A DNA stretch of 51,516 nucleotides from Armatimonadota bacterium (lineage in GTDB: Bacteria; Armatimonadota; Armatimonadia; Armatimonadales; Armatimonadaceae). The DNA is taken from contig JAYUUO010000068.1 in NCBI GenBank assembly GCA_043754515.1, positions 1 to 51,516 of the forward strand, written 5' to 3'. Position numbers and translations under genes: made by a program. Below the pieces are notes generated by a model. The model was not told the DNA's origin. It searched no databases and was given only the letters and a program-made list of their open reading frames with translations. Shown here in pieces: positions 1 to 51,516 of the stretch; position 1 is the first letter of the stretch, and the number at the start of each line of letters is the position of its first letter.

Positions 1-803
1 TTCGCCTGACTAGCCCCGCTGGGGGATCGCCCGCCATCTACAAGCCGCCTTCGCGGTGTTTTTGGTCTCCCTCTGCGTCCTGTCCCACGCGCTGTCGGCT
101 CTCGCCGCGCCGTTCGCGGTGACGGTCAAGTTCCAGCCGAGCGGCGGCACCGTGCCGTTGGGCTTCCTCGCGGACGGCGGCCAGACCAACGCCGACCGGG
201 GCAACGGCTTCACCTACGGCTGGTCGGGCGGCACGCCCGCTATGTCCTCCCGCGACGCGACCGGCACCTCCGACCTCCGCGCCACCGGCGCGAACGCCGC
301 CTTGTATCTCTCGGAGGCTGAGTTCGCAAGTCCGGTCAGCTGGAGCATCGACCTCCCGAACGGCACCTACACCATCAAGGTCGTCTGCGGCGACGCCGCC
401 GTGTTCGGGACCTACGGCGTCTACACCTACCAGGACCAGGGTAACGCAGTCGGCCCGGTGAGCCTCGCGGGCGGCACGACCACCGCCGCCAACTCCTGGG
501 TCGAGCAGACGAGCATTGTCAGCGTCACGAGCGGGGTGCTGACGCTCGCGCCCGGCTCGCCTGGCCCAGGCGGGCAGGGCCGGCTCAACTGGGTCGAGAT
601 CACGCAGATAGCACCGGCGGACGTCTTCGTCAACTTCCAGTCGGCGGACGCGCTGGGCATGCTCGGCCCGCAGTGGAGGAAGGACACCTCCGGTGCCCGC
701 GACGCGAGCGTCGGAAGTATCCCCCTACAACTTCGTCTGGTCGTCGAGTGACTCCAGCGGGTTCAGCGTGGCCCCGGACGCCGTGGTCTCGCCCGTGTCG
801 CCT

Positions 804-855
804 TACAACGGGTTCGTGTACACGACCGACTACAACGGGTTCGTGTACACGACCG
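804..855 (+). repeat. 27-bp in-frame tandem duplication (YNGFVYTTD/YNGFVYTTG)
   Basis: tacaacgggttcgtgtacacgaccg at 804 and 831. Confidence 0.95.
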
Positions 856-1453
856 GGGTTGTCGCGGGGGCACGCACCTGGTCCATCGGGTTGCGGAACA
901 GTGCCTACAGCGTCCACCTGGTCGCGGGCGACGCGTCCGGCGTCAACGTGAGGCACTACCAGTGCGCGGCGCAGGGCGTCACCGTGCTGGACGCGGTACT
1001 TTCCGCCGGCACCGCCGCGAGCCACTTCGCCGACGTTACCTTCGCCGCTTGGTCAACTCCGTGCGGGACGCATATGCACAGGGCGACCTGCGAATCCAGA
1101 GCGCGTTCAGCTACGGCGCGGCGGGACTTGCCCAGCAGTGGGACCTAGATTCCACGGTAACGGGCCAGACGCGGAACTTCTTCGGGAACATCGAGTCGTT
1201 CGTCTACGACCCGTCGGGGAGCACGGTCAGCAGTGTGTTCTCGCCCCTGACCAATCCCAGCCGGGTGGCGGGAGGGGCCGACCTGCCGAACGACAAGCCG
1301 TGGAAGGTGTACGCGTTCGACGCGTACGGCAGGCGGCAGGTGGAGCGGGAGGTGTTCTACCAGCCGAGCAACACCCCCGCGGACGGAGTCTTCTACGCGC
1401 GCGTGGTGGGGTTCGGCGGTCAGTGGGGCTACTACACGGATCAGTTGCTCGAC

Positions 1454-1642
1454 GTACAGGCGTACGACTACTCGTATGCCAGCGACTTCGCGAACCCGGG
1501 GCTTATCTACTGCCGCACGCGGTACCACGACAGCGTGAACGCGCGGTGGCTCTCGCGCGACCCGGCGGGCTACGACGGCGGCATCAACGTCTACGCCTAC
1601 TGCAGTGGCAACCCCGTCATGGGTATGGACCCGAGTGGACTA
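1454..1642 (+). repeat. Rhs core homology block, copy 1 (also 3037-3225 and, partially, 4637-4723)
   Basis: Closely similar 189-bp segments encoding VQAxDYSxASDFANPGLxYCRxRY...DPSGL; similarity ends at DPSGL. Confidence 0.92.
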
Positions 1643-2220
1643 TGGACGCTGTGGAAGTGGCTATATACCGGGCACGGAGATAGTAACGATGAGATCTATT
1701 ATAAATCGCTTGATCAAGGAGCGAAATCTTACATGGATTGGCAGGGCTTTTGTGGATGATCACAAGAATGTTGGCACCTACGTCTTGATGGCATGTGTAG
1801 GAACAGCTTCAACATTCCCCATGTGGCCAGATGTCAAAAGCATATCGGAAATCAGTCGTAGTGCGAACGCCCGTCCGCTTAGCTCCATCGCGCGGCGAAT
1901 TTCATTGAAAGCCTTGAGTAATTTCCGGCCAAATCAAGGAAGTAGTACCTTTGGACGCTTGGTGTCAAAGCGGGCACCAAATATTGCTAAATGGATAGTG
2001 CGCAACACTAAAAGCGAATCGGAACTCGTCAAGGACACCTTGCTCAAGAACCTGGGAAAATCACGGGTAGGCGGAACCACTGTGAATAGATTGGGTGTAG
2101 CAAGATTGTCCCTCAGATACGGCCTGGTCGGAGCGTTGTACCTGGAGGCAGGCGTGAGTTGGCACGCCGCAATAAAGGCTATGAACGAACCTCTAGTTGA
2201 GGATGATCCGTAGTGGTTCG

Positions 2221-2248
2221 GGGTGGTGACAACAGATTGTCATCACCC
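2221..2248 (+). other. Hairpin between toxin tip 1 and its immunity gene
   Basis: gggtggtgacaa-caga-ttgtcatcaccc, 12-bp stem with one G-U pair. Confidence 0.6.
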
Positions 2249-2266
2249 TTGCCTGGCAGAAGCATC

Positions 2267-2707
2267 ATGACCTACGAACAAATCATTCATAATCTCAACG
2301 ACGAATCATGCGGCGAAGAGTGGGACGAGTCATGGGAGACGCTTCTGACACTCGATGCGAAAGACTCGAGTTTTCTCCCCCTGTTGACGAAAGTAGTTGC
2401 AGAAAAATATTATAATACAACAAGCAAATACTATGCGTTAGAAGCCATTTCGATAATTGATCCACAACTATCGCGGAGCGTCGACTCGGTGTTGGAGGCT
2501 TTAGATGACGAGCACTTCGAGGTGCAGGGTCGGGCAGCGCGGTTATTAAAACAATACAAAGGAGGCGATGTGGACAAAGTCGCTAAGGCTCTTTCCAAAA
2601 CGGTCAGAAAAAAAGATGTGGTTGGAGTCAAAAAAGACGCCATGGTTAGCTTGATTAGCCTGGTGGGATTCAAGGATGCGTGGAGTAGCTTGTTGGCAAA
2701 TCGTTGA
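2267..2707 (+). CDS. Putative immunity protein 1, HEAT-repeat-like
   Basis: Directly downstream of the Rhs tip, AT-richer; HEAT-like motif VLEALDDEHFEVQGRAARLL; ATG 2267. Confidence 0.7.
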   Translation: MTYEQIIHNLNDESCGEEWDESWETLLTLDAKDSSFLPLLTKVVAEKYYNTTSKYYALEAISIIDPQLSRSVDSVLEALDDEHFEVQGRAARLLKQYKGGDVDKVAKALSKTVRKKDVVGVKKDAMVSLISLVGFKDAWSSLLANR

Positions 2708-2979
2708 ACGATGCCGAGTGCCTCGCTCGAAGACACCAAAGTGCCCAAAAGGTTGTCATGAAGAGCAACTACAAAGTGAGCGGCCTGATGAAGCCTGTCC
2801 ACGGCCGACCCCCGCTAGGTATGTAACTGCCCTACTTCACCAGAGCGGATGCCGGTGCCGTCAGGTCGCGTACCACGGCGGCGATACCCTCTGCCCTGCC
2901 GAGAGCAGGTCACGTGTTTCGGTAAGCAGCACCTCCTGCGGGGTCGGGGCGGGCGCGGCGGTCGGCGCGGGGTCGAGGC

Positions 2980-3792
2980 GTGGCGCAGTTTGTTGAACGC
3001 CTTCACAATCAGGAACACCACGAACGCCAGGATGAGGTGCAGGCGTGCGACTACTCGTTCGCCAGCGACTTCGCGAACCCGGGGCTCGTCTACTGCCGCG
3101 CCCGGTACTACGACAGCGTGAACGCGCGGTGGCTCTTGCGCGACCCCATCGGCTATGACGGCGGCATAAACCTCTACGCCTACTGCGACGGCAACCCCGT
3201 CATGCGGACTGACCCAAGTGGATTGCAGGATCAGGACATCAACTTCGTCCGCGGCGAGATCATAAAATGGCAACACGAAAAAGGCATGTGGGATGCAAAA
3301 AACAATCATGGAGCGAACGGTGCATTTGACTACAAAGTCAAGTTCCCGACAGGCCGCTTCCCTGTCCACGGTATGTTGCTCAGTTCGTCCCAATTCGGGC
3401 AATACGCGGTCGGCTACGCAGCTTATTACAACAGCGATCCCAGCTGGTTCGGCTTATGGGGTGCGCAAATGGGAGGTCACTTGTTAGAGGCACTGGAAGA
3501 TAACTACAGAGATGACCGCGAAGTAGGATGGTACGGAGACGACGGCAAAGTAGACAAAGAGATCATTATGCTGGGTGCGGTGGACGCGTACATGGACTTG
3601 AGGAAGGCGAAGAAGGAGAAGCCTTCGTGGTACGGCTGGCAGAAGTACCCTGGTTCTAATAAGCAACTGTCCCTTAAATACATCAGGAACTACAACATGG
3701 GCAGGACGGGAACCGTGAACAACCGCGCCGACAGCCTGTATAATCAACCACAGAACTCGCGAGCGGATAAGAACAAACGTAGCAGACCGTAG
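2980..3792 (+). CDS. Orphan Rhs module: core plus Ntox44-like (predicted RNase) toxin tip
   Basis: Rhs core ending DPSGL; tip has GAFDYK and FGQYAVG, resembling the DxK and GNxxxG motifs of bacterial toxin 44; no convincing start or RBS. Confidence 0.72.
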   Translation: MAQFVERLHNQEHHERQDEVQACDYSFASDFANPGLVYCRARYYDSVNARWLLRDPIGYDGGINLYAYCDGNPVMRTDPSGLQDQDINFVRGEIIKWQHEKGMWDAKNNHGANGAFDYKVKFPTGRFPVHGMLLSSSQFGQYAVGYAAYYNSDPSWFGLWGAQMGGHLLEALEDNYRDDREVGWYGDDGKVDKEIIMLGAVDAYMDLRKAKKEKPSWYGWQKYPGSNKQLSLKYIRNYNMGRTGTVNNRADSLYNQPQNSRADKNKRSRP

Positions 3793-3801
3793 AGGGGCAC
3801 T

Positions 3802-4302
3802 ATGAAACGCATTTTCACGGCGGTCATGATTCTCGCGGGTATATTCTCAGGGCTTTTCGTCACCGTCCTAGCCCTGATCGCGATCTCGGTTGAGTATACG
3901 ACCGTGACGAACACACGGGCGATGGAGCAGAAAGCGAGGAACGGTGATGCCGATAGCCAGAGGATCTTGGCCTCCGGCTATGATTGGGGCAACCAGCGGT
4001 CGAACAGTTGGGGGAGGATCTCTCGGGACGAGAACAAAGCCATCTACTGGTACACCCGATCTGCCGATGGGGGTAACTCCGATGCGAGTTGCTTCCTCGC
4101 GGAGTTATACGAGCGCAAACACCAGCCGGCGACGGACGCGCTCGCCTTCTCCTGGTTCGTCAGGTCGGCGAAATCCGGGAACAGTCGGGCAGCGCAGAGA
4201 CTATCGGTGGTGTACAAGCAGGGACTCCTCGGCCAGAAGAGGAGCCTAGCTGAGTCGGAACACTGGGCAAATAAAAGCCGGAAAGGAACCATCATAAACT
4301 GA
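3802..4302 (+). CDS. Putative immunity protein 2: N-terminal TM anchor plus Sel1-like repeats
   Basis: RBS gagggg; hydrophobic N-terminus; Sel1 motifs AIYWYTRSADGGNSDA and AFSWFVRSAKSGNSRA. Confidence 0.82.
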   Translation: MKRIFTAVMILAGIFSGLFVTVLALIAISVEYTTVTNTRAMEQKARNGDADSQRILASGYDWGNQRSNSWGRISRDENKAIYWYTRSADGGNSDASCFLAELYERKHQPATDALAFSWFVRSAKSGNSRAAQRLSVVYKQGLLGQKRSLAESEHWANKSRKGTIIN

Positions 4303-5374
4303 CGTTCCAAGGCACGGTGCCCAAGCTGAGCACGCTGACGAGCAACAGCAGCGCGAACGGTCTGAAGGCGTGGGGCTACGGCTGGTCCTTGATGCAATAC
4401 GACGCAGCGGGGAACCGGACGGCGGAAATGGGGGGCTTGTCGCGCCCTCCGTGTTCGGCGGGGGCGTCGAGTTGGGATACCCGGTCGGCAGGTACGGCAC
4501 CCCCTCGCGCTCCGCGCTCGACTTCGACCCGTACCTCGGTTTCGCGGCCCAGCACGGCTACTGGACGGACCACCTGACGGGCCTGATACTGTGTACCTAC
4601 CGCTGATACGACTCGAACACCGCCACCTGGATGACGCGCGACCCCATCGGCTACGACGGCGGCATAAACCTCTACGCCTACTGCGATGGCAACCCCGTCA
4701 TGAGTGCTGACCCGAGCGGGTTAGACGATGAAATGAGCGACGATGACATCGAGCACGGTCGTAATAGATCTGTAATGCCGGGGAAAAGTCGTGGCACGCC
4801 GCGTTCTAACTGGGCACAGGGGATGCGCCGTAAGTATCAGAGAGTCGGATCATTCCTCGCAGGACTCAACCCGATCGCGAACGCGATCACTGCCAAGACT
4901 GGCAAAGATGCGGCGACGAACGAGAAAGTTAGCACCACAGGAAGGGTACTGGCCGCAGTAGGGGCGATACCGGGCGTGTCGCTTGAAAGCGAGGTCGTAT
5001 CCGAGGTGGGTACGGCGACGCGGTACGGAGTCCACTGGACATCATATGGAGGGGCAGAGGGGATACTCACAAGTAACAGAATCAACGCTACAAGTGGCAA
5101 CACAAAGAACCTCCTGTACTTCGAGGTTGCGGATTCCCTTAGCAAATTGAGAAAAATTCTTGATGCCGGTGGTAAAACGACGGGGGCAGATGGCCAAGAA
5201 GTTGCGATCATCTTCAATGCGACGGGTCTACCCATCCGAAGCTTTAAAGGTGGTGCAAACGTTAATCACGCGATAGATTTGGGTGGCAGATATAAATATG
5301 TATCCCATTACACGCCGAAATATCACTCGGTGAAACAAATCATGGGAATGGTGAGACGCATGATGGGTATGTAG
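4303..5374 (+). pseudogene. Orphan Rhs module: YD fragment, broken core, pre-toxin TG region, HYD1-like ADP-ribosyltransferase tip (open ORF 4631-5374)
   Basis: YDAAGNRT repeat; frameshift; GFAAQHGYWTDHLTGLILCTYR*YD with in-frame TGA 4604-4606; RDPIGYDGG...DPSGL; AITAKTGKDAATNEKVSTTGRVLAAVGAIP (PT-TG-like); HWTSYGGAEGILTSNRI (HYD1-like). Confidence 0.75.
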
Positions 5375-5376
5375 TA

Positions 5377-5745
5377 ATGAGCAATGTAGATAAAACCGAG
5401 GCGGTGTTGACAATCCTGTCTAATTTTCATAGGGAGGTACTCGAATCATCTGGCCTGACCACCCCGAGATTCGAGACGTTAACAAAGGATTCAGCCTTCA
5501 ATGAGGCGGTGTACTCGTTCGCCCGCGCCAACTCAGATGTCATAGACGCCTTAGCCAGCCGCGCGGAACTATCGTCGGAGGACGAACTGGACGATCTATT
5601 CTGTCAGGTTCAGGATATGACTAACATATACAAGCGCGACATTCTCCCCGATGAGGCGCGAGACAGATCCGCCCAAGGCAATCTCAGCCACCCGTATTAC
5701 GAGAACAGAAGGATCTTCATCAGCGGTCTGATAAAGTCGCCGTAG
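5377..5745 (+). CDS. Putative immunity protein 3
   Basis: Small acidic ORF starting 2 nt after the toxin stop; AT-richer than core genes. Confidence 0.7.
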   Translation: MSNVDKTEAVLTILSNFHREVLESSGLTTPRFETLTKDSAFNEAVYSFARANSDVIDALASRAELSSEDELDDLFCQVQDMTNIYKRDILPDEARDRSAQGNLSHPYYENRRIFISGLIKSP

Positions 5746-5794
5746 CCGGCCGTCTCCGTTGCGGACAAGGGGCGCGGCGCGGTTCAATAGCGGC

Positions 5795-6691
5795 ATGAAC
5801 AATCCTGACTCTCCCCTCCCCCGCGTCGGCTTCGTCGGCCTCGGCTTGATGGGGCGGCCCATGGCCCGCAACATCGCCCGTGCGGGCTTCCCGCTCACCG
5901 TTTACAACCGCACCCGTGCTAAAGCGGACGCGCTCGCGGGCGAGGTGGCTTGCGCCGTAGCCGACACGCCCCGCGCCGTCGCCGAGTTATCCGACATCGT
6001 GATCACGATGGTCGCCGATGTGCCGGACGTCGAAGCGGTGTACCTGGCTCCCGACACGGGGATATTGCACGCCGCGCGTGCCGGGATGGTCTGCGTGGAC
6101 ATGGGCACCGTCGGCGTCGCGTGTGTGCGCGGGGTGGCGGAGCGGCTCGCCGGGGCGGGCAGTAGATTTGTGGACGCGCCGGTGTCGGGCGGCTCGTGGG
6201 GCGCGGAGCAGGGCACGCTCTCGATCATGGCAGGTGGGAGCCGCGCCGACTTCGACGTCGCGCATCCGGTGTTTCAGGCAATGGGACAAAAGATCGTGCA
6301 TTGCGGCGAAACCGTCGGCGACGGCCAGAAGGTCAAGCTCGTCAACCAGATCAACATCGCGCTCTGCGTGGAAGCGGTCGCGGAAGGACTGATGTTCGCC
6401 ATCAAGACCGGCGCGAATGTGCCCGCCGCATTGGAGGCGGTCGGGGCGGGCGCGGGTGCGTCCTGGTCGTGGAACAATCTCGGCGCACGAATGGCGGGCG
6501 GTGATTACGCGCCTGGCTTCAAGATTGAGCATCTGATCAAGGACCTGCGGCTCGCGCTGGAAGCCGCGGACGCCGTGGGCCTCGCGCTTCCGGGGGTGCG
6601 GCTGGTGCTTTCGCACTACGAAGAACTCGTTCGGAAGCAGGTAGGGAACGGTTCATTGGGAACACAAGCACTGATAGAGGCATTGAAATAG
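5795..6691 (+). CDS. NAD(P)-dependent beta-hydroxyacid dehydrogenase (3-hydroxyisobutyrate / tartronate semialdehyde reductase family)
   Basis: VGFVGLGLMGRPMARN, FVDAPVSGG, KLVNQ, F...KDL motifs. Confidence 0.93.
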   Translation: MNNPDSPLPRVGFVGLGLMGRPMARNIARAGFPLTVYNRTRAKADALAGEVACAVADTPRAVAELSDIVITMVADVPDVEAVYLAPDTGILHAARAGMVCVDMGTVGVACVRGVAERLAGAGSRFVDAPVSGGSWGAEQGTLSIMAGGSRADFDVAHPVFQAMGQKIVHCGETVGDGQKVKLVNQINIALCVEAVAEGLMFAIKTGANVPAALEAVGAGAGASWSWNNLGARMAGGDYAPGFKIEHLIKDLRLALEAADAVGLALPGVRLVLSHYEELVRKQVGNGSLGTQALIEALK

Positions 6692-6954
6692 GCATGCGCA
6701 ACCGGTCCGCTTCCGGCGTGTCCGATAAACAAGGATAAGCCCTCAACTGGCTGTTATTTCACACCACGAGTCGGCGCGGAACGTAAGCCGTGATCGGCGC
6801 GTATACCGAAGCGACATACTACCATTTCGGGCGACCCGCGATACAATAGCCGCATTATTCGTGGAAGGGTTTGCCCGCTCCCGGCAGGAAGCGCAACCGT
6901 CCCCAGCGTACGAATGACGCGCCCCGCCCGACGGGGAAGGAAAAGATACAACCG

Positions 6955-7728
6955 ATGCTCAAGCGATTCTGGAACTACATCAAAGCCCTGCTTTCCGGCG
7001 GTCTCGACACGCTGGAGAACCCCGACCTCCTGCTCGAACAAGCCGCGCGGGATATGCAGGAAGTCCACGCCCGCAACCGCGAACGCGCGGTGCAAGCCAT
7101 CACGCAGAAGAACAACCTGCAACAGATGGTGGACGATCTGCAAAAAAAGACGACGCAGTTGGAAGCCAAAGCGGAACTCGCTGTCAAACGCGGCGACAAG
7201 GACCTCGCCCTGCAACTTCTGAAGGAGAAGGAGTCCTACAGCGTCAGCCTGACAACCACGAAGGCGAGTCTTGAGCAAGCCATCGAGACGTCGGAGTCGG
7301 TCAAGGTCGCGATCAAGCGCGAGGAAGAGCGTATTCGCCAGAAGACCGCCGAAGCCCTCGCGCTGAAGGCGCAGTGGAAGAACGCGCAGATTCAGAACGC
7401 GATCAACAAGGCACTCGACGGCATCGGCACGATGGAGGATTCTACCCAGGCGTTCACTAGGGCGCAGGGGAAGATCCGCAATGCGCAGTCCGAAGCCGGG
7501 GCGCGCGCGGAAATGGCGAAAACGCGGGTTGATAACCGCCTCGCCGATCTCGATGTGGCCGAGTCAGACATCGCGGCGGAGAACGCACTGGCGGCGATGG
7601 AGGCCAAACTCGGTATGAACGCGACGACCAACACGGCGAAGCCAGCGATAGTCACGGCGACTACCGACTCGGATCTCGAGGCGCAACTCCGCGCCCTGGA
7701 GCAGAAGGTCGGCTCCGCGAACGGCTAG
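6955..7728 (+). CDS. pspA: PspA/IM30 family protein
   Basis: MLKRFWNYIKA...LENPDLLLEQAARDM, GDKDLALQLL, coiled coil; RBS ggaagg. Confidence 0.92.
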   Translation: MLKRFWNYIKALLSGGLDTLENPDLLLEQAARDMQEVHARNRERAVQAITQKNNLQQMVDDLQKKTTQLEAKAELAVKRGDKDLALQLLKEKESYSVSLTTTKASLEQAIETSESVKVAIKREEERIRQKTAEALALKAQWKNAQIQNAINKALDGIGTMEDSTQAFTRAQGKIRNAQSEAGARAEMAKTRVDNRLADLDVAESDIAAENALAAMEAKLGMNATTNTAKPAIVTATTDSDLEAQLRALEQKVGSANG

Positions 7729-7758
7729 TAGGTAGGCTCCGCGAACGGCTAGTAGGTA
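7711..7758 (+). repeat. 24-bp tandem duplication spanning the pspA stop codon
   Basis: ggctccgcgaacggctagtaggta x2. Confidence 0.95.
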
Positions 7759-7782
7759 GGCACAAGCGGATGGCGAATGAGG

Positions 7783-7823
7783 AAGGGCGGGTGATCGTGT
7801 TCCCACGATCATCCGCCCTTTCT
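7783..7823. terminator. Probable terminator between convergent pspA and greA
   Basis: aagggcgggtgatcgtg / cacgatcatccgccctt 17-bp stem followed by a short T-rich tail. Confidence 0.75.
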
Positions 7824-7839
7824 AATTGCGCCCCAGTCG

Positions 7840-8334
7840 CTACTTGGCGATGGCTTTGATCGTGTAGGCGGTGGTGCCGCCCGGCGTCCGCACCGTGATC
7901 TTATCGCCGACTCGCTTGCCCATTAATGCCTGGCCGACGGGCGACAGGTCGGAGATACGCTCCTTGTCGGGATCCGCTTCGTAAGCGGAAACCATCGTCA
8001 TCGTCCACTCGTCGTCGAACTGCTCGTCGAGCACCGTGACGATGGAACCGAGACCTACGCGGTCGGTGGGCACTTCGGACTCGATAAGTATCCGCGCGCT
8101 ACCGAGTATCCGCTTCAAATCCATGATGCGCCCTTCGATAAACGCCTGCGCATTTTTGGCTGCCTCGTACTCCGCGTTCTCGGTCAGATCCCCGTAATCC
8201 TTCGCGTCGCGGATCCGGTCCGCGACCTCATGACGATCCACGGTTACTAGCCGCTGGAGTTCGTCTTCGATACTGCGCCGCCCGTTGGACGTCAGTATTA
8301 TCTCTTCATCTTGTTGTTCAGTCACGCCCTGCAC
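7840..8334 (-). CDS. greA: Transcription elongation factor GreA
   Basis: AKDYGDLTENAEYEAAK, ISDLSPVGQALMGK; GGAGG RBS before GTG. Confidence 0.97.
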   Translation of the reverse strand: MQGVTEQQDEEIILTSNGRRSIEDELQRLVTVDRHEVADRIRDAKDYGDLTENAEYEAAKNAQAFIEGRIMDLKRILGSARILIESEVPTDRVGLGSIVTVLDEQFDDEWTMTMVSAYEADPDKERISDLSPVGQALMGKRVGDKITVRTPGGTTAYTIKAIAK

Positions 8335-8607
8335 AGTTTGTTCCTGCCTCCATGCCGTTGTTCAGGTGGTAGGGGCGAATAAACGCGCGTTTGCGTCCTC
8401 CGCGAATCCCCAATTTGCTCATGCTACCGACGGTTCCTCTTAGTACGGCTTAGAATGCGCAAAGTTCCCGCATGACGACAATCGCGCGGTTATTTTAGTC
8501 GCGTGTACAGACAAGACTTTAAGATAGGCTTTTACGAGACGGGTGTGTCGCCAAAATGGTTTCGGAAGCGATAAACTGGGGTGTACTCAGAAAGCATCGA
8601 AAACGAC

Positions 8608-8877
8608 ATGAGCGATTTTGCAAAACTGGTAGTCGGTGTACTTATTCTCCTTGTTGCGATCTGGCTTGTCGGACAGATATTCACCTACGCGCTCGGATAT
8701 TTCTTTATCGCATTAATTGTCGGCGTCATCATTGCTCTAACGGTTGCGCTGGTTCGTGCCTGGGGCCGCCCTAAGTCCGGGCTGCTCGACGTCCTGCCGG
8801 ACAAAGCGCATAAGGCGGCGGCGAAGCAGCTCGAACAAATCCAGCGCAAGACGGACGCGGATCGCCTTAAGCACTGA
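8608..8877 (+). CDS. Small membrane protein (2 TM), unknown function
   Basis: Long hydrophobic stretch followed by a charged tail; ATG 8608. Confidence 0.7.
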   Translation: MSDFAKLVVGVLILLVAIWLVGQIFTYALGYFFIALIVGVIIALTVALVRAWGRPKSGLLDVLPDKAHKAAAKQLEQIQRKTDADRLKH

Positions 8878-8903
8878 GTGGTAGGCGAAAAAGGGCTGAT
8901 CAG

Positions 8904-9245
8904 ATGGGGCCACGGGAGAACGCGGCACTCGAATCCCGCTCCCGGTGGTTCGATGAGCACGTGACGGTGCTGGAACATAACTCGACCCGCGTCGGTGAGA
9001 GCGACGGAGTGTACCGTTGTCCCTGTTGCGGGTACGCGACTCTCGGCGAGCGCGGCGGGTTCGGAATCTGCGACGTCTGCTACTGGGAAGACGACGGGCA
9101 GGATGACCGGGACGCGGATCGTGTCCGGGGCGGTCCGAACGGATCGCTCAGTCTCTCGCGGGCGCGCGCAAACTACCAGGACTTCGGCGCGTGCGAGATA
9201 ACGAAGCTTAAGTTCGTCCGGCGACCTCTTCCCGACGAGTTGTAG
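8904..9245 (+). CDS. CPCC-family cysteine-rich protein
   Basis: CPCCGYATL...ICDVCYWEDDG...GGPNGSLSLSRARANY. Confidence 0.9.
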   Translation: MGPRENAALESRSRWFDEHVTVLEHNSTRVGESDGVYRCPCCGYATLGERGGFGICDVCYWEDDGQDDRDADRVRGGPNGSLSLSRARANYQDFGACEITKLKFVRRPLPDEL

Positions 9246-9382
9246 CACCTGGCCCGCATTCCGCTCGGGTGAGCAAAACAGACTCGGGACTTCGCGTGGG
9301 AGGAATCCCCGACCCCACCGTCGAACAAAAACGCCATTCCCCGAAACGGAATGACACGCAGGAGCGTACACAGAACACAGGC

Positions 9383-9940
9383 ATGGCAACGCAACCCCTT
9401 CACGAAGACATGGAACAGGTACTTTTCAGCGCGGATCAGATTCAGGAACGGATCACGACGCTGGGCGCGGAAATCGCCCGCGATTACGCGGAAAAGGAAC
9501 CCCACCTCATCACGATTTTGAAAGGCTCGATCCCGTTCATAGCGGACCTCATGCGGGCGATGGACGTGCCGATGACGCTCGACGTACTCGGCGTGTCGTC
9601 CTACGCCGGAACGCAATCGTCCGGGGAAGTGCGACTGACCAAAGATTTAGACGACGCTATCGAGGGTCGGCACGTGGTCGTAATCGAGGACATCATTGAC
9701 ACCGGATTGACCCTCTCATATGTCTTGCGCAACCTGCGCCAGCGAATGCCCGCCTCGGTCAAAGTCGTGACGTTCCTGGACAAGCCGTCCGGGCGTGGCA
9801 CCCAGATCGAAGCGGATTATGTCGGCTTCACCATCCCCGGCGGCTTCGTCGTCGGCTACGGCCTAGACTGGAACCAGCGATACCGCAACCTGCCCTATGT
9901 TGGCATCCTGAAGCGCGAAGTGTATGCAGGCCCATTTTAA
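9383..9940 (+). CDS. hpt: Hypoxanthine phosphoribosyltransferase
   Basis: ILKGS, SSY, VVVIEDIIDTGLTL (PRPP loop), FVVGYGLD...YRNLPY. Confidence 0.97.
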   Translation: MATQPLHEDMEQVLFSADQIQERITTLGAEIARDYAEKEPHLITILKGSIPFIADLMRAMDVPMTLDVLGVSSYAGTQSSGEVRLTKDLDDAIEGRHVVVIEDIIDTGLTLSYVLRNLRQRMPASVKVVTFLDKPSGRGTQIEADYVGFTIPGGFVVGYGLDWNQRYRNLPYVGILKREVYAGPF

Positions 9941-9955
9941 GAAGGAGTTCCGCCC

Positions 9956-11479
9956 GTGATTGATTTTGCCGAACCGCGTGTCATCCGCCCCGCGACCGAA
10001 AACGACCTCGAACCGTTGCAAAAGAGCGTGCCCAAAGACGACCCGAAACGGCACGCCGAGCACTATGCCGCTCAGAAGAACGGCGACGGGGTGTATTTAA
10101 TAGCCATCCAGGGCGAGGTGCCTGTCGGGCACGCGCTACTACGCTGGGGCGGTACTACCGAGGAGACGGTAAAGGCGCATGTCTCCGAACCGACGCCCGA
10201 CGTCGAGGACCTGTTCGTCCACGAGAAACACCGCAACCGGAAGGTGGGTTCGCGCCTCCTAGAGATGGCCGAAAAACTCGCCCGCGAACGCGAATTCAAG
10301 CAAATCGGCCTGTCTTGTGGTGCCGAAAACAAAGAGGCGGCCGCGTTATACGCGGAGCGCGGGTACCGAGATAGCGGCGTATTGCCTTACACCCTATCCG
10401 GGAAGTATACCGACGCCGACGGCAAGGAGCAGAAATGGACCAAGCGTGACTGCTCCTACCTGATTCGGCCGCTCTCCGGCGCGGGTGAAATACTCGCATT
10501 AGAAACGAATATGGAAAACAACGAAATTAACACGGCGGCACAAACGCCCGACGGCGGCGTGTCGCAACCGATGGCCCCCGCCACGACAGAACCGTCGAAA
10601 CAGTCCGAGCGTCCGGTATCCGAGCAGGTAGTGGACTTCGCGTTCGGAGTCGCGCTGACAGCGGCGGAAGCCCTGGAACGAGCGGTTACGGTGCTGGGCG
10701 AGCGGGCGAAAGTAGCGCAACAGGAAGCACCGGCGGTATGGGAGGCTTTGCAACAGAAGGGACGGCCCGCCCGTGAAAAATTAGTGCAGTCGCTCCGGGA
10801 TGAGACCCGTGAGGAAACCGAAGCCGCCACGCAGGGAAAGACAGAAACCCCACCGCCTGCTGGTGACGGCGAGACCCCGCCGCCGCCGACTACTGTCAGC
10901 CCGGATGATCCGGGGCCTATCGCTCTCGCGCCGGTGAAGCAGACACCGATCAAGCCCGCCCCGCGCCCGTTCGGGTTCGGGCGTTCCAGCAACGTCAGCG
11001 CGGAGGACGAAATCAAGGCACTCGAAGATCGGGTTCGGACGCTGGAGCGGGAGGTAGTCAGCCCCCCCGCGCTCATCACCGCGCCGACGGTCACGGACAA
11101 CCAGGTGAATCCCATGGAGCCGACGCCCGCCGAAACCGGCACGTCACTGGTTGATTTTTCGCCGGAGACGACCACGAGCAACGCGCTGACGAACTCGCCC
11201 TACGCGATCACAGACGACGAGGAGCGGGCCTCGGTGCCGTCCAATGTCGGGGAGCCGGAACAACTGACCGATATGGCGCAAGCCGCGATGACCCCGGCAG
11301 AGCCGGAGTCACCCGACGCGGTCGCCGCGCTGGTGGACGGCGCGGGTTCGCCCGCGCCGGTGGCGGCCACCGACCCGGAGGCGCAACCCGCCCCGGCAAA
11401 GAGCAAGCGAGCACGCAAGGGTGCTGGGGCCGACGCGGACGACGCCAGCGCGATGTCCGTGGAGGAGTTAGAGGCGTAG
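9956..11479 (+). CDS. GNAT acetyltransferase fused to a long Pro/Glu/Thr-rich extension with coiled coils
   Basis: LFVHEKHRNRKVGSRLL and AAALYAERGY in the first ~175 aa; low-complexity remainder; RBS aaggag. Confidence 0.8.
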   Translation: MIDFAEPRVIRPATENDLEPLQKSVPKDDPKRHAEHYAAQKNGDGVYLIAIQGEVPVGHALLRWGGTTEETVKAHVSEPTPDVEDLFVHEKHRNRKVGSRLLEMAEKLAREREFKQIGLSCGAENKEAAALYAERGYRDSGVLPYTLSGKYTDADGKEQKWTKRDCSYLIRPLSGAGEILALETNMENNEINTAAQTPDGGVSQPMAPATTEPSKQSERPVSEQVVDFAFGVALTAAEALERAVTVLGERAKVAQQEAPAVWEALQQKGRPAREKLVQSLRDETREETEAATQGKTETPPPAGDGETPPPPTTVSPDDPGPIALAPVKQTPIKPAPRPFGFGRSSNVSAEDEIKALEDRVRTLEREVVSPPALITAPTVTDNQVNPMEPTPAETGTSLVDFSPETTTSNALTNSPYAITDDEERASVPSNVGEPEQLTDMAQAAMTPAEPESPDAVAALVDGAGSPAPVAATDPEAQPAPAKSKRARKGAGADADDASAMSVEELEA

Positions 11480-12105
11480 TGACAGAGGCTTCCGGGCGGT
11501 CCCTGTGGCTCGCGTCCGCGTCGCCGCGCCGCCGCGAGCTACTCGCGCTTCTGGGAGTACGCTTCTCTGTAGTTGTGTCGCGTTTCGATGAAGCGTCACT
11601 CCAGCACCTGACCGACCCGGCGGAGTATGTCCGCGCCGCCGCTACGGGTAAAGCCGAAGAGGTAGCGGCGCGGTGCGCGGGGATCACGATCGGTTGCGAT
11701 ACCGACGTCGTGTCGCCGGACGGCGTCATTCTCGGCAAGCCGATGGGCGCGGACGACGCGGAGCGGATGCTCCGGTCACTGTCCGGCAAAACCCACTCGG
11801 TCTTTTCGGGCGTCACCCTGCTCGAAAGCGACGGGACTGGTCCGGGGGGCATTACGCGCCGCGCGACTCAAGTTGTGAAAACCCGGGTCACCTTCGACGA
11901 CTTATCCCCCGCCGCGATCCAGGCCTACGTCGCGACCGGCGATCCGCTGGATAAGGCCGGTGCGTATGGTATCCAGAGCGGCGCGTTAGCGTTCGTCCGC
12001 CGCGTGGACGGCGACCTGTCCAGCGTGATCGGGCTACCGCTCCCGACCCTGCGCGGGATGCTGGAGGAGTTCGGCGTGCCGCTCTGGGAGTCCAAGGGGG
12101 GATAA
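11479..12105 (+). CDS. maf: Maf-family nucleoside triphosphate pyrophosphatase
   Basis: LASASPRRRELL, CDT..., LGKP, DKAGAYGIQ, VIGLPL. Confidence 0.95.
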   Translation: MTEASGRSLWLASASPRRRELLALLGVRFSVVVSRFDEASLQHLTDPAEYVRAAATGKAEEVAARCAGITIGCDTDVVSPDGVILGKPMGADDAERMLRSLSGKTHSVFSGVTLLESDGTGPGGITRRATQVVKTRVTFDDLSPAAIQAYVATGDPLDKAGAYGIQSGALAFVRRVDGDLSSVIGLPLPTLRGMLEEFGVPLWESKGG

Positions 12106-12109
12106 GACA

Positions 12110-12732
12110 ATGATCAAGACCGATTGGGGGAATGGCAGGGCGACTACCCGCGACTTCATGAAACGGGTAGTAGCTTTGCTACCCTTGTTGGAGATACCCG
12201 TCGTATTGAACGGGGTCATCTACCGGCTCTTCGGCCAGGCTGTCCTGGCCGAAAGGGTTCTGGCGGAGGGAGTCTTCTACTGCCCCAGCGCGGATCTTTT
12301 TTTGAGACGGCATTCGCGTCCAAGGTACCGGTAGAATTCATAAAACTGATGGGTTTCATCTACTCTGGCTACCCATGGGATAACTACAGAGATTGCTTTA
12401 CGGACGAACTCATATGCAGTCTGATGTTCCCCGAGGAGTTCAGGAGACGGCTCAGCGGCTCGGTCTACATATGGAACAAGTGGGAAGGTCGGCGGATGAC
12501 GGAACCTAACATCGTACGGGAGCCCTACCTGATAGAGTGGAGCGAGCTAACCGAGTTCATAAACTGGCACAATGAGGCGTATGGAACCGTCTTTGACGGC
12601 GACGTGATTTTCCTGTTCGAGGGGCGCGACATGATCACCGTACTCCATCACGAGGGGTGGTTCAGCCACCTGTACCCCAGCAAATCGCCTTTCGCGGCGG
12701 TCGGGTCCGTTGCTAAGTGGGTAGCATTATGA
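12110..12732 (+). pseudogene. Hypothetical protein probably split at a T7 tract (ORFs 12110-12334 and 12124-12732)
   Basis: ATG 12110 follows the maf stop; adding one T at 12297-12303 joins the frames (...SADLF-FETAF...). Confidence 0.5.
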
Positions 12733-12739
12733 GAGAGGG

Positions 12740-13783
12740 CTACTGAACCGGGCGCGCCCGCGACCGGGGCAGGTTCAGTGTGAACCGCGACGCGACGGCA
12801 ACGATCAGAATCGCCTGCACGACCGCGATGATCTGCTTCGGGATTCCGGCGTTGAAGTCCATCTCCTCCGCGCCCGCGCCGAGTCCGCCGAACAAGAGCG
12901 CGGCGGGAAGAACGCCCCATGGAGAGCCGCCCGCGAGGAGGGCGATCGCGAGGCCGTCGAAGCCGTAGCCCGCGCCGTAGAAGTCGGCGGAAAACGACCG
13001 AAAGGGCATGACCCCTAGCACCATCACCGCGCCCGCCAGCCCGCACAGCGCACCCGAGACCAGCATGGCGCGAATCCGCACCGCGCCGACCGCTATGCCC
13101 GCCGCTTGCGCCGCGCCCGCGCCCGCCCCGACCATCCGCGTCTCATAGCCCCACACCGTGCGCTGGAGAAGCACCGCGACCAGTATCACGACGGCGACGG
13201 CAATCACCAACCCCCAATGAACGTCGTAGCCGGGCACGATTCGCGGCAGCGTCGCCAGCACCTCGGGCGTGCGCAGGTTGCCACTCGAAGCGGGATCTTT
13301 CAGCGGGTTCGACACCAGGTAGCGCGTCACGTTCTGCGCCACGTAGTTGAGCAGGATCGCCGTTATCACCTCGTGCGCGCCGCGCTTCTCTTTTAAGTAG
13401 GCGGGCAGGAACGCCCATGCCGCACCGCCGACCGCCGCCGCCGCGAACGCGAGGAGCAGAATCAGCGGGCCGGGCAAGCCTTTCGCGGCATAGCCGACCA
13501 CCGCGCCTGCCAGCCCGCCGATCGCGAGCTGTCCCTCCGCGCCGATGTTAAACAGCCCGGCGGCGAGCGCGACCGACACCCCGACCCCGGTGAGCAGGAG
13601 CGGCATGGTGCGCGACAGGGTGTTCGACCAGGCGAGCGGCGAGCCGACCGCGCCGGCACACAACGCCCCAAACGCTTGAAACGGCGCGTGCCAGTCTTTC
13701 TGCGCGACGGCGATCACCACCCCACCGAGGATGATGGCGACGAGCAAGGCAAGCACGGCGCGGAGCAGGTTCGTGAGCTTCAA
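12740..13783 (-). CDS. ABC transporter permease (nucleoside/simple-sugar type)
   Basis: GLFNIGAEGQL, HEVITAILLNY, GYGFDGLAIALL. Confidence 0.93.
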   Translation of the reverse strand: MKLTNLLRAVLALLVAIILGGVVIAVAQKDWHAPFQAFGALCAGAVGSPLAWSNTLSRTMPLLLTGVGVSVALAAGLFNIGAEGQLAIGGLAGAVVGYAAKGLPGPLILLLAFAAAAVGGAAWAFLPAYLKEKRGAHEVITAILLNYVAQNVTRYLVSNPLKDPASSGNLRTPEVLATLPRIVPGYDVHWGLVIAVAVVILVAVLLQRTVWGYETRMVGAGAGAAQAAGIAVGAVRIRAMLVSGALCGLAGAVMVLGVMPFRSFSADFYGAGYGFDGLAIALLAGGSPWGVLPAALLFGGLGAGAEEMDFNAGIPKQIIAVVQAILIVAVASRFTLNLPRSRARPVQ

Positions 13784-15459
13784 CGGGTAGCCGCCCCCGT
13801 CATCAACGCACCGACACGCTCCTCGGTGGCTTCCGCCCGGTCCAGAACCGCGACGATTCGCCCCGCCAGCATGACGGCGACACGGTCGGAAAGGGCGAGT
13901 ACCTCGGCCAGGTCGAGCGATTGTACCAACACCGCCGCGCCGCGATCCCGCTCCCGCCTGAGCGCGTCGTGTACGAAGGCGGTCGCGCCGAAGTCCAGCC
14001 CCCGCGTCGGTTGCGAGGCGAGAAGTAGCACCGGGTCGCGCGACAACTCCCGCGCCAGCACCAGTTTTTGCTGATTGCCCCCGGAAAGTGACCGCGCCGC
14101 GTTGCCCGCCGAAACGCCGCGCACGTCGAACGCGGCGGTTTTGTCGGCGAGGAATGTCCGCATCGCGCCGGTTTTGAGGAATCCCAACGCCCCCGCGAAT
14201 GCCGGTTCCCGTTGCCGTCCCAGAACGGCGTTCTCCTCCAGCGACAGCGGCAATACCAACGCCTGGTGGTGACGATCTTCCGGCACATAACCGATCCCGA
14301 CCGCGCGCCGCCGCGCGACCGAGAGGCGGTTCAATTCCGTGTCCCGAAGCGTGATCGTCCCGCCGGAGATCCGCCGCAGCCCGACGATGGCCTCGATCAG
14401 ATCCACCTGCCCCGAACCGTCAATGCCAGCCAGTCCGACGATCTCGCCGGGGTACACGTCGAGCGATACTCCAGCGACCACCGTCTCGCCGCGTGCGCCC
14501 AGAACGGTCAGGTTTGTCACCTTCAGCCCTGCCGCGTCGGCCCTGCCGGCGTCGTCGGCCCTCTCCCCCGGCCCCTCTCCCTCCGAAGGGAGAGGGGGGA
14601 CCGGAAGCGCGACACTACGAGCGTATCCCTCTGACTCCCCTCTCCCTTCGGAGGGAGAGGGGCCGGGGGAGAGGGCCGACGACGCCGGCAGGGCCGACAC
14701 CGGCGTAACCACGCTCTCCCCCACCATCGCGCGCGCAAGCTCCGCCGGATTCGTTTCGCTGACCGGCTTAGTGAGAACGTGACGGCCTCGTCGTAGCACG
14801 GTAACGGTGTCGGCGTGCGCTATGACGTCCTCTAGCTTGTGCGTAATAAATACTACCGTCGTTCCCGCCTCCGATAGCCGGTGTGTCGCCGCCCACAGTT
14901 CACGGGCTTCGGACGGGGCGAGTGTCGCGGTCGGCTCGTCGAGGATCAGCACGCGCGCCTCGCGGAACAGGGATTTGAGGATTTCCGTGCGCTGTCGCGC
15001 CGCGACGGAGAGCGTTTCGACGCGGGCGGCGGGGTTGATCGGCAAGCCGCTCCGCTCCGCCAGTTCGCCGACGATCCGCTCCGCCCCGGCGCGGTCGAGC
15101 ATGACGCGTCCTGGTCCATTCCCGTTGATCTCCGCGCCCAACACGACGTTTTCGGCGACCGTGAACGGCGGGATCAGCTCAAAATGCTGGTGTACCATGC
15201 CGATACCGGCGCGAATGGCATCGCGGGGCGAGCCGAACACGACCGGCTTATCGTTCAGCAGGACCGCGCCGCTGTCGGGCCGCAGACCGCCGAACAGGAT
15301 CTTCATCAACGTGGACTTGCCCGCGCCGTTCTCGCCGACAATCGCGTGGCGCGAGCCGGGCGCGAGCGTGACCGAAACGTCGTCGAGCGCGACCACACTA
15401 TTGCCGAATGTTTTACCAATACCGCGTAGCGAAACGGAGGGAGTGTCGGGTGTTGCCAT
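13780..15459 (-). CDS. ABC transporter ATP-binding protein with tandem ATPase domains and a palindromic insertion in the linker
   Basis: GENGAGKST, ILDEPT, LSGGNQQK, SQPTRGLD. Confidence 0.95.
   Translation of the reverse strand: MATPDTPSVSLRGIGKTFGNSVVALDDVSVTLAPGSRHAIVGENGAGKSTLMKILFGGLRPDSGAVLLNDKPVVFGSPRDAIRAGIGMVHQHFELIPPFTVAENVVLGAEINGNGPGRVMLDRAGAERIVGELAERSGLPINPAARVETLSVAARQRTEILKSLFREARVLILDEPTATLAPSEARELWAATHRLSEAGTTVVFITHKLEDVIAHADTVTVLRRGRHVLTKPVSETNPAELARAMVGESVVTPVSALPASSALSPGPSPSEGRGESEGYARSVALPVPPLPSEGEGPGERADDAGRADAAGLKVTNLTVLGARGETVVAGVSLDVYPGEIVGLAGIDGSGQVDLIEAIVGLRRISGGTITLRDTELNRLSVARRRAVGIGYVPEDRHHQALVLPLSLEENAVLGRQREPAFAGALGFLKTGAMRTFLADKTAAFDVRGVSAGNAARSLSGGNQQKLVLARELSRDPVLLLASQPTRGLDFGATAFVHDALRRERDRGAAVLVQSLDLAEVLALSDRVAVMLAGRIVAVLDRAEATEERVGALMTGAATR
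14536..14698. repeat. Perfect 62-bp inverted repeat (39-nt spacer), REP/RPE-like, inside a coding region
   Basis: 14536-14597 is the exact reverse complement of 14637-14698; each arm holds a cccctctccc-N6-gggagagggg hairpin. Confidence 0.95.
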
Positions 15460-15574
15460 GAGCGCGGGCGCGACGAGGGCTGAATCCTCCTCGATTCATC
15501 CGTGGCCGGTTGCGCTGATTATAGCCCCGCGCGGGCGCGGTGTCAAACCCCGATGCGACCGTAAGCGGGGGTGA

Positions 15575-16240
15575 TTATGACATACGACGGCGCGAATACT
15601 TGGCGAGGGGGATCAGGGCCGTGAGCAATATGAAGGGAAGTGTCCCCGATTCGGGAACGGCGGTTGCCGTAAAGGATAAATCGTCCACGGCTACGTCATT
15701 CCCATTCGATTCCAGGTTGTTGTCACGCAGCCGAAGCGACACCGAAGTGCTCGAACCGGAGTTCCAGTTGCCGCTGAAAAAAGCCCAGGTACCCGGCGTG
15801 ATGATGATAGGGTTGATCGTTCCGAGCGAGACCGTCCCGGCGAAAAACTCGATGGCGGGCGCATTTACATTGTACGCGGAGGAGATCCAGCCCGAGAAAA
15901 GGTAGTTGCGACTAGGAGTAACGGCAACAGTTTGCGACCAGATCGTCACATCCGGCGTCGTAGAGCCGTTGGCGACCAGCATGTTACGGGAGCCAGTGGC
16001 GTTGTTTGTGTGGTCCGCGAATGAGAACAAGCTCGGGTTCCAGTTCTTCGGATCAGTCACGACGCCATACTCGGACACCGCGATGTTGGTTGTGACGAAC
16101 GAATACCCGGAAGAGAACCCTGTATTGCCCGCAGTGAAATCACCATTGGTGATCAAGTTTTGCGCATGCGCGACCGAGGAGGCGCAAGCCGATATATAAA
16201 GAGCGAGCAGGAGCTTATGGGTGGAATGGTTGTGCGACAT
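15575..16240 (-). CDS. PEP-CTERM-type (VPESG) surface protein with a carbohydrate-binding-like jelly-roll domain
   Basis: Signal peptide ...VAHA-QNLITNGDF; GNDVAVDDLSF; VPESGTL plus TM plus RRR tail. Confidence 0.88.
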   Translation of the reverse strand: MSHNHSTHKLLLALYISACASSVAHAQNLITNGDFTAGNTGFSSGYSFVTTNIAVSEYGVVTDPKNWNPSLFSFADHTNNATGSRNMLVANGSTTPDVTIWSQTVAVTPSRNYLFSGWISSAYNVNAPAIEFFAGTVSLGTINPIIITPGTWAFFSGNWNSGSSTSVSLRLRDNNLESNGNDVAVDDLSFTATAVPESGTLPFILLTALIPLAKYSRRRMS

Positions 16241-16360
16241 TTTGAGTACCTTCTATTTGATTCGGGCGGGCAAGCCCGCCGCGCACATTGTCCCACAAAT
16301 ATGCGCGGGTGAAACCCCGATACGCCGCGTCCTGCTTTTTCTGCGTATGGGATACAGAAC

Positions 16361-17476
16361 ATGATTGACTCCCGATCCCACTCCCACCTGGTCAAGGCAT
16401 TCGCCCTGGAGGCGGGCTTCGACGCGGCGCGGGTCACCACGCCCGACGCGCCCGCGCACGGCTCGCATGTTGACGCCTGGATCGCCGCCGGGATGAACGC
16501 GGACATGGGCTGGCTCGAAACCCGCGCCGACCTGCGCGGGGGACGGCTAAACGATGAGCGCCTACTCGCCGGGGCGCGGTCGGTAGTGGTGCTGGCGGCG
16601 AGTTATGACACGCCCGAAGCGGAGAACGCCAGCGAGGGAGAATCCGTCCCGCCCGCCGATCCCCCGCGAAGTGTTGGCACGGTCGCGCGGTACGCCCGCG
16701 CGGCGACGGATTACCATCTCGTTCTGCGCGAGATGTTGAACTCCTTGACTACGCGGATAGAAACGGACTTTCCCGGTGAGCGGTGTCGCGGGTTCGTGGA
16801 CTCCGGCCCCATCCGCGAGCGGGAACTGGCGGCGCGTGCTGGTCTCGGCTGGCAGGGGAAGCACACCAACTTGATCTCGCTCGACCTCGGCAACTTCTTC
16901 TTTTTAGCGGCACTGCTGACCACGCTCGAACTCGCGCCCGACCCGCCGTTCGTGGGGAACCACTGCGGCACCTGTACCCGCTGCATCGCCGCGTGCCCGA
17001 CCGGTGCCATCCTCGCGCCGATGGTGCTGGACGCCCGCCGCTGTGTGTCTTACCTGACTATCGAGCATCGCGGGGCCATTCCGCTTGAACTGCGCCCGCT
17101 GATGGGTGACCGCATCTTCGGGTGCGACGATTGCCTCGCCGCATGCCCCTGGAATGACAGGGCGCGGGCGGGGCGCGAGGCGCGGCTAGCGGGGCGGGGC
17201 GGCGAACGCGCGCGTCCGGATCTGCTCCGCCTTCTCGCCGACCTCGCGACCGAGGAGGGGTTCCGCGCCCGCTTCCGTGGCACGCCGCTCCTACGCCCGA
17301 AGCGTGAGGGGTTGCGCCGCAATGTCTGCATCGCGCTCGGGAATGTGGGTGCCGAGGACTCGCTCGCTCCGCTCGGTGATGTCGGGGCGACCGACCCGTC
17401 GGGCGTCGTGCGCGAGGCGGCGGACTGGGCCATCGGACGGATCCACTCGCGGGCGGCGGCGGCGGGCACGGTATAA
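16361..17476 (+). CDS. queG: Epoxyqueuosine reductase QueG
   Basis: VARYA..DYH, VDSGPIRERELA.RAGLGWQGKH, CGTCTRCIAACP, FGCDDCLAACPWN. Confidence 0.95.
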   Translation: MIDSRSHSHLVKAFALEAGFDAARVTTPDAPAHGSHVDAWIAAGMNADMGWLETRADLRGGRLNDERLLAGARSVVVLAASYDTPEAENASEGESVPPADPPRSVGTVARYARAATDYHLVLREMLNSLTTRIETDFPGERCRGFVDSGPIRERELAARAGLGWQGKHTNLISLDLGNFFFLAALLTTLELAPDPPFVGNHCGTCTRCIAACPTGAILAPMVLDARRCVSYLTIEHRGAIPLELRPLMGDRIFGCDDCLAACPWNDRARAGREARLAGRGGERARPDLLRLLADLATEEGFRARFRGTPLLRPKREGLRRNVCIALGNVGAEDSLAPLGDVGATDPSGVVREAADWAIGRIHSRAAAAGTV

Positions 17477-17489
17477 TGACCGCATCATC

Positions 17490-18413
17490 GTGACACGTTT
17501 TACGCCGCGCTACCTTCCGCAGTTGTCCGTGCTTTGCTGTCTGCTTTGCGCGTCCTGCGCCGACCGCTCCGACACCGCCGTGGCGGTCGCGCCTGGTGTT
17601 GCTTTCGACCGTAGCGGTGCGCCGGGCGACGGCTTCCAGACGATCACCGTGGATTTGGCGAAGGCGGACTTCCGACCGGTAGTGGTCGCGAGCAATGTGT
17701 CGCGGCAGGGGGATGCTTTCGTCGGCGACGCGTTTGTGGTGCGCGATTGGTGCGAAAAAAAGGGTGCTATCGGCGGCATGAACGGCGGCTATTTCGGCAA
17801 GACTTACGACGAGACCGGTAGCCGCAAACAGATAATTCAGCTAGCCGTGGTCGAGGGCAGGGTCGTCGCGCCTGGGAGTGACATGGCGTCCTCGCGCACA
17901 CCGGGTGAGCGGTACCTGCGCTCTGCGATCGGGTTCGACGCCGACGGCACGCCCGAGATCGCGTGGGCGACCGGCACCGTGAAGAACGTGGTTCGCGCCT
18001 ACGGTTCGCCGACAAACCCGGACCAGCGCAAGTCGTGGGGCAAGGTCCGTTACGCCGTCGCCTGCGGGCCGCGTCTATATGCGGGCGGCGTGGAACGTAT
18101 CACGGACAAGGAGGAGCGCCTCGTCAGCGGTGCGCGGACCATACGCGCTTTCGTCGCCTACGATGCGGATGATGACGGCAAGCCGCTCCACTTCGTAATG
18201 GGGCGCGCCGACGCCGCCACGTACACCGAGGTCGCGAGCTTTCTCAGCCGCTTCTTCGCCGCGCGGTATCAGACCAGGCCGCAAGAGGCGATGTGTCTGG
18301 ACGGGGGATCGTCGAGCCAACTGGTCTACCGGGGGGCGAAGGGTCTGGTGGACGCGGAGCCGACCGGCGTCCGTGTACCGACCGCTCTGTTATTGCTCCC
18401 GAAAGCGGAGTAG
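17490..18413 (+). CDS. Phosphodiester glycosidase (NAGPA-like) family protein, probable lipoprotein
   Basis: MNGGYF, CGPRL, AMCLDGGSSSQL; lipobox-like LLCASC; start uncertain. Confidence 0.82.
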   Translation: MTRFTPRYLPQLSVLCCLLCASCADRSDTAVAVAPGVAFDRSGAPGDGFQTITVDLAKADFRPVVVASNVSRQGDAFVGDAFVVRDWCEKKGAIGGMNGGYFGKTYDETGSRKQIIQLAVVEGRVVAPGSDMASSRTPGERYLRSAIGFDADGTPEIAWATGTVKNVVRAYGSPTNPDQRKSWGKVRYAVACGPRLYAGGVERITDKEERLVSGARTIRAFVAYDADDDGKPLHFVMGRADAATYTEVASFLSRFFAARYQTRPQEAMCLDGGSSSQLVYRGAKGLVDAEPTGVRVPTALLLLPKAE

Positions 18414-18527
18414 TGCCGGGAGGATTGGCTCCGGGATACACCCTCGCAGGAGACCAAGGAATCGCCGGTGAATGTGCTATCACAAATCGGACGAACGCAA
18501 ATGGGCGGATCCGACCATAATCAAATC

Positions 18528-20441
18528 ATGAATACAAAATACACACTGCTACGCTCCCCACACGGGATCCCGCTACTGTCCGCGATGTTTCTTCTACTCA
18601 GTGGGTTCGGCTGTCCTGGAACGGGGTTGACGACACCACCGACGCTAGTCCTTCCCGCCCTGGTGCCCGTCGCCACGTCTCAGGGACTCGCAGACAGTGG
18701 CAAGAAGCCGATTCCCGAACACGGAACGCCGATGATCCCCGGCGATGCCACGGCGAGCCTGATGTTTAGCGGCACGGCCGCGCAGGGCGGTGCCCAAATC
18801 GTCACCGTGGTCAGGCAACCGTTCACGAAAGCGGCGCGCCTCACCTCGCTGGAAAAACCGACGAACATTTGGGATCTGCAAGCCATGGCGGACTGCACCG
18901 GGCCGTTGAATAAAGGGGACGTGTTACTCGTTGCGTTCTACATGCGTTGTGTCGAGGGGCAGAAGGAGACAGGCGAGGCGCGTACGGAGTTCGTCTGGGA
19001 GCAACGCGGCGCTCCTTGGACTAAGTTCGGTGAGCAGGAAGTCAGCGCGGGTAAAGAGTGGAAACAGGTGCTGATTCCGTTTGAGATGCGCGCGGACGCT
19101 CCCGCCGCTGGAACCCACGTCAGTTTCCGCATGGGCTACGGTAAGCAGATCTTCGAGGTTGCCGACTTTCAGCTACTCAACTTCGGCTCGTCCGTTAAGA
19201 TTGACGATCTGCCGCGCACCCGAGCCGTTTATGTTGGTATTGAGGAGAACGCCGCGTGGCGCAAGGCCGCGAATGCCCGCATCGAGAAGATCCGCAAAGG
19301 CGACGTGTCCGTGATTGTAAAGGACGCGTCCGGCAAGGTGGTGCCGAATGCCAATGTCACGCTCCGAATGACGCGCCACGCCTTCGGGTTCGGCTCGGCG
19401 GTCGCGGATCATATGATCGCGGCGCAAACCACTGACGGCGATAAATACCGCGAGTGGGTTACGAAATACTGCTCGAAGGTGGTGATCGAGAACGACCTGA
19501 AGTGGCCTAACTTCGAGAGCGACCCGGTAGCGGCGGATCGCGTCGTCGGATGGCTGAACGCCCATGATGTTCCGGTGAAGGGGCATAACCTGGTCTGGCC
19601 GTCCTACCGAAACTCGCCGGACGATCTGCAAGCTATCGGCACGGACAAAGTGAAGTTGGCGAAGCGGGTAGATGATCACATCACCCGAGAAGTCACCGCG
19701 ATGAAAGGACGACTCGTCGAGTGGGACGTAGTAAACGAACCGTTCGATAATCACGACATCACCGATATACTCGGCGGAGGTTCTTCGGGCGGTGGCAAGG
19801 TTTTGGCGCACTGGTTCAGTCTCACGCGATCACTCGACGCCGGGCCGCGTCTGGTGCTAAATGATTACCCGCCGCTGGACGGTTCGCTGACCGACAACGT
19901 CCACCTGAATAACTTCTACGACAACCTGTCCGCGCTGAAAAAGGCGAACGCGCCGCTCCAGGCCATCGGGTTCCAATGCCACTTCGGTGGCACTATGATC
20001 GCTCCGGAGAGTGTGTTGAAAGGTCTCGATCGGTTCAGCAGGCTCGGGCTTCCCATTACAGTGACCGAGTTCGACATGAACACCCGCGACGCGCCGCTCC
20101 AGGCCGCCTACATGCGTGACTTTATGACCGCCGTGTTCTCGCACCCATCCGTGGACACGTTCCTGATGTGGGGGTTCTGGGAGGGGGCGCACTGGCTACC
20201 CGACGCCGCGTTGTACAACCGCGACTGGACGATCCGTCCGCAGGGGCAAGTGTTCCAGGATCTGGTCGCGAAGACTTGGTGGACGAACGCGGGCGGCGTG
20301 ACGGATGACAAAGGCGCGTGGAAGAGTCGCGGCTTCTACGGCGACTACACGGTGACGGTCACGCCGCGTATCGGATCGCCAAAAACGATACCCACGAAGA
20401 TCGTCAAGGGCGCGAAGAACGTGATCGTCGTGACCTTGTAG
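18528..20441 (+). CDS. GH10 endo-1,4-beta-xylanase with N-terminal carbohydrate-binding-like domain
   Basis: ENDLKW, KGHNLVWP, WDVVNEP (acid/base), IGFQCH, ITVTEFD (nucleophile). Confidence 0.93.
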   Translation: MNTKYTLLRSPHGIPLLSAMFLLLSGFGCPGTGLTTPPTLVLPALVPVATSQGLADSGKKPIPEHGTPMIPGDATASLMFSGTAAQGGAQIVTVVRQPFTKAARLTSLEKPTNIWDLQAMADCTGPLNKGDVLLVAFYMRCVEGQKETGEARTEFVWEQRGAPWTKFGEQEVSAGKEWKQVLIPFEMRADAPAAGTHVSFRMGYGKQIFEVADFQLLNFGSSVKIDDLPRTRAVYVGIEENAAWRKAANARIEKIRKGDVSVIVKDASGKVVPNANVTLRMTRHAFGFGSAVADHMIAAQTTDGDKYREWVTKYCSKVVIENDLKWPNFESDPVAADRVVGWLNAHDVPVKGHNLVWPSYRNSPDDLQAIGTDKVKLAKRVDDHITREVTAMKGRLVEWDVVNEPFDNHDITDILGGGSSGGGKVLAHWFSLTRSLDAGPRLVLNDYPPLDGSLTDNVHLNNFYDNLSALKKANAPLQAIGFQCHFGGTMIAPESVLKGLDRFSRLGLPITVTEFDMNTRDAPLQAAYMRDFMTAVFSHPSVDTFLMWGFWEGAHWLPDAALYNRDWTIRPQGQVFQDLVAKTWWTNAGGVTDDKGAWKSRGFYGDYTVTVTPRIGSPKTIPTKIVKGAKNVIVVTL

Positions 20442-20459
20442 GGCGACTCGCGGAACCGG

Positions 20460-20873
20460 CTAAAGCGGGGCGGCGACGCCCTGGTTGGCCAGTTTGTCCG
20501 CTAAAGCGTTCTGCTCGCGCAATACATGCACTACTTTAGCGGCCGAAAACCGCGCCAGTAACCCTTTCGCCAGCGCGTAGAGCGGCAGGATATGCGGCGC
20601 GGAGACCTTGTACCGCCCGTTGATCTGGTGCGCCATTAGCTCGGAGTCGGTGCGTACTTCCACCTTTTCGACGCCGCGTAGCAGGGCTTCCTGCAGTCCG
20701 CGCAGGAGTGCCGAATACTCCGCGACGTTGTTGGTGGTGTTCGGGATGCGCTCGGCGAGCGTGTGCGCGGGTTCGCTAGCACCCGGCTTGTACAGCGCGA
20801 CCCCGATGCCAGACGGGCCGGGATTGCCTTTGCACGCGCCGTCGGTATGTAGTATCCAAACGTCAGAAGCCAT
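20460..20873 (-). CDS. rnhA: Ribonuclease HI family protein
   Basis: HTDGACKGNPGPSGIG, TNNVAEY, TDSEL, NALADKLAN. Confidence 0.9.
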   Translation of the reverse strand: MASDVWILHTDGACKGNPGPSGIGVALYKPGASEPAHTLAERIPNTTNNVAEYSALLRGLQEALLRGVEKVEVRTDSELMAHQINGRYKVSAPHILPLYALAKGLLARFSAAKVVHVLREQNALADKLANQGVAAPL

Positions 20874-20933
20874 ACGCACACTGTACGGCGTCGTGGGGGT
20901 GGGTGCCACCGGGATTGCGCGGGTCAGGTGGGG

Positions 20934-20993
20934 GCGGGGATCGTTGATCCTCCGGTTCGCACACTTGCAAACCGGAGGATCAACGATCCCCGC
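20934..20993. repeat. 24-bp perfect inverted repeat, dispersed REP-like element
   Basis: gcggggatcgttgatcctccggtt / aaccggaggatcaacgatccccgc; partial second copy at 31058-31088. Confidence 0.9.
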
Positions 20994-21032
20994 TCGCGCA
21001 GGAAGTTGCCCGCCCACGGCGAACTACATGGT

Positions 21033-22643
21033 ATGGAAACCACCCCCGAAGACATCGCCGCCGCCGAACGGCTGGCTGGCCGCCCCGAGACCACGACCGC
21101 GCATCGCGAACTGCTTTTGAAGTCCCTGCCCGGTCTGCGTGACCGACAACAGGCGTTGCGCGCCACCCCGCTCGCGGATGATCTATCGCCCGCGACCGCG
21201 TTCCGGTTGCCTCCCCTTCAGGGTTCGACTGATAACTATGGCGTCGTGCTTCCCGCCGCCACGACGCAGGTGGCGTGGGACGGCGACCCCGCCGTGCTCG
21301 CGTTCGCGCCGGTGACGCTGCTCGGCGAGCTGATCCGCGCCCGCCGCGTCACCGCGCGGCAACTCGCCGAGTCGTGCCTGTCGCGCATGGATCATTTCGG
21401 GCCAGATCTGCATTGCCTGGTCTCGCGGGTGCCTGCCGAAGCCGCCCTCGATGAGGCTGACCGCGCGGACGCCGAGATCGCGGGCGGGCACTACCTCGGG
21501 CCGCTCCACGGGATCCCATTCGGGGTGAAAGATTCGTTCGCGACCATTGATCTGCCAACTTCGGACGGGGCGCGGCGGTGGGCGGATCGGCGGTTCGGCT
21601 ACGACGCCGTCGCGGTGAAACGACTGCGGGGTGCCGGGGCGATACTGCTCGCTACCCTATCCATGGGCGAACTGGCGATGGACGACGAGTGGTACGGCGG
21701 CGTGACGCGCAACCCGTGGTCGCCCGAAACGGGGGCGAGCGGCTCGTCGGCGGGGTCGGCGTCGGCGGTGGCGGCGGGGCTACTACCGTTCGCGCTCGGC
21801 GGTGAGACGTGGGGCAGTATTATCTCCCCCTGTTCGGTCTGCGGCGTGACCGGACTGCGCCCGACGTTCGGACGGCTACCGCGAACGGGCGTTTCCCCCC
21901 TTTCGTGGAGCATGGACAAAATCGGCCCGATGGCGCGGGGCGTCGCCGACTGCGCCCTGATCGTGGACATCCTGCGCGGCGCGGACGCAGGCGACATTTC
22001 GAGCGTGGACGCGCCCTTCGCGTGCGACCTGTCCGCGCCGCTCGCCGGTTTGCGTGTCGGCTACGACGTCGCGGGCTGGGCGACGGTCGTGGGCGAGAGC
22101 GGCAGGCCGGAGCTATCGGGGCATTTCGACGCGGCGAAAGAGACCGTGGAGCGGCTACTGGGCGCGCCGCTAATCCCGGTGCATCTTCCCATTATGACGC
22201 CGGAGTACGAGGCACTTTCGATGCTCATTATCGGGGCTGAGGGCGCGGCGTCCTACGCGGCGTTTATCGCCGACAACGGATTGGACGAACTGGCGCGGCA
22301 GGGCGAGCACGACTGGCCGAATATTTTCCGCGCCGCCCAGATGGTGCCCGCGACCGAATATATCCAGGCGCAAAGGGTCCGTTCGGGGCTACAAAGGGCG
22401 ATGGACACGGCACTCTCCGGCGTGGACGCCTACCTCACGCCCTCCGGCCACGGGCCGTCGCTCCGCTATACGAACCTGACGGGTCACCCCGAGGCGATTA
22501 CCCGGTGCGGATTTACGGAGGGCGGCTTGCCGGTAGCCGTGTCGGTGGTCGGTAATCTGTGGGAAGACGCCGCCGCGCTACGGATCGCCCACGCCTACGA
22601 ACGGGAGGCGTGCTACCAGGACAGAACGCCGACCGGTTTCTGA
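21033..22643 (+). CDS. Amidase signature family protein
   Basis: GPLHGIPFGVKD, SGSSAGSASAVAAG, GETWGSIISP. Confidence 0.93.
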   Translation: METTPEDIAAAERLAGRPETTTAHRELLLKSLPGLRDRQQALRATPLADDLSPATAFRLPPLQGSTDNYGVVLPAATTQVAWDGDPAVLAFAPVTLLGELIRARRVTARQLAESCLSRMDHFGPDLHCLVSRVPAEAALDEADRADAEIAGGHYLGPLHGIPFGVKDSFATIDLPTSDGARRWADRRFGYDAVAVKRLRGAGAILLATLSMGELAMDDEWYGGVTRNPWSPETGASGSSAGSASAVAAGLLPFALGGETWGSIISPCSVCGVTGLRPTFGRLPRTGVSPLSWSMDKIGPMARGVADCALIVDILRGADAGDISSVDAPFACDLSAPLAGLRVGYDVAGWATVVGESGRPELSGHFDAAKETVERLLGAPLIPVHLPIMTPEYEALSMLIIGAEGAASYAAFIADNGLDELARQGEHDWPNIFRAAQMVPATEYIQAQRVRSGLQRAMDTALSGVDAYLTPSGHGPSLRYTNLTGHPEAITRCGFTEGGLPVAVSVVGNLWEDAAALRIAHAYEREACYQDRTPTGF

Positions 22644-22659
22644 GCGGGGACCGCCCTCG

Positions 22660-22696
22660 TTCACACAATTTTCAGAATCGGGCGGTACGGTACAAT
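22660..22696 (+). promoter_or_regulatory. Candidate OmpR-type direct-repeat box and -10 upstream of the response regulator
   Basis: TTCAC-N6-TTCAG (22660-22675); TACAAT at 22691-22696. Confidence 0.55.
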
Positions 22697-22701
22697 CCAT
22701 A

Positions 22702-23397
22702 ATGCGTCTACTACTCGTCGAGGATGAGCCAGAACTCGCCGCCGTCGTGCGCGCCGGACTAACGGCATCTGGATACGCGGTGGACTGGACCGAGCGCGGT
22801 TCGGACGCGCTGGAACGGCTCGGGGCGGGCGGCTACGCCCTCGTACTACTCGACGTGATGCTCCCCGACACCGACGGCTGGCGCGTCTGCGAGATCTTGC
22901 GGCGACGGCATGACCCCATCCCGGTGCTGATGCTCACCGCCCGCGACAGCGTGGAAGATCGGGTGCGCGGCCTGGAATCGGGCGCGGACGATTACCTGCC
23001 CAAGCCGTTCGATTTCCGGGAACTGCGGGCGCGGGTGCGGGCACTGCTCCGCCGCGAGCGCACCAACAAAGGCAAGGTGATCGAGATCGGCGATCTGACC
23101 ATCAACACCGAACGCAAACAGGTGCGCCGTGGTGACCGCGAGATCCCACTCTCTCAGCGCGAGTACACTCTGCTGGAAGCACTCGCGGCGCGGGAAGGCA
23201 CCACCGTTTCGCGGGAGACGATTTTGGAACGGGTGTGGGAAGACACGGACGCGGCGTCTAACACGGTCGAGGTGTACATATCCGCGCTACGGCGCAAAAT
23301 AGACGGCGACGGTGACGTCAAACTGATCCGCACAATCCACGGGCAGGGGTACCGCATGGATCGCCCCGTCACGGCGTCAACGGAGGCGGCACCGTGA
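22702..23397 (+). CDS. OmpR/PhoB-family response regulator
   Basis: LLVEDE, LDVMLP, GADDYLPKPF, winged helix with IRTIHGQGY. Confidence 0.96.
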   Translation: MRLLLVEDEPELAAVVRAGLTASGYAVDWTERGSDALERLGAGGYALVLLDVMLPDTDGWRVCEILRRRHDPIPVLMLTARDSVEDRVRGLESGADDYLPKPFDFRELRARVRALLRRERTNKGKVIEIGDLTINTERKQVRRGDREIPLSQREYTLLEALAAREGTTVSRETILERVWEDTDAASNTVEVYISALRRKIDGDGDVKLIRTIHGQGYRMDRPVTASTEAAP

Positions 23398-24938
23398 ACC
23401 GTTTTTCCGTCCGCGCCCGCCTGACGCTATGGAACGTCGGCGTGGTCGCGGTGATACTGATCGCGCTGGGTTTCGGGGTCCGCGCCATCGTCCGCGCCTA
23501 CCTGACGGCGGGGATTGACCGGGAACTCACCGAACGTGCCGACCGCGTCCGGGACGAGTTCGCCCGCCGTATCCGGTTCGAGAGCGGCAAGTTCTACTTC
23601 GTTCGTCGCCCGCGCCACGACCGTTTAGAGCGCAGATACCCGCTCGATGCGGGAGGCGTGGTGCCGCGCCCCGACGAACGTCCGCGGTTCGTCCCCCCCG
23701 CCGATGCGCAGAGCCATGGCGGCGACATGCCGCCGGTACCACCCGCCTCTGACACGATCACGCCGCGTCTTCTCGGCGCGGGCGGCGAGCCGCTCCCGAT
23801 ACCGTTCTTCCGCCCCCCCGCCCTGGCCTGGGACAAATCCGGGGTGATCGCGGCGCGGGCACGGCGCGGGAGCGTGCTGAGGACGGTGACGGTGGAGGGT
23901 GAATCGTACCGTGTCGTCACGACGCCGGTTCCGGTCAAGGGCGCGGGCGATTCCGAACCGGCCTTTGTACAGGTCGCGTTCCGCCTGACCGACATCCGGC
24001 GGGGCTTATCCGCTCTTGATAACGCACTCCTCACCCTGCTCCCCCTCTCGCTTCTAGTGTCGGGGCTGGGTGGCGCGTGGCTGACGGGGCGTGCGCTCCG
24101 CCCGGTGCGCGAGATCACGCTCGCGACGGATCGCATCGCCGCCGAAAGTTTGTCGGGGCGGTTGCCGGTCTCCGGGAATGACGAATTTTCCGAACTGTCG
24201 CGCCGCTTCAACCAGATGCTGGAGCGTCTTGAGTCGTCATTCGAGCGGCAACGCCGCTTCGTCGCGGACGCCTCGCACGAGTTGCGCACCCCGCTGGCCA
24301 TCGTGACCGCGAACACGAGCCTCGCCCTAGATGACGAAACGGCGCAAACGCCGGAGAGTTCGCGGCTCGCGTTTACCGCGATTCACGGGGCCGTGCTCCG
24401 AATGAGCCGCATAGTGGGCGACCTGCTCCTGCTCGCGCGGACGGACGGCGGCGCGTTGCCGCGCGAGCACAAGCCGGTGCCGTTACGCGACGTGCTACAG
24501 ACCGCCGTGGAAGAAGCGCGCGCCGTATGCCGCGAGCGCACGGGGCAACCCGGCGCGGCGGTCACTCTGTCCACCCCGGACGCGATAACGGCCAAGGACG
24601 CCGACAATTATTACCTGATCCGGCTTTTCGTCAACCTGATCGAGAACGCCCTGCGCTACACGCCCCCGGATGGCGGCATCGCGATCACGGCGCGGTTGAG
24701 CGGCGACTTCGCCCACATCCAGATCGCCGACTCGGGGGTGGGCATCGCGCCGGAGCACCTGCCACACCTATTCGACCGGTTTTACCGCGCGGACGCGGGG
24801 CGGGACCGGGGGCGCGGCGGCACCGGGCTGGGACTGGCCATCGTGCAAACGATAGCGCGGGCGCACGGCGGCGCGGTGACCATCAGCAGTGAGCCGGGTC
24901 GCGGCACCGTGGTGTTCGTCTCCCTACCCGCGCAATGA
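23394..24938 (+). CDS. HAMP-domain sensor histidine kinase
   Basis: Two TMs, HAMP, FVADASHELRTPL, NLIENALRY, DSGVGI, GGTGLGLAI. Confidence 0.96.
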   Translation: MNRFSVRARLTLWNVGVVAVILIALGFGVRAIVRAYLTAGIDRELTERADRVRDEFARRIRFESGKFYFVRRPRHDRLERRYPLDAGGVVPRPDERPRFVPPADAQSHGGDMPPVPPASDTITPRLLGAGGEPLPIPFFRPPALAWDKSGVIAARARRGSVLRTVTVEGESYRVVTTPVPVKGAGDSEPAFVQVAFRLTDIRRGLSALDNALLTLLPLSLLVSGLGGAWLTGRALRPVREITLATDRIAAESLSGRLPVSGNDEFSELSRRFNQMLERLESSFERQRRFVADASHELRTPLAIVTANTSLALDDETAQTPESSRLAFTAIHGAVLRMSRIVGDLLLLARTDGGALPREHKPVPLRDVLQTAVEEARAVCRERTGQPGAAVTLSTPDAITAKDADNYYLIRLFVNLIENALRYTPPDGGIAITARLSGDFAHIQIADSGVGIAPEHLPHLFDRFYRADAGRDRGRGGTGLGLAIVQTIARAHGGAVTISSEPGRGTVVFVSLPAQ

Positions 24939-24984
24939 ACAGCGCGTCGGTAGCCGCCTCCCCGCCACAAATAACGCGGCCATC

Positions 24985-25016
24985 TTCAGGTATTTTTAAG
25001 AACCGCCCGCTATTCT
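24985..25016 (+). promoter_or_regulatory. Candidate OmpR-type direct-repeat box and -10 upstream of the efflux operon
   Basis: TTCAG-N6-TTAAG (24985-25000), then TATTCT 10 nt later; resembles the box at 22660. Confidence 0.55.
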
Positions 25017-25083
25017 AGTAAACGTGTCCCGCTTTGTAATTCGTCGCGGGATGGACGGCAGACCCGACAGGAAACAAATCGTT

Positions 25084-26325
25084 ATGAACTCGACCTCCAA
25101 ACTATTCATCCCTACCCTCTTGCTGGGTTCGCTCCTCGCCGGAGCGTCGGCGAACGCAGACACGACCCTGACATTCGACCGCGAAACGACCGGCAGTCTG
25201 CGCGGCGGGCGACCGGGCGGATTCGGCGGGCCGAGCGGCAACGCGGCGCGGCCGGGCACGAACGCGAAGCAAATCGTCACCGTGCGAATGAAGGGCACGA
25301 AGGCGCGGGTCGAGTTCCGCAACCAGGGAGCCGCCCCCGAGACGCCGCCGACCGCCGTTCTCCTGTATGACGGCACGGCGCAAAAAGTTTATACCCTGGA
25401 CATGACGGCGAGGACATTCTATGTCCAGAGTTTCCGCGAGGCGATTGACGGCGAACGCCGACAGGCCGACCCCAACGCGGGCGGGCTTATGGGCGGCATG
25501 ACGATGACCGCTTCGGTGGACATCAAGGCGGCGCGTGAGCGGAACGAGTTCGTTTCTAAAGAGGTCGCGGGGGTCGCAAGCCGCCAGTACTTCGTCGGCG
25601 GCACGGTCGCGATGCAATTCAACGCGCCCGCCGCCGACACCGTCGTCGCTGATCCCCCTATTCCCCCCGACTCGAACGTCGCCGCTGGCGGCGGGGCGAT
25701 GGGTAGCGTGAACACCACGGTGCAGGCGGCACCGCCGAGCAGCGTGACCGGTCCCGCACCGGGGCCGGGGCAAGGGCGGCGACGCTGGCAGGGCGGCGGT
25801 GGTCCGGGCGGGGCGGGGTTTACGCCGCCGTCGCTCGCCGTGGACGGCGAGGTATGGTCCACGGACGGTGCCGCGCTCTTCACGACGGGACGAGAAACCC
25901 CCGTCGCCGCGATCTACCGGCTGATGATCCCGGACAACGCGGGCCTGTTCGGCGGCTCTCTCACCAAGCCGCTTGTCGCGCGCCTAAAGAGCATGAAGTC
26001 GCTCCCGCGCGAAAGCACTATATCGCTCCGTATGAGTTTCAACTTCGGCGGCAACAATGCCGACCCGAACAGCGCGTCTGCACCCGCCGCCGATCCGCTG
26101 ACGACGCACCTGACGATCAAAGAGATGAAGACCGACGCCGCGCTCGACGACGCCCTCTTCGCGCCGCCCGCCGACTATAAGCAGGCAGAGGCACCGACTC
26201 CCGGCTTCGGAGGTCGTGGCGGCGGGGGATGGGGCGGACGTGGAGGTCAGGGCGGGCGTGGCCAGCGGGGAACGCGCGGCCAGTCCCCGACGGCACCGGA
26301 CGTGAAAGGAACCCAGCAACCGTGA
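25084..26325 (+). CDS. Secreted hypothetical protein, DUF4412/LolA-like, Gly-rich
   Basis: Signal peptide; KGTKARVE...LLYDGTAQKVYTLDMTARTFY; C-terminal LDDALFAPPADYK. Confidence 0.7.
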   Translation: MNSTSKLFIPTLLLGSLLAGASANADTTLTFDRETTGSLRGGRPGGFGGPSGNAARPGTNAKQIVTVRMKGTKARVEFRNQGAAPETPPTAVLLYDGTAQKVYTLDMTARTFYVQSFREAIDGERRQADPNAGGLMGGMTMTASVDIKAARERNEFVSKEVAGVASRQYFVGGTVAMQFNAPAADTVVADPPIPPDSNVAAGGGAMGSVNTTVQAAPPSSVTGPAPGPGQGRRRWQGGGGPGGAGFTPPSLAVDGEVWSTDGAALFTTGRETPVAAIYRLMIPDNAGLFGGSLTKPLVARLKSMKSLPRESTISLRMSFNFGGNNADPNSASAPAADPLTTHLTIKEMKTDAALDDALFAPPADYKQAEAPTPGFGGRGGGGWGGRGGQGGRGQRGTRGQSPTAPDVKGTQQP

Positions 26326-28166
26326 GCACCACCGACATCGCGACACCGGCGAAAAAACCGGTGCGCCGCAAGCAGAACCGGGCCGGGGCGATCGTAGCCG
26401 CGATCCTCGCTGTCGCTGCCGTCGGGGGCGGCTACGCCTACTCTAGAGTGCGCGGCGCGGCGACGTCCGAGGCGACGATGACGCAGTACAAGACCGCGGC
26501 GGTCGCGATCGGCACGGTCAAGAAGACCGTCTCCGCGACCGGCACGCTGAAGCCCTGGCGCACCGTGGATATCAAGTCGCGCGCCGGAGGCGAGGTGAAA
26601 GTTCTCGCGGTAGAGGTCGGGAACGTGGTCAAGAACGGACAGATCATCGCCCGCATTGATCCGACTGACTCCTCGACCACTTTTCGGCAGGCGCAAGCGG
26701 ATCTCGATTCGGCGGTCGCCCGAAAGGATCAATCGGCCGAGACGTACCAGCTCCAACTCCGCCAAACACAGACCGGCATCCAGAACGCCGAGGCGGATCT
26801 CGCTTCCACTCGGGCGAGCGAGGCGCAAGCCGAAGCGCGACTGCTGACAGCGCGTACTCAGGCGGCGACCCAGCCCGCGCTCACCTCCGCGGCCATCGCG
26901 CAGGCGAAAGCCTCCTATGATCAGGCGGTGAAACAGCGCAAGCAACTCGACGCGACCAACCCGCAGGCCGTGGCGTCCGCGAAAGCCGCGTACGAACAGG
27001 CGGCGGCGAACCTCAGCAATGCAAGGACGAGCTATGACCGGCAGAATTCGCTGGTCAGAAGAGGGTTCGTTTCGCAGTCCGCCGTGGATCAGGCGCAGGC
27101 GACACTTTCGGTCAATCAGGCGCAAGTCGGTTCCGCGAAGGCGAAACTGGACACCGTCGGTGCCGAACTTTCGGCGAACGTCGAGAACGCCGACGCCCGC
27201 GTCGCGCAAGCCAAAGCCGCGCTCGACGCCGCGAAGCAGAACGCGGTCGCAGTGAGCAATCAGCGCAATAGCCTGGTCGAGTCTCAGGCGGCGGTGCTCC
27301 AGGCGAAGGCACTTGTACAACGCTCCATAGAGTCGCTCGCCCAGGCGCGGGCGAACGCGAAGAACAACAAGATACGCGGCTTCGATGTGGTCTCCGCGCA
27401 AGCGACCATCGCCCGGTCCGAGGCTTCCAAAACCAACGCCGAGACGATCCTGCGGCAGACCGTGGTTCGCGCCCCGTCCGGCGGTGTCGTGCTCCAGAAG
27501 TATGTCGAGCAGGGCACGATCATCACATCGGGCCTGTCGCTCAACTCCACCGGTACCAGCATCGTACAACTCGGGAACATCGAGCGGATGTATGTTGACG
27601 TCACCGTAGACGAGACCGACATAGCGAACGTGGACGACGGCCAAAAGGTCGAGGTCTCGTTCGAGGGCTACCCCGGCGTGCCGTTCGAGGGCAAGGTCGC
27701 CCGTATTGATCCGCAAGCCCTGGTCGAGCAGAACGTCACCAGCATCCACGTACGCGTCGAGGTGGATAACTCCTCGCCGACGTTCCGCTTGCTCAAGCCC
27801 GGCATGAACGCGACGTGTCTTTTCGTGCTGAACGAAAAGTCGGACGTGGTTTCTGTACCCGGCGAGGCGGTTCATGAGGACGACAAGGGCAAGTATGTCG
27901 AGATCGCGTCCGGTGGTAAGCCCACTAAGGACGACCCCGGCTCGTTCGTCAATGTGAAGCGAACCCGCGTCGCCGTGGAGACCGGTCTGGAAGGCAACGA
28001 CCTGATCGAGATAACCTCGGGCTTGAAGGGCGGCGAGACCGTTGTCACGCAGACGATTGACCCGACTCCCGCAACCGCGCCGGGTGGCGCGCTGGGCGGA
28101 TCCCCGTTCGGCGGCGGAAACCGCGGCTTCGGCGGCGGCGGTAGCGGCGGACGGGGGGGGCGCTAG
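26322..28166 (+). CDS. Efflux periplasmic adaptor (MacA/HlyD-like) with very long coiled coil
   Basis: TM; VSATGTLKP..VDIKSRAGGEV; VRAPSGGVV; VDETDIANV; LKPGMNA; GTG overlaps the upstream stop. Confidence 0.92.
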   Translation: MSTTDIATPAKKPVRRKQNRAGAIVAAILAVAAVGGGYAYSRVRGAATSEATMTQYKTAAVAIGTVKKTVSATGTLKPWRTVDIKSRAGGEVKVLAVEVGNVVKNGQIIARIDPTDSSTTFRQAQADLDSAVARKDQSAETYQLQLRQTQTGIQNAEADLASTRASEAQAEARLLTARTQAATQPALTSAAIAQAKASYDQAVKQRKQLDATNPQAVASAKAAYEQAAANLSNARTSYDRQNSLVRRGFVSQSAVDQAQATLSVNQAQVGSAKAKLDTVGAELSANVENADARVAQAKAALDAAKQNAVAVSNQRNSLVESQAAVLQAKALVQRSIESLAQARANAKNNKIRGFDVVSAQATIARSEASKTNAETILRQTVVRAPSGGVVLQKYVEQGTIITSGLSLNSTGTSIVQLGNIERMYVDVTVDETDIANVDDGQKVEVSFEGYPGVPFEGKVARIDPQALVEQNVTSIHVRVEVDNSSPTFRLLKPGMNATCLFVLNEKSDVVSVPGEAVHEDDKGKYVEIASGGKPTKDDPGSFVNVKRTRVAVETGLEGNDLIEITSGLKGGETVVTQTIDPTPATAPGGALGGSPFGGGNRGFGGGGSGGRGGR

Positions 28167-28168
28167 CC

Positions 28169-29479
28169 ATGAGCGCGCCCACGATCCGATCCGGCACCGG
28201 GACCCTGTTCAACAGCGGGGCCGACGGGGAAGACGATGACGTCCCCTACGTTGCCCCCTGGTGGGGGCCGGCCTACGTCACGGTGGTCATGTCGCTACGG
28301 GGCCTGGTCGCCAACAAGCTTCGCGCCGCATTAACGATGCTCGGCGTCATCATCGGTGTCGCGGCTGTGATCGTCGCCATCGCGATTGGACAAGGCTCCA
28401 AGGCGGCGGTGCAGGCGAGTCTACAACGCCTGGGGACGAACGTACTAACGGTGCGCCCCGGCGTACAGAAGAAAGGGAACATCTCCTTCGGCTTCGGATC
28501 GCGTTCCACCCTGAAGCCGTCGGACGCGGAGGCGGTTCTGAAGGGGGCACCGTCCGTGGGCCGCGTTTCGCCGGAGGTGAACGGCAACCGTCAGGTCAAA
28601 TACGGCAACAAGAACACTAGCGTCTCGGTCAACGGCACCGGTGAGTTCTACCCGCTGATCTCGAACCACCCGGTGCAGATCGGGCGTTACATCACGCCGA
28701 GCGACATCCGATCGCTCAGCCGCGTTGCCGTTCTGGGAAGCTCGACCGCGAAAGAGTTGTTCGACCGCGCCTCTCCGATGAACAAGACGATCCGCGTCGG
28801 CGATAACAACTTCAAGGTGGTCGGCGTTCTGAAGCCGAAAGGTGGGCAGGGTTTCCGCAACCCGGACGACGGCGTGTACATTCCGTACACGACCGGACTG
28901 CGCCGGGTACTGGGCCAGCAGTTCCTGGGCACGATTAGTGTGCAGGCGCGCTCGTTCGACCTGATGCGCAAGGCGCAGACCGAAGTCGAGACGATCCTGC
29001 GCAAACAACATAAGCTGACGGGCGACGCGGCGTCGGACTTCATCATATTCAACCAGGCGGATCTGTCCGAGGCGCAGAACGCGCAGCAGGACACGTTCGG
29101 ATCGCTGATCACCTACCTGGCCGTGGTATCGCTGGTGGTAGGCGGCATCGGGATCATGAACATCATGCTGGTGTCCGTGACCGAGCGGACGCGCGAGATC
29201 GGGGTGCGCAAGGCCATCGGGGCGCGCAAAGCGGACGTACTGGGGCAGTTCCTGTGCGAGTCACTGTTTCTGTCTCTGGTCGGCGGCCTGATCGGCGTGA
29301 TAGTCGGCATCATCGGCTCGAACGCAATCGGGAACGCGAACGGCTGGCTGGTAGTCATCTCGCCGACGTCTATCGTGCTCGCGTTCGGCGTGTCGGCGTT
29401 CGTCGGCATATTTTTCGGCTTCTACCCCGCGCTCAAGGCGTCGAACCTGCGCCCGATAGAGGCACTCCGGTACGAATAA
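28169..29479 (+). CDS. MacB-type ABC permease
   Basis: RAALTMLGVIIGVAAVI, GGIGIMNIMLVSVTERTREIGVRKAIGA, PIEALRYE. Confidence 0.95.
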   Translation: MSAPTIRSGTGTLFNSGADGEDDDVPYVAPWWGPAYVTVVMSLRGLVANKLRAALTMLGVIIGVAAVIVAIAIGQGSKAAVQASLQRLGTNVLTVRPGVQKKGNISFGFGSRSTLKPSDAEAVLKGAPSVGRVSPEVNGNRQVKYGNKNTSVSVNGTGEFYPLISNHPVQIGRYITPSDIRSLSRVAVLGSSTAKELFDRASPMNKTIRVGDNNFKVVGVLKPKGGQGFRNPDDGVYIPYTTGLRRVLGQQFLGTISVQARSFDLMRKAQTEVETILRKQHKLTGDAASDFIIFNQADLSEAQNAQQDTFGSLITYLAVVSLVVGGIGIMNIMLVSVTERTREIGVRKAIGARKADVLGQFLCESLFLSLVGGLIGVIVGIIGSNAIGNANGWLVVISPTSIVLAFGVSAFVGIFFGFYPALKASNLRPIEALRYE

Positions 29480-29533
29480 ACGTTCGGTGACGGGGCGGTC
29501 CGAAACCGTCCTGTCCATTTCAAAGGAACAAAC

Positions 29534-30199
29534 ATGAAGATAACCCCGGCTTCCTCGCAAGCCACCCGTCTTGTACGTATTTTAGCGGTTTGTCTGCCGC
29601 TCGTTCTTGCCCCGCTTGCGGCGTTCGCGCAGGGTCCCGGCGGTGGAGGCGGCGGGTTCGACCCGGCGAACATGCCCCCGGCAATGCGGGCGAACATGGA
29701 AAAGATGAAGAAGTTCCGCGATGAGAACAAGCAAGTTTTCGCGCTCAGCCAGACACTCCGCGCGTTCGGTGACATGGACAAGGACCCCCGCACGAAGTTC
29801 ACGCCCCCGCAGGCTAAGACGATTCTTGGCGTGATCAACAAATGGAAGACAAAGCCCTCGCTGACGAACGAGCAGGCGACGCAGATAAACAAGGAGTTGA
29901 CCCGGTCGCTGACGATCCCTCAGATTAAGCAGCTCGCTGTCGCGGCAAGCCAGCGCGGGGGCTGGGGTGGCGGAGGCGGGGGCGGCGGTCGTCCCGGCGG
30001 CGGCGGGCAGAGCGGCGGTGGTGGTCGCCCCGGCGGAGGCGGACAGGGTGGACCCGGCGGTGGTGGCTGGAAGATGCCGGAGCTTAAGCCGTTCAACCCG
30101 CTGAACCCGGAAACTACCTTCTCCCGGAACAAGGAGATGGCGAAGCGACGCATGTCTGAGATGACTACCATGCTCGCCGCGCGGGCGAACGGGAAGTAG
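29534..30199 (+). CDS. Secreted helical protein with LTxxQ-like motifs and poly-Gly tracts
   Basis: Signal peptide ...AAFA-Q; FTPPQ, LTNEQ, LTIPQ; RBS aaagga. Confidence 0.7.
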
Positions 30200-30207
30200 C
30201 GACACGC

Positions 30208-30257
30208 CGCCGCGCCCTCTCCCTCCCGTTGCGACGCGGGAGGGAGAGGGCGCGGCG
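30208..30257. repeat. 21-bp perfect hairpin related to the CCCTCTCCC/GGGAGAGGG palindrome
   Basis: cgccgcgccctctccctcccg / cgggagggagagggcgcggcg, inside the operon, no U-tail. Confidence 0.85.
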
Positions 30258-30275
30258 TCTAGGCAGGCAACACAC

Positions 30276-31019
30276 ATGGACCCACTGATCACCGCTACCG
30301 ACCTGACCAAGACGTACCAGATGGGCACGAACACCGTTCGCGCCCTGCGCGGCGTCTCCCTCTCCATCGGGCGCGGGGAGTTCGTCGCCATCATGGGGCC
30401 GTCCGGGTCGGGTAAGTCAACGTTCATGAACATGGTCGGGTGCCTCGACTCGCCTTCGGAAGGCTCGTACCTGCTGGACGGCGAGGAGATCGCGGGGCTG
30501 ACGGATGACGAACTGGCGCGAATACGCTCGCGCCGCATCGGGTTCGTGTTCCAGACGTTCAACCTGCTCCCGCGCACGTCCGCCCTACACAATGTCGAAC
30601 TGCCGCTTCTCTACAACCTGGGCGCGACACGGAACAGGGCGGTACGCGCCGAAAAAGCGTTGAGCATGGTCGGGCTGTTGGACCGTTCGGACCACACCCC
30701 GGCGCAACTTTCGGGGGGACAGCAGCAACGCGTCGCCATCGCCCGCGCCCTGGTGAACGATCCCGCGCTCCTGCTCGCCGACGAGCCGACCGGCGCGCTC
30801 GACACGCGCACGGGCGAAGAGATCATGGCGATCTTCCAGCGATTGCACCGGATGGGCAAGACCGTGATCGTGGTGACGCACGAGCCGGATATCGCGCGGC
30901 ACGCGGAACGGGTGATCCGCTTCAAAGACGGGCGGATCGTCAGCGACCTGAAGGTGACAGACCCGGTAGACGCGGTGACCGCGCTCGCGGCGATGGGCGA
31001 CGAGTTGGACGAGGGGTAG
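30276..31019 (+). CDS. MacB/LolD-type ABC ATP-binding protein
   Basis: [45 protein letters not shown]. Confidence 0.96.
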
Positions 31020-31057
31020 GTTGGGCGTGGGGAATGGCGGTGGAAGAAGGCAGGAAA

Positions 31058-31199
31058 CGTTGTTCCTCCGGTTCGCAAGTGTGCGAACGTGGTGGAAGCG
31101 TGCCGCTTGGTGTTCCGTTGGAACGCGGGTCGGTTCGTGATACCGTGAGCCATCCGACTCCCGGTTCCAACGGAGAACCAAGCCGCGAGGCTTCCACCA
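31058..31199. repeat. Partial REP-like copy (31058-31088) plus a 110-nt imperfect hairpin (31090-31199) between convergent genes
   Basis: 29/31 match to the reverse complement of 20955-20985; nested arms tggtggaagc/gcttccacca, gcttggt/accaagc, tccgttggaac/gttccaacgga. Confidence 0.8.
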
Positions 31200-31223
31200 G
31201 ACGATCCCCAAGCCCACGCACCT

Positions 31224-32663
31224 TCACGAAGCCGCCGCGACAGTCTCAGTCTCCCTCGCAAGTTTGCCGAGCGCGTCGTACGTCGCGTATTTGTACGTTT
31301 CGGCGAGCGTCGGGTAGTTGTAGCACGTCTGCAAGAACAGGTCGGCTCCCTGGCCCGCCAGCATCGCGGTCAGGCCGATATGCACGAGTTCGGACGCCTG
31401 CTCGCCGATAATGTGGCACCCGATCAGCGTCATGTCCGGCTTCCGGAAGACCAGTTTCAGAAAGCCGTGTTGCTCGCCGATGATCTCGCCGCGCGCGTTC
31501 TCGGCGAAGTAGGCCCGCCCGACCACCACGGGTATCCCTTTCGCTAGGGCGTCCTTCTCCGTCTCGCCCGCCGCCGATGCCTCGGGAATGGTATATACGC
31601 CGTACGGCAGAATCGGCGGCATGGCCTGTTTGTAGCCGAGGTGGAACGCGTGGCACATGGCGAGCCGCCCCTGCTCCATCGCCGCCGACGCAAGCGCGGG
31701 GATTCCGATCACATCGCCCGCCGCGAAGATGTGCATGAGACTGGTTCGGAACTGCGCGTCCACGGGGATCTGCCCCCGCTTGTTGACCGCGACCCCGATA
31801 CCGTCCAGCCCCAGCGTCGCCGTGTTGCCCTGCCGCCCCGCCGCGATCAGGATCGTCTCGCCCTCGATCATGTTGCCCGACGATAACTGGAGCGTGTAGC
31901 CGCCTTCCACCTTGCAGTTCGCGCTCCCGATCACCGCGCTGATCGTCTCACCCAGCGCGAACACGATGCCGAGTGCCTCCATCCGCGCTTTAAGCACCGC
32001 GACGATCTCGTCGTCGAGGAATGTCAACATCTCCGGGCGTGTTTCGAGTATGGTCACGCGGGTCCCAAGGGCGGCGAAGATGCAGGCGTACTCGCAACCG
32101 ATCACGCCCGCGCCGACCACGATCAGGCTCGTCGGGATCCGTTCCAGCGACAGGATCTCGTCCGAATCGTAGATGCACTCGTCCTCGAACGGGTAGATCG
32201 GCGGGTGGAACGGGTAGCTGCCGGTCGCGATCAGGAAAAAGTCGGCGGTGAGCGTCGTGCCGTCGGTGCCGACCGTGATGGTATGTGAGTCGGTGAATGT
32301 CGCCGCCCCCGTGAAAACATCAATGTTGTGCCGCTCCAGGTTCGCCGCGATCCGGTTGCGTTCGTTGCCCGACACGGCGCGTTCGCGCCGCAGAAAGTCC
32401 TGCACCGTCGCGCGTTCGCGCAGGTTGGCTTCGATGCCGTAAAGCCCGCGCTGGATAAAGCCGGACAGGTACAACGCGGTTTCGCGCAGTGTCTTCGACG
32501 GAAGCGTGCCGGTGTTCGCGGCGGCACCGCCGAGGTACGGCTCCTTTTCTACAAGGGCGACCCGCTTGCCGAAGTACGCCGCCTGCGCCGCGCCCTTCTC
32601 ACCCGCCGGGCCGGAGCCGATCACGATCAGGTCGTAGTGTGTGTCAACCGTCTGATTTTCCAT
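31224..32663 (-). CDS. sthA: Soluble (Si-specific) pyridine nucleotide transhydrogenase
   Basis: VIGSGPAGEKGAAQAA, GTLPSKTLRE (no redox Cys pair), VGAGVIGCEYA, NYPTLAETYKYA. Confidence 0.93.
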   Translation of the reverse strand: MENQTVDTHYDLIVIGSGPAGEKGAAQAAYFGKRVALVEKEPYLGGAAANTGTLPSKTLRETALYLSGFIQRGLYGIEANLRERATVQDFLRRERAVSGNERNRIAANLERHNIDVFTGAATFTDSHTITVGTDGTTLTADFFLIATGSYPFHPPIYPFEDECIYDSDEILSLERIPTSLIVVGAGVIGCEYACIFAALGTRVTILETRPEMLTFLDDEIVAVLKARMEALGIVFALGETISAVIGSANCKVEGGYTLQLSSGNMIEGETILIAAGRQGNTATLGLDGIGVAVNKRGQIPVDAQFRTSLMHIFAAGDVIGIPALASAAMEQGRLAMCHAFHLGYKQAMPPILPYGVYTIPEASAAGETEKDALAKGIPVVVGRAYFAENARGEIIGEQHGFLKLVFRKPDMTLIGCHIIGEQASELVHIGLTAMLAGQGADLFLQTCYNYPTLAETYKYATYDALGKLARETETVAAAS

Positions 32664-32692
32664 GAGTTCCTAGTCACCTTCGTAGCCCGCCC

Positions 32693-33493
32693 TTAAGCGA
32701 GCCGCTCGCGCAAATACCGCATCGTCGCTGGGGGGGCCGTTATCAACGTCGCGTCGCAGTCGGGACCATTCGCGAGGTGCGCCATCGGGCTGTATGTTCC
32801 GCCGGATTCCAGCCAGACGGATTCCGCGCCGACCTCCCGCGCGAGACAGATCCCCGCCGCTAGGTCATAGAGCGACGTACACGCGCACTGGCAACCCTTC
32901 GCCTGGCCCGCCGCGACGTAACACAGATCCAGCGCGGCGGAGCCGAGTATCCGCAACTTCGCCGTCAGCCGCCCGAAGTCCATGCGGCGCACCGACGTCG
33001 AGCAGATGATATACACCTCCTCGCTCGCCAGTACATCGCCTTCGCCTAGCCCCGGCAGGGATACCCCGTTGCGGGCCGCGCCGTGGCCCCGCGCGGCGGC
33101 GTAGACCTCGTTCAGCATTGGAGCGTTTACCACCCCGGCAACCGCGTGCCCCTCGTGTACCACCCCGATACTGATGCACCAGAGCGGCAAACCGTTCGCG
33201 AGGTTCGTGGTGCCGTCCACCGGGTCGAGGCACCAGAGCGGCACGTCCGGCGACACATCTCCGGTCTGCCCGAACTCCTCGCCCAGGATCGCGTGATCCG
33301 GGTAGGTCGCGCCGATCCGCTCGCGCAGGAACCGCTCGATGGCGTGATCCACGTCGGTCACCACGGTGCCGTTCGCCTTGAGGTCGGCGGTGATACCAGA
33401 GCGGACCATCTCCTTCGCCCGGCTCGCAGCTTCGTCCGCGAGCCGAACGGCGAAGTCGCGCCAGTTGGTGTAAAGGGATTCGTTTTGTTGCAT
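32693..33493 (-). CDS. Inositol monophosphatase family protein
   Basis: ILGEE, WCLDPVDGTTN, GSAALDLCYVAAG, YDLAAG. Confidence 0.93.
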   Translation of the reverse strand: MQQNESLYTNWRDFAVRLADEAASRAKEMVRSGITADLKANGTVVTDVDHAIERFLRERIGATYPDHAILGEEFGQTGDVSPDVPLWCLDPVDGTTNLANGLPLWCISIGVVHEGHAVAGVVNAPMLNEVYAAARGHGAARNGVSLPGLGEGDVLASEEVYIICSTSVRRMDFGRLTAKLRILGSAALDLCYVAAGQAKGCQCACTSLYDLAAGICLAREVGAESVWLESGGTYSPMAHLANGPDCDATLITAPPATMRYLRERLA

Positions 33494-33524
33494 AAGGGGT
33501 TCCGGGTCTGGTATAGCCTTTTTT

Positions 33525-34325
33525 ATGGCATCGCGTACCGATCTAATGGTTACTACGGCGGCGGAGGAAACTCCTGCTTTATGGGAGCGTGCGCTGGCAC
33601 TCGCGGCGGAACTCGGTTGCCTCGCGGTCGCGCGGCGCGGGAGCGGAATGCCGAAACTGTTCGAGGCGTACCCCGGGGTCGAGCGGGCCGTCGTGGTGCA
33701 GACGCGGCGGTTACTACTCGCTGACCGCGCCGGGAACTCGTTCTTCCAACACCCCAACATGGGCTACCTTCGCTTCGGGCACCTGCTCGCCGGGGGGCAT
33801 GACACTCTCCTCGAAGCGACCGAAGCCGCGCCGGGCGACTCCGTCCTCGATTGTACCCTCGGATACGCGGCGGAGGCCACGTTACTCGCGTACGCGGTCG
33901 GGGATGGCGGCGAAATTCACGGCGTCGAGGCGGTTCCCGAACTGGGCGTCGTGGTGCGGGACGGGTTGCAGACCGTTACCACGGCGCGACCGGGACTAAA
34001 TGAGGCGATGCGCCGGGTGCGCGTCGTCCACCTCGGCTTGAATGAGGAGTATCTGCGCTCCTGCCCCGATGGCCGCTACGATGTGGTCTACTTCGACCCG
34101 TTCTTCGAGGACACGCTCGCGGACTCCACGCCGTTCGCCCCGATTCGGCTGTTCGGCGACCACGCCCGCCTGACGCGCGAGACGGTGGCGGAAGCGGTAC
34201 GGGTCGCCCGTCGCCGCGTCGTGATCAAGGCGACGCGCTGGAGCGAGACGTTCGCCGACCTTGGCATCACAGAGCAGGTGGCATCGCGGAATGGTAGAGT
34301 CGCTTACGGGATAGTTCGCGCCTAA
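33525..34325 (+). CDS. Class I SAM-dependent methyltransferase (YpiP/RsmJ-like)
   Basis: FFQHPNM, VLDCTLGYAAEA, YDVVYFDPFF, ARRRVVIK. Confidence 0.85.
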   Translation: MASRTDLMVTTAAEETPALWERALALAAELGCLAVARRGSGMPKLFEAYPGVERAVVVQTRRLLLADRAGNSFFQHPNMGYLRFGHLLAGGHDTLLEATEAAPGDSVLDCTLGYAAEATLLAYAVGDGGEIHGVEAVPELGVVVRDGLQTVTTARPGLNEAMRRVRVVHLGLNEEYLRSCPDGRYDVVYFDPFFEDTLADSTPFAPIRLFGDHARLTRETVAEAVRVARRRVVIKATRWSETFADLGITEQVASRNGRVAYGIVRA

Positions 34326-34462
34326 GCCTCACTCCCGCTGTTTTCGCGCGAACTATCCCGCGCCGTTTGTGTACCGTCTTTGCCGGGGCGTCGCGCTTCG
34401 TGCTAGACTGGCGTTGGCTAACCCCGTAGTACACGCCCCGAAGGACGGTCATCACCGACAAG

Positions 34463-35221
34463 ATGTTTGCACGAATCCGCGAAGATATACAAACCGTGTT
34501 CCGCAAGGACCCGGCAGCACGCAACGTGTGGGAGGTTCTCTCCTACGCGGGACTGTGGGCGGTGATGTCGCACCGCGCCGCGCACTGGCTGTGGACGCAT
34601 CATGCTAAGACGCTGGCGCGGCTCCTCTCGCAGTGGACGCGTTTCTGCACCGGAGTCGAGATCCACCCCGGCGCGACTATCGGGCGGCGCTTCTTTATTG
34701 ACCACGGGATGGGCGTTGTGATCGGCGAGACGGCGGAGATCGGCGACGACGTGCTGATGTACCATGCGGTGACGCTCGGCGGCACGTCGCTTCATAAGGA
34801 GAAGCGGCACCCGACTATCGGGAATAATGTGCTGATCGGGATGGGCGCGAAGGTTATCGGGGCGATAACGGTCGGCGATAACGCCCGCATCGGCGCGAAC
34901 GCGGTGGTCACGAAAAACGTCCCGCCGGAAGCCACGGTAGTAGGGATCCCCGGCAAGGTGGTCAAAATGGGCGACACTTATGTGCAAGCCAGCACGCCCC
35001 AGCCCAAGCCGATACCGCTACCGCCTACGCATCCGATGGTGATGGACGCCGAACTGAACGCGCTCGACCCACAAGGCGAACTGATCCAGCGGCTACTGAT
35101 CGAGATCGCGGAGCTCAAGTCGCGCGTCGCCGCCGTGGAAGGCAAGCCGAACGCGTCGCCTGTCCCCCACGCTCCGCACGATGGGTGGGAGCCGGACGAC
35201 ATTGAGGCCGCGACTCCGTGA
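34463..35221 (+). CDS. cysE: Serine O-acetyltransferase
   Basis: [45 protein letters not shown]. Confidence 0.97.
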
Positions 35222-35278
35222 GCGGGGGAGCACCAGCGCGGGGACGATTCCGACACCTCTTGCAGGTATAATTTCGTT

Positions 35279-35980
35279 ATGAATACACCACCTCCGGTCA
35301 CATTACCGGGTTCGCGCGCGGTCTCCGAACTCGGGGCGCATCTCGGCGCATTGACCACGATCACTCTCTGGCACGACATTCTGTGCCCCTGGTGCTACGT
35401 CGCGCTTTTTCAGGCGCACAAGCTGACCGCTGAGTTTGGCGTGATGTTTGACTGGCGCGGCGCGGAACTGTTCCCCCCGGCTCTCAACTATCAGCCCAGC
35501 CCGCCGCGTCCGGTTGATCCGAACGCTCCGCCCGCGTCGAAAAGCCGGTTCGACCTTTTCGCGGAAGCCGAGGGCGTCGAGATGCCGTCGCCGCGCCCCG
35601 CGTTCACCAGCATGCACCCCGCGCTCCTGGCTCTGGAGTACGCGACCGTGAAGGAAGGGCCGACGAAAGGCGACGCGCTCAACACCGCGCTGTACCGCGC
35701 GTTTTGGGAGCAACAGACCGATATCGCGGATCACGCCGCGCTCGCACGCATCGCGGAATCGGTCGGCATCGTGTCCGCTCCCCTTTTGGAGTCGGTCGCG
35801 GGCGAGGAGTTCGCGGCCAACATCGTCGGTTTCGACGACGACGCGTATGCCGCCGGGATCCGCCACGTGCCGACGTTCGTTTTCGGGGGCGAGGAGCGTC
35901 TCGCCGAAGCACCCTACGCCGACCTCGCCCGCGCTACGGATCGTTTTTTAATCCGCGCCGAGAAGTACAGGGGGCAGTGA
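35279..35980 (+). CDS. DsbA/FrnE-like thioredoxin-fold protein
   Basis: HDILCPWCY, LYRAFW, GIRHVPTFVF. Confidence 0.88.
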   Translation: MNTPPPVTLPGSRAVSELGAHLGALTTITLWHDILCPWCYVALFQAHKLTAEFGVMFDWRGAELFPPALNYQPSPPRPVDPNAPPASKSRFDLFAEAEGVEMPSPRPAFTSMHPALLALEYATVKEGPTKGDALNTALYRAFWEQQTDIADHAALARIAESVGIVSAPLLESVAGEEFAANIVGFDDDAYAAGIRHVPTFVFGGEERLAEAPYADLARATDRFLIRAEKYRGQ

Positions 35981-35981
35981 A

Positions 35982-36866
35982 ATGAAGCTAGCCAACGCGC
36001 TCGTGAACGGCGTCCCGACGCCAGTCTACGCCCATTCGGACGGCCTGTTATACGATCTGCCGCGCCTACTCGCGCTTTCCGGCGGGGGCGTTACTCCGCC
36101 GCGCACGCTACTGGAAGCGGCGGGCGGGGGCACGGCTCTCGCGCTCGCGACGGCGAACGCGGTGGCGTCGCTCGACGTAGCGGGAGACGCGGACGAAGCG
36201 GTGATCCCCGCCGAAACGCCGCTACTCGCCCCCCTGCCGCGCCCGAACCGTATCCTCGCCATCGGCCGCAACTACGCCGAACACGCGAAGGAGCAGGGCG
36301 CGAGCGTCACCGAGGAGCCTATCGTTTTCCTAAAATCGGCGCAGAGCGTGATCGCGCCCGGCTGGGCGATTCAGATCCCCGAGGGCATCGGGCGTGTGGA
36401 CTACGAGGCGGAACTTATGGTCGTGATCGGCACGGGCGGGAAGAACATCGCCGAGTCGGACGCCATCGGCCATGTAGCGGGCTACACGATTTTCAATGAT
36501 GTGACAGCGCGGGATATGCAAAAGAAGGCGCAGTCATCCAACCACCCGTGGTTCCTGTCGAAATCGCTGGACACGTTCGGGCCGATGGGGCCGTACCTCG
36601 TTACCCCCGACGAGATCACCGACCCGCACGCCCTGCGAATCTCGCTCACGGTAAACGGCGAACTGCGGCAGGACGACACCACGGCCAGCATGGTCTTCAA
36701 GATACCGGCCCTGATCGCCTATCTGTCCCGCTGGTTCGCACTCGAACCGGGAGACGTCATCGCGACCGGCACGCCGTCGGGCATCGGTCCTATCGTCCCC
36801 GGCGACGCCGTCGCGGTCACCGTAGAGGGGATCGGTACGCTGATAAACCCGGTAGTCGCGGGGTAG
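35982..36866 (+). CDS. Fumarylacetoacetate hydrolase family protein
   Basis: IGRNYAEHAKE, DYEAEL, NDVTARD, KSLDTFGPMGP, GDVIATGTPSG. Confidence 0.95.
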   Translation: MKLANALVNGVPTPVYAHSDGLLYDLPRLLALSGGGVTPPRTLLEAAGGGTALALATANAVASLDVAGDADEAVIPAETPLLAPLPRPNRILAIGRNYAEHAKEQGASVTEEPIVFLKSAQSVIAPGWAIQIPEGIGRVDYEAELMVVIGTGGKNIAESDAIGHVAGYTIFNDVTARDMQKKAQSSNHPWFLSKSLDTFGPMGPYLVTPDEITDPHALRISLTVNGELRQDDTTASMVFKIPALIAYLSRWFALEPGDVIATGTPSGIGPIVPGDAVAVTVEGIGTLINPVVAG

Positions 36867-36941
36867 CGGCTATCTTAACCGCGCCTGCTTAATAGCCAGC
36901 GTGGCGACCGGAGCGCGGCCGCGCCTTCGCCGTATAAACCT

Positions 36942-37421
36942 ATGAGTGATTGTGTTTCTATAGTACCGTACCGGGGCGAATACCGGGCCGCATTCGACCG
37001 TCTAAACCGCGCGTGGGTGTCGGAGCATTTCGTCGTTGAGCCTGGCGATGAGGCGGAACTGACCGATCCGTATGGCTACTTCGTCCTGAGCGGTGGGCAG
37101 GTCCTTTTTCTGGTCACGGCCGGCGGGGAGGTGGTCGGTTCGGTCGCGCTGTTGAAGCACGGGACGCTGTTCGAGGTGGCGAAGATGACGGTTGACGAGC
37201 GGTTTCGCGGCAGGGGCTTTGGCGACCGGCTCATGGAAGCCGCCGCCGCCTACGCCCGCGCGGAAGGCGCGACCGTGCTGGAACTGGTCTCCAACACGAA
37301 ACTGGAAGCCGCGATCCGCTTGTACCGCAAGCACGGGTTTATCGAGGTTCCGCTCGGACCCCGAGAGCAGTACGCGCGGGCGAACATCCGAATGCGCTAC
37401 GAGGTTGCTCCCGCTGATTGA
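36942..37421 (+). CDS. GNAT family N-acetyltransferase
   Basis: EVAKMTVDERFRGRGFG, SNTKLEAAIRLYRKHGF. Confidence 0.92.
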   Translation: MSDCVSIVPYRGEYRAAFDRLNRAWVSEHFVVEPGDEAELTDPYGYFVLSGGQVLFLVTAGGEVVGSVALLKHGTLFEVAKMTVDERFRGRGFGDRLMEAAAAYARAEGATVLELVSNTKLEAAIRLYRKHGFIEVPLGPREQYARANIRMRYEVAPAD

Positions 37422-37430
37422 GATCGCGTT

Positions 37431-38099
37431 ATGACACCGGAACAGATCGCCCCCGCCCTGGATTCGGTTCGCGCCGCCGTCACCCCGTATCCCCCTGCCG
37501 CGCTTTTTCAACTGGCGGGCGAGGGGTATAGCTCGCTTTTTGAGGTGCTCGTCGCGTGCGTCGTCTCGGTGCGGACGCTGGAGGAGAACACGCTCGCCGT
37601 ATCGCGCCGCCTCTTCGCGGGGGCGCGAACCCCCGCCGCCGTCGCCGCGCTCGGTGATGACGAACTGCTCACGCTCCTATCCGGCACGACGTTCCCGGAG
37701 CTGAAGGTGAGTCAGATCAAAGGGATCGCGGGGCGCGCCCTCGCGGATCACGCGGGGGGCTTACCCGCCGATTACGAAACGCTACTGGCCCTACCCGGAG
37801 TCGGGCCGAAGTGCGCATCGCTCGCCCTCGGCGTGTCAACCGGTGCCACGCCACACACGCCGGTTGACACGCACGTCCACCGCGTAGCTAACCGCTGGGG
37901 CGTCGTCGCGACCATGAACCCGGAGAAAACGATGGTCGCACTGGACACTATTCTGTCACCCGCCGAACGCATCGCGATCAATCGCCTCCTGGTGCCGTTC
38001 GGGAAATACATATGCACCGGCGGAACGTTGCCGCCGCGTTGCTCTATCTGCCCCTTATCTTCCGTATGCGACCGGGTCGGGGTGGTCAAAAACAGGTAG
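37431..38099 (+). CDS. nth: Endonuclease III (HhH-GPD, 4Fe-4S)
   Basis: LLALPGVGPKCA, VDTHVHRV, C-terminal four-Cys cluster. Confidence 0.88.
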   Translation: MTPEQIAPALDSVRAAVTPYPPAALFQLAGEGYSSLFEVLVACVVSVRTLEENTLAVSRRLFAGARTPAAVAALGDDELLTLLSGTTFPELKVSQIKGIAGRALADHAGGLPADYETLLALPGVGPKCASLALGVSTGATPHTPVDTHVHRVANRWGVVATMNPEKTMVALDTILSPAERIAINRLLVPFGKYICTGGTLPPRCSICPLSSVCDRVGVVKNR

Positions 38100-38247
38100 A
38101 CGAGAGCAGATGTCATCGTCGTCGCCCCATTTGACAGTGCGCTCGTTTATCGGGTAGTGTGCGCCCACCGGTTGATAGCGACAATACCGTCGCGCCTAAC
38201 TATGATGCAATCGCCCTACCCTAACGGCATGGGCAGGCGGTAGTGCT

Positions 38248-39423
38248 GTGTCAAATTACGAGAAGATCGCAGAAGGCGGCAATGGCGCGAGCGGTTTTAC
38301 TTTCCGCAATGTCGGTCAGGCAATCGTCAACAGCTCGGGACGTGTTGCGTTCTCGGATGTTCAGTTCGGCACGGGTCTTTATAGCACCCCTGGCGCGAAC
38401 ATAGCGTACACAACGATACTCGATCCAGCGGCATCCGGCAAAAACAATCTAACACTCGATAGTATGAATGCGTCTGGTACCATTGTCTTCTCTATTAATG
38501 ATACCCCTAGTAACTAGAGTAGGGTCTACTCAGGCGATGGCGGACCACTGACAGGGGTTTCTAACCCGACGACGACACCTGCCTATCCTAACTTCCAGCC
38601 TTATGGGCGTTATGCAAGCATCAATGATGTCGGCTCGGTAGCCTTTGGTGAGACTTCTTACACCGCCGTTCCAGGGTCAGACACGTTCTATGTCGGCATT
38701 ACGCAAAACAATGTTTTCACTCCGGCGGAACAGCGACAGTCATCGCGGGACTTTCATGGGATCTCCTTCGGCGGCTTTAACGATGCGCGTCTGAACAATA
38801 ATTGTCAGGTCGCTTTAATGGTCAACTCCAGCTCAAACAAGGGGTACGTATATCGTCACAACACGGATGGAAGCCTGACGACGATCGCATCGGAGATTCA
38901 GCCGACGACGCTCGTTGGAATCAATGATCTGGGCTTCGTCGGCTACTTCGGCTTGAATAACACCAGCCTGCTTTTAAGCGACGGGATTACGACAAAGACG
39001 ATCGGTTCCCCAACGACCGTTGACCCGATCAGCGGATTGCACCTGGCAACTTATGGTTTCAATCTGAGCATCAACAACCTCAATCAGGTCGCTTTTACCG
39101 CAGGGGGGGTGAATGCCGGGGCACCTATCGGTGTTTACGTCAGCGACGGGTCCAACGTAGTTACTGTCACGCGTGTCGGCGATACTTTGTTCGGCTCGCG
39201 GATAACAGCCCTTGATATGACAGATCAGTCCATCAACGACATAGGGCAAGTCGTCTTTACCGTAACCCTTGCCAACGGTCGAACGGCGATTGTGCGCGGT
39301 ACATTGCCGGGAACGGTTGCCGTTCCTGAATCCGGAACGCTCACTCTTACTTTGTCATCGCTTGGTATAATTGGTACCCTTATTTCTCGGCGGCGCATGA
39401 TATGGGGTTTACATTTTTATTGA
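38248..39423 (+). pseudogene. PEP-CTERM protein with NxxGxVAF repeats, interrupted by an in-frame TAG
   Basis: ORFs 38248-38517 and 38818-39423 share a frame, and the frame is open after TAG 38515-38517; repeats INDVGSVAF, INNLNQVAF, INDIGQVVF; VPESGTL plus TM plus RRR; signal peptide upstream appears frameshifted. Confidence 0.82.
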
Positions 39424-39689
39424 GAGTGAAGGCGCCCATACTGTGATGTTGCGGGTATGTGAAGTGTCTTTTTGCTGTTCCGTAGCAAGGATTGCACGCA
39501 TCAGGTCGAACTGAGGAGGGGGTGAGTATGGCGTCTCCGCTCCTTCAGACACGATGAGAGTTGGGACGCCGAAGAGGGCATGGGGTTTCCCGCAGGGCAT
39601 GTGGCCACGATTACCCCCCTGACCGGCGTAGCCGATCAACCGTGCGCTATGTCTTAGATCGTCCCCTTGTATTGCCCCCGGCAACACCG

Positions 39690-41171
39690 CTAGAAAGCCG
39701 GTTTGTAAACGCGCAAGGCGATTATTGCGGGCGGCTTCCCGCCGTCCGCGATCAATTCCAGCCGGTGTGGCCCGTTCGTCAAGCCCGACGCGAGTAGGAC
39801 AGCGTTCTCGCGGGTCTTGTCGGCGGGCGGTACAGGGCTATAGATGTCGGTGCCCTGAAGGTAAGCCCGCCAGGTGATCACGTGCCCCGCTTTGAGTTCG
39901 GGCGAGAAGCCCCGGAAGAACGATTCCGGCTCGATCTTTACGCGCCCGGAGGGCGACGTGAACACGGCGTCGCTCCGGCCCGAGCTGTCCACGCCGGTGC
40001 GCGAGCCACGCACCGAGTAGGCCCACGTCGCGGACTTCGGATCGCTCCCTGTCACAGAATCCACCGTCAGTGTCCAGTCCTCCGCGATCAGCGGCGCGGT
40101 GTTGTCTACCCGCGAGAGGGACAGCGGCGACGCCCACGGGTTCGGTTGGGGGCGAGTCACCGCGAAGCATTCCGGGTGCGCCGAGACCGGCTTGCCGTCT
40201 ATGAGAACGCGCACGCTACCCGCGTTCGTCGCGGGGACAGGAAGTAGCTCAACACGGTTGCCGGAGAAGTCTAGCGTCAGCCGACTTTTCGCCCACTTCG
40301 CATCCGTTCCTGTTCGGTAATCCCGCGCGAGAACGGCACCCGACGCGGGCAACTCCGGGCGGTAGATGAGTGACTGCTCCACGATCTTCGCCATCACGAA
40401 ACAGCCGCGCCCGTTCAGGTGGACGCCGTCCCTGAGAAGCACTTGCTGCTTGAGTTGGTTTTTTTGCAGGTAGTGGAGCCATTCGCCGCGCACATCCGCA
40501 AGCCCGCAACCGTACTTCGCGGCGATCTCGGGGAGGCGTGTGTTGTTCATGTAGTTGTCCCACCACTGGCCTTTGTTCGTGTTCGGGGTTGCGTTCGGGT
40601 CCACTCCGCTTGCCGCCACGTGATCGCGTTGCATCAGCACCTCGGCGGCGGTGCGGGAGCGAATGCGATGGATGATTTCCTCGTACTCCTGATCGGCACC
40701 GTAGACATGGAAAATCACCAGGTCGGGATAAAAAGGGTACACGTCGTGTTCGGCGGGGCGGATCAGAAGTTGCGACGCGAATCCCCCTATGGCGCGGTTC
40801 TCGATCTCAAGGTCCGCGTTCGGGAACCGCTTGCGCAGATCATCGGCGACGAGATCCGTCCACTTTTGCTCGGTGATGGACTGACCGTAAAAAAGTATCC
40901 GTACATGATTGCGGCGCGCAGGCGTGCTGGTCGCTAATAGCCGCATGGTCCGCTGGATACCGCGTCCGAGAGTATCCGGGTGGGCAGGCGGTTCGGGAGC
41001 GGTCCACGAAGGGTCTGTCAGGTTGCCGGTTTGGGGCGCGGGTTCGGGCCTAGGGGTGATGGCTTGCGGGAGTGTGTCGCGCTGAGGCGTCGCGGCCTGG
41101 GTCATGTCCCCGGCGAGAAGAAAGGGTGCGGCGGCAATCGCCATAAAAAGGTACAACGGTGTCAAGTACAT
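39690..41171 (-). CDS. Secreted SGNH/GDSL hydrolase family protein
   Basis: FYGQSITEQ, NRAIGGFAS, DGVHLNGRG; signal peptide. Confidence 0.85.
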   Translation of the reverse strand: MYLTPLYLFMAIAAAPFLLAGDMTQAATPQRDTLPQAITPRPEPAPQTGNLTDPSWTAPEPPAHPDTLGRGIQRTMRLLATSTPARRNHVRILFYGQSITEQKWTDLVADDLRKRFPNADLEIENRAIGGFASQLLIRPAEHDVYPFYPDLVIFHVYGADQEYEEIIHRIRSRTAAEVLMQRDHVAASGVDPNATPNTNKGQWWDNYMNNTRLPEIAAKYGCGLADVRGEWLHYLQKNQLKQQVLLRDGVHLNGRGCFVMAKIVEQSLIYRPELPASGAVLARDYRTGTDAKWAKSRLTLDFSGNRVELLPVPATNAGSVRVLIDGKPVSAHPECFAVTRPQPNPWASPLSLSRVDNTAPLIAEDWTLTVDSVTGSDPKSATWAYSVRGSRTGVDSSGRSDAVFTSPSGRVKIEPESFFRGFSPELKAGHVITWRAYLQGTDIYSPVPPADKTRENAVLLASGLTNGPHRLELIADGGKPPAIIALRVYKPAF

Positions 41172-41266
41172 GTGCCGTATTATCACACGAAATCGGGCTA
41201 CAATGGGTACATGTGGGTATTGTATCGAAACTATTTCTGGCTGGTTACTCTTCCCAAACTACACTC

Positions 41267-41986
41267 ATGGCCTCACTGCTCACACCCTTAGAAGCTACCC
41301 TATTCGTGCATATCGCCGCCGGGCTGGGGGCGTTGGCGGCGGCTACGATCGTGACAATCAGGCGGCCAAAAGGCGGGGAGTTCCACAAGAAGGCGGGGCG
41401 ATGGTTTCTCTGGCTCGTACTTGTCGTCGCGCTAACGGCCGGGCTACTCCTGATCGTGCGCCCGAACCCTTTTTTCTTCGCCCTGTCTGTGTTCTCTTTC
41501 TACCTGGCGTTTTCGGGCTGGCGGGTGTTGCGGCGTAAGAGTTCGCACGCCGACCCGCATCAAAGGGCGTGGCTGATAGACTGGCTCGCCGCGCTCGTCA
41601 CCGTAGCGGTCGGGGTCGCCTCGGTGTTCTGGTACCAGGACGGGCGGTTCGGCGCGGCGAGTGGTCAGGCCGCTGTCGTGCTCGACACGCTGGCGTTCGC
41701 CGCCGTTGCCGCGCTTTACGATTTATGGCGGTTCGCCGCGCCGACCGCGATTGCCCGCGTCTCGTTTGTCCCAGCAGGGAACGTTTGGCTTCTAGAACAT
41801 ATAACTAAACTTTCGGGGGCTTATATCGCGCTCGCCTGCGCGTTCTCCGGCACGGTGCTGTCTGGAGAACGGCTACTCCCCGCTGCCATCGCACAGACGC
41901 TACCGGCCGTGATCGGTACGCCTATCCTGCTTTATGTCGCGAACCGCTACTGGCGCACGATGAACACCCGTCGCGGGAAAGTTTGA
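41267..41986 (+). CDS. Multi-pass membrane protein (DUF2306-like)
   Basis: HIAAG...KGGEFHKKAGRWF...WLLEHITKLSGAYIA; about six TM segments. Confidence 0.78.
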   Translation: MASLLTPLEATLFVHIAAGLGALAAATIVTIRRPKGGEFHKKAGRWFLWLVLVVALTAGLLLIVRPNPFFFALSVFSFYLAFSGWRVLRRKSSHADPHQRAWLIDWLAALVTVAVGVASVFWYQDGRFGAASGQAAVVLDTLAFAAVAALYDLWRFAAPTAIARVSFVPAGNVWLLEHITKLSGAYIALACAFSGTVLSGERLLPAAIAQTLPAVIGTPILLYVANRYWRTMNTRRGKV

Positions 41987-42012
41987 CACTCGCACGTTGC
42001 GAGTGGTAGTAT
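41983..42012 (+). promoter_or_regulatory. sigma70-type promoter for the riboswitch leader
   Basis: TTGACA (41983-41988), 18 nt, TAGTAT (42007-42012) preceded by TG. Confidence 0.65.
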
Positions 42013-42022
42013 CGGGTCGTCT

Positions 42023-42168
42023 CGTTGGTCAGAATCGTTCCGCGCCGGATTAGCCCGGTGCCTGAACGATTGTGGGGAAGTCGGTGACGAGGGGGAATCC
42101 CCTTCCATTCCGGCACTGTCGCGCAACCGTGGAACCTGCTATTGGCGGGTGAGTCGGGTCACCAACCG
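42023..42168 (+). promoter_or_regulatory. Cobalamin (B12) riboswitch
   Basis: GGT, P2 aatcgttc/gaacgatt, GGGAAgtcGGTG, ATTCCGgcaCTGTCGCGCAACCGTG, GAGTCGGgtCACC B12-box. Confidence 0.88.
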
Positions 42169-42388
42169 CGAGGCGCAGTGGTTCGCTTCGGCGTTCCGCT
42201 ACCCAAATCGGCACCCACGTCTCGCGCCTCTCACCGCGACGACGTACGACGACCTGCGCGAAACAGGCGACGGCGACCGGGACGTACTTCTTTGCGCGTC
42301 CTCGTTTTCCTTTCATCCTCGCGTTTGTCCGCCCGTTGCTGGTCCGGCATCGGGATCTATTCCTATGTGAGAAAAAAGGACAACCTGT

Positions 42389-43051
42389 ATGCGATTCATC
42401 CTGTTCAACCGCGCCGCGCTCGTCGCCGCGTCGCTCTCGCTGGTGTCACTGGCACACGCCGACCCGCTGATCTCCGCCTTCATCGGCACGCCCACCGCGA
42501 CATCGAAGACCGCCTATTTCGTGATGGATTTCAACGATCCGGGACCGAAGCCAGAGGCGTATACGTTCAAATGGAACTACGAGGGGGCAAAGACCGCGCA
42601 AGATTTCCCCGTCGCGCTCGCCTCGGCACTGACCGGGGCGAAGGGGTTCCAGCAGACCGGCGCGGCAGCGAACTTCATCACGAGCATGGGCTTCAACGGG
42701 CGGACGCTGTTCAACGACTTCGCGGGAAACAACTCCGGCGACCCCAACGGCTACTGGAACCTGTGGCTTGGCTTCGACGGCGCGAACTGGACCAACTCCC
42801 AATTCGGCATCGCCACGATTAATCTCAGCAACACGCCCTCATACACATTTAACTCGTTCACGCAACAGAACGAACTGTCGTCGGCGTCATGGATAGGGTT
42901 CCGCTGGGCCTCCGGCACTGCGGCCGCGCCGCGCGTGCCGCAGGCCGTCACCGCCGTGCCGGAGACGGGGACGCTCGTCTTGGCGTTCGGGGGCGCGTGT
43001 CTCTTACTCGGCGGCATAGTAGCCCGACGGCGGTTCTGTATCGCCGCCTAG
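42389..43051 (+). CDS. B12-riboswitch-controlled PEP-CTERM surface protein, candidate cobalamin binder
   Basis: RBS aaagga; signal peptide ...LAHA; FITSMGF...GYWNLW...WTNSQFGI...L pattern; VPETGTL plus TM plus RRR. Confidence 0.85.
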   Translation: MRFILFNRAALVAASLSLVSLAHADPLISAFIGTPTATSKTAYFVMDFNDPGPKPEAYTFKWNYEGAKTAQDFPVALASALTGAKGFQQTGAAANFITSMGFNGRTLFNDFAGNNSGDPNGYWNLWLGFDGANWTNSQFGIATINLSNTPSYTFNSFTQQNELSSASWIGFRWASGTAAAPRVPQAVTAVPETGTLVLAFGGACLLLGGIVARRRFCIAA

Positions 43052-43057
43052 CGATGC

Positions 43058-43092
43058 TCCCGGAGCCTCGCCCGTCGGGCGAAGTTCCGGGA
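43058..43092. terminator. Hairpin between the convergent PEP-CTERM gene and mreD
   Basis: tcccggagcctcgccc / gggcgaagttccggga, imperfect stem. Confidence 0.45.
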
Positions 43093-43105
43093 CACCTACG
43101 CTCGC

Positions 43106-43624
43106 CTAATCCTCGTCCCATACCCAACCGAGACGTCGCAGTAGATATGCGAACGGTAGTGCCAGCGCGGCATTCCACAGTGCATTCATCCCGCCGAAGC
43201 GCAGTGCCGCGAGGAGCGCGTCCACCGAGAGCGGGGGGTTACACAGCAGATACACGAGATCGGCGGTCACGGAACCGGCGAGAACCGCCGATACCACGAC
43301 TAGCGGGTTGGAGCGCACGAATCGCCCGGAGAATCCGCCCGCGACGTAGCCCGCGACCGTGCGCGACACGAGTAGCGAGCCGACGGTTTGCCCCGCCAGT
43401 GCTGATGTCACCAGCCCCGCGCCGAAGCCCCACCCGCACCCACCCGCCGCGTCTGATAAAAGCGCGGGCAGGAGGCAGAGCGTAAGGACGAAATCTGGGC
43501 GTCCCGTTAACCGCGCGTCAGGCAGAAAAAGCGTGATGTTCGCCTGGAACCCGGCCACGACGCAAAGCAGGAGCAGGAACAGCGCGAAGCGCACGGCGGG
43601 TACGGCGGAGAGGTACTGTGTCAT
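43106..43624 (-). CDS. mreD: Rod shape-determining protein MreD
   Basis: Hydrophobic, RPDFVL motif, GFGAGL; follows mreC. Confidence 0.85.
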   Translation of the reverse strand: MTQYLSAVPAVRFALFLLLLCVVAGFQANITLFLPDARLTGRPDFVLTLCLLPALLSDAAGGCGWGFGAGLVTSALAGQTVGSLLVSRTVAGYVAGGFSGRFVRSNPLVVVSAVLAGSVTADLVYLLCNPPLSVDALLAALRFGGMNALWNAALALPFAYLLRRLGWVWDED

Positions 43625-44622
43625 CGCGTCGGTTCACGGGGAATATCCCGTGCCTTGTTGATCAAAAATACTTCGCGCAATGTTCCCGGTAATGGCGCGA
43701 ACGGCGCGATGCGCGCGGATTTCACGAACCCGGTTTTCGCCAGTACTATGTCAGTCACAACCCCTACTGGAATACCCGCCGGAATGACGCCGCCGAACCC
43801 GGAGGAAATGACCAGATCACCGCGCCGTATGTCGTCCTCGCGACGCAGATACTCCACGGACGGTTGCTGGCCGCGCCCACGGCCGCGCACCACCCCGACG
43901 GCTTTGTCTACCATGACGCCCGTACCTTGCGTACGCCGTTGCACAAGCACTCCGACGCCCGAGGAGGGATCGGAGACGAGAAGAACCTGCGCCGTATTGC
44001 TCCCCAACTCAGTGACCTGACCGAGTAGTCCGTCCGCGGTACGTGCCACCGACCCGACCCGCGCTCCGTCGCGTGTCCCGCGCGACACCAGTATCGTCTC
44101 GGCGGTGGCCGACGGGAGTAAAGCGATGATTTCGGCGGGAAGGAGCGGCAACTTCTGCTTTTCGGCGAAATGCAGTTCCCGGCGTAGGCGCGTTGCGTCT
44201 ATGTCGGCATTGCGGAGCCGCTCGTTTTCGAGTTTGAGTTGTGTATTTTCGGTCGAAAGACGCGCTATATCATCGGCGTCGCGCTTACCGGGGAGGATGT
44301 AATCCCACAGGGTTTTCGTGGCGCGCGAGGCGCGCGAGGTTCCGACGGCGAACGGCGCGGCGACGGTGCGCACGCCGTTGAGGACCGGGTCGGTGCGTCC
44401 GGCAGCGGCGAGCCGGTTGTGCAAAACGCCATAGAGCGCGCCGATGAGCAGGAGGACCGCGAGCGCGATCCCCGCGATGCGACCAGTACGGGGCGCGGCG
44501 GCACCGCCGCGCGTCATTCCCCCGCCGAGGAGCGGCGACCCGCTCGCGCCGCCGCGATACGGCGTGACGCGGCCGAGTGTTTCGAGTTTAGCCCGTTCGG
44601 AGCGGCGGGTGGACGGAGGCAT
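43621..44622 (-). CDS. mreC: Rod shape-determining protein MreC
   Basis: TM, coiled coil LKLENERLR, GTRDG, GLLGQV, GDLVISSGFGGVIPAGIPVG. Confidence 0.92.
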   Translation of the reverse strand: MPPSTRRSERAKLETLGRVTPYRGGASGSPLLGGGMTRGGAAAPRTGRIAGIALAVLLLIGALYGVLHNRLAAAGRTDPVLNGVRTVAAPFAVGTSRASRATKTLWDYILPGKRDADDIARLSTENTQLKLENERLRNADIDATRLRRELHFAEKQKLPLLPAEIIALLPSATAETILVSRGTRDGARVGSVARTADGLLGQVTELGSNTAQVLLVSDPSSGVGVLVQRRTQGTGVMVDKAVGVVRGRGRGQQPSVEYLRREDDIRRGDLVISSGFGGVIPAGIPVGVVTDIVLAKTGFVKSARIAPFAPLPGTLREVFLINKARDIPREPTR

Positions 44623-44678
44623 AGTTCGCTACCGGAGAACGAAATCGTTCTCCTTGTTTGTTCCGCGAGAACGCCCGT

Positions 44679-45776
<1,098 letters not shown>

Positions 45777-46015
45777 TCACGTGCGCCCAAATCGGTTAGA
45801 ATCAGCGGAGCAAGCGGAAGACGCTCCGGATGCGGGCTACTTCCTCGGGCGTGAGTGGGAACTCGCCGCCTGCGAACGGACATTTCGGCTCGATGATCCC
45901 CTACCCCGATCCCATTCCCATGCCCCCCTTATATTCCATACGCCCCTTGTTTAGGGCACGGGCGAACTCGATCTCACATGTGTTTTCCTGTCAACGCGCG
46001 GTCAACAGGTAGTGC

Positions 46016-47098
46016 TTACCGGTAGACGCTACGGATGCGGGCCACTTCCTCAGGGACGGGCGGTGCCGCGCCGTCGGCGAACAGGGCGTTGTAGTGGGAG
46101 GGGATGCCGCTCCCCCGGATGTTGACGGCGCAACGCGGGTTAGCGACCGCGAATGCGCGGAGGGCGAGACGGCTTTCCCGATCGCCAAATGCGTTCGCGG
46201 TGCCGCGCAATGCCCGCGTGGAACGCGCGTAGCTGAGGTCAACTGACCGCAGGGCGGGATGAGACATGGCCGCGCCGAGCACAGCGCACAGCCCGTCCGT
46301 GCCCAGCCCGTTCGAGGCGAGACCCAGTTCGCGAAGCGTGGTATTCCCCCGCAGACCCTCCGCGAGCACCGACGCGCCGGTGTCGCCTAGCGCGTTAACG
46401 TTGAGCTGCAACGCCTTGAGGCAGGTGTTATGTCGCAACAAATCGCCCAAGAGTGGTGCGCTACCCGGCCCGAGACCGTTCCCGCCGAGGTAAAGCCGCT
46501 CCACACCCGCCCCCGTCCCGGCCTCCGTCAGTGTGGAGAGGATAGCGGTCAGGCCGTCCGCGCCGAAGCCCGTATTGACCAGATCAAGTACCCGCAACGT
46601 GGTGTTGCGCCGGAGCATGGCGGCGAGCGCGAATGCCCCCTCGTCTCTCAGCGGGTTGCGTTTCAGCCAGAGTCCGGTCACGGCGCGGTTCTCCGACACG
46701 GCGTCCGCGAGCCGCGCCGCGCCCTCCCCGCCGATCCAGTTGCAACCCAGATAAACCGTGGTAAGCAACTCGGAGCGTTCGAGAAGATCCGCGACAACGC
46801 CCGCGCCGGTATCCCCGATGCCATCGGTGCCCAGTAGCAGACATTTCACGTGCGGGTTGCACCGTAGCGCGGATGTCACGTCGCGGCACCCGTCCACGCC
46901 GATGCTCTGCTTGCAGAGATCCAGCCGCCCGTCCGGCGTCATCGTGCCGCGCGGGAAGGCAGTGACGTCACCCACGGGATCACCCGCCCAGAGGTGGCGC
47001 AAGAGCGGGGTGAGTTCCTCCAGCGGGCACGGCGTGAACGGCGTGTCGGCACCGTGCGGCGGCGGAATCGGGCAGATGATCGGGTTCGTCGTTACCAC
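46016..47098 (-). CDS. Ribonuclease-inhibitor-like leucine-rich-repeat (GALA-type) protein
   Basis: About 28-aa repeats such as LxxLxLxxNxLGxxGAxxLA; N-terminal FPRGT..PDGRLDLCKQ; overlaps the SDR stop. Confidence 0.9.
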   Translation of the reverse strand: MVTTNPIICPIPPPHGADTPFTPCPLEELTPLLRHLWAGDPVGDVTAFPRGTMTPDGRLDLCKQSIGVDGCRDVTSALRCNPHVKCLLLGTDGIGDTGAGVVADLLERSELLTTVYLGCNWIGGEGAARLADAVSENRAVTGLWLKRNPLRDEGAFALAAMLRRNTTLRVLDLVNTGFGADGLTAILSTLTEAGTGAGVERLYLGGNGLGPGSAPLLGDLLRHNTCLKALQLNVNALGDTGASVLAEGLRGNTTLRELGLASNGLGTDGLCAVLGAAMSHPALRSVDLSYARSTRALRGTANAFGDRESRLALRAFAVANPRCAVNIRGSGIPSHYNALFADGAAPPVPEEVARIRSVYR

Positions 47099-48600
47099 GG
47101 GTATTGTTTGTAATCCTTGAAAAAGACGCCGTGCGGCAGGGCGAAATGGTTCAAGCCCTGCGCGATGGGGTCATAGATACGCGCCACGCCGTCCAAAATG
47201 TCGAGCGGCGGGTAGAACTCTCGCTCGTCACGGAGCCGATCCCGCTTCGGGAGCGGGTTCTCGTCCGTGATCCAGCCGGTGTCCACGCTATTCATGTAGA
47301 TGTTGCTCTCGGCGTAGTCCTGAGCCGCCGTGCGCGTCAGCATATTCGACGCCGCCTTTGCCATGTTTGTGTGCGGGTGCGCGGCGGTCTTCGACGGGCG
47401 CGTGAACTGCCCTTCCATCGCGGAGACGTTCACAATAAACCGGTGCTGGAACGGCGAACGGAGCATCAGTCGTTTCAACCGCCCGCGTTTCAACCGCCCG
47501 TTCAGCACGAACGGCGCGACGGCGTTTACCAATAGCACCTCAAGCAACTCCACGGTCGGGACGTCGGGCAGACGCATCGTCCAGCTATTTTCGGGGCGGG
47601 CGTCCACGGGTTGTCCGTCGCCATCAAATGTACGCGGCGGAAAGTAGGCCGCCAGATCCGCCCCGCCCGGCAACACCGGGTAGTCGGGGTGTGCTTCCAA
47701 TAGCGGCGACGATTGGAAAAAGGGTGACGCGGAGAGCAGGACACGCGCGTCCGCCGCAAGCGCGGCGGGCGGTTCCCCTTCCCCGTCCAGCAGGGTACGG
47801 TACCACTCCAGTGGGCGCTTGATCGTCTGCGCCGCGTTGTTGATCACAATATCGAGGTGCGGCAGGGTGTCTGTCAGGTAGTCCGCGAACGATTCCACAT
47901 CCGTCGGACGGCGCAGGTCCAACGCGCATAGCGTCAGCCGGTCGCGCCAGTCGGCGAAGTCGGATTCTCGAGCGTAGCGGCGGGCGGCGTCGCGCGGGAA
48001 CCGTGTCGTCGCCACCACCCTCGCGCCGTCTCGAAGTAGCCGGAGGACCGTCTGGTAGCCGATTTTAACTCGCCCCCCGGTGACGAGCGCAATACGCCCG
48101 GTCAGATCAACCGCTTGCGTGCGCTTGGCATAATTGAGCCGAGCACAATCCGGGCAGAGCAGATGGTAATAGAAATGGAGCCGGTTGTAGTGCTTCTTGC
48201 ATATGTAGCACTGCACCCAGCGGTTTAGCGGTTCGGAGAGTTCCTCCCCGGCTGTCACGGGTGCGAGGGCTTCAAACAGGCGCAAATAGTCGGTGGTCGG
48301 CGGCGCGATGTCGCCGGAATCATCTGCCGAATCGGGGGTAGTAAACGTTTCCGCCTGGGCGGTTTGCGTCTGCACCATGCCGGTCGCGAGTCGTATTTCG
48401 GAATCGAGAGCGCGTCGTCGCTCCTCCAGCGCGATCCGCTCGCTTTTCCGCCCTCGCTTGTTTACTCTGGCGACCAGTCCTTTGAACCGCTCGTTGTCAT
48501 CGGCGAGCGACGGCTCGTCGGAAACCGCCTGCAAGACACGCAAGCAGGCATCCCATTCGGCTGGGGTCGGGAGGGGGTTCAAAAGTTCGCTTTTTGGCAT
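47092..48600 (-). CDS. Atypical SDR oxidoreductase with N-terminal helical domain and CxxC...CxxC motif
   Basis: CYICKK...LCPDC; ALVTGGRVKIG; NNAAQT; HPHTNMAKAA in place of YxxxK; RBS aggaaag before ATG 48600. Confidence 0.9.
   Translation of the reverse strand: MPKSELLNPLPTPAEWDACLRVLQAVSDEPSLADDNERFKGLVARVNKRGRKSERIALEERRRALDSEIRLATGMVQTQTAQAETFTTPDSADDSGDIAPPTTDYLRLFEALAPVTAGEELSEPLNRWVQCYICKKHYNRLHFYYHLLCPDCARLNYAKRTQAVDLTGRIALVTGGRVKIGYQTVLRLLRDGARVVATTRFPRDAARRYARESDFADWRDRLTLCALDLRRPTDVESFADYLTDTLPHLDIVINNAAQTIKRPLEWYRTLLDGEGEPPAALAADARVLLSASPFFQSSPLLEAHPDYPVLPGGADLAAYFPPRTFDGDGQPVDARPENSWTMRLPDVPTVELLEVLLVNAVAPFVLNGRLKRGRLKRLMLRSPFQHRFIVNVSAMEGQFTRPSKTAAHPHTNMAKAASNMLTRTAAQDYAESNIYMNSVDTGWITDENPLPKRDRLRDEREFYPPLDILDGVARIYDPIAQGLNHFALPHGVFFKDYKQYPW
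47471..47500 (+). repeat. 15-bp in-frame tandem duplication in the SDR (GRLKR x2)
   Basis: cgtttcaaccgcccg x2. Confidence 0.95.
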
Positions 48601-48859
48601 CGGTCTTTCCTGGTTTAGCGACACGCGCGTTCGTTATTTGCAACTGGGGAGGCGTCGGGATTCGCCCCGGTAGCGTCGGCACTTCCGGGGCAGGTTTCTG
48701 ACGCTTGCCGTGCTTTCGTCCCTGCTTGGCGATCTTCGCTATCAGCGTTTTGATGACGGGTTCCTGGTCGAGCACCGAAACGTCGCGGGCGAGGCGGGTT
48801 AAAACCACGGTGAGCGTCTCCCGCTCCCCGTCGGTCAATGGCGGTGATGGTTCCGGCAT
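48497..48859 (-). CDS. Small protein whose N-terminal half resembles the N-terminal domain of the downstream SDR
   Basis: RBS aggag 7 nt before ATG 48859; PPLTDGERETLTVVLTRLARD...IKTLIAKIAKQGRK vs PLPTPAEWDACLRVLQAVSDE...FKGLVARVNKRGRK; 3' end overlaps the SDR start. Confidence 0.62.
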   Translation of the reverse strand: MPEPSPPLTDGERETLTVVLTRLARDVSVLDQEPVIKTLIAKIAKQGRKHGKRQKPAPEVPTLPGRIPTPPQLQITNARVAKPGKTDAKKRTFEPPPDPSRMGCLLACLAGGFRRAVARR

Positions 48860-48893
48860 AATCATTCTCCTGACGGCATCTTGCGGCGGGTTT

Positions 48894-49005
48894 TGGAAGC
48901 CGGACGGACTCGAACCGCCACCCTTCCGAGTCAAGAGCCGGGCGGGCGAACCCGGACGGACTAGCGACATCGAGTGGACGCTCTTCCCTTTGAGCTACGG
49001 CTTCC
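48894..49005 (-). ncRNA. tRNA-like RNA with a 54-nt structured arm replacing the anticodon arm
   Basis: GGAAGCCG TA GCTC AAAGGGAA GAGC G [54 nt] AGGGT GGCGG TTCGAGT CCGTC CGGCTTCC A. Confidence 0.82.
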
Positions 49006-49019
49006 ACGATCGTCGGGTA

Positions 49020-49093
49020 TGGAAGCCGGGCGGAATCGAACCGCCAACCTTCCCCCTGAAAAAGGGACGCGCTTCCGTTGCGCTACGACTTCC
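49020..49093 (-). tRNA. Non-canonical tRNA-like gene, anticodon TTC (Glu), 8-bp acceptor
   Basis: GGAAGTCG TA GCGC AACGGAA GCGC G TCCCT TTTTCAG GGGGA AGGTT GGCGG TTCGATT CCGCC CGGCTTCC A. Confidence 0.8.
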
Positions 49094-49101
49094 CCGGCAT
49101 T

Positions 49102-49177
49102 TGAGGCGGACGGGGCTCGAACCCGTAACCTCCCGCGTGACAGGCGGGTGCTCTTCCGATTCTTGAACTACCGCCTT
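49102..49177 (-). tRNA. tRNA-Asp(GTC)-like gene, non-canonical (1:72 mismatch, A discriminator, no CCA)
   Basis: AAGGCGG TA GTTC AAGAATCGGAA GAGC A CCCGC CTGTCAC GCGGG AGGTT ACGGG TTCGAGC CCCGT CCGCCTC A. Confidence 0.82.
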
Positions 49178-49349
49178 CGGATCAGGATTCGGGGTGTGAC
49201 TCGCATTCTCCTTCACGACAAGTCGCGCGGCTTCAACGCGCGGCAGGAGAACGAGGTTCACGATGCGAATGTCAGACTCGGGCAGGTATTCTCTAAACTA
49301 TGGCGGAAATATACGCGTGAGAATGCTAGCAGTAGAAGGGCACTGAAAT

Positions 49350-51516
49350 ATGAGTGAGTCACGGTGTGGGACGCTGTGTACAGGGGTAGTAGCCACGGTA
49401 ATCTGCGCTTGCGGATTGATCGGACTCACCCCGGCGTGGGCACAACGTTCAGTACCGCTACCATCACCGCCGCTTCTTCTGCGATTACCGACACTGATGT
49501 CATCGCATCGTCGCGAACCCATGCCAACGCCAATTCCTCCTCGACGTAGCGCGACCCTTGCCATCCGACTCGATCCGCGCTCGAACCATGTGGACGTAGA
49601 TCTCTATGTACTCGCCCCCCGCCAGCTTTCAACCGACCCCGCCACCGGCGAGCGGGAGGCGCGGGAGGCACTACGATCGGCGTTCGGGGGGAATGGCGAT
49701 CTACCGACCAATTATCGAACATCCCCTTACGAAGCCGACCTTTACACCGGTGACGGTGACGATCCATACGGCACACAATCTACAAAGTTGCCTACTGCGA
49801 TCGCTTTTAACGGCTGGACGGATCGGTTCGCAACCAATCAGGGGCTCGGCGGTGATCACGGCGGTCCCATCTCCCGCGTCGGGTTCCTCCAATTAGGGCA
49901 TTTCAACCCGGCTCCCGTGCAACAGCTACTCCAACGCGTTGGCAACCGAGAGATGAAGGTCACGATCACCCTGAATCGCCACGACGCGCCCATCGCCAGA
50001 TGCGAGAACGCCATCGCCACCGACGGACCCCGCTTTTACACCGGCTTCCCCAACAGGATTATGACGACGAGCAAGAGGATGCCGGAGTCGGTGCTGTTCT
50101 CCGCAGTGATCCCGACAGGGAGCCCCTACCCCATTCTATCTTTTGCTACAGGCTATTCTCCCGCCGACGTCGCTGGTGGGTTGATCCCCGCCGCTGCCGT
50201 CCTGCTCGGTGCCCTCGTCGCGACCATCGTCTATAGGGCGCGAGCACTACGTGCCTTCGACCGGGCGGATGAATTGGCGCGACTCGACCCGGAGGCCGCC
50301 GCGCGAGCAAGAGAAATTATTCGATTCGGTTTCCTGCGGCTGCTCAAGGTGGGGGTGCCAGTCCTTTCGGCGGCATGGTGCGTCATATATATTCTGCTTA
50401 AGCCAATGCAACCGTTCCTCTGGGCGGCGAACCTGCGCGGTCTCGAGGCGACGCTTGGTTGGTCAGTGCTGTCATACTTGCTCCCGTTGGTCGCGACTGT
50501 TCTTGCCGCGGCCGTGTTCGCGATCCCCGTAATACGCCGTGCGAGTACGGGGGGGAGCGAGACGGCATCGCTGGGTAATATGCTTGGGGACGCCGGAGAG
50601 CAACTGCTACTTCCAATGCTTACGCTCCTGTTCACGGCACTCGGTGTCGGTGCTCTGCTAGATGCCCACTCCCTGCAATCCATTCCGCCTCTTCAGTACG
50701 TATCGAATGTCTCCTCCTGGCAACCTGGCAATGACCTGTTCATGGGGGACCCACTCCGTTGGTTAGCTTGGTTCTCATTGGCACTCGTTGCGCGTCTGAT
50801 GCTCCCATTATGGAGAGTTACTGTGGGTGATAAGGTTCAGTATCAGTTGACCGGGGGGGCACTGTTCGATCGAGTGATGGTACTCGCGACAAAGGCCGGG
50901 GTGACGGTGAAGCAGGTATCTTTTCTAAGCACCGGCAGCGACCGTACGGCGAACGCTTTCGCGGCGAATGGCAACCTGTTGATTTTCACCGACCGGCTAC
51001 TCTCTGACTTATCGCGTCGCGAGGTAGACGGGATGATTGCGCACGAACTCGCTCACCTGCGACGCAGACACCCGGCACGACCCACACAGGCACAGGCTAT
51101 TTCTGGGTTGGCACCGCTACTAATACTGTTGGCCCTAGCTTTCTCCGGTCGCTTTTTTGATGACATCGGGTGGCCATTGGCGACGGTGATCCCCGGATCT
51201 ACGCTCCTCGCGACGGCGGTTACCTTAGCCATGTCGCGGCGCTTCGAGAAGGAGGCCGACACCGACGCGGTAGCACTCACGGGCGATCCGGAAGGTCTGA
51301 TCCTCGGACTGGCCCGGTTGCGTCATCTGAGCGGGTTGCCGGAGGACTGGGGACGATTCGACTCCCAACTCCTGACGCACCCGTCCACCGCGCGGCGGAT
51401 CGCGTATCTTACCGCGGCAGGTAAAACTTCGCCGGACGAGTCGGAGCGGCTCCGGGATGCGCTCGCTAAGCTAGCCGATCCCGCGCCCGAAGGCGACCGA
51501 TATGCGCCGCCCACGG
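49350..51516 (+). CDS. M48-family Zn metallopeptidase with N-terminal exported domain and TM helices (runs off the window)
   Basis: Read by hand from ATG 49350 (MSESRCGTL...LTPAWA-Q) with no stop to the window end; ANAFA, IAHELAHL, SRRFEKEAD, LTHPSTARRI. Confidence 0.88.
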   Translation, partial: MSESRCGTLCTGVVATVICACGLIGLTPAWAQRSVPLPSPPLLLRLPTLMSSHRREPMPTPIPPRRSATLAIRLDPRSNHVDVDLYVLAPRQLSTDPATGEREAREALRSAFGGNGDLPTNYRTSPYEADLYTGDGDDPYGTQSTKLPTAIAFNGWTDRFATNQGLGGDHGGPISRVGFLQLGHFNPAPVQQLLQRVGNREMKVTITLNRHDAPIARCENAIATDGPRFYTGFPNRIMTTSKRMPESVLFSAVIPTGSPYPILSFATGYSPADVAGGLIPAAAVLLGALVATIVYRARALRAFDRADELARLDPEAAARAREIIRFGFLRLLKVGVPVLSAAWCVIYILLKPMQPFLWAANLRGLEATLGWSVLSYLLPLVATVLAAAVFAIPVIRRASTGGSETASLGNMLGDAGEQLLLPMLTLLFTALGVGALLDAHSLQSIPPLQYVSNVSSWQPGNDLFMGDPLRWLAWFSLALVARLMLPLWRVTVGDKVQYQLTGGALFDRVMVLATKAGVTVKQVSFLSTGSDRTANAFAANGNLLIFTDRLLSDLSRREVDGMIAHELAHLRRRHPARPTQAQAISGLAPLLILLALAFSGRFFDDIGWPLATVIPGSTLLATAVTLAMSRRFEKEADTDAVALTGDPEGLILGLARLRHLSGLPEDWGRFDSQLLTHPSTARRIAYLTAAGKTSPDESERLRDALAKLADPAPEGDRYAPPT

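Follow-up and report, generated by a model that had tools for sequence, protein, structure and literature searches.

Bacterial tRNA-Sec has an 8/5 acceptor-T helix, and human MRPP2/HSD17B10 offers a precedent for the SDR fold as a tRNA-binding platform; this protein is eukaryotic, belongs to an SDR family other than the one considered below and acts on ordinary mitochondrial tRNA precursors. Other described systems consist of small sets of unusual tRNAs. According to the available text of Mukai et al. 2017 (PMC5389517), tRNA0/1/2 and the allo-tRNAs form small arrays with non-cognate, varied anticodons; their acceptor and T stems are 8/4 or 9/3, or eight acceptor pairs run straight into CCA in RNAs with Thr anticodons, and a toxin-antitoxin link is mentioned. 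As far as the available text of Schuntermann et al. 2023 (PMC10404621) goes, tRNA-ProX is one body with swapped anticodons and fixed Pro identity, encoded next to a dedicated synthetase, ProRSx. The YrlA Y RNAs (PMC4201824, available text) combine a tRNA elbow, in which position 15 covaries with 48, with an RNA-repair context; they are permuted, lack an anticodon arm and lie at most 4 kb from Ro60. Finally, the available text of Chen et al. 2022 (PMC9262613) presents the Streptomyces SPC6 'tRNA-Asp-AUC' as a single cognate Asp tRNA with homologs only in 32 streptomycetes, and does not mention a charging assay. This RNA is abundantly expressed in Streptomyces; alone in S. coelicolor it increased the output of a GAU-rich reporter, and a changed anticodon lessened its effect on antibiotic yield.

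Three tRNA-like genes ahead of an SDR-LRR pair

We analyzed a 51,516-nucleotide stretch of an Armatimonadota genome (contig JAYUUO010000068.1), called the window hereafter. An earlier note on this DNA had proposed that three minus-strand cloverleaves and the SDR and LRR genes that follow them form an RNA-plus-protein module. The features concerned are as follows.

49102..49178, minus strand: unit 1, tRNA-like RNA with a GUC loop (ARAGORN, Rfam, family model)
49020..49093, minus strand: unit 2, tRNA-like RNA with a UUC loop (ARAGORN, Rfam, family model)
48894..49005, minus strand: unit 3, tRNA-like RNA (Rfam, family model; arms parsed)
48497..48859, minus strand: RBS-led ORF of 120 aa, starting, as had been claimed, 35 nt after unit 3
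47092..48600, minus strand: atypical SDR of 502 aa (profile and fold evidence; predicted structure with pLDDT 87)
46016..47098, minus strand: LRR protein of 360 aa, ribonuclease-inhibitor class of repeat
45800..45901, minus strand: start-less 32-codon remnant repeating the LRR C-terminal motif

The cloverleaves are real. All three exceed the RF00005 gathering score of 29 bits (51.6, 59.3 and 43.3 for units 1 to 3), and ARAGORN calls units 1 and 2, as tRNA-Asp(GTC) at 49102-49177 and tRNA-Glu(TTC) at 49020-49093. Our family model gives these two 64.9 and 80.2 bits, both being in its training set, and unit 3 65.4 bits although it is outside that set. The 8- and 14-nt spacers, U8-A9, the D stem, the GG of the D loop and the T loop are all as first described.

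Unit 2 combines an 8-bp acceptor and a 5-bp T stem with a GGAA D loop and a short variable loop. Unit 1 has an enlarged D loop; read from the G at 49178, as we propose, its acceptor sets the 8-nt 5' strand typical of the family against a 3' strand of 7 nt, and the supposed A1:C72 mismatch becomes a bulge of one base within an 8-bp stem. The absence of the Asp G73 was correctly noted: an A follows the stem, versus G73 in both host Asp genes. The single-strand folding minimum of unit 1 is not a cloverleaf, and its structure rests on comparative data. Both units carry an anticodon arm with a 5-bp stem, 7-nt loop, U33 and purine 37. Unit 3 does not: its acceptor, D and T arms are intact, but a 60-nt segment replaces the anticodon arm (the D-to-T-stem distance is 60 nt, versus 23 in units 1 and 2), so that no anticodon can be defined. 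An intron is not supported: the fold of this segment is no more stable than that of shuffled sequence (z -0.26), and nothing comparable was seen in the other long inserts. Units 2 and 3 do share their 8-bp acceptor, with G:C as eighth pair, except that unit 3 extends the pairing one step further; its T arm and 3' acceptor are 91% identical to those of unit 2 over 34 nt, from which we infer a local duplication. A weak YrlA match (RF02553, 30 bits against a cut-off of 69) was discarded as a tandem-tRNA artefact, of a kind that the available text of PMC4201824 cautions about.

As had been suspected, these are not the housekeeping Asp and Glu genes: the host genome contains two further genes for Asp tRNA and three for Glu tRNA, to which units 1 and 2 are identical at 53/76 and 41-42 of 73-78 letters, respectively. 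No unit 3' end has a second copy elsewhere in the genome, and the GC content resembles that of the genome. Promoter and terminator scans gave results at chance level (1 versus 0.7 expected, and 1 versus 3.1 expected).

The first 56 or so residues of the 120-aa ORF are a second copy of the N-terminal helical hairpin of the SDR (hhalign 92.6%, E 4.5e-7, 51 columns); the remainder runs over the start of the SDR gene and matches no family. A similar stand-alone hairpin copy of 81 aa precedes the SDR at locus L036. The SDR itself most likely starts at the ATG at 48600, behind AGGA, and consists of N-terminal helices, four invariant cysteines (C131, C134, C149, C152) and a Rossmann domain that matches the structure 4z0t_A (Z 23.6, rmsd 2.2, 229 aligned) in a search that barely covers the N-terminal 160 residues. 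The catalytic Tyr-x-x-x-Lys is absent: within the invariant motif H408-P-H-T-N-M-x-K415, Thr411 aligns with the Tyr of classical SDRs, and Lys415 is kept (33/33 rows). The SDR and LRR genes overlap, as had been reported, by 7 nt, and in other genomes the two proteins are fused (32 of the 203 long proteins fetched). The LRR protein has family-specific N- and C-terminal motifs. Its predicted ribonuclease-inhibitor type of fold was borne out (TM 0.60-0.66 to RI chains); NLRP3, NOD2, RanGAP and axonemal proteins share this fold equally, and a shared fold does not indicate a function. PADLOC 2.0, which covers catalogued anti-phage systems, assigned none of the three window proteins to a family.

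A family of tRNA-shaped RNAs and its association with SDR and LRR genes

By sequence comparison, the three genes are members of a widespread family of tRNA-shaped RNAs, with an 8-bp acceptor (about 10 bp in Actinomycetota), a GGAA D loop and a normal T arm; the anticodon arm is hypervariable. Ordinary tRNAs, too, reach 65-75 bits with the family model R1; an R1 match alone was therefore not taken as membership, and position, strand and parsed features were used. Our pooled set holds 186 distinct units. It leaves out four ordinary-looking tRNAs that are far away or on the opposite strand, the L112 unit (the L051 unit has the same sequence), the duplicate loci L190 and L200, exact duplicate units, one cut-off unit and three units with an unparsed T loop; ordinary tRNAs had been dropped earlier from L047 (three), L069, L077 and L102.

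Among 50 aligned units, 48 form the eighth acceptor pair, 11 of them through changes on both sides; so do 145/186 distinct units versus 26/71 host tRNAs, a departure from the 7-bp acceptor of elongator tRNAs. This pair is G:C in 94 of the 186 and another pair elsewhere. Compensatory changes occur in all four helices. With a T stem of five pairs (98% of cells paired), the acceptor-T helix is 8/5, or 13 bp, as in tRNA-Sec. At the elbow, pair 15:48 is A:U in 112 and G:C in 35 of 162 units. Only 96/186 units have a canonical anticodon arm, versus 55/59 host tRNAs, and U33 with purine 37 is kept in about half of the units; four units have cores of 55-106 nt, their acceptor stems still being full.

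Units, in tandem, lie directly before the zinc-motif SDR gene or, in most Bacteroidota, directly after it, usually with the LRR gene next, and this layout recurs in ten labelled phyla. That homologous SDR-LRR pairs would carry such arrays proved correct wherever it could be assessed. In a first sample, an LRR gene was present in 15 of 110 SDR loci, and units in all 15. The second sample comprised 80 metagenome loci chosen by LRR alone, near-duplicates such as L189/L190 included; where an SDR lay upstream and was itself preceded by 200 nt or more of sequence, units were present in 30/30 loci. This argues for one inherited module of RNA and protein, as the earlier note had supposed. A metagenome scan with a single LRR sequence gave no match; an alignment scan did find loci.

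SDR loci without a unit amount to 78/110, including every row of two clades (21 and 55 rows), flanks being only 1.5 kb for loci L001-L030; units are mostly absent from SDR clades without LRR, and there is no tRNA match at the host's second SDR, on contig C29. LRR loci without an upstream SDR had no unit in 17 of 25 cases, and seven that were scanned are DUF924-FSH1 or DUF2828 fusions; one LRR lineage is fused to DUF2828. The LRR gene is patchy, occurring in 13/301 genomes of the phylum. Our view of the SDR relatives covers the top 80 out of at least 590. Relatives occur in eukaryotes (protists, fungi) and in giant viruses, which means that the enzyme also exists apart from these RNAs. The tRNAs close to a giant-virus SDR (locus L143) resemble an ordinary cluster of viral tRNAs and were not retained as units. 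We also observed PF26128 fused to eukaryotic SDRs. Because the SDR tree (FastTree) is midpoint-rooted, it leaves the order of unit gain and loss unset.

RNA-repair genes adjoin three Bacteroidota loci only (L047, L056 and L060), where RtcB, RlaP, Rnl2, an RNA-ligase-1-like protein and an EF-G paralog are found; the window has none of them. Ro60 and RtcB, named previously as neighbors to look for, are both encoded in the host genome, but on other contigs than the window; the TROVE (Ro60) gene is on contig C30, and a search of four other host genomes found TROVE in two.

Possible roles of the RNAs

Are the units charged with the amino acid that their anticodon names? Across loci, acceptor similarity is 0.423 between units for the same amino acid and 0.429 between units for different ones (0.586 within a locus), versus 0.565 and 0.358 in a host-tRNA control. 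Acceptor sequences that do not track the anticodon make cognate charging unlikely. The anticodon is free to vary across the family and is not specific for Asp or Glu, a point that the earlier note had missed. It is accordingly improbable that the units are ordinary supplementary tRNAs, cognate-charged like the Streptomyces member in the conclusion of PMC9262613 or like long cryptic tRNA arrays. The RF00005 scores and the GAU reporter result would agree with such a role, as would the cryptic array tRNAs of Anabaena, which according to the available text of PMC8421152 aid translation under stress; however, Ser-anticodon units have no long variable arm, only 3/24 Ala-anticodon units have G3:U70, UCA and broken loops occur, and unit 1 lacks G73 in a host already equipped with other Asp and Glu genes. 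We consider it more improbable still that the units are tRNA pseudogenes in decay, or what is left of the integration site of a mobile element carrying the SDR-LRR genes. The available text of PMC9262613 does explain its gene cluster by a mobile element, local duplications surround our locus, the LRR gene has a patchy distribution, and units 1 and 3 appear damaged. Decay is, however, at odds with the compensatory changes in all four helices and with the constancy of the layout across phyla. Moreover, the unit 3' ends are unique, the GC content is genome-like, and 153 neighboring proteins, a selection from about 75 loci, include no integrase and one IS1 transposase.

A more serious rival, though somewhat unlikely, is that the units are programmed mistranslators. 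A host synthetase reading the tRNA body would charge them non-cognately, either ArgRS via A20 or HisRS via the terminal G:C pair, and codons would be miscoded under stress, mostly G-containing codons and UGA, as with tRNA-ProX; the SDR-LRR pair would possibly modify or gate the RNAs. A20 is the main Arg determinant in bacteria (PMC9976931); it follows GG in 139/166 non-actinobacterial units, and Arg tRNAs make up 7 of the 12 host tRNAs whose D loop contains GGA. HisRS, for its part, charges G-1 tRNAs bearing other anticodons, according to the available text of PMC5389517. C35 or C36 is present in 91 of the 96 canonical-looking anticodons, and anticodons do not repeat within an array. A base plus CC is encoded after the stem in 26/117 units versus 3/71 host tRNAs. 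The anticodon-dependent action of the Streptomyces member, whose inserted residue the available text of PMC9262613 does not identify, is easier to reconcile with ribosome entry than with a passive bait, and keeps a ribosome-active role alive against a pure mimic. On the other hand, 90/186 units have no canonical anticodon arm, acceptor sequence is not conserved, actinobacterial stems reach about 10 bp, and none of the 153 neighboring proteins scanned has a synthetase domain. The His arrangement, with CCA straight after the eighth pair, occurs in 1/117 units, versus A+CC in 17/117 (counted in the encoded sequence); this disfavors a His-like reading of the eighth pair.

We tentatively prefer to see the RNAs as partners of the SDR-LRR pair, serving as baits or substrates in RNA-damage stress. 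The array would be co-transcribed with the genes and cut into single CCA-ended RNAs, which would escape charging by the amino acid named by their anticodon. The SDR-LRR pair would recognize them by shape, the elbow and long arm setting them apart from host tRNAs. Their varied, C-containing anticodon loops may offer a panel of baits to nucleases or modifiers that target tRNAs when RNA is damaged or translation is under stress. In keeping with a panel, all 96 canonical-looking anticodons have a C in positions 34-36 (49/77 in host tRNAs), and comparison of 76 pairs within arrays gave 0 repeats, where shuffling gave a mean of 4.6 (P 0.008). The NAD(P)-binding SDR, in which the usual catalytic Tyr is missing, might hold, sense or chemically turn over the struck RNA, with the LRR protein as adaptor. 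Inheritance with one enzyme and one repeat protein points to a stress or defence module, with fake or miscoding tRNAs. Possibly this is a new class of RNA-protein machine in which CCA-ended, tRNA-shaped RNAs, orthogonal to ordinary translation through a lengthened acceptor arm, are acted on directly by an NAD(P)-dependent zinc SDR with an LRR adaptor; it would be a bait-sensor for toxins that attack tRNA or an inducible multi-codon mistranslation kit.

Because standard tools assign such genes to the Asp, Glu, Ala, Gly, Ser, Trp, Cys or Sec tRNAs, they go unnoticed among the ordinary tRNA genes of many genomes; they may explain some 'impossible' bacterial anticodons (AUC, AGC, ACU, UCA). The link also supplies an orphan SDR family with its first candidate ligand, and tRNA-folded RNAs without host identity elements are leads for orthogonal translation parts.

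Relation to described systems

We found no earlier description of the family or of its SDR link in the literature, although the RNA-repair survey of Burroughs and Aravind may cover them. The units share the 8/5 helix of tRNA-Sec but have no long variable arm, UCA is found in only 6/96, and those of the window are absent from the RF01852 matches of the genome. Like YrlA, they have a covarying 15:48 elbow and some RNA-repair context; unlike YrlA, they are unpermuted, score below the RF02553 gathering score and have no Ro60 within 4 kb. With tRNA-ProX they share one body with swapped anticodons and an adjacent dedicated protein, but the partner is an SDR-LRR pair instead of a synthetase, and no acceptor identity is conserved.

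The RNAs of Mukai et al. (PMC5389517) are similar in their small arrays and non-cognate, varied anticodons, and the 'tRNA1 His (7/5, G-1)' of the available text also has eight acceptor pairs. The units differ in their T stem of five pairs, which departs from the 8/4 or 9/3 (12 bp in all) of allo-tRNAs, and in the free base that follows the acceptor helix, often with genome-encoded CC; the supplement text, as available, does not contain the word 'dehydrogenase'.

The Streptomyces SPC6 'tRNA-Asp-AUC' is itself a member of this family. A 32-nt primer given in PMC9262613 matches our L213 unit exactly, save for the engineered position, and the neighbors named in its available text (gala LRR, MoxR ATPase) are those of our actinobacterial loci; the SDR, the long acceptor and the anticodon variation do not appear in that text. 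If our reading is correct, this antibiotic-boosting RNA would be reinterpreted. Since a strong phenotype of one member has already been published, in a host amenable to experiment, the question which amino acid, if any, it carries can be tested at once.

The window locus

The array and the genes behind it lie on the minus strand, with mreBCD and M48 peptidase genes as neighbours:

49178-49102, minus: unit 1, a cloverleaf named Asp(GTC) by ARAGORN
49093-49020, minus: unit 2, a cloverleaf named Glu(TTC) by ARAGORN
49005-48894, minus: unit 3, a cloverleaf in which a 60-nt segment replaces the anticodon arm
48859-48497, minus: ORF after the array, whose start copies the SDR N-terminal hairpin
48600-47092, minus: SDR gene
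47098-46016, minus: LRR gene
45800-45901, minus: start-less 32-codon frame repeating the LRR C-terminal motif

All three units exceed the tRNA cut-off in Rfam scoring. The earlier note expected abnormal tRNA calls; ARAGORN names normal isotypes for units 1 and 2, but their sequences are, as predicted, not of the housekeeping kind. The window's genome (G000; 5.13 Mb, probably of the Armatimonadota, 77 tRNAs by ARAGORN) has two more Asp and three more Glu tRNA genes by the same program, and the closest of these share only 53/76 letters with unit 1 and 41-42/73-78 with unit 2. The 8-bp acceptor stem described for units 2 and 3 is present, while the A1:C72 mismatch ascribed to unit 1 reads better as a bulge in the same 8-bp stem. 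The SDR and LRR genes do overlap, by 7 nt.

The N-terminal hairpin doubling recurs in another SDR locus, L036. The window LRR is without the last repeats found in its relatives, and the frame at 45800-45901 (minus) opens with a Cys-Pro resembling the LRR N-terminus. At 42389-43051 (plus) lies a gene for a 220-aa secreted-looking protein without Pfam match, ending in a VPE-T-G-T motif and a hydrophobic tail, which we take to resemble a PEP-CTERM-type sorting signal.

Linkage of the RNAs to SDR and LRR genes

We collected 110 SDR loci from two sources: 61 related genomes gave 30 loci, taken with flanks of 1.5 kb, and the other 80 are the best among at least 590 in named genomes. Same-strand tRNA-like units adjoin the SDR in 32 of these 110, in rows labelled Armatimonadota, Abditibacteriota, Cyanobacteriota, Bacteroidota, Actinomycetota, Pseudomonadota, Thermodesulfobacteriota, Campylobacterota, Acidobacteriota and Myxococcota. 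In this sample, best 80 of at least 590 included, the LRR occurs at 15 loci, all 15 with units, and two SDR clades on the FastTree tree (21 and 55 rows) have none. Unit presence changes 4 times on this tree against a shuffled mean of 28, which demonstrates clustering and nothing more, since kin share labels.

As an independent test, 80 of 282 metagenome loci were chosen by LRR alignment and searched with a model trained on 50 previously found units. The expectation that homologous SDR-LRR loci carry arrays was borne out in 30/30 of these LRR-picked loci where an SDR lies upstream and is itself preceded by 200 nt or more (1-6 units per locus); without an upstream SDR, units were found in 8/25. 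The scanned unit-less LRR loci are DUF924-FSH1-LRR or DUF2828-LRR fusions. Arrays also occur in 7/8 additional LRR-bearing genomes of the phylum, one of the seven duplicating a training locus and the eighth having a contig that begins within the SDR. Among 203 long proteins fetched, 32 join LRR and SDR in one chain. Taken together, the comparisons show that the array RNAs and the SDR-LRR genes are co-inherited.

Some loci depart from this arrangement. Fusions of this LRR family to a DUF924-FSH1 serine hydrolase, which come without RNAs (L191, L192, L208, L212, L214, L225), are common and include many Myxococcota names. At L115:1441-1518 and L116:1501-1578 a single family-type unit shares part of its acceptor with a HEAT-repeat gene's stop codon, and the 3 kb examined contain no SDR; in L126 the unit lies away from the SDR, after an ATP-grasp gene. 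In L253:7122-10056 (genome G008) nine family-type units are spread through 3 kb ahead of the SDR, with genes matching no Pfam family between them. Shortened SDR genes (about 230-250 aa) at L152:1325-2005 and L153:1016-1774 have the array on one side and the LRR on the other. A second SDR-family copy in G000 (G000:C29:8104-9504, plus; 57% identity) had no tRNA-like unit found beside it.

Bacteroidota loci adjoin RtcB, RlaP, Rnl2, an EF-G paralog, DUF434/DUF5616 and TatD; next to actinobacterial loci are ankyrin, MoxR-type ATPase and vWA-peptidase genes. Of the Ro60/TROVE and RtcB neighbours named in the earlier note, RtcB occurs beside Bacteroidota loci. In G000 both genes are unlinked to the window locus, and neither has a Y RNA at Rfam gathering score beside it:

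G000:C30:37329-38207: TROVE (Ro60-like) gene
G000:C150:571-1776: RtcB gene

G000 holds other tRNA clusters. A second, long array (G000:C219:1249-3101, minus; 14 ARAGORN genes and a tRNA-Sec-scoring gene, 57.6 bits) duplicates housekeeping isotypes and resembles a cryptic L-array. Contigs C75, C59 and C160 carry smaller odd clusters, and ARAGORN labels a tRNA with a CTA anticodon at G000:C138:11927-11999 (minus) as Pyl.

Conserved shape and variable anticodon arm

In an alignment of 50 units 90.3% of cells are paired, and the extra acceptor pair is kept in 48 of the 50, with both sides changed in 11, these units having been picked partly for that pair itself. The larger pool comprises 186 distinct units at 78 loci, which we parsed by a heuristic of our own that misreads some. 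The 8th pair forms in 145/186 against 26/71 host tRNAs, and actinobacterial acceptor stems mostly have 9-12 pairs. Among 117 non-actinobacterial units, A+CC follows the 8th pair in 17 and CCA directly in one; host tRNAs encode N+CC in 3/71. We infer a 3' end made of the long stem, then a discriminator, then the CCA end. The D loop is GGAA in 139/166 non-actinobacterial units; G53 never varies, and there is covariation at the 15:48 pair. These data show a conserved tRNA-like shape with a long acceptor. Sub-types in L177, L185, L174, L044 and L047 have a 7- or 8-bp acceptor separated from the T stem by one extra unpaired base.

The variable part is the anticodon arm, canonical in 96/186 units against 55/59 host tRNAs. 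The 19 different triplets correspond to Ala, Glu, Asp, Gly, Trp, Arg, Ser, Cys, UGA, Met and Leu. Every one of the 96 canonical anticodons contains C, at position 35 or 36 in 91 (host tRNAs, 33/77), and none of 76 within-array pairs repeats an anticodon (shuffle mean 4.6, P 0.008). These counts show anticodon loops that are free yet constrained.

Possible roles and known relatives

The SDR has a Rossmann fold. Four of its cysteines are invariant, and so is a His-Pro-His-Thr-Asn-Met-x-Lys motif with Thr in place of the catalytic Tyr; ordinary carbonyl reduction therefore seems doubtful. These motifs are common to RNA-linked and unlinked clades. SDR fusions (one each to TrmO, a cold-shock domain and RelA pieces, two to UPRTase) may, where single, be gene-call artefacts. 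The LRR belongs to the ribonuclease-inhibitor class, as proposed, but that class implies no such function. Its top Atlas cluster has a truncated automatic name containing "RNA 2'-...".

We tentatively favour RNAs acting as ligands or baits in RNA-damage stress: the array would be co-transcribed with the genes and processed, and its RNAs bound by the SDR-LRR pair. That they are relics seems very improbable beside the maintained stems. As cognate spare tRNAs, a role that is improbable in our view, they would be expected to follow amino-acid identity. Acceptor similarity is 0.586 between array neighbours, 0.423 for the same amino acid elsewhere and 0.429 in the background, and true tRNAs give 0.565 for the same amino acid against 0.358. 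This comparison shows units without cognate acceptor identity. Identity elements were taken from PMC9976931. Mischarged, ribosome-active tRNAs are somewhat unlikely. PMC9262613 describes an actinobacterial member as tRNA-Asp-AUC, constitutive with about 48,000 small-RNA reads, that increases both the signal of a six-GAU reporter and antibiotic yield, an effect weakened by A34G; a primer given there matches the L213 unit, and the words aminoacylation, synthetase and charged are absent from the main text. The ligand or bait role and mischarging are not exclusive.

We found no published description of the RNA family or its SDR link in the literature searched, and the module belongs to none of the families tested. 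The irregular tRNAs described in PMC5389517 are related, but their build differs from that of this family. Irregular tRNA arrays are already known as a kind, and one member of this family is already in print.
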